The notes beneath the pieces are model-generated. The model had not been told where the DNA came from. It saw only the letters and a program-made list of their open reading frames with translations, and searched no databases. The translations under genes and the position numbers were made by a program. Below are positions 1-64,000 of a stretch of 64,000 bases of DNA, in pieces. Numbering within the stretch: the stretch's first letter is position 1; each line of letters opens with the position of its first letter. This DNA comes from a candidate division WOR-3 bacterium. Its GTDB lineage: Bacteria; Hydrothermota; Tepidihabitantia; Tepidihabitantales; Tepidihabitantaceae. The DNA is taken from positions 32,001 to 96,000 of the forward strand of contig CBFGJV010000005.1 of assembly GCA_965649205.1 (NCBI GenBank), written 5' to 3'.

Positions 1-2
1 AT

Positions 3-2162
3 CTTACAGATGACATTTTCCCCGGGAAGGACCTCAATTACGGTTACAACCGTCTGGCCGCTAGCATCGGTGGTCCCACACCGTTGTGGAACAGGTTGCG
101 TTACTTTATTTCTACAGAGTATCTGAAGACTGACGATGACCGGGGTTGTCTCTATCGGGTTGACGCTCCGCGGGGAGAGTATGCAGCCGAGGGTAAACTG
201 ACCCTGGCCATGCCCAAATCCTTCCCGCTGACGAAAGAAGGGCTGAAACTGACGCTGGACGGGTATCATTCCAACTACCAGTGGCGGACCTATTCGCATA
301 CATACAAGTTCTGGCTCCGGGGTCTTTATGCCAACCGGGTAAGGTCCACCAAGAGCAATCTGACTTTGAACCATATGCTTTCGCCCACCACGGTGTACGA
401 AGCCAAGGCCGGGTTGTTTATGACTTCGCTCATGCGTTCGGTGCGTAACTTCTATGCGGAAGAGGCTGATACCCTTGGCTTCTGGGGCACCATGCGCAAG
501 TTGGGCATCTGGGACAGATATTTCTTCCGCGCCGAGGACTGGGTGTTCAACTGGAAGCGATACTATGACTATGAGATGGCTCATCCGGACAGGTTTGATA
601 CCACCAAGACCCCTCGCAGTATTCAGGATGCGGTATTGAAGCTGTTCCGGTCCTACTGGCTGACGCCGGATTCAGTGATTGTGTACGCTCACCCTGGGGA
701 ACGGAATTTCTTGCAGGGGTATGCGATGATTGACAATCCCTACGGAGTGGCGGGGTTATTCATCACGGAAGGCGACGACCGCTCCTGGCACTATCGGGCG
801 ACGAATCAGTACTACGGGAAAATAGACCTGACCCGTACCATAAACAAGGTGCACGAAATAAAGACGGGCGTGCACATTACGCAGTATTCCATCTCGGTTT
901 ATGAGAATTCTCTGCCTTGGGACCCGAATCCATTCTGGGACGCCTTCAATTACAAACCGCTGGTGGCCGCGGCTTATCTGCAGGACAAGGCTGACTTTGA
1001 AGACTTGGTAGTGCGGGCAGGTTTGAGATTCGACCTGCTTGATTCCAAAGCGAGGGTGAGGGCATTCCCAGAGAGTCTGGGCGCTCGGCCGGAGATTGCG
1101 GACAGCATGCTGCCGGTTCCGGCAAAGTATCGGCTGTCTCCCCGTCTGGGTCTGTCTTACCCCATTACGGAGAGAATCAAGTTCAGGTTTAGCTACGGTC
1201 ACTTCTTCAAGAATCCGACGTTCAGCAATCTCTATACTTATGCAGACAAGAGCGCGGCTGAGCTGCGGGGACGAGGAAACATTGTGGTTGGTAATGCGGA
1301 TATGAGCGCAGAGAAGACGGTGGCCTATGAAATGGGATTTGACGCCCAGCTGTCGGACATATTCCAGTTCGATGTGACTGCTTTCTACAAGGACGTATTT
1401 GACCTTTCGGGCATCAGAACAGTGCAGGCTTTGCCGCAGCCCTATTCTATGTTCTACAATGTGGAGTATGCCCGCATTCAGGGATTTGAGGCGACGATGG
1501 TCAAGGTGCTGTCCGATTACTGGTCGGCCCGCATAGGCTATACCTTCAGCATAGCCAAGGGCACCGCTTCGGACGCCTGGACTCAGTATGGACGCAGCAC
1601 TCCGTACAAGATAGACTACTACCTGGCGCAGGATAAGCGACATTCTTTGAACGGTGATTTGGGATTCTCCTTCCCCTCTGATTTCGCCTTCGTTCCGCTG
1701 CGAGATTTCAACATATCCGGCGTTGCCTCCTATGGCTCGGGCACACCCTACACTCCCACTGATATAAGAGGGCAGCCTACTGGTCCGGAAAATTCCGCCA
1801 GACTGCCGAGCACGTTCAACGTAGACGCCAGGATGTCAAAAGACCTGCGTCTGGGAGGAGTGGCGCTTACGCTTTCCTGCGACGTGACCAATGTGACCAA
1901 CGCTATTCAGATAGTCAATGTGCACTCTGCCACAGGTAAGCCGGATTTCACTGGCAGGATAATTACACCTGCGGAATTCGGCAGCGGCATAGCCTTTGGC
2001 GATTTCTACTACCATCCGGCGCGCGACTATAATCACGACGGATATCTTAGCCGGTTTGAGATGTATCACTCCTATGTGCGAGCCTACAATGACAGAAACA
2101 ATCCTCCGACTTTCTACGGTCCGCCGCGGAAAGTACGGATCGGCGTCAGTCTGTCGTTCTAA
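3..2162 (+). CDS. TonB-dependent outer-membrane receptor, barrel part (5' truncated by window edge)
   Basis: Frame is open from nt 3. Barrel motifs LSPRLGLSYP, FRFSYGHFFKNP, GNADMSAEKTVAYEMG, FDVTAFYKD; C-terminal GPPRKVRIGVSLSF with terminal Phe. Confidence 0.9.
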   Translation, partial: LTDDIFPGKDLNYGYNRLAASIGGPTPLWNRLRYFISTEYLKTDDDRGCLYRVDAPRGEYAAEGKLTLAMPKSFPLTKEGLKLTLDGYHSNYQWRTYSHTYKFWLRGLYANRVRSTKSNLTLNHMLSPTTVYEAKAGLFMTSLMRSVRNFYAEEADTLGFWGTMRKLGIWDRYFFRAEDWVFNWKRYYDYEMAHPDRFDTTKTPRSIQDAVLKLFRSYWLTPDSVIVYAHPGERNFLQGYAMIDNPYGVAGLFITEGDDRSWHYRATNQYYGKIDLTRTINKVHEIKTGVHITQYSISVYENSLPWDPNPFWDAFNYKPLVAAAYLQDKADFEDLVVRAGLRFDLLDSKARVRAFPESLGARPEIADSMLPVPAKYRLSPRLGLSYPITERIKFRFSYGHFFKNPTFSNLYTYADKSAAELRGRGNIVVGNADMSAEKTVAYEMGFDAQLSDIFQFDVTAFYKDVFDLSGIRTVQALPQPYSMFYNVEYARIQGFEATMVKVLSDYWSARIGYTFSIAKGTASDAWTQYGRSTPYKIDYYLAQDKRHSLNGDLGFSFPSDFAFVPLRDFNISGVASYGSGTPYTPTDIRGQPTGPENSARLPSTFNVDARMSKDLRLGGVALTLSCDVTNVTNAIQIVNVHSATGKPDFTGRIITPAEFGSGIAFGDFYYHPARDYNHDGYLSRFEMYHSYVRAYNDRNNPPTFYGPPRKVRIGVSLSF

Positions 2163-2172
2163 GGAGGCATAA

Positions 2173-5043
2173 ATGAGAAATATGAACAACAAATACAGGG
2201 TCGGAATGAGTCTCTTGCTACTTCTGGTGTTTGCCGGCAGCGTGCTGGCTGCCACTGCCACACCACCGCCTCCGCCCAAGCGGGTGTACGATATGAAGTG
2301 GCTGAATATCAATAAGTGGAGGTGTCCGTTCTACAACGATGGCCGGTACGGAATTGACGTAACCCGCGGTTCCGGCGCGGCCGGAGGCTCCTGGCCTCAG
2401 CCCTTCAAGAATATGTACATATTCGGTGCGGGTATGTGGTTTGGCAGTTTGAAGCCGCGCGGGGAAAGGGTGGATACGCTGGTTACCTTTGGTTACAACC
2501 CGAACTCGGGTGGCACGGAGATGACTCCCACAGCTGCCGCCTACGCGGACGAGGGGGCGGGCAATCCTCTGGACCGGATTTACGTCTTCCCCAACGACTG
2601 GCCGCCACCGCAGAGCCGCTTCGGCACAGATACTTCCCTGGTGCCGCAGGAGAACTTCTCCTTGCAGGATATGTGGTGTGTTTACTGCGACCTGGGCAAG
2701 GAGAATCACATCGCTCCGGGCTATCCGCAGGGAGTAGAGTTCTATCAGACAATCTACGCTTGGAATTATCCGGCCAATCAGGACATATTCTTCATCGTGT
2801 ATAAGGTGCGCAATGTGAGTAACGACACGCTGAAGAATTGCTATATTGGCGCCCTGATGGACCCGGATATCGGTGACCATACGGATGATATGGTGGGTCT
2901 GCTGCTGAATGATTTGGTGCCAGGCGTACCTGATACCGTGAAAAATGTCGGTTACGTGGGCGACAACAACAATCAGGAAAACCCGGGCGAAACCTGGGAA
3001 CAGGGCACGCCGGGAGTGGTTGCCTACAAGTTTCTTGAGTCTCCGCGCGGACCGGACGGACGCCAGCTGGGTATGACCGCGTTCAAGAAGTTTACGATTG
3101 ACATTGACCCGGTTACAGACCCGGCCCAGTATCTGACTATGGCAGGTTACGACTATCGAACCGGCGTAAAGTCTCCTTATGACTCGGTTGATGGAGCTCC
3201 TGCAGACAAACGTTTTATTCAGTGTTCTGGGCCGTTCAATCTGGCCCCGGGGCAGGTGGAAGTTTTGATTGTAGCAACGATTGCCGCACCTTACGGCGGG
3301 CCTGGTCAGAGTTGGGAAGAGCGACGGGCTACTCCGGAATCCCTGGTACATCTGGCGAGAACGGCCAATAACGCGCAGTTTATCTATGACCAGGGCTGGT
3401 TGTTGCCCGGGCCGCCGGCTTCGCCCAATATCACCTTGATACCCGGAGACAACTCGGTGCGGATTGTCTGGGATAATCTGTCGGAAATAACCCCAGACCC
3501 GTACTACGAGAAGGTGGCTTCCAAACCGTGGCCCAGCCCGGGACACGACCCAATGTACAAGGCCTACGATTTTCAGGGTTACATCGTGTACAAGTCCCGG
3601 AACGGCTCGGACTGGAGCATTTTGGCGCAGTGCGACCGCATAGACTCAATCATGTTTAAGTATCCGCCAGCCGGAGACAGCGCGACTCCGGAGAGTCTGT
3701 GGATACAGGCGACGGATAAGGGAGTATTCTACTCAGTAGAGGATAAGAATGTCATAAATGGTTACACGTATTACTACTGCGTAACCGCATACGACTGGAA
3801 TTATGTAACAACGGACTGGGATACGACCCAGACTCCGCCCAGACCCAAGGCTTGGGATACTCTTATTTTGCGTTCGGGGATTGTGGCTAACTATTCCACT
3901 GTGCCGCGCTGGCACGCGGCGAACTACGAAAATCCTTTAACCAGAGTTGACATCCTGGCGGGAAATCCGGATACGTTGACGCAGGGGCTCAAACTTTCCA
4001 GTTCCGTAGTTATACCTTACAAGGTTACCGCAGACACCTACGAGATACGCTTCCTGGACCCGGTTTATATTACCGCGTCAAAGTACAGGTGCCGCTATGT
4101 GGTGACGAACATATCAAAAGACAGTGTAGTGCTGGATACTACCGGATTTGATTACACGGTAGGAACAACGGTGGCGTTTTCTCTGCCGGTGTATAACGGG
4201 CAGGAAACCAAGTTGAGATTGTCATATACTGCACCGACCCAACCGTTTGACGACGCTACAGTTGAAACTGGTACTTATCCCAAAGAGCGGGTTAGGCCGG
4301 TAAGGGTGAGCGCGGGCGAACAGAAGGCGTTGTGGTGTTTCACGGGCGCTGATTACCGGATAGAATGGATAACGCTCAGCACGGGTAAATTGAGTGCCAG
4401 AATAACAGATGTGCATACCGGGCGCGTGCTACCCTTCACCCGTTACGACACCAGACAGGCGGCGGACGCAAATGGCTGGTGTTTTGTGAACCGGGTAGCG
4501 CAGAGACCCAATGATACGTTGACGACCGGAGCGGCTCTCATCTATATCTGCGGCGGATATGTGGCGATGAACTACACCGGCACTGTCGGCGATTCCATCG
4601 GCGGGCTCATAAGCGAGATAAAGGACGGTGACGTGTGGATGGTTACCGGTCACAAGGCGCAGAAGACGGCCGGTCATTACAATGTGTTCCAGCTGATATC
4701 CAAGCCGGGTGGGGAAAAGACTACGCGAGTTGATTCTCTCAAGGTCAAAGTCGTGCCTAATCCCTACATCGTGTTCAACCAGTGGGAGAAGAGTTCTGAC
4801 GACCGTAAGATCAAGTTCACCCATCTGCCTATGACTTGCACGATTCGGATTTTCACCCTTTCCGGTGACTTGGTGAAGGTGATAGAGCACAAGGATGACC
4901 CGAATGCGCCTCTGGACCGGGGAGGAACCGCCAGCTGGGATCTGTTGAATGACAACTCACAGCTCATTGCCTCAGGCGTGTATGTGTACCACGTCACGTC
5001 TGATGTGGGCGATTACACCGGCAAGTTTGTGGTCATCCACTAG
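2173..5043 (+). CDS. Secreted 956-aa protein with FN3-like domain and C-terminal T9SS-A/FlgD-Ig-like sorting domain
   Basis: SD AAGGAGG; signal peptide then a PPPPP linker; FN3-like segment (VRIVWDN...GYIVYKS...YYYCVTAYD); C-terminus VVPNPY...IRIFTLSGDLVK...WDLLN...ASGVYVYHV...KFVVIH. Confidence 0.8.
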   Translation: MRNMNNKYRVGMSLLLLLVFAGSVLAATATPPPPPKRVYDMKWLNINKWRCPFYNDGRYGIDVTRGSGAAGGSWPQPFKNMYIFGAGMWFGSLKPRGERVDTLVTFGYNPNSGGTEMTPTAAAYADEGAGNPLDRIYVFPNDWPPPQSRFGTDTSLVPQENFSLQDMWCVYCDLGKENHIAPGYPQGVEFYQTIYAWNYPANQDIFFIVYKVRNVSNDTLKNCYIGALMDPDIGDHTDDMVGLLLNDLVPGVPDTVKNVGYVGDNNNQENPGETWEQGTPGVVAYKFLESPRGPDGRQLGMTAFKKFTIDIDPVTDPAQYLTMAGYDYRTGVKSPYDSVDGAPADKRFIQCSGPFNLAPGQVEVLIVATIAAPYGGPGQSWEERRATPESLVHLARTANNAQFIYDQGWLLPGPPASPNITLIPGDNSVRIVWDNLSEITPDPYYEKVASKPWPSPGHDPMYKAYDFQGYIVYKSRNGSDWSILAQCDRIDSIMFKYPPAGDSATPESLWIQATDKGVFYSVEDKNVINGYTYYYCVTAYDWNYVTTDWDTTQTPPRPKAWDTLILRSGIVANYSTVPRWHAANYENPLTRVDILAGNPDTLTQGLKLSSSVVIPYKVTADTYEIRFLDPVYITASKYRCRYVVTNISKDSVVLDTTGFDYTVGTTVAFSLPVYNGQETKLRLSYTAPTQPFDDATVETGTYPKERVRPVRVSAGEQKALWCFTGADYRIEWITLSTGKLSARITDVHTGRVLPFTRYDTRQAADANGWCFVNRVAQRPNDTLTTGAALIYICGGYVAMNYTGTVGDSIGGLISEIKDGDVWMVTGHKAQKTAGHYNVFQLISKPGGEKTTRVDSLKVKVVPNPYIVFNQWEKSSDDRKIKFTHLPMTCTIRIFTLSGDLVKVIEHKDDPNAPLDRGGTASWDLLNDNSQLIASGVYVYHVTSDVGDYTGKFVVIH

Positions 5044-5059
5044 AGGAACGGAGGAAAAG

Positions 5060-6124
5060 ATGAAAACAACCAATAACACTTTTCCGGTGAGACTGCTGGT
5101 AGTGTCCCTGCTGGTGCTAATGACTGCGTCGGTAGGGCTGGCAGCGTTTTCCAAGGTGGGTACGACAGGCGCGGCGTTTCTGAAGATAGGCGTGGGCAGA
5201 GCGACGGCAATGGGAGAGGCCTTCACGGCCATTGCCGACGACGCCTCAGCCTGTTACTTCAACCCGGCCGGTCTGGCGCACACCGTCCGGCAGGTGCAGT
5301 TCAATCACGCGGACTGGATTGCGGACATAAACCACGACCATCTGGCTGTGGTGCTGCCCTGGACCAATTTCGGCACGCTGAGTTTCGCGGTTACGGCCCT
5401 GTCTATGGGAGATATGGAGCAGACTACCGTAGATAATCCGTCAACCCGGGCACGCGAAGACGAAGGCACAGGGCTGAAATTCGGCGCGGCAGACTTTGCG
5501 GTGGGCGTTTCCTATGCCCGTATCATCACAGACAAACTGTCCTTTGGCTTTACGGCCCGGGCGGTACAGCAGACCATATGGGATATGTCCGCCAGCGCCC
5601 TGGGGGTGGATTTCGGACTCTATTACAACACCGGATTCCGCTCGCTGCGTATCGGCGCCACTGTATCCAATTTCGGCACCCAGCTGGCGTTCACCGGTCG
5701 GCAGCTGGAGTACGGGTTCACCTGGCCGGGTGATTCCGGACCACCGGGTCTGCGCGGCAGCTATCGTACGGACGCAATGCCTCTGCCGACTGTGTTCCGG
5801 TTCGGGATTGCGTATGACCTGATGGATACGGAGCAGAGCAAACTGACGGCGGCAGTGGACCTGACTCATCCCTCGGACATAAACGAGACGGTAAACTTCG
5901 GGTTGGAGTATGGTTACTCAAATCTGTTTTTCCTGCGGGGCGGATATATACTGAATGTGGATCAGGAGTATGCCGAGAAGGTCGGTCGGATTTCCGGGCT
6001 TACGGCCGGCTGCGGAGTGAAGGCAGAGCCGACCCAAGGTCTGAAGCTCGGCCTGGATTATTCCTTCCGCTTTCTCAAGTATCTGAGGCCCACGCATCGG
6101 GTGCAGTTGACTGTAGGTTTCTAG
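5060..6124 (+). CDS. PorV/PorQ-family (UPF0164/FadL-like) outer-membrane beta-barrel
   Basis: ATG 5060 after GGAGG; signal peptide; GTTGAAFLKIGVGRATAMGEAFTAIADDASACYFNPAGL is the typical N-terminal motif; ends HRVQLTVGF. Confidence 0.85.
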   Translation: MKTTNNTFPVRLLVVSLLVLMTASVGLAAFSKVGTTGAAFLKIGVGRATAMGEAFTAIADDASACYFNPAGLAHTVRQVQFNHADWIADINHDHLAVVLPWTNFGTLSFAVTALSMGDMEQTTVDNPSTRAREDEGTGLKFGAADFAVGVSYARIITDKLSFGFTARAVQQTIWDMSASALGVDFGLYYNTGFRSLRIGATVSNFGTQLAFTGRQLEYGFTWPGDSGPPGLRGSYRTDAMPLPTVFRFGIAYDLMDTEQSKLTAAVDLTHPSDINETVNFGLEYGYSNLFFLRGGYILNVDQEYAEKVGRISGLTAGCGVKAEPTQGLKLGLDYSFRFLKYLRPTHRVQLTVGF

Positions 6125-6147
6125 CTCTAATTTCGTGAAGGCAGTAG

Positions 6148-6180
6148 CAGCAGGAGCCCGGCTGGGCTCCTGCTGTCTTC
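6148..6180 (+). terminator. GC-rich hairpin, probable intrinsic terminator or mRNA stabiliser after the PorV-like gene
   Basis: CAGCAGGAGCCC-GGCT-GGGCTCCTGCTG: perfect 12-bp stem, but only a weak U tract (TCTTC). Confidence 0.65.
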
Positions 6181-6207
6181 AGAGAGGCGTTTCGGAGCCA
6201 GAGAATT

Positions 6208-8400
6208 ATGAATTACTCACGACAGTTTGGTTCTGAGTCCAGGCAGGGGAAAGTAATCAGGAGGCGGAACTGGACAGTGTTCGTATTCTTGTTCTTGGTG
6301 CTGGGAGGATGGGCGAGTCTGGTGCGGGCTGCACAGTGGACCGTAGGTATTTATATGTGTGCGGATAACGGTATGAATGACCAGGCCTACGAAGACTTGG
6401 CAGAGATGAAACAGATAGGCTCTTCAAACGAGGTCAATATCATTGTGCAGGTGGACAATGCTGCCAGAGATTCCCATCCCGGTTGCCGCCGCTACCGGAT
6501 AAGAAAGAACGGGCTGGAGTTGCTTGCCGACCTGGGCGAAGTGGATATGGCTGATACGGCAACGCTTATCGGGTTTGGGCGATTTTTGGCCCAGAAGTTT
6601 CCGGCCGACAAATACTTTCTTGTACTCTGGGATCATGGCAGCGGCTGGCACGAAGGTACGGGCAGGACGGACTGGATATTTCAGGATGAAACGCCTGTTT
6701 TCCGAACAATGGGCGTGGCAGGAGGAGAGCTGGCCGCGGCAGTGGCTTCCATCAAGAGAATACTGGGCAAAAGAATTGCCATACTGGGGTTTGACGCCTG
6801 TCTTATGGGTATGATGGAAGTGGCCACAGAGGTGCTGGGAGGGTGCGATTATATGTTGGGCTCAGAAGGGCTGGTGCCGTGGGGAGGTTGGCCCTATGAC
6901 AAGATACTGGAACTTCTGGTCGCAAGTCCTGTTTCCACCCCAGAGGAAGTGCTACCCGCGGTGTGCGCGGCCTATGTGGAAGCATATCCGGGTGAGGATG
7001 TGTGTCTTTCTGCTTTGAATATGCGGCAGCTTACGAGAGTGCTGTCTGCCTGTCGGAGAGTGCTGCAGGACAGTCTGGACATTTCCCGGTCAGAACTGCG
7101 AACAGCGCGGCAGCAGGTACAGACATTTCCGCTGGAGCCGGGCCACAGGCCGGTTCCTGCCGATGACCATATTGATTTTGGCCATTTCTGGCAACTGGGG
7201 GCAGAGTTGCCCGGCGTTCGGTCTCTGCGGATGGCGCTTGCGCCTCTGGTGGTGGCAGAGAGCAGTCAGGCCGGTTTTGACCGGGCGCAGGGAGCCGCAG
7301 TGTGGTTTCCTGACAACTACCTGGCGTTCAAGGCCGCAGCCAGGGCCTATGCTCGGTTGGCTTTTGCCGATTCCGTGCCGTGGCTGGAGTTTCTGAATGC
7401 GTATTTTGCTCTGGATGATGTGAAACCGACGCAGCCGGCTTTCACCCATTCCCGCCTAAGCAGAAAGAGGGATTTGCAGTTGTGGTGGAGTTCGGCCTGG
7501 GACCTGGCACCGGTGACATACACCCTGTACGAGTTTGACCGGGCAGAAGAGATGTTTTCTGATTACTGCGAGGATATGAACAACTGGAGCGCAGGAGGTT
7601 GGACGACCAGCAGCCGATATGTCCGTTCGGCCGCAAACTCCTTTTTTTCCGGGTCAGCTTCCAATCTGGATAACAGGCTGGTTCTGCTTGCGCCGTTGGA
7701 ACTAAGTCAGGGCGGTCTCCTTTCTTTTTTCGCCTTGTTTCAGACAGAAGAAGCGTTTGATTCTGCGGGGAGAATCAGACGGGACGTCTGCGTGTGTGAA
7801 TGGTCCGGAGACCGTATACACTGGTCGGTGCTGGATTCGTTCTACGGTTCGTCTCTTTCCTGGCAGGAGCGTCGCTATGTGCTACCCGCCTGTTCCAGTC
7901 TGTATCTGCGCTTTCGGTATGTCACCAATGGCAGCATCAATGGTCTGGGCGTTTTTCTGGAAGACATAAAGGTGTACCGGTTTGGCGAGTCCAGGATGGT
8001 AGCTGGTGGGGTGCGGGACACCTTTTTCCGTCTGTTCAATCTGAAACAGGGTACGCATAATTTCGTTGTGACAGCCCGGGACAGCTTCGGTAATGTTTCC
8101 CTGGCCAGCTATGCGCGGCAGGTGGAGGTGGCAGACTACGCCGAGCCTTACACCAGGCCGGCTCCGTTTTCCGGGGCGTGCCAGCTGGTACTGGACTTTC
8201 CGGCCGATGAAACTGTGGACGTCACCATACATACTGTCTCCGGTACGCCAGTCAGACGTTTTGACAGAGTTACCGAACGGCTGCTGGCCTGGGATGGCCG
8301 CAATCAGGCGGGCAGGGAATTAGCTGACGGAATGTACCTGGTGGTTGTAGAGGGAAAGAGTTTCCGCCAAGTGGGCAGAATCGCCAAGGTGGCGAGGTAG
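6208..8400 (+). CDS. Clostripain-family (C11) cysteine peptidase with jelly-roll/FN3 domains and FlgD-like CTD
   Basis: WTVGIYMCADN, LVLWDHGSGW (catalytic His), ILGFDACLMG (catalytic Cys); C-terminal WDGRNQAGRELADGMYLV. Start uncertain. Confidence 0.85.
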   Translation: MNYSRQFGSESRQGKVIRRRNWTVFVFLFLVLGGWASLVRAAQWTVGIYMCADNGMNDQAYEDLAEMKQIGSSNEVNIIVQVDNAARDSHPGCRRYRIRKNGLELLADLGEVDMADTATLIGFGRFLAQKFPADKYFLVLWDHGSGWHEGTGRTDWIFQDETPVFRTMGVAGGELAAAVASIKRILGKRIAILGFDACLMGMMEVATEVLGGCDYMLGSEGLVPWGGWPYDKILELLVASPVSTPEEVLPAVCAAYVEAYPGEDVCLSALNMRQLTRVLSACRRVLQDSLDISRSELRTARQQVQTFPLEPGHRPVPADDHIDFGHFWQLGAELPGVRSLRMALAPLVVAESSQAGFDRAQGAAVWFPDNYLAFKAAARAYARLAFADSVPWLEFLNAYFALDDVKPTQPAFTHSRLSRKRDLQLWWSSAWDLAPVTYTLYEFDRAEEMFSDYCEDMNNWSAGGWTTSSRYVRSAANSFFSGSASNLDNRLVLLAPLELSQGGLLSFFALFQTEEAFDSAGRIRRDVCVCEWSGDRIHWSVLDSFYGSSLSWQERRYVLPACSSLYLRFRYVTNGSINGLGVFLEDIKVYRFGESRMVAGGVRDTFFRLFNLKQGTHNFVVTARDSFGNVSLASYARQVEVADYAEPYTRPAPFSGACQLVLDFPADETVDVTIHTVSGTPVRRFDRVTERLLAWDGRNQAGRELADGMYLVVVEGKSFRQVGRIAKVAR

Positions 8401-8425
8401 TAGCCAGTCAAGCAGGACGGTTTTT

Positions 8426-9826
8426 CTAATCCGGCAGGATTTTGCCCGGGTTGAGTATGCAGTCCGGGTCCCAAGCCTGTTTGAGCTGGCGCATTAGTTC
8501 CAGTTCTCTTGTGCCCAGCGCCCGCTTCATCCAGCGCCGCTTTTCGGAGCCGATACCATGTTCAGCCGAAATCTGACCGCCGGAGGCAAGGACAAAGTCA
8601 ATCAGCTCGCTGAACATGCGGTCGCGGTCCTGTGACCAGTCTGGCCGGTTGGAGTCACGGCACACATCCACGTGGATATTTCCGTCGCCGATGTGGCCAA
8701 ACGGTACAATCGTAAGATTGTATTGTGACGCCAGCCGGGATATTTTGTCCACTGTGGCAGGAAGCTGGGACAGAGGAACCACGATATCTTCGGCACTAAC
8801 CTCCGGGTAGATTTTTTTCAGGGTGTCGGCCATCTTGCGGCGGGCGGTCCAGAGCCGGTTCTGGTCAGTAGGGTTGTCGGCAACCAGAGGTTCGGCTGCA
8901 CCCAATTCCAGGGCCATCTCCCCCAGACGGACGCAGTCGGCGATAACCTGTTCGCGTTCATTCCCCTCCAGTTCCACCAGTACCTGTATGGCAGCTTCCG
9001 GGTAGGGCAGATTAGAACCCAATACCTGGTTTACAGCTTGTATGCCCTGTCTTTCCATAAATTCTACGACCGCGGGCAAGATGCGGTTGTCATGTACCAG
9101 CCGCAGCACCAGCTCCACGCCCTGGCTGAGCTGGTTGAAAGGTATGAGTACATCAATCTGATATTTTGGTTTCGGTACCAGTCGCAACAGGGCTTCGGTT
9201 ACAACAGCCAGCGTGCCTTCGGAGCCGACCAGTATGCGACCCAGACCATAGCCTGTGGCGTTCTTGTGCAGCTTTCCGCCCCAGTGGATGATGCTTCCGT
9301 CAGGAAGAACAGCTTCCAGTCCCCGCACATAGTCGCCAGTTACTCCGTATTTGAAAGCGCGGGCACCGCCCGCATTTGTGGCGATGTTGCCGCCTATGGA
9401 GCAGTCTTCCAGCGAGGAGGGGTCAACCGGATAATAGAGGCCGTATTCCAGACAGGTTTTCTGTACCTTGTCGGTGGTAACCCCGGGCTGGGTTCTGACT
9501 ATGAAATTGGCAGGGTCAACTTCTATGACCCGGTTCATAAGCTCGGTGGAAACTATGATGCCGCCACATACCGCCACCGAACCGCCGGCCAAGCCGGTGC
9601 CCAGGCCGCGTGGAGTAACCGGTATCCGTTCTGTCTGACACAGGCGAAGTACGGCCGCTACTTCCTCCGGCGAGCAGACTTTTACTACTGCTGCAGGAAG
9701 ATAATCCGGCCCCGGACTTTCATCCCGACAGTAATCAGCCAGACACTCCGGCTCGGTAAGGACGCGGTCAGAACTCGTAAGCCGCTTCAGTTCGGAAAGA
9801 AACGCGGCTGTTACGGAGCCGTACAT
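8426..9826 (-). CDS. FAD-linked oxidoreductase, GlcD/D-lactate dehydrogenase family
   Basis: PRGLGTGLAGG, SIGGNIATNAGG, KYGVTGDYV, GHIGDGNIH, SAEHGIG, DPDCILNPGK. Confidence 0.9.
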   Translation of the reverse strand: MYGSVTAAFLSELKRLTSSDRVLTEPECLADYCRDESPGPDYLPAAVVKVCSPEEVAAVLRLCQTERIPVTPRGLGTGLAGGSVAVCGGIIVSTELMNRVIEVDPANFIVRTQPGVTTDKVQKTCLEYGLYYPVDPSSLEDCSIGGNIATNAGGARAFKYGVTGDYVRGLEAVLPDGSIIHWGGKLHKNATGYGLGRILVGSEGTLAVVTEALLRLVPKPKYQIDVLIPFNQLSQGVELVLRLVHDNRILPAVVEFMERQGIQAVNQVLGSNLPYPEAAIQVLVELEGNEREQVIADCVRLGEMALELGAAEPLVADNPTDQNRLWTARRKMADTLKKIYPEVSAEDIVVPLSQLPATVDKISRLASQYNLTIVPFGHIGDGNIHVDVCRDSNRPDWSQDRDRMFSELIDFVLASGGQISAEHGIGSEKRRWMKRALGTRELELMRQLKQAWDPDCILNPGKILPD

Positions 9827-9841
9827 CTACTCCGGCCCGGT

Positions 9842-10171
9842 TCAGGAAGTAAGATGCGCTTCCAGTTTCGAGACCAGAGCCGGTTCGGGCATCAACCCGA
9901 CTATGCGGTCAACCTCCACACCATTCTTGAAGACAATGAGGGTGGGAATGCCGTGGATGTTGAATCTGCCGGGTGTTTCCGGGCTTTCGTCTGTATTCAG
10001 TTTGCAGACTTTCATGCGGCCGGCAAACCTGGTTGCCAGCCTTTCGATAACCGGTGCCAGAGCCCGGCAGGGACCGCACCATGGAGCCCAGAAGTCCACC
10101 ACTACAGGCAGTTCCGATTTTGTTACTTCCGACTCAAAATTATCATCTCGCAGATGTACTATTCCGTCCAT
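9842..10171 (-). CDS. trxA: Thioredoxin
   Basis: [20 protein letters not shown] 10171 preceded by AAAGGA. Confidence 0.95.
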
Positions 10172-10268
10172 ATTTTTCCTTTCTTTAGTTTTGGACATTG
10201 CTGATTGCTTAGCTTTACACACTGACCTTTTTGACTGCAATTCTCACGGGAAAGGTTCGCAAAGACAC

Positions 10269-11078
10269 CTACCGGGCCCTAATCACTATGTCAGCATTGC
10301 TGGTGAACAGGGTGATGACAGAGGCCCCAGAGCCGATTCTGCCCCGTTTGTGGGCACGTTCTGATTTCTCATAGCTCACCAGGCCAAAGCCGGAGATAGT
10401 TATGTCCCCATTGGAGGTGATGGCTTCAAAGGTTGCAGATATATTGGCGGGCAGGTAGAGCGTGATTTTCCCGTTAGAGGTGCCCAGACTGGCAGATTCG
10501 GTTGCTCTTAGTTCTGCCAGGTCGCATTCTATCGCCTGACCGGAAGTAGAGACGGCGACGCTGCCGCGGTGAACCCGGATTCTCACCTTGCCGTTGGAGG
10601 TGCTGAGATTCAGAGAGCCTTTGGTGTCCATAACTTCAATATCCGCGTTCGTGGTGGCGGCAGAAACGTCTGCGGTTATACCGGTTATGGAAACTGTTCC
10701 GTTGGAGGTGGAAAGTGTGAGCGGAATGGATTCCGGGACGTAGAGGTCATAATGGACGCCGCAACTGCGGCTGCCGCCGGGTACGAGGGCCAGCAGGGAA
10801 AGTCGGCCAGAGTTGACAGTGTCCTTGAGAGTGATGTTTTCCAGCGCCCGGGCCGCGTCGGCACTGTCGCGGCCATAGCACCAGCGGGTGATGTGGGCGG
10901 TGAGAAGCGAGTCAAGGGCGAGGGAGATGTGAATATGACCGTTGCGGGTGCTTGCTTCCAGGCTGGTGAGAGATGGGGCGGGCCAAGAGCGGGTTTCAGG
11001 CAGTTCCAGCCGATAGGTGTAAATGCAGGCCAGGAGGTGGATCACTGTCCAGAGAATAAGGGGCGAAAGGCGTCGCAC
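10269..11078 (-). CDS. DUF4097-like beta-strand-repeat (putative adhesin) protein, possible lipoprotein
   Basis: Repeated TSNGxI/V motifs; hydrophobic N-terminus ending LLAC. Confidence 0.75.
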   Translation of the reverse strand: MRRLSPLILWTVIHLLACIYTYRLELPETRSWPAPSLTSLEASTRNGHIHISLALDSLLTAHITRWCYGRDSADAARALENITLKDTVNSGRLSLLALVPGGSRSCGVHYDLYVPESIPLTLSTSNGTVSITGITADVSAATTNADIEVMDTKGSLNLSTSNGKVRIRVHRGSVAVSTSGQAIECDLAELRATESASLGTSNGKITLYLPANISATFEAITSNGDITISGFGLVSYEKSERAHKRGRIGSGASVITLFTSNADIVIRAR

Positions 11079-11083
11079 TGCGT

Positions 11084-11761
11084 TTACTTGGTGCTGATTG
11101 TCTGGGCTGCAGGCGCTATGAGTATTCCCACCGAATAGAAGGGTCCGCCGAAGCGGCTGGGAGGGGTGCCGATGATTCTGGCTCCGCCGGGCTGGTGCCA
11201 GTTGACAGCGAAGGGCGAATACAGATAGCCTGCGCGCAGGGTGAGACCGTAACGGGAGCCAGCGTTGACCGCAGAAATTCCGAGTTCGAGGGCTGCCAGC
11301 CCTGTGGGTTTCATTCCGGATAGGAGCGTGACTCCTTGGCCAGGTCTGGTCAAAAGGGAGTCGAATTTGATATCCCCTTTTTCAGTTCTGATGCTGAATG
11401 TTTGCGTCTGGCCACCCAGTCCGAGCATGGGCACGACAGAAAGAAAGGAGAAGGGAAGCAGTTTGGGCCCGGTTGTAGCGAACAAGCCCCAGCTCTCGCT
11501 GTGTAACCGAAAACTGTCGTTCTCGCTTTCGTCCCAGGTACGATAGAACAGGGGACCGACGAGCAGATGGCCGGTTAGGGAACGCAATTCCAAGCCCCAG
11601 CCATAATGACGGCGCGCAGCCTGCGGCAATCCGTTGGCGGCAAACTTGGCGTTGAAGCCGGCCACATCGGGCTCATAGGCAGCAGCGAAGGGGATAAGCC
11701 AAGCTTCCTGAGCTAGGGTCAGGGTGGTTGCTAGCAGAAAAAACAGAGCCGTTTTCTTCAC
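11084..11761 (-). CDS. Exported hypothetical protein, probable small outer-membrane beta-barrel
   Basis: GTG start, signal peptide MKKTALFFLLATTLTLA, amphipathic Gly/aromatic-rich strands. Confidence 0.6.
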   Translation of the reverse strand: MKKTALFFLLATTLTLAQEAWLIPFAAAYEPDVAGFNAKFAANGLPQAARRHYGWGLELRSLTGHLLVGPLFYRTWDESENDSFRLHSESWGLFATTGPKLLPFSFLSVVPMLGLGGQTQTFSIRTEKGDIKFDSLLTRPGQGVTLLSGMKPTGLAALELGISAVNAGSRYGLTLRAGYLYSPFAVNWHQPGGARIIGTPPSRFGGPFYSVGILIAPAAQTISTK

Positions 11762-11769
11762 TGGTAGCC

Positions 11770-11798
11770 AGTATAGGTAGAAGCAAGAAAGGTGTCAA
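11770..11798 (-). promoter_or_regulatory. sigma70-type promoter, near-leaderless
   Basis: TTGACA-17-TATACT, 8 nt before GTG 11761; no SD. Confidence 0.75.
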
Positions 11799-11900
11799 AC
11801 TGCCCGAAGATAAAAGCCAGCGCAGTCAGGACAGGATGCCCTTGCGGTTACGCAGAGTCGTTAGTCCGGTGTCTGAGATACCGAGGTGCCAGGCCTGAGT

Positions 11901-13082
11901 TTAGACCGCGAGGGAGTCGGCCAAAAGTTCGGCCACGTCCACTACGCGCAGGTCCAGCTCCATAGTTTTTACCGAGTCGTCGAACATCAGCAGACAATAG
12001 GGACAGGCAACGGCCAGAATTTCCGCACCGGTCTGGACAGCCTGTTGTACGCGGATATCAGAAAGCCTTTCTCCCTTTGGCCAGTCAAGCCAAAGACCGC
12101 CGCCGCCTCCGCCGCAGCAGATGGACTGGTCGCGATTGAAGTGAAGAATCTCCACCAGCTCCAGCCCGGGAATACTTCTCAATACCTGTCGGGGTTCTTC
12201 GTAAATGCCGCTCTGGCGACCGAGCGTGCACGGGTCGTGATACACTACCTTCTTGGGCAGAGGCTTCTTGGGCTGAAGCCGACCTTCGGCGAGAAGTCGG
12301 GCAAACAGCTGGGTTTCGTGAATGAATTCGCGGCCCTTGCTCAACTCGGGATAGTCCCGGCGAAAACTGCGATAGCAGTGAGGCGAAGTACAGATCACTC
12401 GTCTGACTTCCGGTTTGTTCAGGAGTTGAGTATTGGTCTCCGCTAATTGTTGGAACGCATCCTCGGCTCCGGCCCGGCGTATGGCTTCGCCGCAACAGGC
12501 CTGCTCAGCGCCCAGTATGCCATACGACAGGCCGGCCGCACTAAGTACCCGGTAGGTGGCACGATTGAAAGCCTGACAGCGCGGGTCAAAGTCGGCCGTA
12601 CAGCAGGTGAACCAGGCATATTCGGTGTCGGAAGCGAAACAGGGTACAGAAAGGTCTTTGGCCCAGTCGGTACGTTTCTCAGGCGCTCCGCCCCAGGGAT
12701 TGCCTACCGCTAGACATTGAGAAATCACGCTCAGCAGAGTAGAGGGCACGGAGCGGTTCTCCACCATCACGCGGCGCACTGCGCGCAGGACAGAGGGAAG
12801 GTCCACTCCGCGTGGACAGCGGGCCAAGCACGCTTCGCATCCGACGCAGCGGTATAGTTCTTCCACCTCGGCCGCTACTTCTTCCTGTTCTTCTGCGTTG
12901 AGTACCGCACCCAGCTTTACGGCCTGGGGCAGACGATGTACGGTGAATGATACCCGTTTGATGTGATACCAGGGACAAAGAGACATGCACATACCGCACT
13001 GGTAGCACTTGCGTACTTCTTCTCCCCCGTATTCCAGAATCAGGTCGCGGATGTCCAGGTCCGGAACAAGCAGTTTGGGCAT
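11901..13082 (-). CDS. Fe-S oxidoreductase, HdrD/GlpC family (2x[4Fe-4S] plus CCG domains)
   Basis: CYQCGMCMSLCP, CVGCEACLARCP, ACCG, YHDPCTLGR, ICCGGGGG, ACPYC. ATG 13082 chosen because the ORF-track TTG is part of the -35 hexamer. Confidence 0.88.
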   Translation of the reverse strand: MPKLLVPDLDIRDLILEYGGEEVRKCYQCGMCMSLCPWYHIKRVSFTVHRLPQAVKLGAVLNAEEQEEVAAEVEELYRCVGCEACLARCPRGVDLPSVLRAVRRVMVENRSVPSTLLSVISQCLAVGNPWGGAPEKRTDWAKDLSVPCFASDTEYAWFTCCTADFDPRCQAFNRATYRVLSAAGLSYGILGAEQACCGEAIRRAGAEDAFQQLAETNTQLLNKPEVRRVICTSPHCYRSFRRDYPELSKGREFIHETQLFARLLAEGRLQPKKPLPKKVVYHDPCTLGRQSGIYEEPRQVLRSIPGLELVEILHFNRDQSICCGGGGGGLWLDWPKGERLSDIRVQQAVQTGAEILAVACPYCLLMFDDSVKTMELDLRVVDVAELLADSLAV

Positions 13083-13183
13083 GGAGCTAATTCTTGCACC
13101 AACAGCCGGCAGAGTCAAGCGAACTCCAACCGAGTTGCTTCAACTGTAAACACCGCCAACGAGCAGGCGTGCAACCGCTTCGG

Positions 13184-15907
13184 TCAGCGTTCGAGAATCA
13201 GTTTCCGGGTGGCGGTGAAGTTATTGGCCTCCATCCGTATGAGATACACTCCCGGGCTCAGTATCTGTCCGTTATAGCCGCGGCCATCCCATATTGTCTG
13301 GTGAAAACCTGCTGGTAAAACGCCCAGCCCGATTTCCCGCAGCAGAATTCCTGTTGCGGAGTAGACGCATAGGCGCACACGGGCCTGTTCAGGCAGGCCG
13401 AACCGGATGCGGGCTGAGCCGAGGACAGGATTGGGGTGCGGTTTTTCCAGAGAAAATCTTAAAGGCCGGGCCGGGTTTTCTTCAATGCCGGTCAGCGGAA
13501 CTACTTCAACCGAGTCGGTGAGAAAGTCGTTGGCGGGTGCGGTATCGCCGGCGACCGCAGTGGAGCAGCGCACCAGATAGGTGCCGATCGAATCTGCAGC
13601 CCAGGGCCGATAGGATACGGTGCTGTTCATACCGGCCAGTACTAGCACAGTCTGAGTGTCTAGGTAAGTGGTACCAATGCGGAACCAAGTGAAGACCTCT
13701 TCGTCCTGGGTGCCGAGATTGTGTATGGTGGCAGAGGGGAAGACGACAGAACCGGAGTCTATGCGTCCGGTCGGCGCCAGAATGGCGGTTACGGCTATGT
13801 CTTTGGGCGGGCCGGTGCGGACTTCGATGTCGCCGGTGAGTGCCCAGGCAAACCATTGTTTCTGCGCGGTGCGCACATTCTGACCATATACTTTGATTGT
13901 CCAGTAGCCGGTATCAGGAGAGTTTACCCGCACGCATTCTTCCACATTGAGCGAGTCCCAGGCAGAAGGATTCGGCGTGGACTGGCCGCCGCTATACTGG
14001 TTTCCCCGGTAGGAGACACCCGCAGGAGAAATCATTTCCAGATTCAGGTTGTTTACCAGAGTAGGGTTGGCATTGGGAGCGGCGGCGGTGTCGGTCCAGG
14101 CCAGACACACCCGCAGGGGAATTGCCGAGTTTACCTTGAAGCGAGCTTCTTTGTATTCACCGGTGGCGAGTCCGAACGTGTCGTCCACCAGCAGCAGTTT
14201 GCGACTGTCGCCAGGGAAATAGAGCACCGAATCAACATCTACCCGACCCCAGCCGATGTCAAAACTGGGGATGGTGTAGGAGCCGACATTGGGGTCGGCG
14301 GATACCTGAGCCATAGCGCGGAGAAGGGCGGCGGAGTTGTAGTTGAGCTTCTGATGGGGTTCGGGTGTGCCGGACGGGTAGTATCCTTCTTGCAGGTAGC
14401 AGCGCATCAAACCGACTGCGCCGTTGACGCTGGGCGTGGCCATCGAGGTGCCAGACATTTTGGAATAGCCGTTGGTGGAAGGTGCGGCCTGGGCCGAGTT
14501 CAGGTCCACGCCGGTGGCCATCACGTTGGGTTTGATTCTTCCATCCTGGGTCGGACCCCGGGAGGAGAAGCTGGCAATGGTATTGGAGCCGGTGCCGTTG
14601 TTGGTAGCGCCTACCGTCAGCACGTTCTTGGCGATGCCGGGATTGCGCAGACGACGGGCAGAAGATTCGTTGCCCGCGGCCATTATGTTCAAGAAGTCTT
14701 TGTGCGCCCAGCAATACGCATCAGTGGAAGCGTCCTGTAGCAGATAGGTTCCGGAGGAGTTGGAATAGCCCCAGGAGCCGGACGCCTGCCATACAGGCCG
14801 AAGAGAATCGGGCAGGCCGCGGCCCAGATGCACTGTGTCCCATACCGGGTAGAGGTCGGCGCTGACTACGAAGCTGGTGCCGTTGGTCAGGTCCACAAAG
14901 TAAAGTCGGGCATCCTTGGCTATGCCGTCGTAGAAGCTGGTACCACCGGTGAGCGAGTCGTTGCCGGCTACAGTGCCTGCAACGTGGGAGCCGTGGTACT
15001 GGCCTTCACTGGCATCAGCAGTTCCGTATTTCTTGTAGGCAACCACTTTGCGGTGGTCAGGCCAGATGCCGGGCGGGGTTACAGGTCTAGCCGGGTCGCG
15101 GAACATATCGTGGCCGGTATTCAGACCGGTGTCGTGGACAGAGAGAATTACACCTTGACCCCGCACTCCTTCCTTCCAAGCGCGGCGGGCGGTAAGGCTG
15201 GTGTCCGGGGGTGCTACTGGCTGCCAGCCAGTCTGGGCGACCCACTGAGCGCTGTTGTTGCAGGTGGTTGGTTCGTTCCAGGCCTGAATCCAGAATACTT
15301 CCTGCAGGCGGGCCAGGTCAGGGATTCTTTCGGTGTCCAGCGTAAACTCAACTGTGGTGCCGTACGCGGAGGTCATAACCTGCAGCAACGTGCCGTCTAG
15401 CTCTTCTATTTTGCGGGTGACAGCGGCCGGGTCTTCGGTGGGCGTGACCAAAAGCGAGAAGCGGCGCGTGCCGGCAGTGCCCAAGAGTCCCAGCTCCAGT
15501 TTGTACGCAGGTTGGAACAAGCCGACCCAGTTCACGAACGGCAGGCTGGAGACATACGCTCTTTGGCCAGCGTCAAGTCGGGCAAGCACCGCATACTGGG
15601 GCAGGTAGCCAAAGGTCCTGATACCGGACGCTTCGAGCCGGCGAAACCAGTTCTGTTCAATCGGGCCGGTGAACTGGATTATGCAATACTGACTGCCGGT
15701 TACATCTTCGGCAAGGCGGAGATTGTGGGGAAGGTCTGGTTCGCCTTTCTGGGTGTCTATGACATAACCATTGGAGAAGGAAATAAAGCGGACTTCGCCT
15801 GAAGCGGGGGTGAACCGACGGACAGGCCCCATGTTGTAGTGACTTGCCGGCAAAGCCAGGGCTGGCACAGACGCCAGCAGGAGCAGAAACGCAGTTACAT
15901 ATCTCAC
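13184..15907 (-). CDS. Secreted S8 subtilase (KP-43-like) with CARDB-like domain and T9SS-A/FlgD-like CTD
   Basis: Signal peptide; triad VHDTG / YHGSHVAG / GTSMATP; oxyanion AAGN; C-terminal PNP...WDGRG...GVYLIR...RKLILER. Confidence 0.92.
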   Translation of the reverse strand: MRYVTAFLLLLASVPALALPASHYNMGPVRRFTPASGEVRFISFSNGYVIDTQKGEPDLPHNLRLAEDVTGSQYCIIQFTGPIEQNWFRRLEASGIRTFGYLPQYAVLARLDAGQRAYVSSLPFVNWVGLFQPAYKLELGLLGTAGTRRFSLLVTPTEDPAAVTRKIEELDGTLLQVMTSAYGTTVEFTLDTERIPDLARLQEVFWIQAWNEPTTCNNSAQWVAQTGWQPVAPPDTSLTARRAWKEGVRGQGVILSVHDTGLNTGHDMFRDPARPVTPPGIWPDHRKVVAYKKYGTADASEGQYHGSHVAGTVAGNDSLTGGTSFYDGIAKDARLYFVDLTNGTSFVVSADLYPVWDTVHLGRGLPDSLRPVWQASGSWGYSNSSGTYLLQDASTDAYCWAHKDFLNIMAAGNESSARRLRNPGIAKNVLTVGATNNGTGSNTIASFSSRGPTQDGRIKPNVMATGVDLNSAQAAPSTNGYSKMSGTSMATPSVNGAVGLMRCYLQEGYYPSGTPEPHQKLNYNSAALLRAMAQVSADPNVGSYTIPSFDIGWGRVDVDSVLYFPGDSRKLLLVDDTFGLATGEYKEARFKVNSAIPLRVCLAWTDTAAAPNANPTLVNNLNLEMISPAGVSYRGNQYSGGQSTPNPSAWDSLNVEECVRVNSPDTGYWTIKVYGQNVRTAQKQWFAWALTGDIEVRTGPPKDIAVTAILAPTGRIDSGSVVFPSATIHNLGTQDEEVFTWFRIGTTYLDTQTVLVLAGMNSTVSYRPWAADSIGTYLVRCSTAVAGDTAPANDFLTDSVEVVPLTGIEENPARPLRFSLEKPHPNPVLGSARIRFGLPEQARVRLCVYSATGILLREIGLGVLPAGFHQTIWDGRGYNGQILSPGVYLIRMEANNFTATRKLILER

Positions 15908-15929
15908 GATGCCTCTCTTTTTAGGGTTG

Positions 15930-16838
15930 TTATTTTCCTTTCCGGGGACGGAAACGTCCTATGCGCATTATTTCAGCCAGATTGGCATGGGGGTCAATCT
16001 TCGGCACGAGCAGTGGCCGGGGGCTGGAGATAAGCGTGGTCACCCCCGGGCCATGGCCGGCCACCAGACAGTCGGAGTGAATTACAATGCCGATGGTAAC
16101 CGCTCCCTTGCGCCAGGAACGGCCATAGGTATTGTCGTGGTCGGTAATGGCAACAAAGTCACCAAAGCGTAACTTGTCCAAACCCAGGCGCGCAATTTCT
16201 TTCCGATCGGTGGTCATCACATCGTAGTCGCCGGTGCCCAGAGACAGCGAGCCTACACCTGAGCCCATCAGATACCCGGGAATAATGGCCGCTACCGGAA
16301 CTTCCAGCCGGCCATCGCCAAGTTCCTTCACCCCGAGTCGGAAGAACAGGCGTGGATCCAGGTTGGTTATTTGAATATCAGGATAGTCTAGAAGCTGGAA
16401 ACCCTGGCCGTATCCTTTGATAAGGAACTTGTCTTCCATCTGGAGTTTTTCCAGCACCGAGTCGGCAAAATCCACCAGGACGTGTTCGGCTCCGCCGTGA
16501 TGACCTGTAACCACACCTTTTGCTCCTTTGGCATCACCGGTAACCACCTTTACCTCGTTGCCTACGCAGGAGTAGAAGTGCAGGGAGGTATTAGGATGGT
16601 CCATACGTTTTTCCCAGTCGGCGATACACGAAACTCCTGGTTCTATATGGTCTCCGGCCCAGCCGAAAGCAGGGTCACCTACCTTCACATTGTAGGATAT
16701 GCCGCCGATAGAGGGCAGAAGGAAAGGTCGGCCGTTTGCGTCAACTGCGTGATTGCGTCTGCCGGAAGGATAGGACACCTTGCCCTGCACGGACAACATT
16801 ACCACTTTGTCAATATTGGTTCGAATTTTGTGCTTCAT
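15930..16838 (-). CDS. DUF4438-like conserved protein
   Basis: GGISYNVKVGD, GDHIEPGVS, GHHGGAEH, GDYD, HSDCLVAGHGPGV; ATG 16838 lies 6 nt after TATAAT. Confidence 0.75.
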   Translation of the reverse strand: MKHKIRTNIDKVVMLSVQGKVSYPSGRRNHAVDANGRPFLLPSIGGISYNVKVGDPAFGWAGDHIEPGVSCIADWEKRMDHPNTSLHFYSCVGNEVKVVTGDAKGAKGVVTGHHGGAEHVLVDFADSVLEKLQMEDKFLIKGYGQGFQLLDYPDIQITNLDPRLFFRLGVKELGDGRLEVPVAAIIPGYLMGSGVGSLSLGTGDYDVMTTDRKEIARLGLDKLRFGDFVAITDHDNTYGRSWRKGAVTIGIVIHSDCLVAGHGPGVTTLISSPRPLLVPKIDPHANLAEIMRIGRFRPRKGK

Positions 16839-17030
16839 GCTGTTATTATAGGCCGGCTTTCCTGTCCTGCAACAAATCTGCAGACTCATTTGGGTCTGCG
16901 GTTGGGGAAGAGAGAGCTTTCTTTTTAGGTCAGTTGACCGCATTATTTATTGTCCTTGAGTTCTGAGAAGGGGAATAGCGATCCTTGACACCGTACCAGT
17001 CCGGCCTAATGTTGAAGCCGGAGGTGCACT

Positions 17031-17636
17031 TTGTGGAAAGAAGTCTTTGGGTCGAAGGTTAGAGTTGCAGGCGTAGCTTTGCTGGCTGCTTGCAGTGTGT
17101 TTATCTCAGCCTGCGGTGGCCGTTCTGGCACCGGTTCGCTTCCTGAAGTTCCGCTACCTAAAACAGGCACAAACGTTATGACTCTTACCAGCCCGGCATT
17201 TGCTTTCGGCCAGACAATTCCGGTGCGCTACACCGGCGACGGTGACAATCTGTCACCTGAGCTAAACTGGACTGGGGCGCCGGAAAACACCCAGAGCTTT
17301 GCCCTTATCTGTTCTGACCCGGATGCTCCGTCTGGTACCTTTATTCACTGGGTCATTTATAACATTCCCGGTGCGATGCGCGCTTTACCCGCTGGCATGC
17401 CCAAAAATCCGGTTGTGCTGGACAGTGCCGAACAGGGATATAACAGTTTTGGCCGGCTAGGATATGATGGTCCGCAGCCGCCACCGGGCAAGCCGCACCG
17501 TTATATTTTCAAGCTGTACGCCCTGGATACGCGGATAAAAGCAAATCAGCGTGTGGTTGACGCCGAGTTTCTGCAGAAAAAGATGGACGGGCATGTACTT
17601 GCAACCGCAGAACTGATGGGGACTTATCAGCGCTGA
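17031..17636 (+). CDS. YbhB/YbcL (PEBP/RKIP-like) family protein, probable lipoprotein
   Basis: SD GGAGGTG; DPDAPSGTFIHWV, GYDGPQPPPGKPHRYIFKLYALD; lipobox-like LAAC/ISAC; upstream TTGACA-16-TAATGT. Confidence 0.92.
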   Translation: MWKEVFGSKVRVAGVALLAACSVFISACGGRSGTGSLPEVPLPKTGTNVMTLTSPAFAFGQTIPVRYTGDGDNLSPELNWTGAPENTQSFALICSDPDAPSGTFIHWVIYNIPGAMRALPAGMPKNPVVLDSAEQGYNSFGRLGYDGPQPPPGKPHRYIFKLYALDTRIKANQRVVDAEFLQKKMDGHVLATAELMGTYQR

Positions 17637-17699
17637 GGGCAGATATAAGCCTCCGGGCAAACAAAGGCTTTTTACATCTGTCATCAGTTTCCTGCGGTT

Positions 17700-18110
17700 A
17701 GGAGTTTTTCCGACCTTATCGGGCAGAGGTGGAGTTTTTTCGAGAAGGCGGTCTCGTAAGTGAAGTTTTTCCGTATGGGGGTCGCTCAGGGGGCTGCTCG
17801 GTAGGTGGTTGGGGGAGCGGTTCCGGGGGTAGGCTACTGGGCCGGGGGGTGGACCGGGAAGCCGGTCGGTGGGCAGGCAGTTCTCCAAGCCGCGGGGACG
17901 GCTGGTCAGATGGCCGGATGATAGGCAGTTCTCCCTCTTGGCTGGGGATAGGTTCGGTCAGGAGGTCGGCAGGCCGCTGACAGGGCTGGTGGGGAAGTCT
18001 ATTACCGAGCCGGTCGGTGAGGGGTTTACCGGGTTATTCAGGAAGTTGCCAGGGGGACGGATTGGAGAGCAGGTCGGCAGTCAGAATCCTGCTGATGTAG
18101 GTTAGGGAAA
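17700..18110. repeat. G-rich low-complexity intergenic tract with degenerate short repeats
   Basis: GRAGTTTTTYCG at 17701, 17731, 17762; AGGCAGTTCTCC at 17875 and 17923; GCCGGTCGGTG at 17861 and 18009; many G runs on the + strand. Confidence 0.6.
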
Positions 18111-18133
18111 CATAAGAGGTTACAAACTGAAGC

Positions 18134-19528
18134 TTAGCCAGCTACTTGGAGGTTGCCGAAACGGATTGCATAGGGGCCGCGGTAGGACTGATAGACTTGA
18201 GTTTCTTTGGAGTAACGGGCATCGGCCAGAGTCTCAAACCAGTTGCCCACCAGCAGGCCGCCTTTGAAAGGCACGGGTTTGCCGTTCTGGTACTTTTCGC
18301 CCAGCCTGATTTCTACGGCGAATTGGCCGGAGGTCTGATTTACCGAAAAGGAGGAGAACGCTCTGATTACCACGCAGTTATCTGAAACCAGTTCTGCCAT
18401 AGGGGTGCTGCCGGCGGGTATTACCGTTTCTCCCAGCTGGCCGGGCGCAGGAATGCCGGCGTCCAATAGTCCTAGATAGTGGTAATAGCGCCTCGCGCCT
18501 AGGAGTCCTTCGTAGCGGCCGTTCTTGACAACGGTTACCGGCCGGCAGGGAGTAGCGTCTGATTCGGCAAGCCGGGCACTGCGCAGACCGAAAGGAACCA
18601 GCGGGTCTGATACCAGATTCAAGGCTTCTCCCAGCAGGGGTTTCTCGCCCCAGACCGGTTTCCCTTTTTCATATTGACTGGCTTTTTCGTATACCATGCG
18701 AGCATTGGCGTGAAATGCCAGAGGTGTGTTCTGCAGAGAAAGGAAATCAGCAGCCGCTTCGCCGGCGAGCACTACCGGGCCCTGCCAACGAGAAGGAGGT
18801 GAAGCAAGAGCGATATTGCGGGCCGCACTGGCATACTCTGTCACTATAGTTGCCGGATTCAGGTCGGAAAACCGGCGGCAGGAGAGCCGGGCGGTATGTT
18901 CGCCTACCCGGTCTTCTGCCGGGCGGCCCAGGAAGCATATCTCTATGTCAATTCGGGTGACCGGATACACGAGGTTCAGACCAGTTGAGCTGAGTACTTG
19001 TACCCGAGTGCGTTGGATGAACGTTTCCAGGTTGGAGACCGTAACGTCTGGCTGAGGGGCAGTCGCAGCTACAATCTGGTCGTTGAATTTCTGGGCAAGG
19101 TTAAGAAGGGCTTTGTGGTCAAGTCCGGCGAGTTGGGGGTCGGCCAGTTCTACTTCGGGGTAGGATTCGTCCTTGCCTGGCAGGGGAAAGGGCTGGTTGC
19201 GTTGACTGCGAGCCGCAGCGACCAAGTTGTCTACTACTGTTTTGAGAGAGGTTTCCTCGTCAGAGATGAACTGGCCAGAGGCATCGCCCAGCCAAACTGA
19301 GCCATCTACCTCGAACCGGGAGTAGATGGTAACGCCCACTGTTTCCGCAGGAGAAGAGATAACTTCTCGGGGATGGGGATTGGCATGGGGCACAAAACGA
19401 CCTGATTCCACTGTGTATATCTTTGGCAGGCGGATGACGGTCATGGCGTCTGTCTCTCGGCTCGTGAGTATCCAGTCAGTGATGCCTTCAGCTTTTTCCA
19501 AATAGGCCTTTATGCGTTCCAGATTCAT
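18134..19528 (-). CDS. PmbA/TldE-like non-catalytic subunit of TldD/E metalloprotease
   Basis: Follows tldD; C-terminal PmbA-type motifs (SDPLVPFG, VVKNGRYEG, SGQFAV, GN); no HExxxH; SD AAGGAG before ATG 19528. Confidence 0.75.
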   Translation of the reverse strand: MNLERIKAYLEKAEGITDWILTSRETDAMTVIRLPKIYTVESGRFVPHANPHPREVISSPAETVGVTIYSRFEVDGSVWLGDASGQFISDEETSLKTVVDNLVAAARSQRNQPFPLPGKDESYPEVELADPQLAGLDHKALLNLAQKFNDQIVAATAPQPDVTVSNLETFIQRTRVQVLSSTGLNLVYPVTRIDIEICFLGRPAEDRVGEHTARLSCRRFSDLNPATIVTEYASAARNIALASPPSRWQGPVVLAGEAAADFLSLQNTPLAFHANARMVYEKASQYEKGKPVWGEKPLLGEALNLVSDPLVPFGLRSARLAESDATPCRPVTVVKNGRYEGLLGARRYYHYLGLLDAGIPAPGQLGETVIPAGSTPMAELVSDNCVVIRAFSSFSVNQTSGQFAVEIRLGEKYQNGKPVPFKGGLLVGNWFETLADARYSKETQVYQSYRGPYAIRFGNLQVAG

Positions 19529-19609
19529 AGGTGTTCTCCTTCTATCTGCGCGGGGCCAGTCCAACAGGGTGGAAATGTCGCTTCCAACTTTCGTGTTGCC
19601 CGCATAGTT

Positions 19610-21043
19610 TTACCCCAGTTTCAGGCGGCAGCGAATATAGGGACCGCCGCTGGCATTACGCACCCATTCCTTGTGACCTTTGCCGCAGGTACCGGCTGAG
19701 GTGGTATCTAACTCGGTACCTACTGCGTCTACGCTGCCCAGTACGTCTGGCACGTATCCTGTGACGCCTATCTGATAGTAGCGCCGGCCGGTGAGCTTGC
19801 CCGACTTTATTTCATGGCCGTGTAGGACCTGGAGCTGAACGCCCCAGCCAAGCGGGTCTTCCATACCAGAGGTCATACGTTCCAGAAGTACGCCGTTCTC
19901 GGTGGCGGCAATCATTTCGTCCCTGGTCAGGCCGCCTGCTTCCCGGGGACGAGGCAGGAAATAGGTACAGGTCATCCGGGCATAGATGGGGTGACTCCAG
20001 CTTTCCAACCGACCAGATGCAGACTGTTTCAGTCCCGGCAGCCGGTCTTTCATCATCAGGTAAGAATAGCGGTCACACATCATAGTAGGTTGCAGGATGC
20101 CGTCCCTGACTAGAACGACAGGTTCTTCGGCTAAGACTCCGTCGTCGGAGAAAAAGACAGAGCCATTGGTGCCAGGTCGGCCCGGTTCATCTACTATGTT
20201 CACCAGTTCCGAACCGACGCGCTTGCCGATGAAGAGCAGGGCCCGGGCGGCACCGCGCATCATCGTGTCCAGCTCGCAACCGTGGCCAAACGACTCGTGG
20301 GCCAGCGTGCCGGCCACATCTGGTGCCAGAATGCAGTGGTATTCGCCCGGTTCGAGAGGTACCGCCTGCAGGCAGGCAACAGTTTCGTCAGCCACCTGGT
20401 GGGCCCAGGTGGCATCGGTTGTTGCCAGTGTTTCCCAGCCGGTACCATACAGGTGGCCATAGTTCTGTACCTGTTTTGTTCCGTCTGTAGCTATGGCTAC
20501 AGCAAAGAGAATGGTGCGGGTAATCTCGCTGGAGAGAAGTTTGGTTCCGTCGGCAAAAAGTCGGTATTCCCTGTCTGTCTGCAGTGCTACCTGAGACATG
20601 GCGATACGTTTGTCTCTGGTGGCTAGCGCCTGAAACAGTCTGCCGCACAGTTCCTGACGTTCGGGAGTTGAAATCAGCAGCGGGTCTTTTTCGTATAGCG
20701 TGCGGAAGTGGCGGTCCATTTGCATACCGGGGTCCGGAACCGGGCCTGGTTTTAGAGACAAGGAATTGGCCAGACCCTGAGCCAGTCTGATCAGATAAGT
20801 ACGGTCCTGCAGACGGTTGGTGGCGACAGAATGAAAGGTGGCTCCGTCCCAGGCAGTTATTCTGATGCCCGGGTCTGGAGGTGTAGGCACTACCTTTTCT
20901 TCACTTCTGGACTTGGCTACAGACATCCCTCCCCGGCGCGTGACAAGCGCATAAGCATAAGGCGCCTTCTTTTTCAGTTCTGCTACCAGTTCGGGAAGAA
21001 ATCCGCGCAGATTTTCTAGTTCTGGAGGCAGGTCACAGTTCAT
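19610..21043 (-). CDS. tldD: TldD metalloprotease subunit
   Basis: HESFGHGCE zinc motif, ARMTCTY, C-terminal GTCGKG...GGP. Confidence 0.88.
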   Translation of the reverse strand: MNCDLPPELENLRGFLPELVAELKKKAPYAYALVTRRGGMSVAKSRSEEKVVPTPPDPGIRITAWDGATFHSVATNRLQDRTYLIRLAQGLANSLSLKPGPVPDPGMQMDRHFRTLYEKDPLLISTPERQELCGRLFQALATRDKRIAMSQVALQTDREYRLFADGTKLLSSEITRTILFAVAIATDGTKQVQNYGHLYGTGWETLATTDATWAHQVADETVACLQAVPLEPGEYHCILAPDVAGTLAHESFGHGCELDTMMRGAARALLFIGKRVGSELVNIVDEPGRPGTNGSVFFSDDGVLAEEPVVLVRDGILQPTMMCDRYSYLMMKDRLPGLKQSASGRLESWSHPIYARMTCTYFLPRPREAGGLTRDEMIAATENGVLLERMTSGMEDPLGWGVQLQVLHGHEIKSGKLTGRRYYQIGVTGYVPDVLGSVDAVGTELDTTSAGTCGKGHKEWVRNASGGPYIRCRLKLG

Positions 21044-21073
21044 GTGTTTCCTTTCCTGAAGAAGTTGGGAGTG

Positions 21074-22183
21074 TCAGACAAGAAGACACCCTTTTTTCTC
21101 ATACTCCTGAAACAGTTTGCCCCAAGGGGTTTCCTTACGCCAGCGTTCGTACACTTTTTTGTAGCGCAGGGGCCACTGGATGACGTCATGATTTACCGCC
21201 GACACGAGAATGGGGAAGAATACCAGAGGCGGCCGCAGAATCAGTTTCTGGAGGAATTTGGTCGGGCCGTACCAGGAAAGCCAGCCGAGAAAGCGATGGA
21301 AGTTGTATCCCACATCAAATCCCCAGTTTTCACCCGATACGTCGTCGCCTACGAGTTCAATCTCCTTTGGATCGCCCACGCCCAGGCCGCGTTCGTGCGC
21401 CAGACGGATGTAAGGTATAGACATAGGGTCAAAGCCCATGAGCTTGGCGGCAATAGCGTCGATAGCCGTCTGGTCACCAGAGGCGAGGATGATATTCTTT
21501 ACCACTGGCGTCATCGTGCGCGGGCCCGGGCCGTTGCCGGCAGTGGTCCCGTCCATCACGGCAAAGAGGCCAGTGTGTATCTCCTTCTGGATGGCGAGCA
21601 GGTCCACCAGGGTTTCATGAATCCAAGTGTGCGTGTAATGACGGTTTGTGGACAAGAGTCCGCCGAAGGCATTTTTCATGGCGCCAGTGGTGGTGGTGTA
21701 GATGTGGCATTTCACGGTAGGCAGATGCACTATGTTCTTACCGAAAAAATAGTCAGGCAGGCGCAGGCCTTTGGGGTAAACTTTATGCAGCGCAAGCAGT
21801 TCTGTTTTTGGTTCGTACGGAACCCACTTTATGTCTTCTTCCTTGAAGTTATAAAGAACCCGCAGGTTGCATTTGCGGAATATGGCAACGTAGCGGTTCA
21901 GGTCCTCGCCCTTGTGGGTATCAATGACTACGGTCTTGTTCTGGACCACCGTCAAGTCTGTATATCCCAAGTCACGCAAGCCCAGTACGGTGCCTTCCAG
22001 CTGCCAGGGTGTAGTGTTAGCAGAAGGCATGGGGAAATGCCAGGATATATTGTCCTTGAGGATAGTGGTTTTACCAGGGGCCAGAAATTGGTCGGCTCCA
22101 GCCAGACGGATAAGTCGGCGGTAGTCGTCCAGGACCGTTTCCGGCCTGGTTCGGAGAACAGCAACACGCGCGCGGCTACTCAC
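21074..22183 (-). CDS. DUF362 domain protein
   Basis: ILKDNISW, HLPTVKCH, TTGAMKNAFG, MDGTTAGNGPGP, ASGDQTAIDA. Confidence 0.8.
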   Translation of the reverse strand: MSSRARVAVLRTRPETVLDDYRRLIRLAGADQFLAPGKTTILKDNISWHFPMPSANTTPWQLEGTVLGLRDLGYTDLTVVQNKTVVIDTHKGEDLNRYVAIFRKCNLRVLYNFKEEDIKWVPYEPKTELLALHKVYPKGLRLPDYFFGKNIVHLPTVKCHIYTTTTGAMKNAFGGLLSTNRHYTHTWIHETLVDLLAIQKEIHTGLFAVMDGTTAGNGPGPRTMTPVVKNIILASGDQTAIDAIAAKLMGFDPMSIPYIRLAHERGLGVGDPKEIELVGDDVSGENWGFDVGYNFHRFLGWLSWYGPTKFLQKLILRPPLVFFPILVSAVNHDVIQWPLRYKKVYERWRKETPWGKLFQEYEKKGCLLV

Positions 22184-22191
22184 AACTAGTA

Positions 22192-22294
22192 ATTATAGCA
22201 CAGACAAGAATAACTGCAATTGTCCATAATGCACCTACAGACAGAGCCTGCAATCTGCGGTTCCGGGTTTGACAGAAGGGCAGATGTGTATAAT
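22192..22294. promoter_or_regulatory. Divergent sigma70 promoter pair, both near-leaderless
   Basis: Minus strand: TTGCAG-16-TATAAT, 8 nt before GTG 22183. Plus strand: TG-extended TATAAT 22289-22294, 8 nt before ATG 22303 (its TTGACA is only 14 nt upstream). Confidence 0.65.
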
Positions 22295-22302
22295 GTTCGC
22301 TT

Positions 22303-22686
22303 ATGAGTAGAGCCAGATTTGCAACTGCTATTAACTGTATGGACGGCAGAACGCAGCTGCCTGTTATTGAGTGGATGTTGGCCAATTGCGGAGTAGATTA
22401 TGTGGACAATGTCACGGAGCCAGGTCCGGTGAAGATACTGGCGGAGGCCGGCGACAGTTCTCCGGCAAAGGCCATAATGGGTCGAGTGGCTATTTCGGTA
22501 GAGAAGCACTGTTCGGACAAGGTTGCGGTGGTGGCACACTACGACTGTGCGGGAAATCCGGAGCCGAAGTCAGTGCAGATGCGTCAGCTGAGTTCCGCTT
22601 TGAATACTGTGAAGAGCTGGAATTTTCCGGTTGAGGTCATCGGTCTGTGGGTGGATGAGAACTGGCAGGTACACAGAGTAATATAG
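22303..22686 (+). CDS. Small putative beta-class carbonic anhydrase-like protein
   Basis: Zn-ligand pattern CMDGR ... HYDCAGN. Confidence 0.7.
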   Translation: MSRARFATAINCMDGRTQLPVIEWMLANCGVDYVDNVTEPGPVKILAEAGDSSPAKAIMGRVAISVEKHCSDKVAVVAHYDCAGNPEPKSVQMRQLSSALNTVKSWNFPVEVIGLWVDENWQVHRVI

Positions 22687-22752
22687 CTTTGTCGTATCTA
22701 GCAAGGGGTTGGATAGTCGTTACCTGCCAAATAGGAGGCGGCGCAAGCTGGT

Positions 22753-22780
22753 TTGACAGGAATTGACCCCGTAATACAAT
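22753..22780 (+). promoter_or_regulatory. sigma70 promoter of purN, leaderless
   Basis: TTGACA-16-TACAAT, 7 nt before ATG 22788; no SD. Confidence 0.7.
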
Positions 22781-22787
22781 TTACCTC

Positions 22788-23405
22788 ATGACGCCCACAG
22801 TAATCGGAGTGTTGGCTTCAGGACGCGGGAGTAATTTCGAGGCTCTGGCCAGAAACTTCCGGAATGGAACTACTGGCGGGCTGGTCAGAGTAGTCATTGC
22901 CAATGTGCCTGACGCTGCGGTGCTGGAGCGAGCCAAAGCTCTGGGCGTAGAGGGAAAACTCATTGACCACAAAACATTTGCTTCGCGGGCGGATTTCGAG
23001 CGGGCATTGATTGAAGAGCTGGAAAAATACAATGTGGGACTGGTGTGTTTAGCCGGTTTTATGCGTATTCTTTCTCCGGTGTTCGTGAATCACTTTGCCG
23101 GAAGGATTATGAACATACACCCATCTTTACTTCCGGCATTTGCCGGCCTGCAGGGAATGGATGTGCATCGGGCCGTGCTGGAATCGGGCGCCCAGTTTAC
23201 CGGCTGTACGGTGCATTTCGTAAATGAGCATGTTGACGCCGGACCTATCATACTGCAGAGAGTTGTACCGGTGTTAGACGATGATACGGTGGAAACTCTG
23301 GCTGCGCGGGTTCTGGCAGAAGAACATCAGGCCTATCCGGAAGCGGTGAAGTTGTTCTGCCAGAACAGGCTGCAGATTCAAGGTCGCCGGGTGAAAATCA
23401 TCTAG
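22788..23405 (+). CDS. purN: Phosphoribosylglycinamide formyltransferase
   Basis: SGRGSNF, LAGFMRILS, NIHPSLLP, GCTVHFV, DAGPII. Confidence 0.97.
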   Translation: MTPTVIGVLASGRGSNFEALARNFRNGTTGGLVRVVIANVPDAAVLERAKALGVEGKLIDHKTFASRADFERALIEELEKYNVGLVCLAGFMRILSPVFVNHFAGRIMNIHPSLLPAFAGLQGMDVHRAVLESGAQFTGCTVHFVNEHVDAGPIILQRVVPVLDDDTVETLAARVLAEEHQAYPEAVKLFCQNRLQIQGRRVKII

Positions 23406-23413
23406 GTGCGCAG

Positions 23414-24448
23414 ATGCCGATACGGGTAGCGATTGTGGGTTGCGGTACGCAGGCGCAGGTGGCGCACATACCGGCTCTGAAACAGAACCGGAATGTGGAA
23501 ATAGTGGCCCTTTGTGATACGGATGTGCGCAAGCTCAACCACCTCTGTTCCCTGTACAATGTTCCCCGCCACTATGTGGATTTCGACGATTTGAAGAACG
23601 ACGAAGATATTGATGCGGTGGTGATTGCCACGCCCAATTACCTGCATGCCCCTATGGCCATAGCGGCTATGCGATACGGCAAGGACGTGCTGTGCGAAAC
23701 GCCGCTGGGTCTGAATGCGGCAGAGGCGCGGGCTATGATTCAGACAGCGGAAGAAGAGGGTCGCTATCTAATGCCCTGTCTTAACACCAGACTCCGGCCT
23801 GACGTGCAGACTATCCGCAAGTTTATCAATGGCGGAGAATTAGGCCAGCTGTATTATTGCAAGACCGGCTGGCTGCAGGGTCGCAGTTCCTGGTCCATGG
23901 GGGGCTGGCGTGAGCAACGGCTCCGGTCAGGAGGGGGAGCTTTCCTTTCTTTGGGTACTGCGCTGTTGGATTTTGGCCTCTGGCTACTTGCCCCTGCGCG
24001 GCCGTTGTCTGTTGTCGGCGTGTCGCATCGCCGTATGCCCCACATGGAAGTTGAGGATACCGCGTTTGCCATGATTCGGCTTGCCAATGACATACTTCTG
24101 ACCCTGGAGGTGGGCTGGAGCATGTTGATGGATAGAGATTTCACCTATTTCAACGCCTTTGGTACCAGCGGCGCAGCGTTGCTGAATCCTATTCAGATTC
24201 ATAAAGAGATGCACGGACATCTGGTCAACGTGACACCAACCGTGTCCACCAAGGGCATACAACGTGCCTCATATCGCATGTTGATTGATATTTGGGTAGA
24301 TTCATTGGTGCGGCGGGTGCCACCGGCCATACCGGCCACCGAGGGTCTGCTCATAAATCAGATTGCCGATGCGTTCTACGAATCCTGCGCAACCCGGGTT
24401 GAGGTAAAGCTGCCCGTGGAACAGCAGGAAAGACAGCAAAACCAGTGA
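23414..24448 (+). CDS. Gfo/Idh/MocA family oxidoreductase
   Basis: VAIVGCG, DAVVIATPNYLH, DVLCETP (variant of EKP), SGGGA. Confidence 0.9.
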   Translation: MPIRVAIVGCGTQAQVAHIPALKQNRNVEIVALCDTDVRKLNHLCSLYNVPRHYVDFDDLKNDEDIDAVVIATPNYLHAPMAIAAMRYGKDVLCETPLGLNAAEARAMIQTAEEEGRYLMPCLNTRLRPDVQTIRKFINGGELGQLYYCKTGWLQGRSSWSMGGWREQRLRSGGGAFLSLGTALLDFGLWLLAPARPLSVVGVSHRRMPHMEVEDTAFAMIRLANDILLTLEVGWSMLMDRDFTYFNAFGTSGAALLNPIQIHKEMHGHLVNVTPTVSTKGIQRASYRMLIDIWVDSLVRRVPPAIPATEGLLINQIADAFYESCATRVEVKLPVEQQERQQNQ

Positions 24449-24461
24449 ACGCCGGCTCTGG

Positions 24462-26129
24462 TTGCTACTTGCTGCTGCTTTAGTGACTGCCCGGACTGGC
24501 ACATTTCTGAGTCTTACGCTGGGCGCCCTGGCGCTTAGCCTTGCTTTTGCCCCCTTTCCTTTTCGTTTTCTTGCGTTTTTTGCCCTGATACCGCTGCTGC
24601 GGACGATAGACCTTGCGTGGTCGCATTCAAGTGGAAAACAGCGCGTTTTTCTCTGGTCATGGTTCTTCGGTACGCTGGCTGCCGGCTTTCACTTTTGGTG
24701 GCTTTGGTTTCTGGTTGTGCCAGTGGAGCCGGTAACGCGTTTCTTGCTCAATATCGGAGTAGTGGTGCTTCTTATTTACTTGGGCCTGTATTGGGCGGTA
24801 TTCGGAATTATCGTGCGCCGTCTGGGCTTGTGGACCGCGCCGTTAGTCTGGCCGCTGCTGGAGTACCTCAAGAGTCTGGGACAGATTGCGTTTCCCTGGG
24901 ATTTGCTCGGTTACGCTATGACTCCCTGGCTTCCTTTTATTCAGCCGGCTGCTTTTGGGGGAGTGTATCTGGTTTCGGCCTGGGTAGTACTGGTGAATCT
25001 GCTCTGCTATCGTATTGTGTTTCCTCAGCGCAGATTAGAGATGTGCGGCTCGGGCGAGGGAAGGCAAGCCGGGGGAATAAGACAGCAACTTTTGCGTCCG
25101 CGTATAGCTTATGGGGTCGGATTGGCACTCACACTGCTGGGTCCTTTGGTTCTTTTTCTTATCAGAGTCAAGCCGCATGTTTGTGGGTTGCGCGTGGCCA
25201 TAGTGCAACCAGACGTGTCGCCTCTGGACAAGGGAGACATTGCTTCCCGCGAACAGATATACGCCGACCTTCTGCGGCTGGTGCGGCAGGCGGCGAAGGA
25301 CAAACCTGACTTGATTGTCTGTCCGGAAACGGCCACGTTGTTCGATGTGACTGATCAGAAGAACTACATCAGTCAGAGCTTGAAGAGGCTGGTAGATTCG
25401 CTAGGCATACCGGTGTTTACTGGTACGCCGCTCCATGACCGACAGCGCGGCACCTGGCATAATGGGGCTGTTTTACTTCTGGCGGGAGAAGATTCTGTGG
25501 CGCAACGGTATTATAAAATGCGGCTGGTTCCGTTTTCGGAAAAAATCCCTTATGCGGATGAATTTCCGCTACTACGAAGAGTGTTGGCCACTGGTGATAT
25601 GGGTAACTGGGACAGGGGCAGGGATTACACCATTTTTCACCTTCAGTCCGGCGCAGCTACGAGGGCTGATACGGCAGCGGCAGTGCAAGTTCAGAAAGGG
25701 CCTTCTATCAGCAGATTCTCCGGTCTTATCTGCTTTGAGGCAATTTTCGGCGATTTGGCTCGTCAGTTTGTACGGAGAGGCGCAGAGATGCTTGTGGTTG
25801 TCACGAATGACGGCTGGTTTGGCAGGATTATCGGCGCCCAACAACATGCAGAGCTGGCCGTGATGCGTTCAGTTGAACAGGGCGTACCACTCGTTCGCAG
25901 TGCCAACAATGGCATATCGTTTATCGTCGATCCCTACGGAAAAGTGTTGTGCCAGACCGGGCTCTTTACCCAAACGATACTTAAGGGAGCAGTGCCTTTG
26001 CCTCTTCCACCCACGTTTTATTGTCGTTTTGGGGACTGGTTTATTGTCTTCTGTCTCGCGGTTATTGTGATTCAGACCGTAGTTTGGTTTCTGCGCGGGC
26101 GGAAAGACATCAGGCAGGCGGCACGATAG
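24462..26129 (+). CDS. lnt: Apolipoprotein N-acyltransferase
   Basis: N-terminal TM helices, AFPW, nitrilase triad CPET / YYKMRLVPF / LICFE, TNDGWFG, RSANNGIS. Confidence 0.93.
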   Translation: MLLAAALVTARTGTFLSLTLGALALSLAFAPFPFRFLAFFALIPLLRTIDLAWSHSSGKQRVFLWSWFFGTLAAGFHFWWLWFLVVPVEPVTRFLLNIGVVVLLIYLGLYWAVFGIIVRRLGLWTAPLVWPLLEYLKSLGQIAFPWDLLGYAMTPWLPFIQPAAFGGVYLVSAWVVLVNLLCYRIVFPQRRLEMCGSGEGRQAGGIRQQLLRPRIAYGVGLALTLLGPLVLFLIRVKPHVCGLRVAIVQPDVSPLDKGDIASREQIYADLLRLVRQAAKDKPDLIVCPETATLFDVTDQKNYISQSLKRLVDSLGIPVFTGTPLHDRQRGTWHNGAVLLLAGEDSVAQRYYKMRLVPFSEKIPYADEFPLLRRVLATGDMGNWDRGRDYTIFHLQSGAATRADTAAAVQVQKGPSISRFSGLICFEAIFGDLARQFVRRGAEMLVVVTNDGWFGRIIGAQQHAELAVMRSVEQGVPLVRSANNGISFIVDPYGKVLCQTGLFTQTILKGAVPLPLPPTFYCRFGDWFIVFCLAVIVIQTVVWFLRGRKDIRQAAR

Positions 26130-26309
26130 CCTGCCTTGAGGTGTGAACCCTTTTCTGTTCCAGTTTCCCTGCTGAAAACATACGCACAGGCCGGTGCTGA
26201 CCAAAGACTGAATTCGCAGTAGCACACCAGAAGCAGAGTCAGTTCCTGGTATACTGCATGCTTGCGTCTGACGCGTCGTTCGGTATATTTGGAGCGAGCA
26301 GGGGCAGAG

Positions 26310-29300
26310 ATGTGTAGAGCTGTCGCTTTCTCAGTCTTTTTTCTTGCCTTAGGGGGCAGGGTTCTGGCCGGCTGGCTGCCGGAAGAAAGGCTTACCTTCC
26401 GGCCTGACACGGCCGACTACACTACACCCAATTATGCGCGCTGTGTGGCATCTGACCGGACTGGCAACGTGCATGTGGTCTGGTATGGCAGGTGGCAACA
26501 GAAGCCTCAGGTCTGGTACAAACGCCTGGATGCTCTGTCCGGCCGATGGTCGGAGAATATGGTGATTTCCCATGAACCGCAGGGAGCAATCAATCCCTGC
26601 CTGGCTGTGGACGACTCCGGCAATGTGCATGTGGCGTGGCAGGTGGCAACAGCCCAGGCAGACACCGTATTGCGCTACCGTTGTCGGCACGTTGCCGGCG
26701 GCGTCTGGGACTCGATTGAAACAGTAGTCAGAGGCACACGTATGCAAACGCCTTCCCTTGCGGCCCGGCAGGATGTGGTTGCGCTGGTCTGGAGCCAGCA
26801 GTGGTTACCGCAGTATCAAGGGGTTTTTCTGGCTGTGCGCACTCGCGGTGGCTGGTCACAGCCGGAAATGGTGAGCGATTCTCTTTCCAGAGACCAAGGA
26901 GCTGGTGCAGTGGGCATCGGCGCCGGCAGCGTGGGTGTGCTCTGGAGGAACGGAACAGCCGATTTGATTATGTTTCGACAGCGGGAGACGACTGGCTGGG
27001 CCGGACCGGAGACTGTTTTTCGGGGTGCCAGTGCGGCGCCCTGTCTCTGGATAGAACCGAAAGGAACGGCGCATAGCATCTGGACAGCCAGTATTTCAGG
27101 CAGGGACAGATATGTCTATCGTCAGAAACAGGAAGGCATTTGGCGTGATGCTGTGATGTTGCCCGAGACTTATCCCATGCAGGGGCCGGTGTCCTTGGGA
27201 GTGGAACAGAGTGGCCAAATTCATCTGGTCTGGGTGGCGAAAGATACAGTGTATTATGCCACGGCGGAAAGCAGCGGCCGCAGGTGGTCAGTGCCGCTGG
27301 CCATCGGATTCGGGCCATACGGACGCGGGAACCCCAGTCTGCATGTGCAACAGGAGGGTGAGTTACAAGTTGTGTGGACAGACAACCGCCATAATCCCTA
27401 TCCCTATTCTGATATCTACTGTCGCAGGTATGGGTGGTTGCGGGACATATCTGTACAACGTGTCGTCAGTCCTGTGGGCATTATTGACAGCGGCATGGCG
27501 GTAGCTCCTGCAGCCTGGGTAGCTAACTGGGGAGATTCTACGGAGACGCAGGTAAGGGTAGATTTCCGCCTCGGTGATTCTGGGCAGCTGAGGATGGTGA
27601 CAAGCATTCTTCCGGGCGACTCTGCGCTTGTACATTTTGATACCTGCAAGTTGTTGTCCTTGAGCTGGATTGGGCTTTGTTGTTCTACCGCCCTGACAGG
27701 TGATGCAGTGCCGGCAAACAACGTAAGCAGAGATTCCATTTTTGTGCGGCTGCGTGATGTGGCACTGGACTCTATACTCACTCCTCGTGGTTTGCTACCG
27801 CTGGATACAGTGCGACCGGCGGCTACTGTACGTAACCGCGGTAATGTGGCGGCGGAGGCGCGGGCCAGATTCAGTATTCTGGAGAATGGCGAGGTCGTAT
27901 ACTCCGGGCAGACCACCGTTCCCATTCAGGCTGGGGTCGTCCGGCGGCTGGAGTTTCCACCCTGGGCGGGCAAGGTGGGGGTTTTCACTGCCGTATGTTC
28001 AGTCAGTTGCGGAGGCGACATTCATCCCGAGAACGATACCGGTTCAACTCGGTTTGAGTTGTTCTATCGTGACCTCGGGATAGAGGACATAACTTGGCCG
28101 ACAGGGCAGGTTGATTCCGGCGTCTTTGGCCTGCCGGTTGTGCAGGTACGCAATTTGGGGAATACAACCGAGCGCTATTGGGCGTTCCTGACTATAGGCG
28201 CTGATTACAAAGACAGTCTTGAAGTGCAGTCTCTGCTTCCGGGGCAAACCGATACGCTTCATTTTGCGGGCTGGACGGCTCAAAAGCGGGGTCTTCTGTT
28301 TGCTGGGTGTTCGCTCTGGTGCAGCGGAGACATGAACCTGTCCAATAATGCTGCGGCGCGCACGGTGTTCGTACAGGTGCGGGATGCGGCGGTGGAAAGT
28401 ATCGTCAGCCCGGCCGGACCGATTACTGTCGACAGCGTGCGTCCTTGCGTACGCCTGCGCAACCAGGGCAATACAAAGGTCATTTCCCGGTGCGGGTTCC
28501 TCATAGAATCTGATTCCTCAGGCATTGTCTATGTTGATTCTGTGGACGCTTACCTTGCCCCTGACTCTGTAACAGAGGTAATGTTTTCTAGCTGGCAGGG
28601 AACGCCGGGTCGGTATAGAACAGCGTGCTTTTCCTCTCTGGATGGTGACATGCGTTCTGAGAATGATACCCTGCGCGGGGAGTTTTTAGTCTACCAACCA
28701 GAGGTGCGGGTGATAAGAATGTTAGTTCCGGCTGCGGTGGTTGATTCTGGCTGGTACGACCGTCCGGTCGTGGAGTTGCACAATGTTTCTCCTGTTCCGC
28801 TTGCCTGCCTCTGCAGTCTGTATATCGGTCCGTATTATGCCCAGGTGGAGACAGTGGCCGGTATGTTGCCCGGTGAGATACGGGGGTATCGCTTTTCCGA
28901 ACCCTACTATGCGGTTCAGCGGGGCTGGCAACCAGTCCTGTGTTCCATATTTGGTTTTGCGGGCACGTCGCGAACGCCTGCCTGCAAGCTGGAATGCAGC
29001 CTGTTTGTCAGGGTCAGGGATGCGAGCGTGGAAGGCATCCTGGCGCCTTCGGGCAATGTGGGCAGAGGCGAAATCAGACCGCGGGTGCGAGTTCGCAATC
29101 GGGGAAATGTTACTGGCAAACCAGGCTGCTGGTTTGCTGTCAGAGATAGTGCGGCGGAACTTTATCGCGACTCGGTAAGTCTGGAGCTGGAGCCGGGGAA
29201 CGATGCGGTGGCGGAGTTTCGTTTCACAAGTTTTCCTAGCGGACGCTATCGCGCCTATGCCTGGACTTTTATGGAAAACGATATGGTGAGGGCCAATGAT

Positions 29301-30794
29301 ACGACCCAAGCCGGTTTCCGAGTGGTACGGACGGATGCAGCGGCGCAAAGAATTTTGCAGCCGGCGGGTGCCATCCGTCCCGGAAGAGTACGGCCCGCTG
29401 CCGTAGTGGCTAATCTGGGTGAATGTGATAGTGATATAGAGGTGATGTTTTGGATTGCGGATTCCTTGCCGGTATATTCTGATACCGTCCGGTTACTGCG
29501 GGTGGGCGTGGCGAAGGAAACAACGGCTCTGTTCAGAGACTGGGATGCCGGGCCAGGAAAATACAACGTTAGGGTTGTGACTTTGGTTGCCGGGGATGAA
29601 AACCCTGGTAACGATTCCTGTTTTGCCCAGGTGAGAGTTGAGCTGCCGCGACGCTGGGTGCAGCTGCAGGAAATCCCGGCCGGTCGTGCCGGCCAGCCAG
29701 TCCGCGCCGGAGGATGTCTGGTTTCTCTGCGGGACGGGCTATTAGGTTTGAAGGGAGGAAACACAGATGAGTGCTACCGATATTCTGGGCACGAAGATTC
29801 CTGGTTTGCACTCTCACCTTTGCCCCCAAGTCCCACTGGTCGCAAGGTTAAAGCCGGAGCAGCTATCTGTTTTGATGGAGCGCGGCGAGTTTATGCTCTG
29901 CGGGGCAATCGTACGCGCGAATTTCTGGCCTACGATGTGATTACGGATTCCTGGCGATTTCTTTCCGCACTACCCGAGGGGACAAGGATGTTGAAGTACG
30001 GAGCCGGACTCGGGTTTCTCTCTGGCGATACGGGGCGTGTTCTGTTTGTGAAGGGTAGTGGGACCTGCGATGTTCTGGTGTATTGGACAAAACAGAATCA
30101 GTGGCATGCCCGGCGGCGACTTCCCTGTGGACCGCAAGACAGACCGGCTAGAAGAGGAACTTGTCTGGTTGTAAGTTCGGGCCGGGTTTTCTGCTTGAAG
30201 GGAGGAACAAACGAGTTCTATGAATATTTCCCCAAAGGAGATTCCTGGGTCCGGCGAGCTGATTTACCGGCTGTGGGTAATTCGGGTCTGGCGCGTAGGG
30301 TCAGGGACGGTGCTTCATTGTGCGCTGATCAGTCTGGCTGCGTCTATGCTTTCAAGGGCCGCAGCAATGAGTTCTGGCGCTACAGCGTGTCTGCTGATGT
30401 TTGGGTGCAGCTAGAAGATTTTCCTTTCCCAGAGCCGGCCCGCAAAGCAGGTTCTGGTGCTGCACTTGCCTTTCTTTCCGGTTGCATATATGCCCTGAGG
30501 GGCGGAGGCAGCAGAGAATTGTGGAGATATGAGCCAGAGATAGCGGGAAAGGATACAACTACAGCTACAGAAGTAGAGCCGGGCATGGCAGCGCAAGCGG
30601 GTGAGGCAAAGAAAGCCGGGTGGTTTCGGACAGAGGTGTTTCTTTTGCCCGGTTCGGCTGTGGTGTATGATGTATGCGGCCGCCAGGTAGAGAGAGCGGT
30701 TTCAGACAAGTTGCGGTTATCTTCCGTGCCAGGCGTGTATTTTGTGCGAACTACCAAAGACCGCCGTTGCCACAAGGTGTTGTTGCTCAGATAG
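26310..30794 (+). CDS. Large secreted protein: N-terminal beta-propeller, 7 CARDB-like Ig repeats, Kelch-like propeller, short T9SS-A-like CTD
   Basis: Signal peptide; DxxGNVHVxW blades; repeats RDxxVxxIxxP...GDxxPxND; LKGGNT/FxxY...W Kelch blades; VYDVCGR...PGVYF...KVLLLR. Confidence 0.8.
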   Translation: MCRAVAFSVFFLALGGRVLAGWLPEERLTFRPDTADYTTPNYARCVASDRTGNVHVVWYGRWQQKPQVWYKRLDALSGRWSENMVISHEPQGAINPCLAVDDSGNVHVAWQVATAQADTVLRYRCRHVAGGVWDSIETVVRGTRMQTPSLAARQDVVALVWSQQWLPQYQGVFLAVRTRGGWSQPEMVSDSLSRDQGAGAVGIGAGSVGVLWRNGTADLIMFRQRETTGWAGPETVFRGASAAPCLWIEPKGTAHSIWTASISGRDRYVYRQKQEGIWRDAVMLPETYPMQGPVSLGVEQSGQIHLVWVAKDTVYYATAESSGRRWSVPLAIGFGPYGRGNPSLHVQQEGELQVVWTDNRHNPYPYSDIYCRRYGWLRDISVQRVVSPVGIIDSGMAVAPAAWVANWGDSTETQVRVDFRLGDSGQLRMVTSILPGDSALVHFDTCKLLSLSWIGLCCSTALTGDAVPANNVSRDSIFVRLRDVALDSILTPRGLLPLDTVRPAATVRNRGNVAAEARARFSILENGEVVYSGQTTVPIQAGVVRRLEFPPWAGKVGVFTAVCSVSCGGDIHPENDTGSTRFELFYRDLGIEDITWPTGQVDSGVFGLPVVQVRNLGNTTERYWAFLTIGADYKDSLEVQSLLPGQTDTLHFAGWTAQKRGLLFAGCSLWCSGDMNLSNNAAARTVFVQVRDAAVESIVSPAGPITVDSVRPCVRLRNQGNTKVISRCGFLIESDSSGIVYVDSVDAYLAPDSVTEVMFSSWQGTPGRYRTACFSSLDGDMRSENDTLRGEFLVYQPEVRVIRMLVPAAVVDSGWYDRPVVELHNVSPVPLACLCSLYIGPYYAQVETVAGMLPGEIRGYRFSEPYYAVQRGWQPVLCSIFGFAGTSRTPACKLECSLFVRVRDASVEGILAPSGNVGRGEIRPRVRVRNRGNVTGKPGCWFAVRDSAAELYRDSVSLELEPGNDAVAEFRFTSFPSGRYRAYAWTFMENDMVRANDTTQAGFRVVRTDAAAQRILQPAGAIRPGRVRPAAVVANLGECDSDIEVMFWIADSLPVYSDTVRLLRVGVAKETTALFRDWDAGPGKYNVRVVTLVAGDENPGNDSCFAQVRVELPRRWVQLQEIPAGRAGQPVRAGGCLVSLRDGLLGLKGGNTDECYRYSGHEDSWFALSPLPPSPTGRKVKAGAAICFDGARRVYALRGNRTREFLAYDVITDSWRFLSALPEGTRMLKYGAGLGFLSGDTGRVLFVKGSGTCDVLVYWTKQNQWHARRRLPCGPQDRPARRGTCLVVSSGRVFCLKGGTNEFYEYFPKGDSWVRRADLPAVGNSGLARRVRDGASLCADQSGCVYAFKGRSNEFWRYSVSADVWVQLEDFPFPEPARKAGSGAALAFLSGCIYALRGGGSRELWRYEPEIAGKDTTTATEVEPGMAAQAGEAKKAGWFRTEVFLLPGSAVVYDVCGRQVERAVSDKLRLSSVPGVYFVRTTKDRRCHKVLLLR

Positions 30795-30866
30795 GATGCA
30801 TTCTTCGTTTCGGGTGCGGGGATTGCCGATGGTTGACTGACCTATCGGTAAGAGCTACGATTGTTT

Positions 30867-31721
30867 GTGCGATGCCTAGTTACTGGCGCATCCGGTCTGC
30901 TGGGAAGACAGTTTGTGCGCTGGTTGAGAGAAAGAGGGGAGGAGGTGGTTGAATGGGACTTGCCGGAGCATGACATTACTGATGTGAATAAGACTATAAA
31001 TGAGATTCATCAGGTAAAACCAGAGGTTGTGTTTCATTTTGCCGCCTGGACAGATGTGGATGCATGCGAGAGCGACCCGGCAAGGGCTACAGCAGTCAAC
31101 ACGCAGGGGGCTTGGACTGTTGCTTTGGGCGCCACAGAGGTGAACGCACGTATGGTTTATCTCAGCACTGATTACGTGTTTGACGGCAGCAAGACCAGTC
31201 CTTACGACGAGCGGGATAAGCCGAATCCCTTGTCAGTATACGGTAAGAGCAAGCTGATGGGGGAGAAGGCAGTAATGCGTTCCTGCGGGAAATTCTATAT
31301 TGTGCGTACCAGCGGCATGTTCGGAAGTTATGGACGGAATTTTGTGGATACAATTCTGGTTGCAGCAAGAAGTCAGAAGGCCCAGAACGGAGAATCGTTG
31401 CGGGTGGTGCATGATCAGCGGTTCTCGCCAACTTACGCGGCTGACCTGTGCGAGCCTCTGTATGAACTGGCACGACAGGCCAGTCCGGGCATTTATCATC
31501 TGACTAACAGTGGGCAGTGTTCCTGGTTTGAGCTGGCGCAGGCGGCGATAGAGCTGGTCGGACTTAATTGTCCGGTTGTGCCTATTACGGCGCGCGAGCT
31601 AGGTCGTCCTGCTCCGCGGCCGGCCTTTTCGGTTTTGGAGAATCGTAACTTCAAGCGCAAGTTTGGCAGAATACTGCGGCCGTGGCAGGAAGCACTGGCA
31701 GAATACCTGCGGGGAAAATGA
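30867..31721 (+). CDS. rfbD: dTDP-4-dehydrorhamnose reductase
   Basis: TGASGLLG, STDYVFDG, YGKSK, APRPAFSVL; GTG 5 nt after TTGACT-17-TACGAT. Confidence 0.95.
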   Translation: MRCLVTGASGLLGRQFVRWLRERGEEVVEWDLPEHDITDVNKTINEIHQVKPEVVFHFAAWTDVDACESDPARATAVNTQGAWTVALGATEVNARMVYLSTDYVFDGSKTSPYDERDKPNPLSVYGKSKLMGEKAVMRSCGKFYIVRTSGMFGSYGRNFVDTILVAARSQKAQNGESLRVVHDQRFSPTYAADLCEPLYELARQASPGIYHLTNSGQCSWFELAQAAIELVGLNCPVVPITARELGRPAPRPAFSVLENRNFKRKFGRILRPWQEALAEYLRGK

Positions 31722-31752
31722 GGAGCCGTGGTTTAGACCCAGAAAGCAGCAG

Positions 31753-32190
31753 GTGATATTGGCGTTCTGTTATTCTGAAGAACAGAAAGAAACACCCTAT
31801 CGGCAACCGAAGTTGGCGGTCGACTGTATTGTCAGAGTAAAGGGAAGGATTCTGCTTATCCGGCGGAAGAATCCACCTCTAGGCTGGGCTTTACCGGGTG
31901 GTTTTGTGGAGTATGGAGAATCTCTGGAGGAGGCGGTGAGGCGGGAGGTGAAGGAGGAAACCGGACTGGAATTGGAGAATCTGCAACAGTTTCGGGCTTA
32001 TTCCGACCCAGGCCGGGACCCGCGTTGTCATTGTGTTTCGGTGGTTTTCACCGCAGATGGTATAGGTGAACCCCGAGCGGGCGATGATGCCGGAGACATC
32101 TGTCTGGCTGATCCGGAGGCACTGCCTGAGCTGGCATTTGATCATGCCCTCATTCTGGCTGACTACAAAGAAAGCAGAGCGAAAGGATAA
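31753..32190 (+). CDS. NUDIX hydrolase
   Basis: Nudix box GGFVEYGESLEEAVRREVKEETGL; GRDPR; LAFDH. Start uncertain (31753 or 31759). Confidence 0.88.
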   Translation: MILAFCYSEEQKETPYRQPKLAVDCIVRVKGRILLIRRKNPPLGWALPGGFVEYGESLEEAVRREVKEETGLELENLQQFRAYSDPGRDPRCHCVSVVFTADGIGEPRAGDDAGDICLADPEALPELAFDHALILADYKESRAKG

Positions 32191-32214
32191 CCCACCCTAA
32201 GGCGATTCTTCGTC

Positions 32215-33087
32215 TCAGGAGAAAAGCCGCAGACTGAAGTGCAAGGCGCTGGCAGAAATGATGCCGACGGAAAGGTTATCGTCTAGGTCCAGCGGTAGGG
32301 CTTCGGCACAGGCTGCCAGAAAAACAGAGAGCAACAGGGCAGGCAGGGGAACAGGAACAAACTCGGCCAGTATGGAGCCGACAGCGAGGCAAGCCAGAAA
32401 GTGCGACAGGGTACCTTCCACAGTCTTGTGGAACAGGGGAGTGCGTCCGAACCAGATGCCGAAGAATTTTGCGGAGAAGTCTCCGAACACCATGAAGGCC
32501 AGAGCATAGAGCGTAACGGTGCGGTCGAAAATCAGGGTCACCAGAAGTGCAGCCAAGAGGAAAAGCGTCATGGAGGACAGCCGGTCTTTTTCCTTGGCTT
32601 TGAAGGTGCTTGCAGCGCGGTGAAACAGGAAACGGTTGACCCGGGTGGCGCTGAGACGGGTCAGGTCAAGAGCAAGAAATCCGGCGGTTACCACTGCGAG
32701 CAGGACCAGTGTCCAGGTGCGGCCCCAAACAAAAAGGAGCCCAGGAAAGGCCATGGCGGCAGGACGGATCAGAAAACGCCACAGTTTTACTTGCCCCCGT
32801 GCGTTTTCGGGTTGCACGAACAGTTTTCTTCTGGCGGCGGAAATGATGCTGGCTGTGAGGGCCGTCAGGGCCAGCACTGTTATTCCGTAGCGGAGCGCGG
32901 TTATACTTACATAACGCCACACAAAAAAGCCAAGTAGTGGTGCGGCTGTGAGCCCAACGAATTCCCAACGTCTGGTGATGAACCGGACAGAGACGCCTAC
33001 CACTAGTATCAGCACAAGGGGATACCAAGGTGTACTTTGCTCTGGCTTCTGAGCAAGAGTGACGAACAGCAAAGAAGCGTCTGCCAC
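32215..33087 (-). CDS. Polytopic membrane protein, dolichol/phytol kinase-like (cytidylyltransferase clan)
   Basis: Many TM helices; GDFSAKFFG...KTVEG...DDNL motif set. Confidence 0.65.
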   Translation of the reverse strand: MADASLLFVTLAQKPEQSTPWYPLVLILVVGVSVRFITRRWEFVGLTAAPLLGFFVWRYVSITALRYGITVLALTALTASIISAARRKLFVQPENARGQVKLWRFLIRPAAMAFPGLLFVWGRTWTLVLLAVVTAGFLALDLTRLSATRVNRFLFHRAASTFKAKEKDRLSSMTLFLLAALLVTLIFDRTVTLYALAFMVFGDFSAKFFGIWFGRTPLFHKTVEGTLSHFLACLAVGSILAEFVPVPLPALLLSVFLAACAEALPLDLDDNLSVGIISASALHFSLRLFS

Positions 33088-33132
33088 GGTGCCCGGATTA
33101 TACGGGCAGGTTAGAGCAAGGGCAAGTAAGGC

Positions 33133-33462
33133 TCAGGGCTGGTTTGAGGACGTGTTATCCGGTGTGTCCTGGCCGGCAGCAGGTTTGGACTGTTTCTGAG
33201 CTTCTTCTTCGGCTCGGATGAAGGCAAGGCGAAGCTGATAGAGTATGTCATTCAGCAGCCTGGTTTCTTCTTCCGTTCTGTTGCCCTCGGTTTTAGCCCT
33301 GAGCATTTCCAGAGTGGAAATGGTATGGCGGGCATAAGCGAGATTCACAGGGGGCGGTTTCTGACCAGGCAGAACTTCGTGTCCGAGATAGGAAAGGGCG
33401 GCGGCAGAGAGGCTGAGAAAAAGGTCCGATAAGGATGCTTCGGGCATTCTATCTGTTGGCAT
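33133..33462 (-). CDS. DUF1844 domain protein
   Basis: SLSAAALSYLG...NLAYARHTISTLEMLRAKTEGNRTEEE...LYQLRLAF. Confidence 0.85.
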   Translation of the reverse strand: MPTDRMPEASLSDLFLSLSAAALSYLGHEVLPGQKPPPVNLAYARHTISTLEMLRAKTEGNRTEEETRLLNDILYQLRLAFIRAEEEAQKQSKPAAGQDTPDNTSSNQP

Positions 33463-34621
33463 GGTAGTCCAAAAGGGTTCTGGTCTGGATTACATGACCA
33501 TCCTTGATGTAGATGCGGGGAACGCGAGGACTTACCCGGCATAGTATCTCGTAGGGAATTGTGTCAGCCCAGTTAGCCAGTTCGCTTGCGGTTATAGTTT
33601 CCTTTCCGGCAGAACCTAGAAGAGTAACTTCGTCGCCGATAGATGCCTCTGGGATGTCAGTCACGTCCAGCATGGTGAGGTCCATACATACATTGCCTAC
33701 CACCGGAGCACGCCGACCGGATACAAGTGCCTGTCCGCGGTTGCGCAGCGCGTAGGGATAGCCGTCACCGTAGCCGGCAGTGATGACAGCGATACGGGAA
33801 CGACGACGGGTGAAGAAATTTCTTTCATAGCTGATGGACACGCCCGCCTCAAACTCTCGTAGGTTGACAATGCGGGAGCGCAAGTTCATAACCGGCTTCA
33901 GTTGTAAGCGGGATTGACGTTGACCCTCGCGATAACTTTCCGGCAGTATGCCGTAAACAATCAGGCCGGGTCGAACCATATCCAGATGCGAGTTCCGAAT
34001 GTTCATGAGTCCGGCGGAGTTGGCTGCGTGAGCGGCAATGTTTTCTACGCCTCTACCTCGCAGCGCAGATAGTAAGTTTCTGTAGTCTGCGAGCTGTTTT
34101 TCGGTAAATACAATGTCAGTGTCTGCTGCCGGGAAATGGGTAAATACTCCTTCCAGTCGCAGGCCGGGGAGAGAGGCCACGCGAGGAACAAAATCCAAGG
34201 CTTCGGAGATAGATACGCCGGTACGGCCCATGCCCGTGTCGACTTCTATATGTATACCCAGAGAGGTGTGGCGACGTTGGGCTTCTGCAGACAGACGCCG
34301 GGCAAATTCAGGCTCGGTGACGGAAGGCGTAAGCCAGAATTCGAACAAGTCCGGTATTTCGCCGTAGGTAGCCGGCGAGAGAACAATAATAGGGTTGTTG
34401 AGACCGGCTTTGCGCAGGCTGATGCCTTCCTCCACTGAGGCGACGCCAAAGGCGTCCACCTTGCCGGCGAGTTCACGGGCTACTTCGCGCAGACCGTGTC
34501 CGTAGGCGTCTGCCTTGACGGCGACCAGAAGCCGGCTTCTGCCAATGAATCTGCGTACTTCTTCTATGTTATGGTGCAAGGCGTTCAGGTCGATTTCCGC
34601 CCAGATGCGAGTCAGGCTCAT
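33449..34621 (-). CDS. alr: Alanine racemase
   Basis: AVKADAYGHG (PLP Lys), DTGMGRTG, VRPGLIVYG, GYGDG, VCMD, TIPYE. Confidence 0.97.
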   Translation of the reverse strand: MSLTRIWAEIDLNALHHNIEEVRRFIGRSRLLVAVKADAYGHGLREVARELAGKVDAFGVASVEEGISLRKAGLNNPIIVLSPATYGEIPDLFEFWLTPSVTEPEFARRLSAEAQRRHTSLGIHIEVDTGMGRTGVSISEALDFVPRVASLPGLRLEGVFTHFPAADTDIVFTEKQLADYRNLLSALRGRGVENIAAHAANSAGLMNIRNSHLDMVRPGLIVYGILPESYREGQRQSRLQLKPVMNLRSRIVNLREFEAGVSISYERNFFTRRRSRIAVITAGYGDGYPYALRNRGQALVSGRRAPVVGNVCMDLTMLDVTDIPEASIGDEVTLLGSAGKETITASELANWADTIPYEILCRVSPRVPRIYIKDGHVIQTRTLLDYHANR

Positions 34622-34651
34622 GGAAATACGGGAAAGCTTCTTCCGCCTCTG

Positions 34652-35455
34652 TCAGCTCTGTGGCGTACGAATCTGGAATTGCCAGCCATATTCAATATAA
34701 CCCACGGCAGCTGCCGTACGTTGAGAGGCCAGATTAGCATCAGAAGTGGTGTAAACGGGTATCCGGCCTGTTTCCAATACCGCTTTGGTGGTGTGGGATA
34801 CGACTGTGCGGCCACAACCTTGGTTACGGAATTCTTCCAGCGTGCCAGGCACAGATACTTCTGCCACTTTGTCAGAAAGGTGGGGAGCCGGAAGCGTAGC
34901 AGCAAGGGAGATGAGCTTGGTGTCTCGGAACACGGCAAACGCTGTGCCGGCATGAATGGAGTGTTCCAGCCAGGGTCCGGGTAACATCCCGCTTTCTCTC
35001 ACCGCGGGCAGGTCGGTAAGCAGAAGACGTCGGCAGGGATGGAGTTGGTGCATTCTGAGGGTGTCGGTCGTACAGTAGAGAATGGGGCCAGAGCTGGAGC
35101 CTACCCGCTGATGTATCCCCATAGTTTTGGCTACCGTCAGTACCAGCTGGCGGGCAAACTCCGGTCGCCGCAGATTGGCAAGTCCCATCGCTTTGGCAAA
35201 AGAGCCGACTGTCTTGAACAGGTTGTTTCGGACGGATATGGCACATCGGCTTTGGGTGATGATCATCCACACCGGGAAGGAGTCGGTATAGAAAGCTTCG
35301 GCGCGTTCCCTGCGGGGTGAGGCGACAATGACGGTCTGGCCCGGGGGAATGAGCCCTATGTCGCAACCCAGATAGGCGGAGAAATAGTCGTCGAGTACGG
35401 CAAGCGGTTGTTCTCCCAGCCCAGACCCGGCGCCAGTATTTTCGTGCTGTCCCAC
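34652..35455 (-). CDS. GNAT-family acetyltransferase (C-terminal GNAT domain)
   Basis: TLEEFRNQGCG (motif A) and NLASQRTAAAVGY (motif B); GTG 35455 lies 6 nt after TTGACC-17-TATCCT. Confidence 0.75.
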   Translation of the reverse strand: MGQHENTGAGSGLGEQPLAVLDDYFSAYLGCDIGLIPPGQTVIVASPRRERAEAFYTDSFPVWMIITQSRCAISVRNNLFKTVGSFAKAMGLANLRRPEFARQLVLTVAKTMGIHQRVGSSSGPILYCTTDTLRMHQLHPCRRLLLTDLPAVRESGMLPGPWLEHSIHAGTAFAVFRDTKLISLAATLPAPHLSDKVAEVSVPGTLEEFRNQGCGRTVVSHTTKAVLETGRIPVYTTSDANLASQRTAAAVGYIEYGWQFQIRTPQS

Positions 35456-35556
35456 GCGGACAGGATACGATGGAGGCGAGCGGTGGTCAAGGTGGGAACG
35501 TGCTACGCAGCAGAAAAGAAGAGGCATAGACAAGCAGAATCTTACCTGCTTGGGTA

Positions 35557-38142
35557 TCAGCGCAGATATGTTACACGGCATAGGCGATTCTGCAGGGAAT
35601 GGCGGGAACGGAGAAAGTACAGTCCGGAGCCGACTTCCTTGTCTGGACGCCAGACGGCAATGCCGGGTTCCAAGAGGGCAATACGTCTTCCTGTCGCATC
35701 CAAGACCTCGACAGCTGCATCAGACGGAGCGCTGATGTTACAGGCCAGTCGGAACGGGTTGGGCCAGGCCAGGATAGCGTCTGCGGGGCGAGCGGGTAGA
35801 GGATTATGGGGTTCAGAAATTGCCGCGCCGGAGCAGAGCCAGGTCAGCAGCCGAGACAGGAAAGCGGGGCGGGTGAGAAAGTCAGGGCGGGCATTAGGGC
35901 GGTTCACAGCCTCGAAGCCGAATCCGAGCAGAATTATTCTGGCGCCCGAACCGGGCAGTTCCTTGCGTATGCCGGCGCCTACGTTGGTAATGGTATCATA
36001 CACCAAGAGGCGAGCTGCGCTGCCCAGGGGAGATACTACGTCGCGCGAGTTCTGATTACCGGCGCCGTCACCGCCGGCTGTGGAGGTGGCGTGGATAGTT
36101 CGACCTATCTCGTCCTGTCTGTTTCCGTACACAGAGAACTGTCGCCAGCCAGACGAATCAAAGCGGCAGCCCACCAGGCTTTCCAGAAAACTGGTACCGG
36201 CCAGTTCCTGCGCTATGTTTTGGCCGGTAAGCAGTAGATTTATCCCTCGCGCCGAGAGTGCTGTGAGACTGTCGCGGTCTTCGGGCGGTATTGTGCCGGT
36301 AGTGGTGTTTCCGGAAAACCAAATGAGGGTACGAGCCCGCAGTTCCGGACAGCGGGCATAAGGGGGAAGACCCTGAGTCCGGCGGTGCCAGATATAGTTT
36401 GTGTAACCGAGGGTGTCCAGAGTACGGGTGTAGTAGGCATCATACTGCTCTAAGGTGTCGTTGTTTATTACCAGTATTTGGGCAGGTCTGGTAACAAGAG
36501 TGAGGGAGGTGTCGCATGAGACAAACAGGTTCCAGTGTCTGGTGCTATAGGGAAATGACTGTTCCTGTGTGAGGGTTATGAGTGTGTCCAGTACCCGAAG
36601 GCGGAATTGCCCCAGGCTGTCGGTTACGGTTGAGTCCAGTATGGTGGGGCTGCCCTGTATTCTGGCGGTAAGGCGCGCGGTGATAGGCGAGCCGGTTACT
36701 GAATCGGCGAGGATGCCGGAAACTGAAAAGCGGCCGTATACCTTTATGCGCACCCGACTGGTGTCGTTGGCCCGGTTCAGGTCAGGAATGGCCTGGGCGA
36801 TGGCCTCAAACTCATAAATGCCGGGCAGGCTGGCAAGGTGAGAGGGAAAGTCGGCAGCCGTGTCTATGGCCACGAAGGGGAAATTGGTGTAATGCTTGGT
36901 GTGAGTGTAGTCGTTCGTGCGAACAGTGAAAGGAAAGGTTTCCGGGGAAAGTCCCACGTTGGCCACCGCGGGCAGGATGCGAATTGTGTCACCCGCGATG
37001 TATACTTTTTTCGGGTCGGGCGAGACGAATTCCAGCGCGCAGATGTCGTGTCCATATGTCGTGGTTACATACACATCCATACCCATGAAGACAAGATAAG
37101 TGGAAACCCAGGTTTGATCCTGAGTGGGCGGGTCGGTCCAGGTGGCGGGAATGCCGCCGTCGCGGTCCGTGTCCTGCTGCAGCAGAGTGTCGAGAAGATA
37201 CTGATGCATAAGCCACCAAGATCGTCTGTGCCCGAGCTCGGCCGCGGCCCGATAAGCGTTGGCGAGCCAGATGTTGTGGGAGCAGTTCCATATGCCGGTG
37301 GGATAGAATCCAGGCAGAGAATCGGCGTATTTCTCCACCCATTGTTTGCCCAGCACAGTATCGTCGCGGCCCACGGTACGGCATACACCCCAGAAGGCAG
37401 TACCGCCAGACATTGCCCAGTCACCACGGCCCAGAGCGTTTGCCGCATCACTCTCGATCCAGGACTTGATGCGGTACCCGCGGGCAAGGGCGGTGTCGCG
37501 GAGCACGGCCAGATTGCGCTGCAAAGCGTATTCGTAAGCCATGCCGGAAGACTGGGCAGTGACATAGTTGTCACGATAGCCGGCAGCTGGCAGGGGATTG
37601 CGCAGATAGAATCCGGCGCAGGAGTCAGCGTAGGAGCGGAAGGTGGAATCCTGGTAGGCGCGGCGGTACTGAGGTTCCACCATCATCGCCAGGCCACAAT
37701 TCCAGACAGCATACCAGGTGTGTTGCGGGTTGCCGGAGTGCTCCCAGTATGCCGGGTGGTTGAGCACATATATCCAGGCTCGCCGTATGTTTTCCCGATA
37801 GTCGTCGCGGCCGGTCAATTCATACCAGCGCGACCATATCCAGATTGCTTCCTGGGTGTTGTCGGTCTCAATGACATTGGGCATGTGTTCTGCTTCGATG
37901 ATACCGCCATAGTCCGGGGAAGTGGAGTCGGTGACCTGCCAGCGCGCCGTGAAGTCGCAGACCATCTTGAACCGTTCCAAATAGTTGAAACGGCGCGGGC
38001 CCTGGAGCAGTTCCAACTGCTGTGGAAGCACTTCAGGTCGGTACTCGCGGTAGAAGTTTTCAGATTCCAGTTCTGTCCAGGCACGAGTGGCGAATGCCAC
38101 CGTCACCAAGCTGGCGGCGAAGACAAATATCCTGATACGCAC
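35557..38142 (-). CDS. Secreted protein: helical (alpha/alpha-barrel-like) N-domain, CARDB/Ig domains, T9SS-A-like CTD
   Basis: SD GGAGG; signal peptide; Trp/Tyr-rich helical repeats; C-terminal AWPNPF...LDATGRR...SGLYFLR. Confidence 0.65.
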   Translation of the reverse strand: MRIRIFVFAASLVTVAFATRAWTELESENFYREYRPEVLPQQLELLQGPRRFNYLERFKMVCDFTARWQVTDSTSPDYGGIIEAEHMPNVIETDNTQEAIWIWSRWYELTGRDDYRENIRRAWIYVLNHPAYWEHSGNPQHTWYAVWNCGLAMMVEPQYRRAYQDSTFRSYADSCAGFYLRNPLPAAGYRDNYVTAQSSGMAYEYALQRNLAVLRDTALARGYRIKSWIESDAANALGRGDWAMSGGTAFWGVCRTVGRDDTVLGKQWVEKYADSLPGFYPTGIWNCSHNIWLANAYRAAAELGHRRSWWLMHQYLLDTLLQQDTDRDGGIPATWTDPPTQDQTWVSTYLVFMGMDVYVTTTYGHDICALEFVSPDPKKVYIAGDTIRILPAVANVGLSPETFPFTVRTNDYTHTKHYTNFPFVAIDTAADFPSHLASLPGIYEFEAIAQAIPDLNRANDTSRVRIKVYGRFSVSGILADSVTGSPITARLTARIQGSPTILDSTVTDSLGQFRLRVLDTLITLTQEQSFPYSTRHWNLFVSCDTSLTLVTRPAQILVINNDTLEQYDAYYTRTLDTLGYTNYIWHRRTQGLPPYARCPELRARTLIWFSGNTTTGTIPPEDRDSLTALSARGINLLLTGQNIAQELAGTSFLESLVGCRFDSSGWRQFSVYGNRQDEIGRTIHATSTAGGDGAGNQNSRDVVSPLGSAARLLVYDTITNVGAGIRKELPGSGARIILLGFGFEAVNRPNARPDFLTRPAFLSRLLTWLCSGAAISEPHNPLPARPADAILAWPNPFRLACNISAPSDAAVEVLDATGRRIALLEPGIAVWRPDKEVGSGLYFLRSRHSLQNRLCRVTYLR

Positions 38143-38206
38143 CTAGTCCTCCATTCTGGTAAATAGACTGAAAGCCCGAAATTCTACATACGAAAAGCCG
38201 GCCGGT

Positions 38207-39649
38207 CTAGCGTACGCGTCTAGTGTATTCGAAACGGGAAACCAGGCCGGGCAGGGCTATCCAGAGGTAACGTTCGTCCGCATAGAGACCGGTAATATGG
38301 GTGCTGGGCAGGCCGGTGGAAGCATCAATGGTGGTGCTGAAGAACGCGGGCTCCCCGGCCGAAGTACTTCGGTACACGGTAATGCCGGAGCCGTTGTCAA
38401 AGAATACGGTTTCTCCATAGGCTGTCAGGTTGCTGACCGGTCTGCCCAAATTGAAGCCGGGCGGTATGATTTGTTGCCAATTGCCTTCTCTATCCCGCAG
38501 GAGTAATCCGCCCAGGGTGCCGAACCAGGTGAGTCCGCTTTCAGTCTGAGCAAGAGCATAAACCCCGAATCTGGTCCGTCCGAAAGGGTCCACCATTTCG
38601 GTCAGTTTGTCGCCTGTGGTTACATACAGTCCCATGTCTGTCCCGATGAGAATGGAATCGTTTAGTCGCCCCAGGGCATTTATTGATGTCTCTAGGTCAA
38701 GTATCCGGGTAAGGTCGCCGTGCGGGCCAAGGGCGTAAAGAGCTTCTTCTGTACCCAGCCAGGTGGTCAGAGATTCGGCCAGTATGGCGTTGATGCATTC
38801 CCGGCGTTGCAAGTCGCGCAGACCCCAGGAAAGGAGTCGGGAGCCAAAGCCGGGAAGGTCGCCTGGTTTGGTGCGGAAATAGGTCCAGTTTCCCTGCTGA
38901 TCAACGGAGACGGTCCACTCGTTGCCGGTGAGCCACAATTCGTCGTCAATACGGGTAATCCGGTTTACGCGGTCCGCGGTGGGGCCATAGCGGATGTGGT
39001 TGAGGGGCATGCCAAAACTCAGTGAATACACGGTCACTCCGTAGTCTTTTGCCGCCACATACAGTCGGCGGCTGTAGGGGTCTTTGTACACCCGCGTCAT
39101 TTTGTGGGTGTTCAGCTGGTGGTCGGTAAGATAGTAGGGAACAAGAAATACATAGTTTTCAGGTTTGGAGGTGTCACGTTGACCATACCAGAGCAGCTCT
39201 CCTTTTATGGAGGAAACTCTTTCGTAGCGGTCCAAAAGACGTTCCTTGACGAATAGTCCCTGTTCGGTATCGAAGTAAGCTGCATCTTGGGCTATACCGA
39301 TGGAGCGAACCTGCTGGAAAGGAGGCGAAAGTTTGGTGACACGGTCAGGGGTCTGCAGGTACTGGTACAGCCCGTTACTGGTGACGATGAAAAGGTCGCT
39401 GCGGATGGGGTTGTAGGCGCAGAGGCGCACGTCTCCGGACAGACCGTCAGCCGCCGTGAGGGTGCGCACCGGGCGCAAGGTCATTCTGTCCAGTACATAC
39501 ACGCCAGCCGGTACGGCTATGTATAGATTTTCCGGACTGGCGGTGATACAGCGAATATCATCCATGGCAGGATAGTGCATCCATTCGGAAGGGCGGTACA
39601 AAGTGAAGAAACTAATTAGGAAAAGGAAACTGGACAGATTCATGCGCAC
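38207..39649 (-). CDS. Exported beta-propeller protein (PorZ/regulator-propeller-like repeats)
   Basis: Signal-like N-terminus; repeated xWxGTxxGL, ADGL and TGLPSxxI blades. Confidence 0.6.
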   Translation of the reverse strand: MRMNLSSFLFLISFFTLYRPSEWMHYPAMDDIRCITASPENLYIAVPAGVYVLDRMTLRPVRTLTAADGLSGDVRLCAYNPIRSDLFIVTSNGLYQYLQTPDRVTKLSPPFQQVRSIGIAQDAAYFDTEQGLFVKERLLDRYERVSSIKGELLWYGQRDTSKPENYVFLVPYYLTDHQLNTHKMTRVYKDPYSRRLYVAAKDYGVTVYSLSFGMPLNHIRYGPTADRVNRITRIDDELWLTGNEWTVSVDQQGNWTYFRTKPGDLPGFGSRLLSWGLRDLQRRECINAILAESLTTWLGTEEALYALGPHGDLTRILDLETSINALGRLNDSILIGTDMGLYVTTGDKLTEMVDPFGRTRFGVYALAQTESGLTWFGTLGGLLLRDREGNWQQIIPPGFNLGRPVSNLTAYGETVFFDNGSGITVYRSTSAGEPAFFSTTIDASTGLPSTHITGLYADERYLWIALPGLVSRFEYTRRVR

Positions 39650-41220
39650 AGCCCTCTTGATTTCCTGTTACGGTTGTCCCGGCCGGTGAGGGTCCGGAAT
39701 GCGGCGGGCAGGTAGTCAATCAGGTCTTCGGCACCCAGACAATACTCGGTGAGAGCGGGCACCGCGATGTCGGCGGCAAGACCATGCAGAAACACGGCTG
39801 CCACTGCGGCCTGGAAAGTACTTGCTCCTGTGGCCAGAATACCGGCCAGAAGTCCGGTCAGAACATCTCCCGTACCGCCGCTTGCCAGACCGCAATTGCC
39901 GGTGGAGTTCACGTACACTTTACCGTCAGGCGTTCCGGTCACGGTTGGGGCTCCCTTGAGCACGAGGGTCTGATTCCATTCTTTGGCGAGTGTGCGAGTC
40001 AGGTTGATGCGGTCGGCGTTCACCCGGGCCGGCTCAATGCCGGTGAGCCGGGAGAGTTCGCCCGGATGAGGCGTGAGTACCGCACAGGCCCGCAGTTGCG
40101 GTATGAGAGAGGTATGGCTGGCCAGGATATTTAACGCATCAGCATCTATTACTACAGGTTTTGTGACTTGAAGGAGGAAATCACGCAGCAGTTCACTAGT
40201 CGAGGGATGAGTGGTAAGGCCAGGTCCGACAGCGACAGAGGTGGAAACTTCTGCCTGTTCCAGAAGCAGGGGGAGGGCGGAGGAAGAGATTGTATGCTCT
40301 TCGGTTTCGGGGAGGGGCAGTTTGATTGCCTCTACCACCCTGCCGGCGACAATGGGAGTAATACTCGCAGGAGTGGCCAGACGCACCAGTCCGCAGCCAG
40401 AACGCACCGCGGCCTTGCCAGCCAGGCAGGCGGCACCGGAAAAGCGGGGTGAACCGCAGATGAGAAGACAGGAACCAAAGGTTCCCTTATGCCCATCTGC
40501 AGGCCGGGGTGGAAGCACAGAGCGGACATAATCGGCGTCAACCAGAAAAGTGTCGGCACCCTGATTCAGTAAGGCGGGCGGTATGCCGATGTCGGTTATG
40601 GCCAGTCTGCCGGTGTGGGCGGCAGCAGGAAAAAGTACGTGGCCGAATTTGGGCAGAGCCATAGTGACTGTCAGGTCGGCGTAAACTGCCGGCTCAAAGC
40701 TGTTGCCGGTGTCTGCGTCCACGCCGGAGGGCAAATCTACGCTTACCGTGTAACGTTTAGCTCTGTTGATGGCGGCTATGGCCTGTGCAAACAGTCCCTG
40801 GGGCGGCTGGGAAAGCCCGGTGCCGAAAATGGCATCAATTACGATGTCCGCCTGCTGGAGAATCGTTTCCAAGTCTGCGATATTGCTGAGCTCAATTATG
40901 CTTATACCCGCCTGGAGTAGTCTTTCCGCATTGGTACGAGCGTCTCCCTTCAGGTTTTTCAGGCTGCCCAGGAGCGTACACACCGGGTCTGCACCCTTTG
41001 CCTGCAGATAGCGGCAGCATACGAATCCGTCGCCACCGTTGTTGCCCGGACCACACACGACCGCAACTCGCTTGCCACGGAGGTTGCCCACTTCTTTTTC
41101 CAGATGTTCTATTACTCCGCGGCCGGCGTTTTCCATAAGTGTCAGACCGGGAATGCCCAGATTTTCTATGGCCTGCCGGTCAATTTCCTTCATTTGTCTG
41201 GCAGTGACAAGGCGGTACAT
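39640..41220 (-). CDS. nnr: Bifunctional NAD(P)H-hydrate epimerase/dehydratase
   Basis: LMENAG, CGPGNNGGDG, DLPSG, HKGTFG, GPGL, DADAL, TPHPGE, GGTGDVLTG. Confidence 0.95.
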   Translation of the reverse strand: MYRLVTARQMKEIDRQAIENLGIPGLTLMENAGRGVIEHLEKEVGNLRGKRVAVVCGPGNNGGDGFVCCRYLQAKGADPVCTLLGSLKNLKGDARTNAERLLQAGISIIELSNIADLETILQQADIVIDAIFGTGLSQPPQGLFAQAIAAINRAKRYTVSVDLPSGVDADTGNSFEPAVYADLTVTMALPKFGHVLFPAAAHTGRLAITDIGIPPALLNQGADTFLVDADYVRSVLPPRPADGHKGTFGSCLLICGSPRFSGAACLAGKAAVRSGCGLVRLATPASITPIVAGRVVEAIKLPLPETEEHTISSSALPLLLEQAEVSTSVAVGPGLTTHPSTSELLRDFLLQVTKPVVIDADALNILASHTSLIPQLRACAVLTPHPGELSRLTGIEPARVNADRINLTRTLAKEWNQTLVLKGAPTVTGTPDGKVYVNSTGNCGLASGGTGDVLTGLLAGILATGASTFQAAVAAVFLHGLAADIAVPALTEYCLGAEDLIDYLPAAFRTLTGRDNRNRKSRGLCA

Positions 41221-41232
41221 CGATGACAAAGG

Positions 41233-41328
41233 ATTATAGGGTAGGGGTAGTGAGTGTCAATCAGGCGGGAAAACCAGGCGGAAATCCCCGTATAAGCCAT
41301 TGACAAATTGGCCAGTCAAGGTTAGACT
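41233..41328. promoter_or_regulatory. Divergent sigma70 promoters for nnr and buk
   Basis: Minus strand: TTGACA-16-TATAAT (41260-41233). Plus strand: TTGACA-17-TAGACT (41300-41328), 7 nt before GTG 41336. Confidence 0.75.
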
Positions 41329-41335
41329 AGGCCAA

Positions 41336-42424
41336 GTGGTTATTCTCGCTGTCAATCCGGGTGGAACGTCCACCAAGGTGGCTGTTTTCAGAAACAGACG
41401 CCAGGTATTCAGCGAAAATATCGAACATCCCACGGTTCAGCTGGGTAAGTACAAGATGGTACTGGACCAGTACCGTTTTCGGAAACAGACCGTGCTGGAC
41501 GCTCTGAACAGCCATGGAATTGACCCGAAGACAATTGACGCCATAGTGAGCCGGGGCGGGCCGCTGCAGCCGGTTCCTGGCGGCGTGTACAGAATTACCC
41601 CGCGGGTAATTTCAGACATACGCCAAGGACGGGTGCAGACCATACATCCTTCTCTGCTGGGACCATTGGTGAGTCACGAGCTGGCAGAAGAACTTGGCGT
41701 GGAGGCGTACTTTGTGGACCCGGAGTCCACAGATGAGTTCTGGGATGTTGCCCGCCCGACTGGTCTTAAGGGTATTTACCGAACCGCTCTTTCCCACGCA
41801 CTTAGTTGCCGTACGGTAGCTAGGCAGGCCGCGAAACGGATAAAGAAACCATACGAGCAGTGCAATTTCGTGGTAGCGCATCTGGGTTCGGGCTTTACCA
41901 TCGCCGCGCATCTGCAGGGCAGACAGGTGGATGCGACGAATGCAAACGAGGACGGGCCTTTCTCGCCCCAGCGGGCCGGCACTTTGCCTTCGTCCGGGCT
42001 GATAAGGCTTTGTTTTTCCGGCCGGTACTCAGAACGGGATGTACTGGACCTGGTGCAGAGACGGGGCGGTCTGGTTTCTTATTTCGGAACCGATGATTTC
42101 CGGGTTCTGGAGGACCTGGTGCAGAAAGGCAACAAGATGGCGGAGACTGTGTATGAGGCGATGGTGTACAACATAGCGAAGTACATCGGTGCCTATGCGG
42201 TGCTGGCGCGTGGCAAACTGGATGGCGTGCTGGTGACAGGAGGACTGGCTAAGTCAAAGCGTCTGGTGGTTGATTTGCGCCGGTGGGTAGGACATCTGAG
42301 TCCCCGTTTTCTGGTTTTTCCCGGAGAGGAAGAAATGCCGGCGCTGGTGTTTCGTCTGTTGTCTGCACTTGCCGGGGAGGAGAAAGTGAAGGTGTATGAA
42401 AAAGAGATTACTTTCAGGCGATGA
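41336..42424 (+). CDS. buk: Butyrate (branched-chain carboxylate) kinase
   Basis: ILAVNPGGTSTKVA, RGG, VAHLGSG, GPFSPQRAG, VTGGLA, FPGEEEM. Confidence 0.9.
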   Translation: MVILAVNPGGTSTKVAVFRNRRQVFSENIEHPTVQLGKYKMVLDQYRFRKQTVLDALNSHGIDPKTIDAIVSRGGPLQPVPGGVYRITPRVISDIRQGRVQTIHPSLLGPLVSHELAEELGVEAYFVDPESTDEFWDVARPTGLKGIYRTALSHALSCRTVARQAAKRIKKPYEQCNFVVAHLGSGFTIAAHLQGRQVDATNANEDGPFSPQRAGTLPSSGLIRLCFSGRYSERDVLDLVQRRGGLVSYFGTDDFRVLEDLVQKGNKMAETVYEAMVYNIAKYIGAYAVLARGKLDGVLVTGGLAKSKRLVVDLRRWVGHLSPRFLVFPGEEEMPALVFRLLSALAGEEKVKVYEKEITFRR

Positions 42425-44135
42425 AGCAATAGCCCGTGGCGCCTGGGAAGCAGGTTGTCGCGTGGCCGCAGCCTATCCCGGGACGCCTTCAACCGAAATC
42501 CTGGAAAATCTGGCCGAGTACAAGCAAGTATACTGCGAATGGTCTGTCAACGAAAAGGTAGCCCTGGAAGTAGCGCTGGGAGCTTCTATCAGTGGTGCAC
42601 GGGCCCTGGCCGCGATGAAGCATGTGGGTCTGAACGTGGCGGCCGACCCGTTGTTTTCCTCTGCCTATATCGGAGCGCGAGGCGGGCTGGTGGTAGTTAC
42701 AGCCGACGATCCGGGTCTGCATTCTTCCCAGAACGAGCAGGATAACCGTTTCTACGGACTGGCGGCCAAGCTGCCTGTCTTGTGTCCGGCAGACAGTCAG
42801 GAGTGCAAGGACTTCACCAGGCTGGCCTTTGACATTTCTGAGCAGTATGACATTCCTGTGCTTATCCGGATTACCACCCGCGTGGCACATTCCAGTTCGG
42901 CGGTGGAACTGGGAGAAAGAGAAGAGCGTCCCCCCAAGGGTTATGAGAAACTGATTACCAAGAACATCATTCTTCCCGCATTTGCGAAGAAGCGACACGC
43001 GGATTTGGAACTGAGGCTGGACCGGTTACGCGAATATGCTGAGAGCACGCCGATAAATCGAAGTGAGCCCGGAGAAAAGAAACTGGGTATCATCTGCGAC
43101 GGTGTAGCCTACCAGTATGCCCGCGAGGTTTTTCCCCAAGCGTCGGTTCTGAAGCTGGGAATGGTGCACCCGTTCCCGGCGGAACTGGTGCGCAGGTTTG
43201 CCGCGGGCGTGGAGCAGTTGGTGGTGGTAGAAGAAGGGGATCAGTTTCTGGAGTTGCAGGTGCGGGCCCTGGGGTTTACTCCGGTGGGTAAGGGTACGTT
43301 GCCCAGATGGGATGAGCTTAGTCCGGCAGTGATACGCAAGTCCCTGAGTGGATTTCTGGACGGAGAAAGCGGAAGATTAGACGGACATAAACCTGAGCCC
43401 AATATTCCTCCCCGGCCGCCGGCGCTATGTCCGGGTTGTCCGCACACTGGTATTTTCTATGCGCTGCAGAAGCAGCCGTTGATAATCGGAGGGGATATAG
43501 GATGCTATACGTTGGGTGCGTTGCCGCCGCATAATGCGATGGATACTTGCATTGACATGGGTGCTTCCATCACCTTTGCCCACGGCTGCGACAAGGCGCT
43601 GGGCAACACGGATGCAAGAAGACGGGTGGCGTTTATCGGTGACTCCACGTTCTTCCATTCGGGCATCACCGGGCTTTTGAATACGGTGTATAACAAGGCG
43701 GATGTGGTAACCATCATTTCGGATAACCGCACCACCGGGATGACTGGTCATCAGGAACATCCCGGCACCGGGAGGACGTTGCAGGGAGAGGAAACAGCCG
43801 TCATTGAGCTGGAAGCCATAGCTCGGGCCTGCGGGGTCAAGAATGCAGTTACAGTTGACCCCTATCAGGTGCGGGAGACAAGAAAGAAGGTAAGGGAAGT
43901 GCTGAAGCAGCCGGGGCCGGCGGTGATAATATCGCGCCGCGCCTGTGCTCTGCATATACGGCTGCATAATCCCCCCAAAAAGGTTGACCGAGAGAAGTGC
44001 ATCGGGTGCAAGACGTGTCTGGCACTCGGCTGTCCGGCGCTGACTATGGTGGAGGGCAAGTCTTTCATTCAGGATACGGTGTGCGTGGGCTGCGGAATGT
44101 GCGCGGATGTGTGTCCCAAGGGAGCTATAGCATGA
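42396..44135 (+). CDS. iorA: Indolepyruvate:ferredoxin oxidoreductase alpha subunit
   Basis: YPGTPSTE, NEKVALE, MKHVGLNVAAD, SSQNEQD, CPGCPH, GDIGCY, GDSTFFHSG, C-terminal ferredoxin. Confidence 0.95.
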   Translation: MKKRLLSGDEAIARGAWEAGCRVAAAYPGTPSTEILENLAEYKQVYCEWSVNEKVALEVALGASISGARALAAMKHVGLNVAADPLFSSAYIGARGGLVVVTADDPGLHSSQNEQDNRFYGLAAKLPVLCPADSQECKDFTRLAFDISEQYDIPVLIRITTRVAHSSSAVELGEREERPPKGYEKLITKNIILPAFAKKRHADLELRLDRLREYAESTPINRSEPGEKKLGIICDGVAYQYAREVFPQASVLKLGMVHPFPAELVRRFAAGVEQLVVVEEGDQFLELQVRALGFTPVGKGTLPRWDELSPAVIRKSLSGFLDGESGRLDGHKPEPNIPPRPPALCPGCPHTGIFYALQKQPLIIGGDIGCYTLGALPPHNAMDTCIDMGASITFAHGCDKALGNTDARRRVAFIGDSTFFHSGITGLLNTVYNKADVVTIISDNRTTGMTGHQEHPGTGRTLQGEETAVIELEAIARACGVKNAVTVDPYQVRETRKKVREVLKQPGPAVIISRRACALHIRLHNPPKKVDREKCIGCKTCLALGCPALTMVEGKSFIQDTVCVGCGMCADVCPKGAIA

Positions 44136-44725
44136 ATCTGGTGGTGTGCGGAGTAGGCGGGCAGGGAGCGGTGCTGTTTTCCGAGCTTCTTTCGCAGGTG
44201 GCACTGGCAGCAGGGCTGGATGTGAAAAAGAGCGAGGTGCACGGAATGGCGCAGCGGGGCGGAAGCATCACCACCCATGTGCGGTTTTCCTCCAAGGTGT
44301 ATTCTCCTCTGGTGGATCAGGGAACGGCAGATTTTCTGGTTGCCTTCGAGAAACTGGAAGCGGTGCGTTATGTGCATTATCTGGCTGAGGAAGGACAGTT
44401 GCTCTACGACACTCGTCGACTGGACCCTCTGCCAGTACAGTTGGGATTAGTGGAGCGTCCGACAGATGCCTGGCTGGACGAGCGTCTGGCTGCAAGAGCG
44501 CGCAGGCGTCTGGCAGTACCTGCCTTTGAAATTGCCCGCCGACTGGGTGAGCCGCGGGTGCAGAATGTGGTGATGCTGGGAGCTCTGGCAAGATTTCTGC
44601 CTTTTCCGGCTGATTCTTATCGCGACGCAATCAGACTTCTGGTGAAGCCTAGGCTGGTGGATTTGAACATCGCCGCCTTTGAGCAGGGGATGGACGCGGT
44701 CCAGACGAAACAAGAGACACCCTAA
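44132..44725 (+). CDS. iorB: Indolepyruvate:ferredoxin oxidoreductase beta subunit
   Basis: GVGGQG, SEVHGMAQRGGS; ATGA overlap with the iorA stop. Confidence 0.93.
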   Translation: MNLVVCGVGGQGAVLFSELLSQVALAAGLDVKKSEVHGMAQRGGSITTHVRFSSKVYSPLVDQGTADFLVAFEKLEAVRYVHYLAEEGQLLYDTRRLDPLPVQLGLVERPTDAWLDERLAARARRRLAVPAFEIARRLGEPRVQNVVMLGALARFLPFPADSYRDAIRLLVKPRLVDLNIAAFEQGMDAVQTKQETP

Positions 44726-44777
44726 GACCCAGGTACAGTTTTTTCCTGCGCGTAGCAGTTTTTAGCCGCAAAGGCGG

Positions 44778-45710
44778 TCAGGCGGTTTGTCGCACAACAG
44801 AGCGGAAAAGACGGATTTTTTCGGCAACAAGCTGCGTAACCGCGTCGCGGGCCAGACCCAGATACTCGCGCGGGTCAAACCTGTCCGGATGCTTGGCGAG
44901 ATGATGACGGATTTCGGCGGTAAAGCTAAGACGCAGGTCGGTGTCAACATTGACCTTGTTGATGCCCAGAGCGATTGCTCGCAAAAGCTGTTCTTCCGGC
45001 ACGCCGCTGGCGCCGGAGATTTTCATACCGGAGTCCAGACAGCGCTGGATAACAGAGCGCGGTACGCTGGAGGCGCCATGCAATACTAAAGGCAGACCAC
45101 CGGTCGTCTCCTTTACCCGCTGCAGCCGGGCGAAGTCCAGCTGTGGTTCTCCGCGGAATTTGAAGGCACCGTGACTGGTACCTATGGCCGGAGCCAGAGA
45201 ATCGATGCCTGTTTCTTTAACGAAGACAGCTGCTTGTTCCGGATCAATCAGCACGGCATCACGTTCAGCCACAGTTACGTTGTCTTCGGTTCCTACCAGC
45301 CGGCCCAGTTCTGCTTCTACTGCGGCTCCGGTCTTGCGCGCCATCGCCACCACCAGCTTTGTCCGGGCGATGTTTTCTGTAAAAGGCAGGTCAGAGGCGT
45401 CAATCATTACCGAGGTGTAACCCATTTCCAGACAACGCTGTATGAGCGTGAGGTCGCGTCCGTGGTCCAGATGCAGACAGAGCGGTACGTTACTGTGCGC
45501 GGCAGCCGTGCGGGCGAGAGCCACTATGTTTTCCAGCCCGGCGTAGCGTATTGCTCCCTCGGTAGTGGCGAGAAAAACGGGGGAATGAGTGTGTTCTGCC
45601 GCGGCACAGATAGCTTGCAGAAACTCCAGGTTGTTGAAATTGAAGGCGCCGAGCGCGTAACCGTTCCGGTTGGCTTCTGCCAGAAGTTCGCGGCCCGAAA
45701 CAAGATTCAC
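44778..45710 (-). CDS. fba: Class II fructose-1,6-bisphosphate aldolase
   Basis: GAFN, LHLDHG, SVMIDAS, VEAELG, GTSHGAFK, LVLHGAS, KVNVDTD; GTGA overlap with the pfkB stop. Confidence 0.93.
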   Translation of the reverse strand: MNLVSGRELLAEANRNGYALGAFNFNNLEFLQAICAAAEHTHSPVFLATTEGAIRYAGLENIVALARTAAAHSNVPLCLHLDHGRDLTLIQRCLEMGYTSVMIDASDLPFTENIARTKLVVAMARKTGAAVEAELGRLVGTEDNVTVAERDAVLIDPEQAAVFVKETGIDSLAPAIGTSHGAFKFRGEPQLDFARLQRVKETTGGLPLVLHGASSVPRSVIQRCLDSGMKISGASGVPEEQLLRAIALGINKVNVDTDLRLSFTAEIRHHLAKHPDRFDPREYLGLARDAVTQLVAEKIRLFRSVVRQTA

Positions 45711-46636
45711 AGCGAGAGAGGAGTGACAGTAATTTGCGGAAGCAGCTCTTGGATATCCTTCTCGCGGCACAGGCCGGTACCGGGCGTCAGGGTGGCGGCG
45801 GTGCCTGCTGCCACGGCCCAGCGCAGGCATTCGGCCGGCGGGGCGTGTTCTACCAGGCCTTTTATGAATCCGGCCACAGCGCAGTCTCCAGCTCCAACCG
45901 TGCTTTTTACTTCCACCTGCGGCGGACGGGCGTGCAGAACCTGCTCCTTGCTTACGAGGATAATGCCTTCCGCGCCGAGGGACACCAGCACAGTGCCGAC
46001 CCGGTCAAGGATAGTGCGACTGAAGTTGACTATGGCCGCAAAGTCAGGCAGCGGAGTGCCGGCCAGCTCGCTGAGTTCTTCCCGGTTCGGCTTTATGTAG
46101 GCCGGCCGGGCCAGCAGGCTGTGACGAAGCGCAGAGCCGGATGTATCCAGCAGTACGGTCGCCTTTTTTTCGTTGCCCAGTTGCACCAGCCGGCGGTACA
46201 CCTCCGGGGTGAGACCACGGGGCAGAGAACCGGAAATCACCAGAAACGTCAAATCCTGCAGGCCGCTGACTTTTTCCACAAAGTCCAAGAGTTCGGTGGG
46301 TGCAATCTCGGGCCCCTGAGCCAGAAGGGCCGTTTCCTGGCCGGTGGAGGTTTCCTGGATGATTATATTGGTTCTGGTTTCGGATACGATTCTGGTAAAG
46401 TCACAGGTGATGCCTTCGTTCAGCAGTCGGCCTTCAAACTCTTTGCCGTCAAAACCGCCTACGAAACCAAGCGCAACTGACGGTACGCCCATAACCAGCA
46501 AGGCACGGGAAACATCTATGCCCTTGCCGCCGGCGTAACGTTCTTCGCGCATGACCCGGTTTGTCCTGCGGGTTTCCAGCTTCTCGACGTAGAGGGTGCG
46601 GTCGAGAGCAGGGTTGAGAGTGACTGTGTATATCAT
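45707..46636 (-). CDS. pfkB: 1-phosphofructokinase-family (PfkB/FruK/LacC) hexose-phosphate kinase
   Basis: MIYTVTLNPALD, GGKGI, SGSLP, KPNREE, STVGAGD. Confidence 0.9.
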   Translation of the reverse strand: MIYTVTLNPALDRTLYVEKLETRRTNRVMREERYAGGKGIDVSRALLVMGVPSVALGFVGGFDGKEFEGRLLNEGITCDFTRIVSETRTNIIIQETSTGQETALLAQGPEIAPTELLDFVEKVSGLQDLTFLVISGSLPRGLTPEVYRRLVQLGNEKKATVLLDTSGSALRHSLLARPAYIKPNREELSELAGTPLPDFAAIVNFSRTILDRVGTVLVSLGAEGIILVSKEQVLHARPPQVEVKSTVGAGDCAVAGFIKGLVEHAPPAECLRWAVAAGTAATLTPGTGLCREKDIQELLPQITVTPLSL

Positions 46637-46664
46637 CGGGTAGGGTTTTTTGTTTCCTCTGGTC

Positions 46665-46693
46665 ATTCTAGAATTGACGCAGGGAAGTGTCAA
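46665..46693 (-). promoter_or_regulatory. sigma70 promoter of pfkB-fba
   Basis: TTGACA-17-TAGAAT. Confidence 0.75.
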
Positions 46694-47072
46694 TCTGTTG
46701 CTTTGTTCAGACCGAACAGGCGGAACTGGGTGCGGGGACAGGATGAGGAGCCGGGGTATGTGCCTGTCGGGCCTAAGGTCCTAAGGTCGTTGCTTCAGGG
46801 GAATAGTATCGTCTCTGCAGTTCAGCGAGCTTTCTGCCAGCCTGCCAAGATAGCCGTGCGGCGGATGGCGGCTTCCTTGATTCTGGCTTGGGCTTGAGGA
46901 ACTGACCAGCGGCAGATACCGCAGGCTGCATCGTACCCGAAGTTGAGTGGAGTCCGGAGCAGAAACGGGCTGCCTGTTCTCTGAATTTTTTGCCAGACCG
47001 AAGGGAATACGGCTAGCTGGTTGGCAAGGCAAGAGAGTCAGATGACCTATTTGAGAACCACAGGGTACGTGA

Positions 47073-47119
47073 GGGGGGGGCAACGGCTGGGGGAGTGGCT
47101 GGGGGAGCTGGGGAGGGGG
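47073..47119 (+). repeat. G-run tract, canonical G-quadruplex-forming pattern
   Basis: G8, G5, G5, G4, G5 runs; two GGCTGGGGGAG units 12 nt apart. Confidence 0.6.
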
Positions 47120-47186
47120 TAGAATGCGGTTTTGCCTATCTCTTTGCAGGTACGGGAGTTAGCCGATAGGAAGACAGGGCGGAGAA

Positions 47187-47204
47187 TAATACTCATGAGT
47201 ATTA
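47187..47204. promoter_or_regulatory. Perfect 18-bp palindrome, candidate operator
   Basis: TAATACTCATGAGTATTA is its own reverse complement. Confidence 0.45.
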
Positions 47205-47395
47205 GGGGCAAGGGAGAAGAAGCGGTGGGGCGGGTGCTGCAAGGCGCGCAATACGGCGAGTATCTGTGTGGCGGCGAGATTTGGCTTGTCGGGTGATTTT
47301 TTGATTCTGGCAGAAGAATAGATTTGGCTGATAACTATCAGGGAATCTTTCCGGGCGGGAAAGTAGTCTATACTCTAGCCACGATGCTTTTTATA

Positions 47396-47419
47396 TGGTA
47401 TAATTACTGCATAAATTAT
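47396..47419 (+). promoter_or_regulatory. Extended -10 promoter of the ROS operon overlapped by an AT-rich inverted repeat
   Basis: TGgTATAAT, with ATAATT-N8-AATTAT at 47400-47419. Confidence 0.55.
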
Positions 47420-47452
47420 GTTGGCACAAACCCCAAACAAAAAGGAGTAACA

Positions 47453-48025
47453 ATGAGTTTGAAAGGAACTAAAACCGAAAAAAATCTGCTCACAGCTTTT
47501 GCCGGTGAATCTCAGGCCCGGAATCGTTATACCTACTGGGCCAATCAGGCACGAAAGGACGGCTATATGCAGATAGCCGACATATTTGAGGAAACCGCCA
47601 ACCAGGAAAAGGAACACGCCAAGCGTTTCTTCAAGTTTCTGGAGGGTGGCGAAGTGGAAATCCAGGCGGCTTTTCCAGCCGGGGTCATTGGCACCACCGC
47701 AGACAATCTGCGGGCTGCTGCTGCGGGTGAGCACTACGAATGGTCGGAGATGTATCCCGGCTTTGCCAAGGTCGCCGAGGAGGAAGGATTTCCCGAGATA
47801 GCGGCTGTTTTCCGGGCGGTGGCAGTGGCGGAGAAGCAGCACGAGAAACGGTACAACGACCTGCGGCAGAATGTGCTGCAGGGTCGGGTATTCAAGCGGG
47901 AACAGCCGGTAGTGTGGCGCTGTCGGAATTGCGGCTATCTGCATACCGGCACCGAGGCGCCCAAGGTGTGCCCTGCCTGTGCTCACCCGCAGGCGTATTT
48001 TGAGCTGCTGGGCGAAAACTGGTGA
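47453..48025 (+). CDS. rbr: Rubrerythrin
   Basis: [35 protein letters not shown]...CPACAHP. Confidence 0.96.
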
Positions 48026-48044
48026 AGCAAGAGGAACAAAGCAT

Positions 48045-48554
48045 ATGACAGAGAGAAGCGTACAGTTTGGTCCCGGCCGTCTGCGTCTGGAGGGCAAGGC
48101 ACTCCAGGTTGGAGACAGAGCGCCGGATGTGGTGCTGACCGGACAGGACCTAAAGCCCGTGTCCCTGTCTTCCTTCTTTGGCAAGGTGCTGGTGCTTTCC
48201 AGCGTGCCCTCGCTTGATACTCCCACCTGCGATATGGAGACACGGCGTTTCAACGTTGAGGCGGCGAAGCTGGGTCCGGAAGTGCAGATTATTACGGTCT
48301 CCATGGACCTGCCGTTTGCGCAGAAACGCTGGTGTGGAGCTGCGGGGATTGACCGCGTGCTGGTTCTGTCGGATCACCGTGAGGCGGCCTTTGGTCTGGC
48401 ATACGGGGTGCTAATACCTGAGGTTCGTCTGCTTGCCCGTGCCGTGTTCGTAGTTGACCGGCAGGGTATCGTCCGTTACATTCAGCTGGTTGAGCAGACC
48501 GGTAACGAGCCTGACTACGAACCTGTTTTGGCTGCGGTTCGGCAATTGCTCTGA
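48045..48554 (+). CDS. tpx: Thiol peroxidase
   Basis: VPSLDTPTC, SMDLPFAQKRWCG, LLARAVFV, EPDY. Confidence 0.95.
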   Translation: MTERSVQFGPGRLRLEGKALQVGDRAPDVVLTGQDLKPVSLSSFFGKVLVLSSVPSLDTPTCDMETRRFNVEAAKLGPEVQIITVSMDLPFAQKRWCGAAGIDRVLVLSDHREAAFGLAYGVLIPEVRLLARAVFVVDRQGIVRYIQLVEQTGNEPDYEPVLAAVRQLL

Positions 48555-48566
48555 AAGGTGGAGGCA

Positions 48567-48755
48567 ATGTCTGAAAATAATCAGAATAAGCCCTACTGGA
48601 AATGCAGTGGTTGCGGCTATGTGCTTCAGGCCGAGGCGCCGCCGGAACCTTGTCCGTCCTGTGGGGCAAAGTGCGAGTTTGTGAATGTGACCTGCTACAC
48701 GCCTGAGTGCGGTTTCACCGGCGTGGATCCGCGGCTGGCGGGTGGCAATAAGTAA
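48567..48755 (+). CDS. Small rubredoxin-like Cys-rich protein
   Basis: SD GGAGG; WKCSGCG...PPEPCPSCG plus CEF and CYTPECG. Confidence 0.8.
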
Positions 48756-48771
48756 AGAAAGGAGTCATATT

Positions 48772-49152
48772 ATGGCCAAGAAACTGGAAGTGTATAAGTG
48801 TGAAGTTTGCGGGAATGTAGTTGAGGTTCTGCACGGGGGAGCCGGGTCCCTGGTCTGCTGCGGTAAACCGATGAAGCTTATGGTGGAGAATACCGTGGAT
48901 GCGGCCAGAGAGAAGCATGTCCCGGTCATAGAGAAGAAAGATGACGGATACCTGGTGAAGGTAGGAAGCGTGGCCCACCCGATGGAAGAAAAGCACTATA
49001 TTCAATGGATAGAGCTGTTGGTGGATGAGCGGGTGTGCCGGGCCCACCTTGCGCCCGGCCAGGCGCCTGAGGCGATGTTCTGGGTGAAGGGCGAGAAGGT
49101 AGAAGCCAGAGAGTATTGCAATCTGCACGGGCTCTGGAAAGCGGGGTTGTGA
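48772..49152 (+). CDS. dfx: Desulfoferrodoxin (2Fe superoxide reductase)
   Basis: YKCEVCGN...[27 protein letters not shown]. Confidence 0.96.
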
Positions 49153-49694
49153 TGGTACCAACGAAGATTGAGGATGCCTTCAACGAGCAGATAAAACACG
49201 AGCTGGAATCGGCCTACCTCTACCTGGCCATGGCCGCCTATTTTGATTCCGAGGGTCTGGAGGGAATGGCCCGCTGGATGCGCGCTCAGACGCAGGAGGA
49301 AGTGACGCACGCTATGCGTTTCTTCAAGCATCTTCTGGAACGGGGCGGTACGGTGAAGCTTTCCGCGCTTTCTCAGCCGCAGTCTAAGTGGGATTCGCCG
49401 CTGGCGGCTTTTGAGGCTGCTTACAAGCATGAGCAGTTTATTACCAACTGCATCCACAAACTGGTGCGTCTGAGCAGGGAGGAGAGCGATTTCGCCTCGC
49501 AGACCATATTGCAGTGGTTTGTGGACGAGCAGGTGGAAGAGGAAGAAAGCACTCTACGGGTGGTGCAGCAGCTCAAGCTGGTGGGGCAGGACGGAAGAGG
49601 ACTGTTGATGCTGGACCGGGAACTCGGTACCCGCACCTTTGTGCTGCCGCCAGAACTGGCAGCCTTTTACGCGCAGGCCCCAGCCGGCGCCTAG
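49152..49694 (+). CDS. ftn: Non-heme ferritin
   Basis: NEQIKHELESAYLYLAM, EEVTHA, HEQFIT, LQWFVDEQVEEE. Confidence 0.95.
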   Translation: MVPTKIEDAFNEQIKHELESAYLYLAMAAYFDSEGLEGMARWMRAQTQEEVTHAMRFFKHLLERGGTVKLSALSQPQSKWDSPLAAFEAAYKHEQFITNCIHKLVRLSREESDFASQTILQWFVDEQVEEEESTLRVVQQLKLVGQDGRGLLMLDRELGTRTFVLPPELAAFYAQAPAGA

Positions 49695-49746
49695 GGAAGG
49701 TTTATCTGCGTCGAGAGTTTGGAACTGCCCCAACGGAGGACAGCTG

Positions 49747-50949
49747 ATGGGTGGAAATACGTTCAGTGCGGTGCGGGTGTCGGAGCATGTTTACTGGGTC
49801 GGAGCAGTAGACTGGGGACTGCGTGATTTTCATGGCTATTCAACTCATCGCGGCTCCACCTACAACGCCTATCTGATTCTGGCAGACAAGGTAACGCTGG
49901 TGGATACAGTGAAGCGGGGCTTTGCCGACGAACTGCTGGCGCGCATAGCTTCGGTCATAGACCCGGCACGGATTGACTACATTATCTCCAATCATGCGGA
50001 GATGGACCATTCCGGTTCACTGCCGGAGATAATCCAGGCGGTGCAGCCGGAGAAGGTCTTTGCCTCGGCTATGGGCGTGAAGGCTCTGGCCGCGCATAAT
50101 CTGACGCAGCAGGTCGAGGCGGTCGGGAACGGCAGCAGTCTCAGTCTGGGCAATCTTACCCTGCGGTTTTGGGAGACCAGGATGCTGCACTGGCCGGACA
50201 GCATGGTGTCTTATCTGGTAGAAGACCAGGTGCTGTTTTCGCAGGACGGATTCGGAATGCATCTGGCTTCAAGCGAGCGGTTTGCCGACGAGGTTGACCC
50301 CTGGATTCTGCGTTACGAAGCGGCCAAGTACTATGCGAATATACTGCTGCCCTATTCGCCGCTGGTGACCAAGTTGCTGGCAACGATAAAGGAGCTGGGT
50401 ATTCCCATCGCCTGCATTGCCCCGGACCACGGCCCAATCTGGAGAAAGGGGCTAGATGTCCTGGAGTGGTGGCGGGAATGGGCGGAGCAGAGGCCCACGA
50501 AGAAGGCGGTTATAGCTTATGACACCATGTGGAAGTCAACCGAACTGATGGCGCGGGCGATAGCGGAAGGTCTGGTAGAAACTGGTGCCACGGTAAAGCT
50601 GGCGGGTATGCACGGTTCCACCCGCAGCGATGTGGCAACAGAATTGCTGGAAGCGGGCGCATTTCTGGTTGGTTCGCCGACTATTAACAACAACATGTTC
50701 CCCACTGTTGCCGATCTCTTGTGCTATATTCGCGGTCTGAAGCCCAAGAATCTGGTAGGTCAGGCATTTGGTTCCTATGGCTGGTCGGGCGAAGGAGTCA
50801 AGCAGGTGCGGGAAGAGCTGGTCAGAATGGGCGTGGAGCTGGTGGGTGAGCCTGTGGCGGTTAATTATGTTCCGAATCAGTCTGCTCTGCAGGCGTGCCG
50901 GGAACTGGGTCGCGCGGTGGGCAGAAGAATGCAGGAGAGGTTATCTTGA
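49747..50949 (+). CDS. fprA: Flavodiiron protein (A-type flavoprotein)
   Basis: [27 protein letters not shown], flavodoxin domain GSPT...AFGSYGWSG. Confidence 0.95.
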
Positions 50950-51683
50950 ATCAGGATAACTGCCCTACCGGTCTCGACCTTGCCGCCTTGAACTATCTCA
51001 CCTATGGACTGTATGTGGTGACCGCGCGCGAGGAAGAACGGCGCAATGGCTGCATCATCAATACCGCGGTGCAAGTGGCGCTTGACCCCTGCACCGTCAC
51101 CATCAGTCTGAGCAAGAAGAATCTGACCACAGAGATGATTGAACGCAGCGGCCGGTTCGCTTTTCAGGTCTTGGAGAAGCAGACGCCGCTGCCGTTCATC
51201 GGCATATTCGGTTTCCGCACCGGAAAGGAATTTGACAAGTTCAGCAAGATGCGCTTCCGCGACGGAGCCAACGGCTGTCCAGTTGTTCTGGAGCATACGT
51301 TGGTATCGGTGGAAGCAGAGGTGAAACAGGTGGTTGATTGCGGAAGTCATGTGCTCTTTGTGGCCAGAGTGACGGCGAGTGAGGTGTTGCAGAGCGGAGA
51401 GCCTCTTACCTATGCCTATTACCACGAGGTAAAGGGAGGTAAGACCGGCCGCAACGCTCCTACCTACGGCATAGGAGAAAAGAAGAAAGCAGAGAAGGAA
51501 GTTCCAGAGAGGAAGAAAACAATGAAGAAGTACGTCTGTACAGTATGCGGATACGTGTATGACCCGGAAGCAGGCGACCCGGATAACGGCGTGAGACCGG
51601 GTACGGCGTTTGAAGACCTGCCGGATGACTGGGTCTGCCCGGTCTGCGGTGCGGCTAAGGAAGAGTTCGAACCGCAGGAATAG
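50946..51683 (+). CDS. Flavin reductase-rubredoxin fusion (high-molecular-weight rubredoxin-like)
   Basis: [36 protein letters not shown], then [12 protein letters not shown]...[11 protein letters not shown]. Confidence 0.9.
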
Positions 51684-51727
51684 ACTGCGGGCCTTGTCCG
51701 GTAAATGATTTCAGTCGGGATTGCCGG

Positions 51728-52981
51728 CTACTCGGCTTTGCGTCGGGCAGCGGCGCTGCGGATGTACTGGGGCGGTGTGCCTTCTGTGATGACTTTAGGG
51801 GTGATGATGCATTCTACCACATCTTGCAGAGACGGCAGTTCGAACATGATGTTCAGCATGGCTTTTTCCAGAACAGAACGCAGTCCCCGGGCCCCGGTCT
51901 TGCGTTTCAGAGCCAGGTCGGCCACAGTGTTTAGGGCTTCTGGGGTCAGTGTGAGTTTTACGCCCTCCATCTCAAAGTAGTATGCGTACTGTTTGAGCAG
52001 GGCATTGCGGGGTTTGGTGAGTATGTCAATTAGGGCCTGCCGGTCCAGACTATGCAGAGTGGCGATGACCGGCAGTCGCCCTACCAGTTCCGGAATCAGG
52101 CCGTACTGAATTAGATCGTCCGGTTCCACCAGCGTAAGCAGTTCGTCCGTACTGCGCCGGCCGGAAGGAACCACATCATGGCCAAAGCCCATGGCTCCGG
52201 AACGCACCCGGCGCTCCACGATTTTATCCAGCCCGATGAAGGCGCCGCCGCAGATGAACAAAATGTGGCGAGTGTTCACCTGGATAAACTGCTGTTCGGG
52301 ATGTTTCCGTCCTCCCTGGGGAGGAACGTTGGCAATGGTACCTTCCAGGATTTTGAGCAGGGCCTGTTGTACTCCTTCGCCTGATACATCGCGGGTGATG
52401 GAAGGCGAATCTGACTTGCGGGCAATCTTGTCAATCTCGTCCAAGTAAACTATGCCGATTTCTGCCATTTCTATGTTCATGTCCGCAGCTTGAAGCAAGC
52501 GGAGAAGGATGTTTTCCACATCCTCGCCTACATAGCCGGCTTCCGTGAGCGGAGTGGCGTCGGAGATGGAAAAGGGCACTTTCAGAAACCTGGCCAGGGT
52601 TTCAGCAAGGAGCGTCTTGCCCACGCCGGTGGGCCCGATGAGCAGGATATTAGCCTTTTCCAGGTCAGGGCGGTGATCACGGGAGAAGATGCGCTTGTAG
52701 TGATTGTAAACCGCCACGGATATGACCCGCTTGGCCAGGTCCTGTCCGATGACATACTGGTCCAGATGGGCTTTGATAGCCGCGGGCGTGGGAAGCGAAC
52801 GACCGAGACGCAGACTGCGGTCTTTTGCCTGGTCGTCGAACAATCCTACAACCGTGCGGGCGCACGCTTCGCAGATATGAGAACGACGTCCAGCTACTAG
52901 TTGATTACCCGGCGCCGGAGTCTTGCCACAGAATCCGCAACGGGGCGGTCTGGTTCTGGTGCCGGTCTTTTTGCTGCTCAC
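51728..52981 (-). CDS. clpX: ATP-dependent Clp protease ATPase ClpX
   Basis: C4 zinc finger, [31 protein letters not shown]. Confidence 0.97.
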
Positions 52982-53562
52982 GGGCGTTTGAAAATAACCT
53001 CGTCCACGATGCCGTATTCTTTGGCTTCGGTGGCGGACATGAAGAAATTGCGGTCGGAGTCCCGTTCTATCCTCTCTACCGGCTGGCCGGTGTGCAGGGA
53101 AAGTATTTCGTTCAACTGCTTTTTCAGTTTGACTATTTCTCGGGCGTGAATGTCAATATCCGTGGCTTGACCGGAGATTCCGTAAGCCGAAGGTTGATGA
53201 ATCATTACTCGGGACCGGGGAAGGCAGAAGCGTCGGCCTTTTTCTCCGGCAGCCAGAAGCAGAGCAGCGATGGAAGCGGCCATGCCTACACAGGTGGTAG
53301 CTACCTTGGACTTGATATATTGCATCGTGTCGTATATGGCCAGGCCGGCAGATACTACGCCACCCGGAGAGTTTATGTAAAGGTTTATTTCCTTTTCCGA
53401 ATCCTCTGCCTCCAGAAACAGCAGTTGAGCTACTACCAGGTTGGCCACGTTGTCATCGATGGGCGAGCCGAGAAAGATGATTCTTTCCTTCAGAAGTCGA
53501 GAATAGATATCGTAGGCGCGCTCTCCCCGGTCAGTCTGTTCAATGACTATGGGTACTAACAC
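52978..53562 (-). CDS. clpP: Clp protease proteolytic subunit
   Basis: [28 protein letters not shown] 53562 after GGAGG. Confidence 0.97.
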
Positions 53563-53578
53563 AGGGCCCTCCTGTTCT

Positions 53579-54793
53579 TCAGCTAACATCGGCTTTCTCC
53601 AGTATAAAATCCATTATCTTTTCCCGCAGAACCTGATTTCTGAATACCGGGTTATCCAGAAGCGGTTCCAGTTCGGTCACGGGTCGGTTGGCTTTTTGGG
53701 CCAGGTCCTCAATTCGCGACCTGATTTCCTCTTCGTTCACTTCTATTTTTTCCAGTTCGGCGATACGGGCGGCTATTATATCAAACTTGGCCCGCCTTGT
53801 CGCTATGACACGGAGTTTGGCTGCGGTTTCTTCGTCGTCGGGAAGTTCGTACTCGCGGGCCAGTTGTTCCAGCGTGGCCCTGACCCAGCTTTCCGGCGGT
53901 TCGAAATCGTGTTCGCGGACCAGAAGGTCGAATATCTGGTCCTTGAGGTTATTGGCTACCAGCCTGGCTCGGTCCTGCATTATCTGCTCGTTCAATTCCT
54001 GCCGGAGGGCGTCCAGGCTTTCGTAACCCAGGTCATAGGCAAATTGCTCGTCTATCTCAGGAAGATGTTTTTCCTTGACTTCTCTAATCTTGAACTTGAA
54101 GGTCAGTTTCTTTCCTGCCAGGTTCTTGTCCGGATGGTCAGGGGGAAATTCAACCGTAGCTTCTCGCTCGTCGCCCGGTCGTACCCCCTGCAGGATGCTG
54201 TTTATCTCGGTTAGGTTTGCCTGATTGCCTACTTGTAACATCACGTTCGTGCGAGCCGGGCCTGCTGGTTTATCTCCGTCAAAAATCTGGTAGTCGCAGG
54301 AAACAAAATCCTGTTCCTGAGCTGGTCGGGATACAGGAGTGAAGGTGGCGCATTGCTCCTGCAGGGCCTTCAGTCTGCGTTCAAACTCGGCTTCAAAGCC
54401 GGTGGGCTCTTCTCGTTTCAGCTTCAGACCGCGGCAGTCCTTCAGCTGGAAATCCGGGAATACCTCCGCGTGTATGGTGAATCTTACGGTCTTGTCGGGG
54501 AGCACTTCCAGGTCGTGTATGCGGGCGCGGGCCGCAAGTCTGAGCTTATGCTGTTCCAGTACTTCGGAGGTAGTCTGTTCCACAATCTCTTCGACTGCCA
54601 CAGCTTCCAGACTGGAGCCAAGACGTTTCTCTAGCACGTGTCGAGGTGCTTTGCCCGGACGGAAGCCGGGGATGAGGGCCTTGCTGCCGTACTTCTGATA
54701 CAGTTCTTCCAATTTGGACCGGAGTCGGTCCGATTCAACCTCTACCTTTATTTCGCGCAACCAATCTTTGGGCGCCTGGATGCTTATTTCCAA
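53579..54793 (-). CDS. tig: Trigger factor
   Basis: PGFRPGKAP signature, FKBP-like middle domain; synteny with clpP-clpX. Confidence 0.93.
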
Positions 54794-54874
54794 ACTGATA
54801 CTCCTTATTCGCCAGAGTGTTACTTTTTGTCCCTGGGTAAGACCAGAGAGGGCTTACGGTCGGGCCGCAGGCCA

Positions 54875-54956
54875 TGCGAGGAGGGGGAGTTGAACCCCCA
54901 CCCTTCACAGGACTGGATCCTAAGTCCAGCGCGTCTGCCAGTTCCGCCATCCTCGC
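54875..54956 (-). tRNA. tRNA-Leu(TAG), CCA not encoded
   Basis: GCGAGGA..TCCTCGC-A acceptor stem; D arm; anticodon arm CTGGA-CT-TAG-GA-TCCAG; long variable arm; T loop GGTTCAAC. Confidence 0.96.
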
Positions 54957-54966
54957 AACGGCGTTG

Positions 54967-54995
54967 AGTATAGGAGGTGGCAGAACAAAAGTCAA
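54967..54995 (-). promoter_or_regulatory. sigma70 promoter of tRNA-Leu-tig-clpP-clpX
   Basis: TTGACT-17-TATACT, 10 nt upstream of the tRNA. Confidence 0.75.
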
Positions 54996-55182
54996 GGGAG
55001 TGCTGATTCTGAACTTACGGTGGGGCCTCGGTTAATTGTCAGTCAGGTTGTTCACAAAAGCTTGACTTTTTATCCCTGTTTGGTATCTACAGTTAGGCAC
55101 AATCAGTGGATACGATTATGCCCAGTTTCGCAGAAGTTTTCAGTATCCGTCCGGCAGAAATTCCATACATAGGAGGTAACTA

Positions 55183-58100
55183 ATGCAGAAAAGAACTGTC
55201 GTGCTGCTCGTAGCCCTAAGTATCGCCTTGCTTCTACCTGTTCAGGCTAGAGAGCGTCGCGGCTTAGGCTTTGGTTTGGATGCGGGACGTAGGCCCACAG
55301 GCAAGGTGTATGGTCTGAGTGTTCCGGAAGTCACTCCCGGTAACACAGATGAAGTTATCTGGGAGCCCGAAGTCAGGTTATCGTTCAACACCGCGCATGA
55401 CCAGACAGATTCGTCCAATCAATATAATGTAGCCGTGGACCGCTCTGGTCGGGTGCATGTGGTATGGACCAATCTCACCAACTATCGCACGATTTACAAG
55501 CGCTTTACACCCGGGAGCGGCTGGGGCGACAGCGTGATGCTGGGCACAGACATTCCAGGTACGCATTATGACCGTTATCCTTCGCTTTGTCTGGATGATT
55601 CTGGCCGTCTGCACGTAGTCTGGGTGACCGGGCCAAACACCAGTGCGAATGCGGCGGTGTACTACCAGATGTGGCACCCTGCGACCGGTTGGAATCCTGC
55701 CAGTCGGATGATTTCTGATGACTCGGTGGCCAAGCCCAAGACTAGCCCGCACATAGCCTGCACCCCGGATGGCCGGGTGCATGTGGTATGGTGCGAAAGA
55801 ACCTCAACCACCAAGTACGCCTACTATGTGGCATACAGAGAAAAGGTGGACACGACCTGGCAGCCGCAGTTCAATCTGGATTTTGCCGACTACGAAAGAA
55901 TATCAGCGTGCATCGCGGGCGGCCCTGATAACCGGGTGCATGTTGCCTGGCGGGGCAGCGACCAGGCTAACCCGACTTATTCCCAGATATTCTATAAGGA
56001 AAAGACTGCGGCCGGTTGGCAGCCGCTGGTGCGCATTACCAACGGTTTGACTACCCATCAGACGCAGCCTTCCATATGTGTGAATCCAGTTACCCGGCAG
56101 CCGCACATAGTTTGGCGCAGTCTGGTTACCACTAACGGTCGCATCTGTCATACCTATCGTGTTGGAGGTGTCTGGCAGCCGACCGATACGGTTTCGGAAC
56201 GGACGCTGAATACGGCGCAGGCCGACCCGCAGGTGGTTGCGGCTCCGGACGGGCGGGTGTATGTGGTTTGGTCTGGTTTTTCTGTGGCCTCGCCCAGTTA
56301 CCAGCAGATACGTTCCTGCGAGCGCACGCCGGAAGGTGTCTGGCGCGCACCGCGGGACATTACCACTGGTGCCTATGCCAAATTTGCGCCGAGTCTGGCA
56401 CTGGATACGCTGGACGGGCTCTATCTGTATCTGGTATGGCGCGACATGCGCAACGGCAGCACGAACAGCGACATTTACTACCGGTTCGGCTTTGACCCGG
56501 CCAAAGACGTAGCAGTTCTGTCCGTTGTTTCTCCGACGCCCATCTATATGCGGGGCACAGCGGCGGTGGTTCCGCAGGCCTGGGTCAAGAACTTCGGGAC
56601 TGCCAATCTGGATTCGTTCCCGGTGGTTATGAAGCTGGGAGACGGGTACACAGACAGATTTGTGGTGCGTAATCTCATTTCCGGGGAAAGTACTCTGGTG
56701 AGCTTCGCTCCTTGGCAGCCCACGGGCGGGGTCTATCCGATGAAATGTTCTACGCTTCTGAATGGAGACAGGGTAAATGCCAATGACTTCCGTACGGGAC
56801 TCATACTGGTAGCCGACTTCATTGAGCAGTTTGAGGCTGATAACGGCCGGTACGAACCCACCCCGCCAACCGGTGCTTGGGCTTGGGGCGTTCCTTCCTC
56901 TCCGCGTCCGCCGGCCCTTTCCGGAACCAGGGTGTGGGGCGCACCGCTTTCTGGCAATTACGTGGACAATGCTGACTGGAGACTGGTTTCGGTTCCGTAT
57001 GTGGCTTATGTGGACACGCCGGTAGTGTCCTTCTGGCATTGGTACAATTTCGAGCTGGGTTATGACGGAGGTAATCTGTCTTACTCCACCGACAACGGCG
57101 CAACTTGGAACGTGGTGCATCCTTGGACCAAGTACTCTGCGCCGTATTACAGCGGGACGGTGCGCGGACTGGGCTACGAATATGGCTATTCGGGAAGCAC
57201 CACAGGATGGGAACGGGCTTACTTCCGAATTCCGGTTGATTCCGGGACGGTGGTGCGGTTGCGTTGGCGTCTGGGGTCGGACATCTCCAATACCAGCCCG
57301 GGCTGGATCATAGAAGACGTGACGCTTCTGGGACTGGCCAAGCCAGACGTAGGCGTAGTGTCCCTTGTTGTGCCAACCGGCACGCTGGTGCGGGATACGC
57401 TGATTCCCAGGGCTTGGGTGAGAAACTTTGGTTCGGCTCTGACCCTGCCGAACAGTTTTACGGTTTCTCTTGTGGTTCCGCCGGACACCTATGTTTCCAC
57501 AGTGCCGGTAGGTCCTCTGGCCATGTCTGAGAGTGTGCTGGTGAGTTTTGCCAAGTGGATACCTCCGCGGGTTGGTTTCTATATGGCCAAGTGTTCCACC
57601 AGGCTGCAGGGAGACATTTTGCCCGCGAACAACTCGATAACGGCAGAAGCGGCAATAGTAAACTTTATTGAGAGCTTCACTGCTTCCAACGGCAGTTATG
57701 TGCCGACGCCCACAACCGGAGCCTGGGCTTGGGGTGTGCCGGCCGCGCCGCGTAAGCCGGCTCGTTCTCTGCCCAATGCCTGGGGGGCGACGCTTACCGG
57801 CAGTTATGGCAACAGTGTCAACTGGAGATTGGTATCTGTACCGTATGCGGCTTTGGCTGACACACCGGCTATTTCGTTCTGGCACTGGCGTAACTTCTAC
57901 GACGCCAATGACGGCGGTAACGTGGCTTATTCCACGGATAACGGGGCTACTTGGACAGTGCTTATGCCCTGGCCGGGACGTTCTGCTCCTTACTACTCCG
58001 CCCCTATCCCTGGATTGGGTAACGAACGCGGTTACACGCTGGTGGATACCAACTGGACCCAGGCTTGGTTCCAGATTCCGGTCACAGCCGGCACCGCCTT

Positions 58101-60669
58101 CTGGCTGCGTTGGCGGTTGGGTTCTGACGCTAGCTACACCTCCCACGGCTGGATGATAGACGATGTGGCCGGAATGAATGTGGCTCTGGCAAAAGACGCC
58201 GCAGTCACGGCAATTACCGCTCCGGCCAGCATGTTTGTGCTTGATACTGTCGTGCCTGCCGCTTGGGTAAAGAACCTGGGTTCTGCTCCTCTGGACAGTT
58301 TTCAAGTCAGGATGACCATCGGCACGGAGTATTCCTCCACTGTTTCGGCGGGACCACTGGCGGTGGGCGACAGCGTGCTGGTGAGTTTTGCCAAGTGGTT
58401 GCCTTCCCGGGCAGGGTTCTTTGAGGCTAAGTGTTCTACCCGGTTGGCAGGCGATAACTATCCGGTCAATGATTTCCGGTCCGTATCCTGCGTGGTGGTA
58501 AACTTCACCGAGACCTTTGAGGCCACCAACGGCAGTTACAAGCCGGACCCGACCAGCGCGGCTTGGACCTGGGGCGCTCCTGCATCGCCCCGTCCCGCGG
58601 CGCGTTCGGGTACTAAGGTGTGGGGTGCACCGCTGAGCGGGAACTATGCTAACAGTGCCAACTGGAAACTGGTGTCCATACCCTATGTGGCCATGCAGGA
58701 CACGCCGGTGGTCACCTTCTGGCACTGGTATCAGTTCCAGGCTCCGCCCACGCCTCCTACTGCGGCTTATGACGGCGGCAATGTGTCCTATTCTACGGAT
58801 AACGGCAACACTTGGATTGTTATCTCGCCTTGGGCCGCGCGTTCTGCTCCGTATCACTCCGCGGTAATTACCGGCCTGCAGAACGAATACGGCTATACTG
58901 GCAGCATTTCGGCCTGGACCCAGGCTTGGTTCCAGATTCCGGTTGCCAATGGCACCAGATTTCTGTTGCGCTGGCGGCTGGGGTCTGATGCCTCCACCAC
59001 CAACTACGGCTGGATGATAGAGGATGTGTCTGGTATTGGTATGCGACCGCTGGCGGACGTGCAGGCCAGTTCTATCGTGGCGCCTACGGGTACGATTGAC
59101 TTCGGTACGGTGGTTACGCCCAAGGCCAAGGTGAGGAATCTAGGCGGTGCGAATGCCACGTTCAACGCGGTCTTCCGGATTGCGGACCGTTACGAAGACA
59201 CCAAGCTGGTAACAGACTTGCTGCCGGGAGAAGAAAGGGAAATAACCTTCCGCGACTGGACCGCAGACACTGCCGCTACCGTAACACTGAGTTGCAGCAC
59301 TGCTCTGCGCGGAGACGATGTTCCTGGCAACGACAAGGTTACAGGCGCCGCCTTCATCAGGCTCCAGGATGTGCAGTCGGTTGCCATAATGGCGCCGGTG
59401 GGAGCGGTTGATTCCGGAAGCGTGATTGTGCCCCGGGTAAGGGTCAGGAACAATGGCAATCAGCCGGCTACTTTCCCCACTTTGTTGACCATTGGTGGCT
59501 ACAGCAATACCCAGACAGTTACGAACCTGGCTCCGGGCGAGGAAAGGGAAGTTACCTTTGCGGCTTGGAGTGCGACTGTGCGAGGCCAGTATACCGTAAA
59601 GTGCAGCACGCGACTCAGTGGAGACAGAAATCCGGGTAACGACAGAGTGACGGCGACGGTGTGGGTGGTACGTTACGACGTCGGGGTGGATACAATTCTT
59701 GTGCCAGCCGATTCGGTTGATTCCGGCACGGTAGTGGTTCCCAGCGTGCGGGTGAGAAACTACACTCAGGACTCTGCCCGTTTCGTGGTCTGGTTCAAGA
59801 TACACAGGGCAGACGAAGATGCGTTGACCTGCGGAGCGGCAGAAACAGCGGTGCAGGCCTCTGATGGTAGCGATCAGACCTATGTGGACAGTCTGGTACT
59901 GTCGCTGCGCGGTGGCGAAAATGTGATAGCCGTGTTTGAGAAAGAATGGATAGCTGGGCCTGTCGGCAACTACCGGCTGGAATCCTATACCGTACTGGCT
60001 GGAGACATAAACAGAGCCAATGATACGGTCAGGGGCACCCTCAGGGTCGCACGTGTGGTCCGGGATGTAGGCACCGTGGCCATACTGTCTCCTGTGGGCA
60101 GCATCGATTCCGGGACAGTGATAGTTCCTCAGGCGATAGTGCGTAACTTCGGAACTAGACCGGAAACTTTCCCGGTAATGCTGACTATCGGCTCTGCCTA
60201 CGTGGATACTCAGTTTGTCAGGTTAGACATCGGGCAGGAAGATACAGTGGAGTTTACCGAATGGACAGCACAACCGCGCGGAAGGTTGCGGGTGGTGGCT
60301 CGTACCTTGCTGGCAGGAGACGCAAACCCGAGCAACGACGCCCGGACCGACTCGGTGGAAGTAAGAACGCCGGGTGGAGTGGGTGAAGCGGGCGAGCTGC
60401 CGCAGAGGTTTGCCATAACAGGCGTGGTTCCCAATCCGCTCTCCCGCACCGGTGTGTTGCGTCTGGCTCTGCCTGCGGCTATGCCGGTGAATGTAACTTT
60501 GTACGACGCGGCAGGTCGCGTAGTGCAGGTACTGCTGGATGGTCAACTGCCTGCCGGTTATCATGAGGTCCGTCTGGCCGGCACCGAGCTGCGAGAAGGA
60601 GTTTACATCCTTGACTTGGCAGTAGCCGGCAATAGATGGAAGGAAAAACTGGTAGTGACAAGAGAGTAA
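55183..60669 (+). CDS. 1828-aa secreted surface protein: beta-propeller, 3x (CARDB + jelly-roll/MAM-like) units, 4 more CARDB-like domains, T9SS-A-like CTD
   Basis: SD AGGAGGT; signal peptide; GRVHVVW blades; repeated WAWG...FWHW...DGGN.SYSTDNG.TW...RWRLGSD...GW.I.DV; VVPNP...LYDAAGR...GVY...KLVV. Confidence 0.85.
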   Translation: MQKRTVVLLVALSIALLLPVQARERRGLGFGLDAGRRPTGKVYGLSVPEVTPGNTDEVIWEPEVRLSFNTAHDQTDSSNQYNVAVDRSGRVHVVWTNLTNYRTIYKRFTPGSGWGDSVMLGTDIPGTHYDRYPSLCLDDSGRLHVVWVTGPNTSANAAVYYQMWHPATGWNPASRMISDDSVAKPKTSPHIACTPDGRVHVVWCERTSTTKYAYYVAYREKVDTTWQPQFNLDFADYERISACIAGGPDNRVHVAWRGSDQANPTYSQIFYKEKTAAGWQPLVRITNGLTTHQTQPSICVNPVTRQPHIVWRSLVTTNGRICHTYRVGGVWQPTDTVSERTLNTAQADPQVVAAPDGRVYVVWSGFSVASPSYQQIRSCERTPEGVWRAPRDITTGAYAKFAPSLALDTLDGLYLYLVWRDMRNGSTNSDIYYRFGFDPAKDVAVLSVVSPTPIYMRGTAAVVPQAWVKNFGTANLDSFPVVMKLGDGYTDRFVVRNLISGESTLVSFAPWQPTGGVYPMKCSTLLNGDRVNANDFRTGLILVADFIEQFEADNGRYEPTPPTGAWAWGVPSSPRPPALSGTRVWGAPLSGNYVDNADWRLVSVPYVAYVDTPVVSFWHWYNFELGYDGGNLSYSTDNGATWNVVHPWTKYSAPYYSGTVRGLGYEYGYSGSTTGWERAYFRIPVDSGTVVRLRWRLGSDISNTSPGWIIEDVTLLGLAKPDVGVVSLVVPTGTLVRDTLIPRAWVRNFGSALTLPNSFTVSLVVPPDTYVSTVPVGPLAMSESVLVSFAKWIPPRVGFYMAKCSTRLQGDILPANNSITAEAAIVNFIESFTASNGSYVPTPTTGAWAWGVPAAPRKPARSLPNAWGATLTGSYGNSVNWRLVSVPYAALADTPAISFWHWRNFYDANDGGNVAYSTDNGATWTVLMPWPGRSAPYYSAPIPGLGNERGYTLVDTNWTQAWFQIPVTAGTAFWLRWRLGSDASYTSHGWMIDDVAGMNVALAKDAAVTAITAPASMFVLDTVVPAAWVKNLGSAPLDSFQVRMTIGTEYSSTVSAGPLAVGDSVLVSFAKWLPSRAGFFEAKCSTRLAGDNYPVNDFRSVSCVVVNFTETFEATNGSYKPDPTSAAWTWGAPASPRPAARSGTKVWGAPLSGNYANSANWKLVSIPYVAMQDTPVVTFWHWYQFQAPPTPPTAAYDGGNVSYSTDNGNTWIVISPWAARSAPYHSAVITGLQNEYGYTGSISAWTQAWFQIPVANGTRFLLRWRLGSDASTTNYGWMIEDVSGIGMRPLADVQASSIVAPTGTIDFGTVVTPKAKVRNLGGANATFNAVFRIADRYEDTKLVTDLLPGEEREITFRDWTADTAATVTLSCSTALRGDDVPGNDKVTGAAFIRLQDVQSVAIMAPVGAVDSGSVIVPRVRVRNNGNQPATFPTLLTIGGYSNTQTVTNLAPGEEREVTFAAWSATVRGQYTVKCSTRLSGDRNPGNDRVTATVWVVRYDVGVDTILVPADSVDSGTVVVPSVRVRNYTQDSARFVVWFKIHRADEDALTCGAAETAVQASDGSDQTYVDSLVLSLRGGENVIAVFEKEWIAGPVGNYRLESYTVLAGDINRANDTVRGTLRVARVVRDVGTVAILSPVGSIDSGTVIVPQAIVRNFGTRPETFPVMLTIGSAYVDTQFVRLDIGQEDTVEFTEWTAQPRGRLRVVARTLLAGDANPSNDARTDSVEVRTPGGVGEAGELPQRFAITGVVPNPLSRTGVLRLALPAAMPVNVTLYDAAGRVVQVLLDGQLPAGYHEVRLAGTELREGVYILDLAVAGNRWKEKLVVTRE
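56506..59055 (+). repeat. Three intragenic tandem repeats of about 840-861 bp
   Basis: Units start at 56506, 57346, 58195; shared nucleotide blocks such as GTGCTGGTGAGTTTTGCCAAGTGG and TGGACCCAGGCTTGGTTCCAGATTCCGGT in units 2 and 3. Confidence 0.85.
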
Positions 60670-60687
60670 CCCCGGTTTTGGCTGCAG

Positions 60688-60728
60688 AGGGAGCTGTGTC
60701 CGCTTCCGGGCACAGCTCCCTGCCTTTT
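60688..60728 (+). terminator. Intrinsic terminator between convergent genes
   Basis: AGGGAGCTGTGTCCG-CTTC-CGGGCACAGCTCCCT stem (one G-U pair), followed by GCCTTTT. Confidence 0.75.
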
Positions 60729-60745
60729 ATGGAATAGGGCGAAAC

Positions 60746-61624
60746 TTAGAGTCCGCGGCCTTCGAAGTCGGGCGTGTACTCGCGTCGGGCAGAAGACAGT
60801 TCCTGGCAGAAGGCTTCTTCAAATCCCAGCTTTACCAGATGGGCGCTAACATCCTCATATTCAGTTGGAGTAAGGCGGCGGTTCATACCGGGTAATTCTA
60901 CCGCGCGATAGGTTGGGTAATACTGAGCCATCAGGCTGATGGCGGTGCTGGTGCCCAGATTGTCTGCAATCCGGTCCAATATGGCTTTGCTGTCATCTGT
61001 GTGTCCAGGCAGCACCAGGTGGCGGACGATGAGCCCTTTTTCTATAATTCCGTGCTCGTCATAGCGAGTGGTTCCCACCTGTCTTTTCATCTCCAGCAGG
61101 GCGGAGCAGGCGTAGCGGGCGTAATCGGGAGCCGAAGAGAACTGCCGGGCCAGTTCCGGCGAAAAATACTTAAAATCTGGGAGATACACCTGAACGAGAC
61201 CTTCCAGCTTGGCCAGTGTTTCCACTTTCTCGTAGCCATTAGAGTTCCAGACTACAGGAATTTTCAGTTTCTTCTGTGCCTGCTGCAGTACCGGAATCAG
61301 CTGTTCAGAATAGTGGGTGGGCGTGACGAGGTTTATATTGTGGGCACCCTGCTGTTCCAACTCTAACATGATAGCCAGCAAGCGGTCGGGGGAGACCGGG
61401 CGGCCAAAGCCAAGCTGAGAAATGTCGCAGTTCTGGCAGAAACGGCAGGAGAGATTGCAATGGGTGAAGAAGATGGTGCCGGAACCGCGCGTACCGGAGA
61501 TGGGCGGTTCTTCCCAGAAGTGCAGCTGGGCCTGAGCGACGACGAATTCCTCCGGCGCCCGGCAGACTCCCAGTTTTTGTTTGCGGTCTACCCCGCATTC
61601 GAACGGACACCCGCGACACACCAT
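60746..61624 (-). CDS. Radical SAM protein, PflX-like
   Basis: CPFECGVDR, HFWEEPPISG, CNLSCRFCQN, NINLVTPTH, YLPDFKY, VRHLVLPG, MAQYYP. Confidence 0.9.
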   Translation of the reverse strand: MVCRGCPFECGVDRKQKLGVCRAPEEFVVAQAQLHFWEEPPISGTRGSGTIFFTHCNLSCRFCQNCDISQLGFGRPVSPDRLLAIMLELEQQGAHNINLVTPTHYSEQLIPVLQQAQKKLKIPVVWNSNGYEKVETLAKLEGLVQVYLPDFKYFSPELARQFSSAPDYARYACSALLEMKRQVGTTRYDEHGIIEKGLIVRHLVLPGHTDDSKAILDRIADNLGTSTAISLMAQYYPTYRAVELPGMNRRLTPTEYEDVSAHLVKLGFEEAFCQELSSARREYTPDFEGRGL

Positions 61625-61681
61625 AGAGAGAATTATACAGAAGCGCGCTGGACAATACAGTCCGTTTTGTCCGGACGGGGA

Positions 61682-61710
61682 TTGACATTTGAGAACATTG
61701 GTGATAAACT
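61682..61710 (+). promoter_or_regulatory. sigma70 promoter of acpP-fabF
   Basis: TTGACA-17-TAAACT. Confidence 0.7.
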
Positions 61711-61815
61711 TAGTTTCTGGGCCACAGGCCCTGACCGCCAACTTAGCGGAGCTCGGCCTGCGGCCCTTATTAGAAAATAGCCAGTTTCAGGGCCAAACAG
61801 GCCAAAGGAGGACAA

Positions 61816-62067
61816 ATGGCGCTGGTTGATGATGTCAGGAACATCATCGTTGAACAACTGCATGTGACACCGGAAAAGGTGACAGAGACAGCTCATTTTG
61901 TGGACGACCTTGGTGCGGATTCTCTCGACATTGTCGAGCTGGTCATGGCTTTTGAGGAGAAGTTTGGCATAGAGATTCCGGACGAAGATTCTCAGCAGCT
62001 TGTGACCGTAGGCAAGGCTGTCGAGTATCTGCAGAAGAAACTGGAAGAGAAAGAAAAGTCCAAGTAG
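61816..62067 (+). CDS. acpP: Acyl carrier protein
   Basis: [27 protein letters not shown]. Confidence 0.97.
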
Positions 62068-62085
62068 CCCCACACATATCAGTTC

Positions 62086-63345
62086 ATGTTCCTGCAGAAT
62101 AACTGCCGTAGAGTGGTAGTTACCGGTCTGGGCGCGGTCACGCCCGTAGGCAACAATGTTGCTACCTTCTGGGAGAGCCTGCTGGCCGGCCGGACGGGGA
62201 TAGCCCGCATCGCTTCCTTCGACCCTTCTGACCTGCCGGTGCAGATTGGAGCTGAGGTCAAGGGTTTTGTGGCCGAAGAGCGGTTGGACCCGAAACTGGC
62301 CAAGCGGACCGACCGGTTTACCCAGTTCGCCTTGTGTGCGGCGGCCGAGGCTATCAGCGACTCGGGGCTGGATTTTGATAGGGAAAACAGGTCCCGGGTC
62401 GGGGTAATTGTCGGCTCCGGTATGGGTGGGGTGCAGACTTGGGAGTCTCAACACGCCCAGTTCTTGGAGAAAGGGCCGCGGCGGGTATCGCCGCTGCTGA
62501 TTCCCATGATGATTCCGGATATGGCCTCCGGACAGATTTCCATCAATTACGGTCTGCGCGGGCCGAATTTCTGTACAGTTTCCGCCTGCGCTTCGGGTGC
62601 CCATGCTACCGGTGAGGCGTTCCGGCACATAAAGCAGGGAGACTGTGATATTGTTATCGCCGGCGGTTCAGAAGCGGCCATTACCAGTTTCACGGTTGCG
62701 GCGTTTGCCAATATGGGGGCCTTGTCCAAGCGAAACGAAGCGCCGGAAAAGGCTTCCCGACCGTTTGATCGGGATCGGGACGGCTTTGTCATTGCCGAAG
62801 GATGTGGCGTGTATATCCTGGAAGAGCTGGAGCACGCCAGAAGGCGCGGGGCAAAGATATACTGCGAACTTGCCGGCTATGGTGCCACAGCTGACGCCAG
62901 TCATATCACTGCTCCGGACCCGGAGGCCCGGGGCGCAATTGAGGTCATGCGCCAGGCTATGGCGGAAGCAGGTCTGACGCCGGCGGACATAGATTACATC
63001 AACGCACACGGCACTTCCACGCCTTTGAATGACGCTTCAGAGGTAAAGGCCATATACGAGGTTTTTGGCGAACATGCCAGCCGCCTGGTGGTGAATTCCA
63101 CCAAGTCCATGATAGGGCATGGTTTGGGCTCGGCCGGGGCGATGGAGTTTGTGGCCACGGTCTTGTCAGTCAAACACGGCAAGGTGCACGCCACCGTGAA
63201 CCACGAGCAGCCGGATGAGGGAGTGACTCTGGACTTTGTCAAAGGAGCGGCACGCGCCATTCCTATACGCGCCGCTTTATCCAATTCCTTCGGCTTCGGC
63301 GGTCACAATTGTTGTCTGTGCGTCAAAGCCTACGAAGAAAACTGA
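62086..63345 (+). CDS. fabF: 3-oxoacyl-ACP synthase II
   Basis: RRVVVTGLG, SACASG, NAHGTST, KSMIGH, SNSFGFGGHN. Confidence 0.96.
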   Translation: MFLQNNCRRVVVTGLGAVTPVGNNVATFWESLLAGRTGIARIASFDPSDLPVQIGAEVKGFVAEERLDPKLAKRTDRFTQFALCAAAEAISDSGLDFDRENRSRVGVIVGSGMGGVQTWESQHAQFLEKGPRRVSPLLIPMMIPDMASGQISINYGLRGPNFCTVSACASGAHATGEAFRHIKQGDCDIVIAGGSEAAITSFTVAAFANMGALSKRNEAPEKASRPFDRDRDGFVIAEGCGVYILEELEHARRRGAKIYCELAGYGATADASHITAPDPEARGAIEVMRQAMAEAGLTPADIDYINAHGTSTPLNDASEVKAIYEVFGEHASRLVVNSTKSMIGHGLGSAGAMEFVATVLSVKHGKVHATVNHEQPDEGVTLDFVKGAARAIPIRAALSNSFGFGGHNCCLCVKAYEEN

Positions 63346-63361
63346 AAGGGTGAGGTAGGGT

Positions 63362-64000
63362 ATGAACATAGTCGTCTGCCTGAAACAGGTTCCTTCCACG
63401 GAAACCAAGATCCGCATTAACACCCAGACAGGATTTGTAGATACGAGCGAAGTAGAGTGGGTGGTGAATCCTTACGACGAGTATGCCATAGAGACGGCTC
63501 TGCGTATCCGCGAAAGAGTGGGCGGTACCGTAACTGCAGTGACTCTGGGTCCGGAAAGGACGAAAACCGCTCTGAGGACCGCTCTTTCCATGGGGTGCGA
63601 CCGGGCAGTGCATGTGGCTGATACAGGCGCTGAAGATGTGGACTATCTGGGCAGAGGCCAGATGCTGGCTGCGGCAATTAAGCGGGAACCTTTTGACCTG
63701 GTGCTGTGCGGGAAGCAAGCGGTAGATGACGATCTGGCGGCAGTGCCGCAGGCCATCGCTCATTTCTTGGGGATTCCGCACGTGGCGGTGGTGCCAGAGG
63801 TAATAGTGGAATCCGGAAAACCGGAAATAGTCTGCCACCGCGAAGTGGAAGGAGCAACAGAAGTAGTGGAAATAAAGCTGCCCTGCCTGGTTACCATTCA
63901 GAAGGGTAAGTATGACCCACGTTATCCTACGCTGAAGCTAATGATGGCCGCCAAGAAGAAGGAGATACCTACTTTGACCGCTCAGGCTCTGGGCCTGGAT
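63362..64000 (+). CDS. etfB: Electron transfer flavoprotein beta subunit (3' truncated; absent from the ORF track)
   Basis: ATG 63362 after GAGGT: MNIVVCLKQVP...VNPYDEYAIETAL...ALSMGCD...LCGKQAVDDD...PRYP. Confidence 0.93.
   Translation, partial: MNIVVCLKQVPSTETKIRINTQTGFVDTSEVEWVVNPYDEYAIETALRIRERVGGTVTAVTLGPERTKTALRTALSMGCDRAVHVADTGAEDVDYLGRGQMLAAAIKREPFDLVLCGKQAVDDDLAAVPQAIAHFLGIPHVAVVPEVIVESGKPEIVCHREVEGATEVVEIKLPCLVTIQKGKYDPRYPTLKLMMAAKKKEIPTLTAQALGLD

Follow-up and report, generated by a model that had tools for sequence, protein, structure and literature searches.

What does a transporter gene do in company with a gene for a large secreted protein of no named family and a gene for a small outer-membrane barrel? 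SusC/SusD defines feeding in Bacteroidota and is the marker by which their utilisation loci are found. The present locus, from a candidate division WOR-3 bacterium, lies in a 97.95% complete genome in which SusD (PF07980) was not found, while a Bacteroides control matched. It encodes a TonB-dependent receptor (TBDR), a 956-aa middle protein and a barrel of the PorV/PorQ family, all in the same orientation (plus strand) in the ORF list. We propose, with a probability of about 0.57, that this triad is a SusD-free uptake unit whose partner protein would be tethered through its C-terminal domain (CTD) in the style of PorZ-PorQ, and we infer the binding by analogy.

The locus and its transporter

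The window, that is, the whole stretch of 64,000 nucleotides that was analysed, opens inside the TBDR gene. The features that bear on the question are the following:

1..2162, plus strand: TBDR, 3' part (719 aa of 965 aa), from the ORF and PF00593, PF07715 and PF13620
2025..2060, plus strand: EF-hand-like DxNxDG...E motif and helix in the predicted last extracellular loop of the TBDR, by pattern match
2173..5043, plus strand: middle protein, 956 aa, an ORF of no named family and with no Pfam match
2281..3405, plus strand: N-domain of the middle protein, residues 37-411, beta-supersandwich and linker helix, by VIA-align
3406..3927, plus strand: residues 412-585, predicted to be FN3-like and carrying a conserved aromatic insertion, by strand pattern and Foldseek
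4726..5040, plus strand: CTD of a distinct subclass, starting VVPNPY, a relative of T9SS CTDs, those of PorZ/PorU being closest
5060..6124, plus strand: PorV/PorQ-family barrel, 354 aa, NF033709 211 bits, of the group found with such triads
6148-6159/6164-6175, plus strand: perfect 12-bp, G+C-rich stem of a hairpin (6148..6175) with a poor U-tract
6208..8400, plus strand: C11 clostripain-family peptidase with an ordinary FlgD-type CTD, PF03415 138 bits

The ORF coordinates leave 10 nt between the TBDR and middle genes and 16 nt between the middle and barrel genes, and the SD sequences AGGAGG and GGAGG precede the second and third starts, which bears out the layout of three closely spaced, co-oriented genes given in a preliminary description of this DNA. 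The TBDR gene begins 735 nt ahead of the window, at G000:C5:31265, and encodes 965 aa at full length. Nine nucleotides upstream of it ends a gene for a 337-aa lipoprotein (G000:C5:30242-31255) with an SD of its own. The unit at this locus is thus a quartet of lipoprotein, TBDR, middle protein and barrel, and a second quartet is present in the same genome. Upstream of the lipoprotein gene there are three sigma-70-like sites, but the 7 sites of the region as a whole are no more than chance gives (shuffled mean 6.0).

The 12-bp hairpin behind the barrel gene had been taken to close the triad. The stem is indeed perfect, and the folding energy of the 86 nt between the genes is -40.1 kcal/mol (z -3.15), a value reached by 1 of 200 shuffles. 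However, only TCTTC stands 3' of the hairpin, the co-oriented clostripain (C11) gene begins 32 nt later, and several relatives have a C11 ORF that overlaps the barrel stop codon; the hairpin is therefore probably no hard operon end. We rejected operon closure on these grounds and consider an RNA-stabilising stem or a leaky terminator likely. In the WOR-3 sample a C11 gene follows 27 of 58 triad barrels, and it is a frequent fifth gene in WOR-3.

The assignment of the first gene as a TBDR is confirmed by scores above cut-off for PF00593 (92 bits), PF07715 (37) and PF13620 (71). The protein consists of a signal peptide, a CarboxypepD_reg domain, a plug, a barrel and a C-terminal Phe, the last of which is shared by 86 of 98 relatives. 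It is not a member of the SusC/RagA family (TIGR04056), on which it reaches 54 bits against a cut-off of 368 and matches with its N-terminal part only. Judging by its pattern, the EF-hand-like loop motif may bind calcium. The pattern occurs in 33 of 36 TBDRs of a WOR-3-rich set versus 1 of 29 from other phyla, and the loop was rejected as a family-wide docking site on the latter count. Two TBDRs of the same type stand in this genome without an adjoining middle or barrel gene, which suggests that the transporter may function by itself or with partners from elsewhere. One of the two is 78.6% identical to the TBDR of the window and heads a sugar-oxidoreductase operon.

The middle protein and its tail

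The middle protein is built of a signal peptide (judged by eye) without a lipobox, a beta-supersandwich, an FN3-like domain, variable beta domains and the CTD. It had been described as a secreted non-lipoprotein, which agrees with this build; only 2 of 98 relatives carry a lipobox-like pattern. No Pfam match was obtained at E 0.1, including any to SusD, and no PDB match by sequence. The AF2 model (pLDDT 84.4) has a hydrophobic N-terminal helix at residues 5-27 and an all-beta C-terminus.

The fold of residues 37-411, including the linker helix, is that of the N-terminal domains of GH15, GH65, GH94 and GH116 (Z 15-20, about 10% identity), which are non-catalytic, and it is further likened to the galactose-mutarotase-like fold. 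The best match is 9ju0, with a VIA-align Z of 19.8, an rmsd of 3.2, 254 aligned residues and 9% identity. Structural matches stop at residue 411. Unlike the glycoside hydrolases, the modelled protein has no catalytic (alpha/alpha)6 barrel behind the supersandwich, and only beta domains and short helices follow. That the middle protein might be a known stand-alone enzyme, an outcome foreseen in the preliminary description, is not what we found; it has no named family and no catalytic barrel.

It could instead be an enzyme that founds a new family (a lyase, epimerase or hydrolase with the supersandwich fold), held at the surface by the barrel and passing its products to the neighbouring transporter without being a lid. 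Mutarotases use the same fold catalytically, lyases and the GH174 fucanase are among the matches (Z 12-15), and several Asp and Arg are conserved in the N-domain (D166, D173, N214, D230, D232, D345 and R347 being its conserved residues). On the other hand, the wider family has no conserved His (H179 occurs in 35%), the closest folds are the non-catalytic ones named above, and the occurrence of one family beside glycan, peptidoglycan and peptide enzymes suits a binding module of variable specificity better. Secreted stand-alone N-domain proteins, of 428-502 aa and with an ordinary CTD, make up 15 of 146 representatives; they indicate that the N-domain serves some purpose apart from the transporter, as would also be the case for an enzyme or a free scavenger. 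We regard the enzyme as unlikely, though it is the best of the alternatives to a tethered uptake partner.

Residues 412-585 are predicted to be FN3-like from their strand pattern, from Foldseek matches to FN3-chain proteins and from the nearest named Atlas cluster (fn3, at 0.90). Within this domain W433 and D524 are invariant in 99 sequences. The special CTD is found in 77 of 82 long representatives with the FN3-like domain, and the domain does not occur in the stand-alone N-domain proteins.

The tail had been read as a T9SS-A/FlgD-like CTD. The relationship stands, but the type-A and FlgD cut-offs are missed: TIGR04183 gives 15 bits versus 23, and PF18962 and PF13860 give no match at E 0.1. 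The type-B families (TIGR04131/PF13585 and PorP/SprF) likewise show no match at E 0.1 to the middle protein or the barrel. The best named matches of the tail are the CTDs that PorZ and PorU carry. The PorZ model NF052228 reaches 24 of 260 bits, in the CTD only, and the tail profile run against the PDB finds PorU 6za2 at E 0.14 only. The tail profile gives 171 and 124 bits for the two middle proteins of the genome and at most 23 for every other protein. By its profile scores, the CTD is related to type A and constitutes a separate subclass.

The barrel and the joint inheritance of the unit

The third gene product, previously called PorV/PorQ-like, scores 211 bits on NF033709 (PorV/PorQ family, cut-off 90) over model positions 1-326. 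It remains below the equivalog cut-offs of NF033710, NF033711 and NF052325 (73 of 250, 100 of 220 and 81 of 325 bits), and its single sequence gives only chance matches in the PDB. Of the PorQ and PorV models, it is the former that gives triad barrels the higher score, and in a quick tree 44 of them lie on one side of a branch (SH-aLRT 82) from the 8 other PorV-like genes of the genome. As for the machinery, SprA is present (475 bits, above cut-off), as are TonB/ExbBD-like genes; for the PorK/L/M/N motor, a search for GldK gave a weak partial match, and one for GldM gave none in the genome and none in the controls either.

In the mechanism that we propose, the type IX secretion pore (SprA) would export the large protein, whose uncleaved tail would stay in its own barrel, retaining it at the surface; this step is modelled on PorZ/PorQ, PorU/PorV and the type-B cargo/PorP-SprF pairs. 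The beta-supersandwich domain would then capture substrate for the transporter, with which the large protein would make contact in a SusD-like job. The support for both putative contacts, of the CTD with the barrel and of the partner with the TBDR, comes from gene order, trees and analogy.

The preliminary description had named a gene-neighbourhood survey and tree congruence as checks, and both came out in its favour. By tblastn, a TBDR upstream and a barrel downstream accompany the middle gene in 37 of the 45 scorable loci (of 65), and neither neighbour is found in 6 of the 45. The triad is intact in 57 of 60 loci of the WOR-3 phylum, which were picked from the top full-length matches and share some contigs with the 45-locus set. 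As a control for chance, ordinary FlgD-type CTD genes were examined in this genome, and none of 57 lies directly behind a TBDR; both special-tail genes lie between a TBDR and a PorV-like gene. The three trees agree among 36 triads (rho 0.98, 0.90 and 0.92; shuffled maximum 0.38) and among 37 wider triads (rho 0.82, 0.72 and 0.69). For 9 paralogues in one KSB1 genome, rho is 0.76 between TBDR and middle protein (p 0.0006) and 0.68 between middle protein and barrel (p 0.0016). Block duplication of neighbours can also produce congruent trees without any binding. When TBDR residues 141-965 and the FN3-like residues 412-586 were submitted to complex prediction without controls, the score was 0.00 (mark 0.32), which speaks neither for nor against contact. 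Covariation between the proteins, computed as MI with APC on 100 paired rows (effective number 69), was discarded as noise, its positive control within the TBDR having no hairpin pattern.

The special tail recurs within genomes: in five of them, one each of KSB1, Calditrichota, Calditrichia, Neomarinimicrobiota and Bacteroidetes by title, it marks 22, 15, 14, 11 and 5 genes, and it is present in 158 of 301 genomes of a Rhodothermia/Ignavibacteria-type phylum. In the KSB1 genome a TBDR lies within 3 kb of 20 of 21 special-tail genes and a barrel within 3.5 kb of 15, with 5 of the 21 copies counted as having no barrel nearby. The link of the special tail to the transporter is thus tighter than its link to the barrel, and the fact that the gene keeps its TBDR neighbour even without a barrel fits a transporter partner.

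These barrel-less copies would also fit a reading in which the barrel is a private shuttle from SprA only, the protein then being released, or cut and LPS-linked by a PorU-like sortase, and acting as a free scavenger that returns substrate to the transporter. PorV is normally a recycling shuttle as described in PMC12618676, the genome contains a PorU-like sortase gene (382 of 420 bits), and the stand-alone N-domain proteins carry ordinary CTDs. However, the sortase gene is followed by a PorV-like gene of its own, a different paralogue from the triad barrel, and general cargo is thereby provided for. Moreover, there is one barrel per cargo, translationally coupled to it and diversifying with it, which resembles the stoichiometric type-B pairs and PorZ-PorQ, and the nearest named matches of the tail are two CTDs that are not cleaved. 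The shuttle comes next in plausibility and is, in our judgement, improbable.

The upstream lipoprotein tempers the earlier proposal that the partner is held at the surface by its barrel rather than by a lipid, given that such a gene directly precedes the TBDR in 46 of the 55 WOR-3 cases where the latter is full-length. It might be the transporter lid here, with the CTD protein as a peripheral binding or adhesion protein that shares the operon; the non-SusD lids of Bacteroides listed by Price et al. are all lipoproteins (10.1101/2023.03.17.533168). Its Cys32 is nearly invariant in 27 sequences and its structure model is mostly beta, but it is not SusD-like: Pfam gives no SusD-type match, and the fold search gives no clear match (best Z 6.5). 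It also diverges faster than the rest of the unit (18-48% identity to the window copy), and it is missing from KSB1, Calditrichota and Rhodothermia/Ignavibacteria-type loci and from more distant WOR-3 families, in all of which TBDR, middle protein and barrel persist. We consider such a lid very unlikely, and the lipoprotein is likely an accessory of this WOR-3 class, comparable to SusE.

Least probable is that the small barrel never touches the middle protein and instead lets a hydrophobic product pass as a FadL-like channel would. The weak FadL/TodX profile matches (E 0.007 and E 0.01-0.1) are far exceeded by that of the barrel profile to PorV (6h3i_F, E 7.5e-23), 5 of the 8 other PorV-like genes of the genome directly follow a CTD protein, and in one genome the tree of the CTDs is correlated with that of the barrels (rho 0.62, p 0.002).

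Substrate, known systems and significance

The flanks are rich in enzymes. In other phyla the flanking genes (n=76) include 14 for CAZymes/CBM proteins, 3 for LacI/RpiR regulators, 2 for peptidases and 29 without a family, and the middle-protein family adjoins enzymes that act on glycans, on peptidoglycan and on peptides. The substrate varies between copies. A peptide substrate, as suggested earlier from the proteases nearby, fits this lineage, with its C11 genes, and only this one; peptides as the substrate of the whole family were rejected because the flanks elsewhere are mostly carbohydrate-active. For the copy studied here, peptides or glycopeptides freed by the C11 protease are our best guess, about even with a glycan. 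The closely similar TBDR in the sugar-oxidoreductase operon weakens the peptide reading.

Our literature search found no description of such a unit of TBDR, CTD protein and barrel, and each known system resembles it in part. SusC/SusD (RagA/RagB) shares the TBDR with an N-terminal CarboxypepD_reg domain, the coupled gene for a surface partner directly after it, the many paralogues per genome and the flanks with CAZymes, peptidases and LacI-type regulators. In contrast, the triad TBDR lies outside the SusC family, its partner is an all-beta protein of 600-1570 aa with a secretion-type tail, whereas SusD is an alpha-helical lipoprotein, and there is a third gene, the barrel.

In the T9SS attachment complex of Porphyromonas gingivalis, the pairs PorZ-PorQ and PorU-PorV also combine a CTD protein with a PorV/PorQ-family barrel, and it is their CTDs, which are not cleaved as described in PMC10947112, that the triad tail resembles most among named ones. 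They differ in that the triad proteins fall below all equivalog cut-offs, that the triad cargo has neither PorZ propellers nor the PorU C25 domain, and that the triad is linked to a nutrient transporter, occurs in many copies and is no component of the secretion machine.

Type-B cargo with PorP/SprF (SprB-SprF, PG1035-PorP) likewise shows a cargo gene followed by its own barrel gene, with specific pairing and surface anchoring by the barrel according to PMC9143113 and PMC12618676. The triad barrel belongs to the PorV/PorQ family and not to PorP/SprF, its cargo has a tail other than type B, and that cargo is paired with a TBDR. Taken together, uncleaved CTDs held by dedicated barrels have precedents in the accounts of PMC10947112, PMC12365241, PMC9143113 and PMC12618676.

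The non-SusD lids of Bacteroides (BtuG, XusB, DUF4876 and others) in the survey of Price et al. 2023 are similar in that non-SusC transporters have unrelated surface partners encoded adjacently; the available part of that source reports none with a T9SS tail or an anchor barrel.

More broadly, we tentatively suggest, at somewhat less than even odds, that such triads give the FCB superphylum a second general machine for uptake across the outer membrane, parallel to SusCD and possibly older. Its lid, in place of a lipoprotein, would be a protein secreted by the type IX route that bears a sorting tail of a separate class and is clipped to a private PorV-family barrel; with about 20 per genome at most, it would form the core of 'PULs without SusCD' in KSB1, Calditrichota, Marinimicrobia, Ignavibacteria, Rhodothermia and WOR-3. 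The idea is testable because loci can be found with the tail profile by itself, and some species in culture carry relatives of the middle protein, namely Rubrivirga marina (PAP77133.1), Gracilimonas aurantiaca (WP_367731064.1) and Rhodocaloribacter litoris. A further candidate triad is Rmar_1070-1072 of Rhodothermus marinus, listed in the xylan locus of PMC6987092 (Table 1) as a TBDR, a hypothetical CTD protein and another hypothetical protein; Rmar_1071 was not among the best 120 named relatives of either search.

According to PMC12618676, the current view is that one PorV handles all type-A cargo. The triad would add a subclass of sorting tail with its own barrels, contrary to that view, and would join type IX secretion and TonB-dependent uptake, which have been studied apart, in one complex. 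In one survey susCD was scarce in Ignavibacteriales and lacking in Kapabacteria (PMC10576277). Related lineages hold many CAZyme clusters with few or no susCD, and the triad is a concrete candidate to fill this gap. If it is indeed a second uptake machine, it would provide a marker for predicting the nutrient loci of those phyla.

Locus layout and inheritance of the triad

The window (G000:C5:32001-96000) belongs to a host genome, G000, of 2.15 Mb and 97.95% completeness, whose contigs are numbered C. The three genes of the preliminary description, separated by 10 and 16 nt, with SD sequences and a 12-bp hairpin, are all borne out in the sequence. When the reading is extended upstream of the window, the TonB-dependent receptor (TBDR) reaches its full length of 965 aa and is preceded, at a spacing of 9 nt, by a 337-aa lipobox gene, which makes the triad a quartet. 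The U-tract of the hairpin is poor, and a co-oriented clostripain (C11) peptidase gene follows, its product ending in an ordinary FlgD-type tail.

Features in the window and at the paralogous locus:
Window 2173-5043, triad strand: middle protein, 956 aa, secreted, with CTD
Window 5060-6124, triad strand: PorV-like barrel
Window 13184-15907, opposite strand: S8 subtilase with ordinary FlgD-type CTD, linkage to the triad not seen in relatives so far
C1:22282-30311: second, paralogous quartet
C1:30904-36581, directly behind the second quartet: presumed cas2-, cas1- and cas4-like genes and two ORFs of ~635 aa, which we take to resemble a split type V effector

We retrieved 65 loci through alignment of the middle protein, 45 of which carried sufficient DNA on either side. 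The expected gene order was kept in 37 of the 45, with the TBDR immediately upstream and the barrel immediately downstream; six had neither neighbour, one had a tandem second middle gene and one was rearranged. Within the host's phylum some match occurs in 149/151 genomes, many of them weak or partial, and 57 of 60 loci, picked from the top full-length matches and overlapping the 65-locus set, are complete triads (the others being one without TBDR, one orphan and one at a contig edge). In this phylum sample the lipoprotein lies upstream of 46/55 full TBDRs and C11 downstream of 27/58 barrels. As a control, none of the host's 57 ordinary CTD genes follows a TBDR and five precede a PorV-like gene.

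The trees of the three genes, whose congruence had been proposed as a check, agree across 36 complete triads (distance correlations 0.98, 0.90 and 0.92, against a shuffled maximum of 0.38; supported conflicts 2, 1 and 0), and all three separate the two paralogous quartets. For 37 triads from more distant phyla the correlations are 0.82, 0.72 and 0.69 (conflicts 3, 7 and 3), and for nine paralogues in one KSB1 genome 0.76, 0.55 and 0.68 (p at most 0.005). This shows that the triad genes were copied and inherited as a block, while tree agreement alone does not establish binding. One triad titled Cytophagia (L057) is nearly identical to a Calditrichota-titled one (L054), and one of the two records is probably mislabelled or misbinned.

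Tail, barrel and fold of the middle protein

The tail had been described as a T9SS-A/FlgD-like CTD. Its nature as a secretion-type tail stands; its membership of the type-A and FlgD families does not, as it falls under both cut-offs. Among named families it comes closest to the CTDs of PorZ (E 1e-5) and PorU. Judged by profile, the tail is a separate subclass, because the host's two middle proteins score 171 and 124 bits and all other ORFs at most 23, despite 57 ordinary FlgD-type tails.

Tail-profile genes number 22 in a KSB1 genome, 15 in Calditrichota, 14 in Calditrichia, 11 in Neomarinimicrobiota and five in Bacteroidetes (titles as in the records). A match also occurs in 158 of 301 genomes from a sample of the phylum to which the Bacteroidetes-titled genome belongs, with a maximum of at least 15 per genome; we infer that this is the Rhodothermia/Ignavibacteria phylum, since the named relatives of its proteins are Balneolaceae, Rhodothermales and Ignavibacteria. 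Among KSB1 tail-bearing genes of at least 55 bits, a TBDR lies within 3 kb of 20/21 and a barrel within 3.5 kb of 15/21; in the Calditrichia genome, where several loci are frameshifted, the figures are 9/11 and 10/11. Both partners are present in 20/20 Rhodothermia/Ignavibacteria-type loci, hand-picked as best matches on long contigs, a choice that favours typical cases. In genome G155 (L098-L109) several triads are split into short ORFs, a pattern that resembles frameshift errors of long reads more than decay.

The TBDR exceeds the Pfam cut-offs for CarboxypepD_reg, plug and barrel and lies outside the SusC family (54 bits vs a cut-off of 368). The triad barrel belongs to the PorV/PorQ family (211 bits, cut-off 90), falls under the equivalog cut-offs of PorV, PorQ and PorV2, and by profile matches PorV in the PDB (E 7.5e-23). 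In a quick tree with long branches, a branch of modest support (82) separates 44 triad barrels from the host's eight other PorV-like genes.

Private cargo-barrel pairs seem common in the host genome (labels read from sequence except for the PorV and FlgD matches):
G000:C1:44294-56842: operon-like run of CTD protein, PorV-CTD fusion, TPR protein, ExbB, ExbD and TonB, apparently a PorV-like barrel linked with its own TonB motor genes
G000:C30:28-3897: CTD protein, then PorV-like barrel, the latter fused to a C-terminal OmpA-like domain
C20:17407-19925 and C12:19095-21354: CTD protein, then PorV-like barrel

The middle protein has no Pfam family and no solved relative by sequence, and its named close relatives are nearly all 'candidate division WOR-3', which makes WOR-3 the likely affiliation of the host. 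An AlphaFold2 model from 44 sequences (pLDDT 84.4, pTM 0.66) has four regions. Residues 37-411, the N-domain, resemble the beta-supersandwich of GH15, GH65, GH94 and GH116 enzymes, linker helix included (Z 19.8, rmsd 3.2, 254 aligned residues and 9% identity for the best match); the resemblance to mutarotases is weaker (Z 13-14). No catalytic helical barrel follows in the model. Behind the N-domain come a domain that we take as FN3-like from its strand pattern, Foldseek hits and an Atlas neighbour, then variable beta domains and the tail of ~105 aa. In 98 complete triads the middle protein ranges from 665 to 1569 aa.

Stand-alone proteins of ~460 aa, in which the N-domain is joined to an ordinary CTD and identity to the middle protein reaches 47%, are encoded at:
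L029:1311-2699
L142:9331-9999
L072:397-1794

In two relatives such a gene is divergently transcribed from the quartet.

Flanking genes and substrate

We scanned 76 of 90 flanking ORFs, the 14 omitted coming mostly from broken loci. A CAZyme or carbohydrate-binding family was present in 14 of the 76 (GHL10 x3, GH88, GH94, GH2, GH16, GH36-like, heparinase II/III, CBM9 x4 and CBM4/9), next to three LacI/RpiR regulators, two peptidoglycan amidases, six PPIases and two peptidases; 29 had no family at E 1e-9. Other triad loci contain a sugar ABC transporter, or M20 and C10 peptidases. This looks like a general module that has been placed in loci serving different polymers. In L084, L120, L125, L127, L128 and L136 the triad is flanked by a secreted parvulin-type PPIase (480-570 aa), which may act as a chaperone dedicated to the large middle protein.

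The window TBDR has a recent duplicate in the host, 78.6% identical (G000:C6:3093-11815, L138); no counterpart was seen in G134, the only congener searched. The duplicate is without middle or barrel gene; 15 nt downstream lie two ThuA-like genes, three Gfo/Idh/MocA oxidoreductases and a xylose-isomerase-like gene. It has apparently been recruited to sugar catabolism. The peptide substrate suggested earlier thus keeps the C11 linkage of the window copy in its favour, while the duplicate's sugar operon and the carbohydrate-enzyme fold of the N-domain speak against it, leaving peptide and glycan about even.

A proposed partner at the transporter mouth

The host encodes SprA (475 bits), a PorU-like sortase with its own PorV-like gene, and TonB/ExbBD-like genes (read from sequence). 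For a PorK/L/M/N motor, the search gave a weak and partial match to GldK. According to published work, PorZ and PorU retain their CTDs and are anchored by PorQ and PorV (PMC10947112, PMC12365241), and type-B cargo is encoded just upstream of its own barrel, which binds it (PMC9143113, PMC12618676). The triad likewise has a private tail class and a private barrel group, which fits anchoring by the barrel.

We infer a chain, in line with the proposed SusD-analogous system, in which the middle protein would be exported from the cell, retained on the barrel and docked at the TBDR, and would bind substrate; we put the whole chain at slightly better than even (about 0.57). The middle protein's link to the TBDR is tighter than that to the barrel, the host genome has no detectable SusD, and the neighbourhoods are PUL-like, all of which suggests that the protein works at the transporter mouth. 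On the other hand, there are orphan middle genes, solo TBDRs and stand-alone N-domain proteins with ordinary tails (15/146 representatives), and in the host lineage the lipoprotein may be an alternative lid. The lipoprotein is conserved yet fast-diverging; across 27 sequences Cys32 hardly varies. Its model is mostly beta, unlike the helical SusD, and the lipoprotein is absent from all KSB1, Calditrichia and Rhodothermia/Ignavibacteria-type loci surveyed.

The lids that Price et al. describe in the opening third of their text are all lipoproteins (10.1101/2023.03.17.533168). susCD is reported to be rare in Ignavibacteriales clusters and missing from Kapabacteria (PMC10576277), and Melioribacter roseus is reported to have one susCDE operon (PMC3534657), so both systems can coexist. 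In the R. marinus xylan locus (Table 1, PMC6987092) a TBDR gene is followed by genes for two hypothetical proteins, the first of them with a CTD; this is a candidate triad. T9SS, type IX, PorV, Ignavibacter and Rhodotherm are absent from the main text of a 2026 glycoside-transporter review (PMC13543919). In the main texts covered, drawn mostly from outside subscription journals, we found no description of the triad; supplementary locus tables may carry its genes as hypothetical.

The triad is thus real, widespread and multi-copy; as a module of known kinds of parts, arranged in a way that we did not find described, it is a variant of the transporter-plus-surface-partner theme. Should the three proteins form one complex, it would nearly amount to a machine of a new kind.
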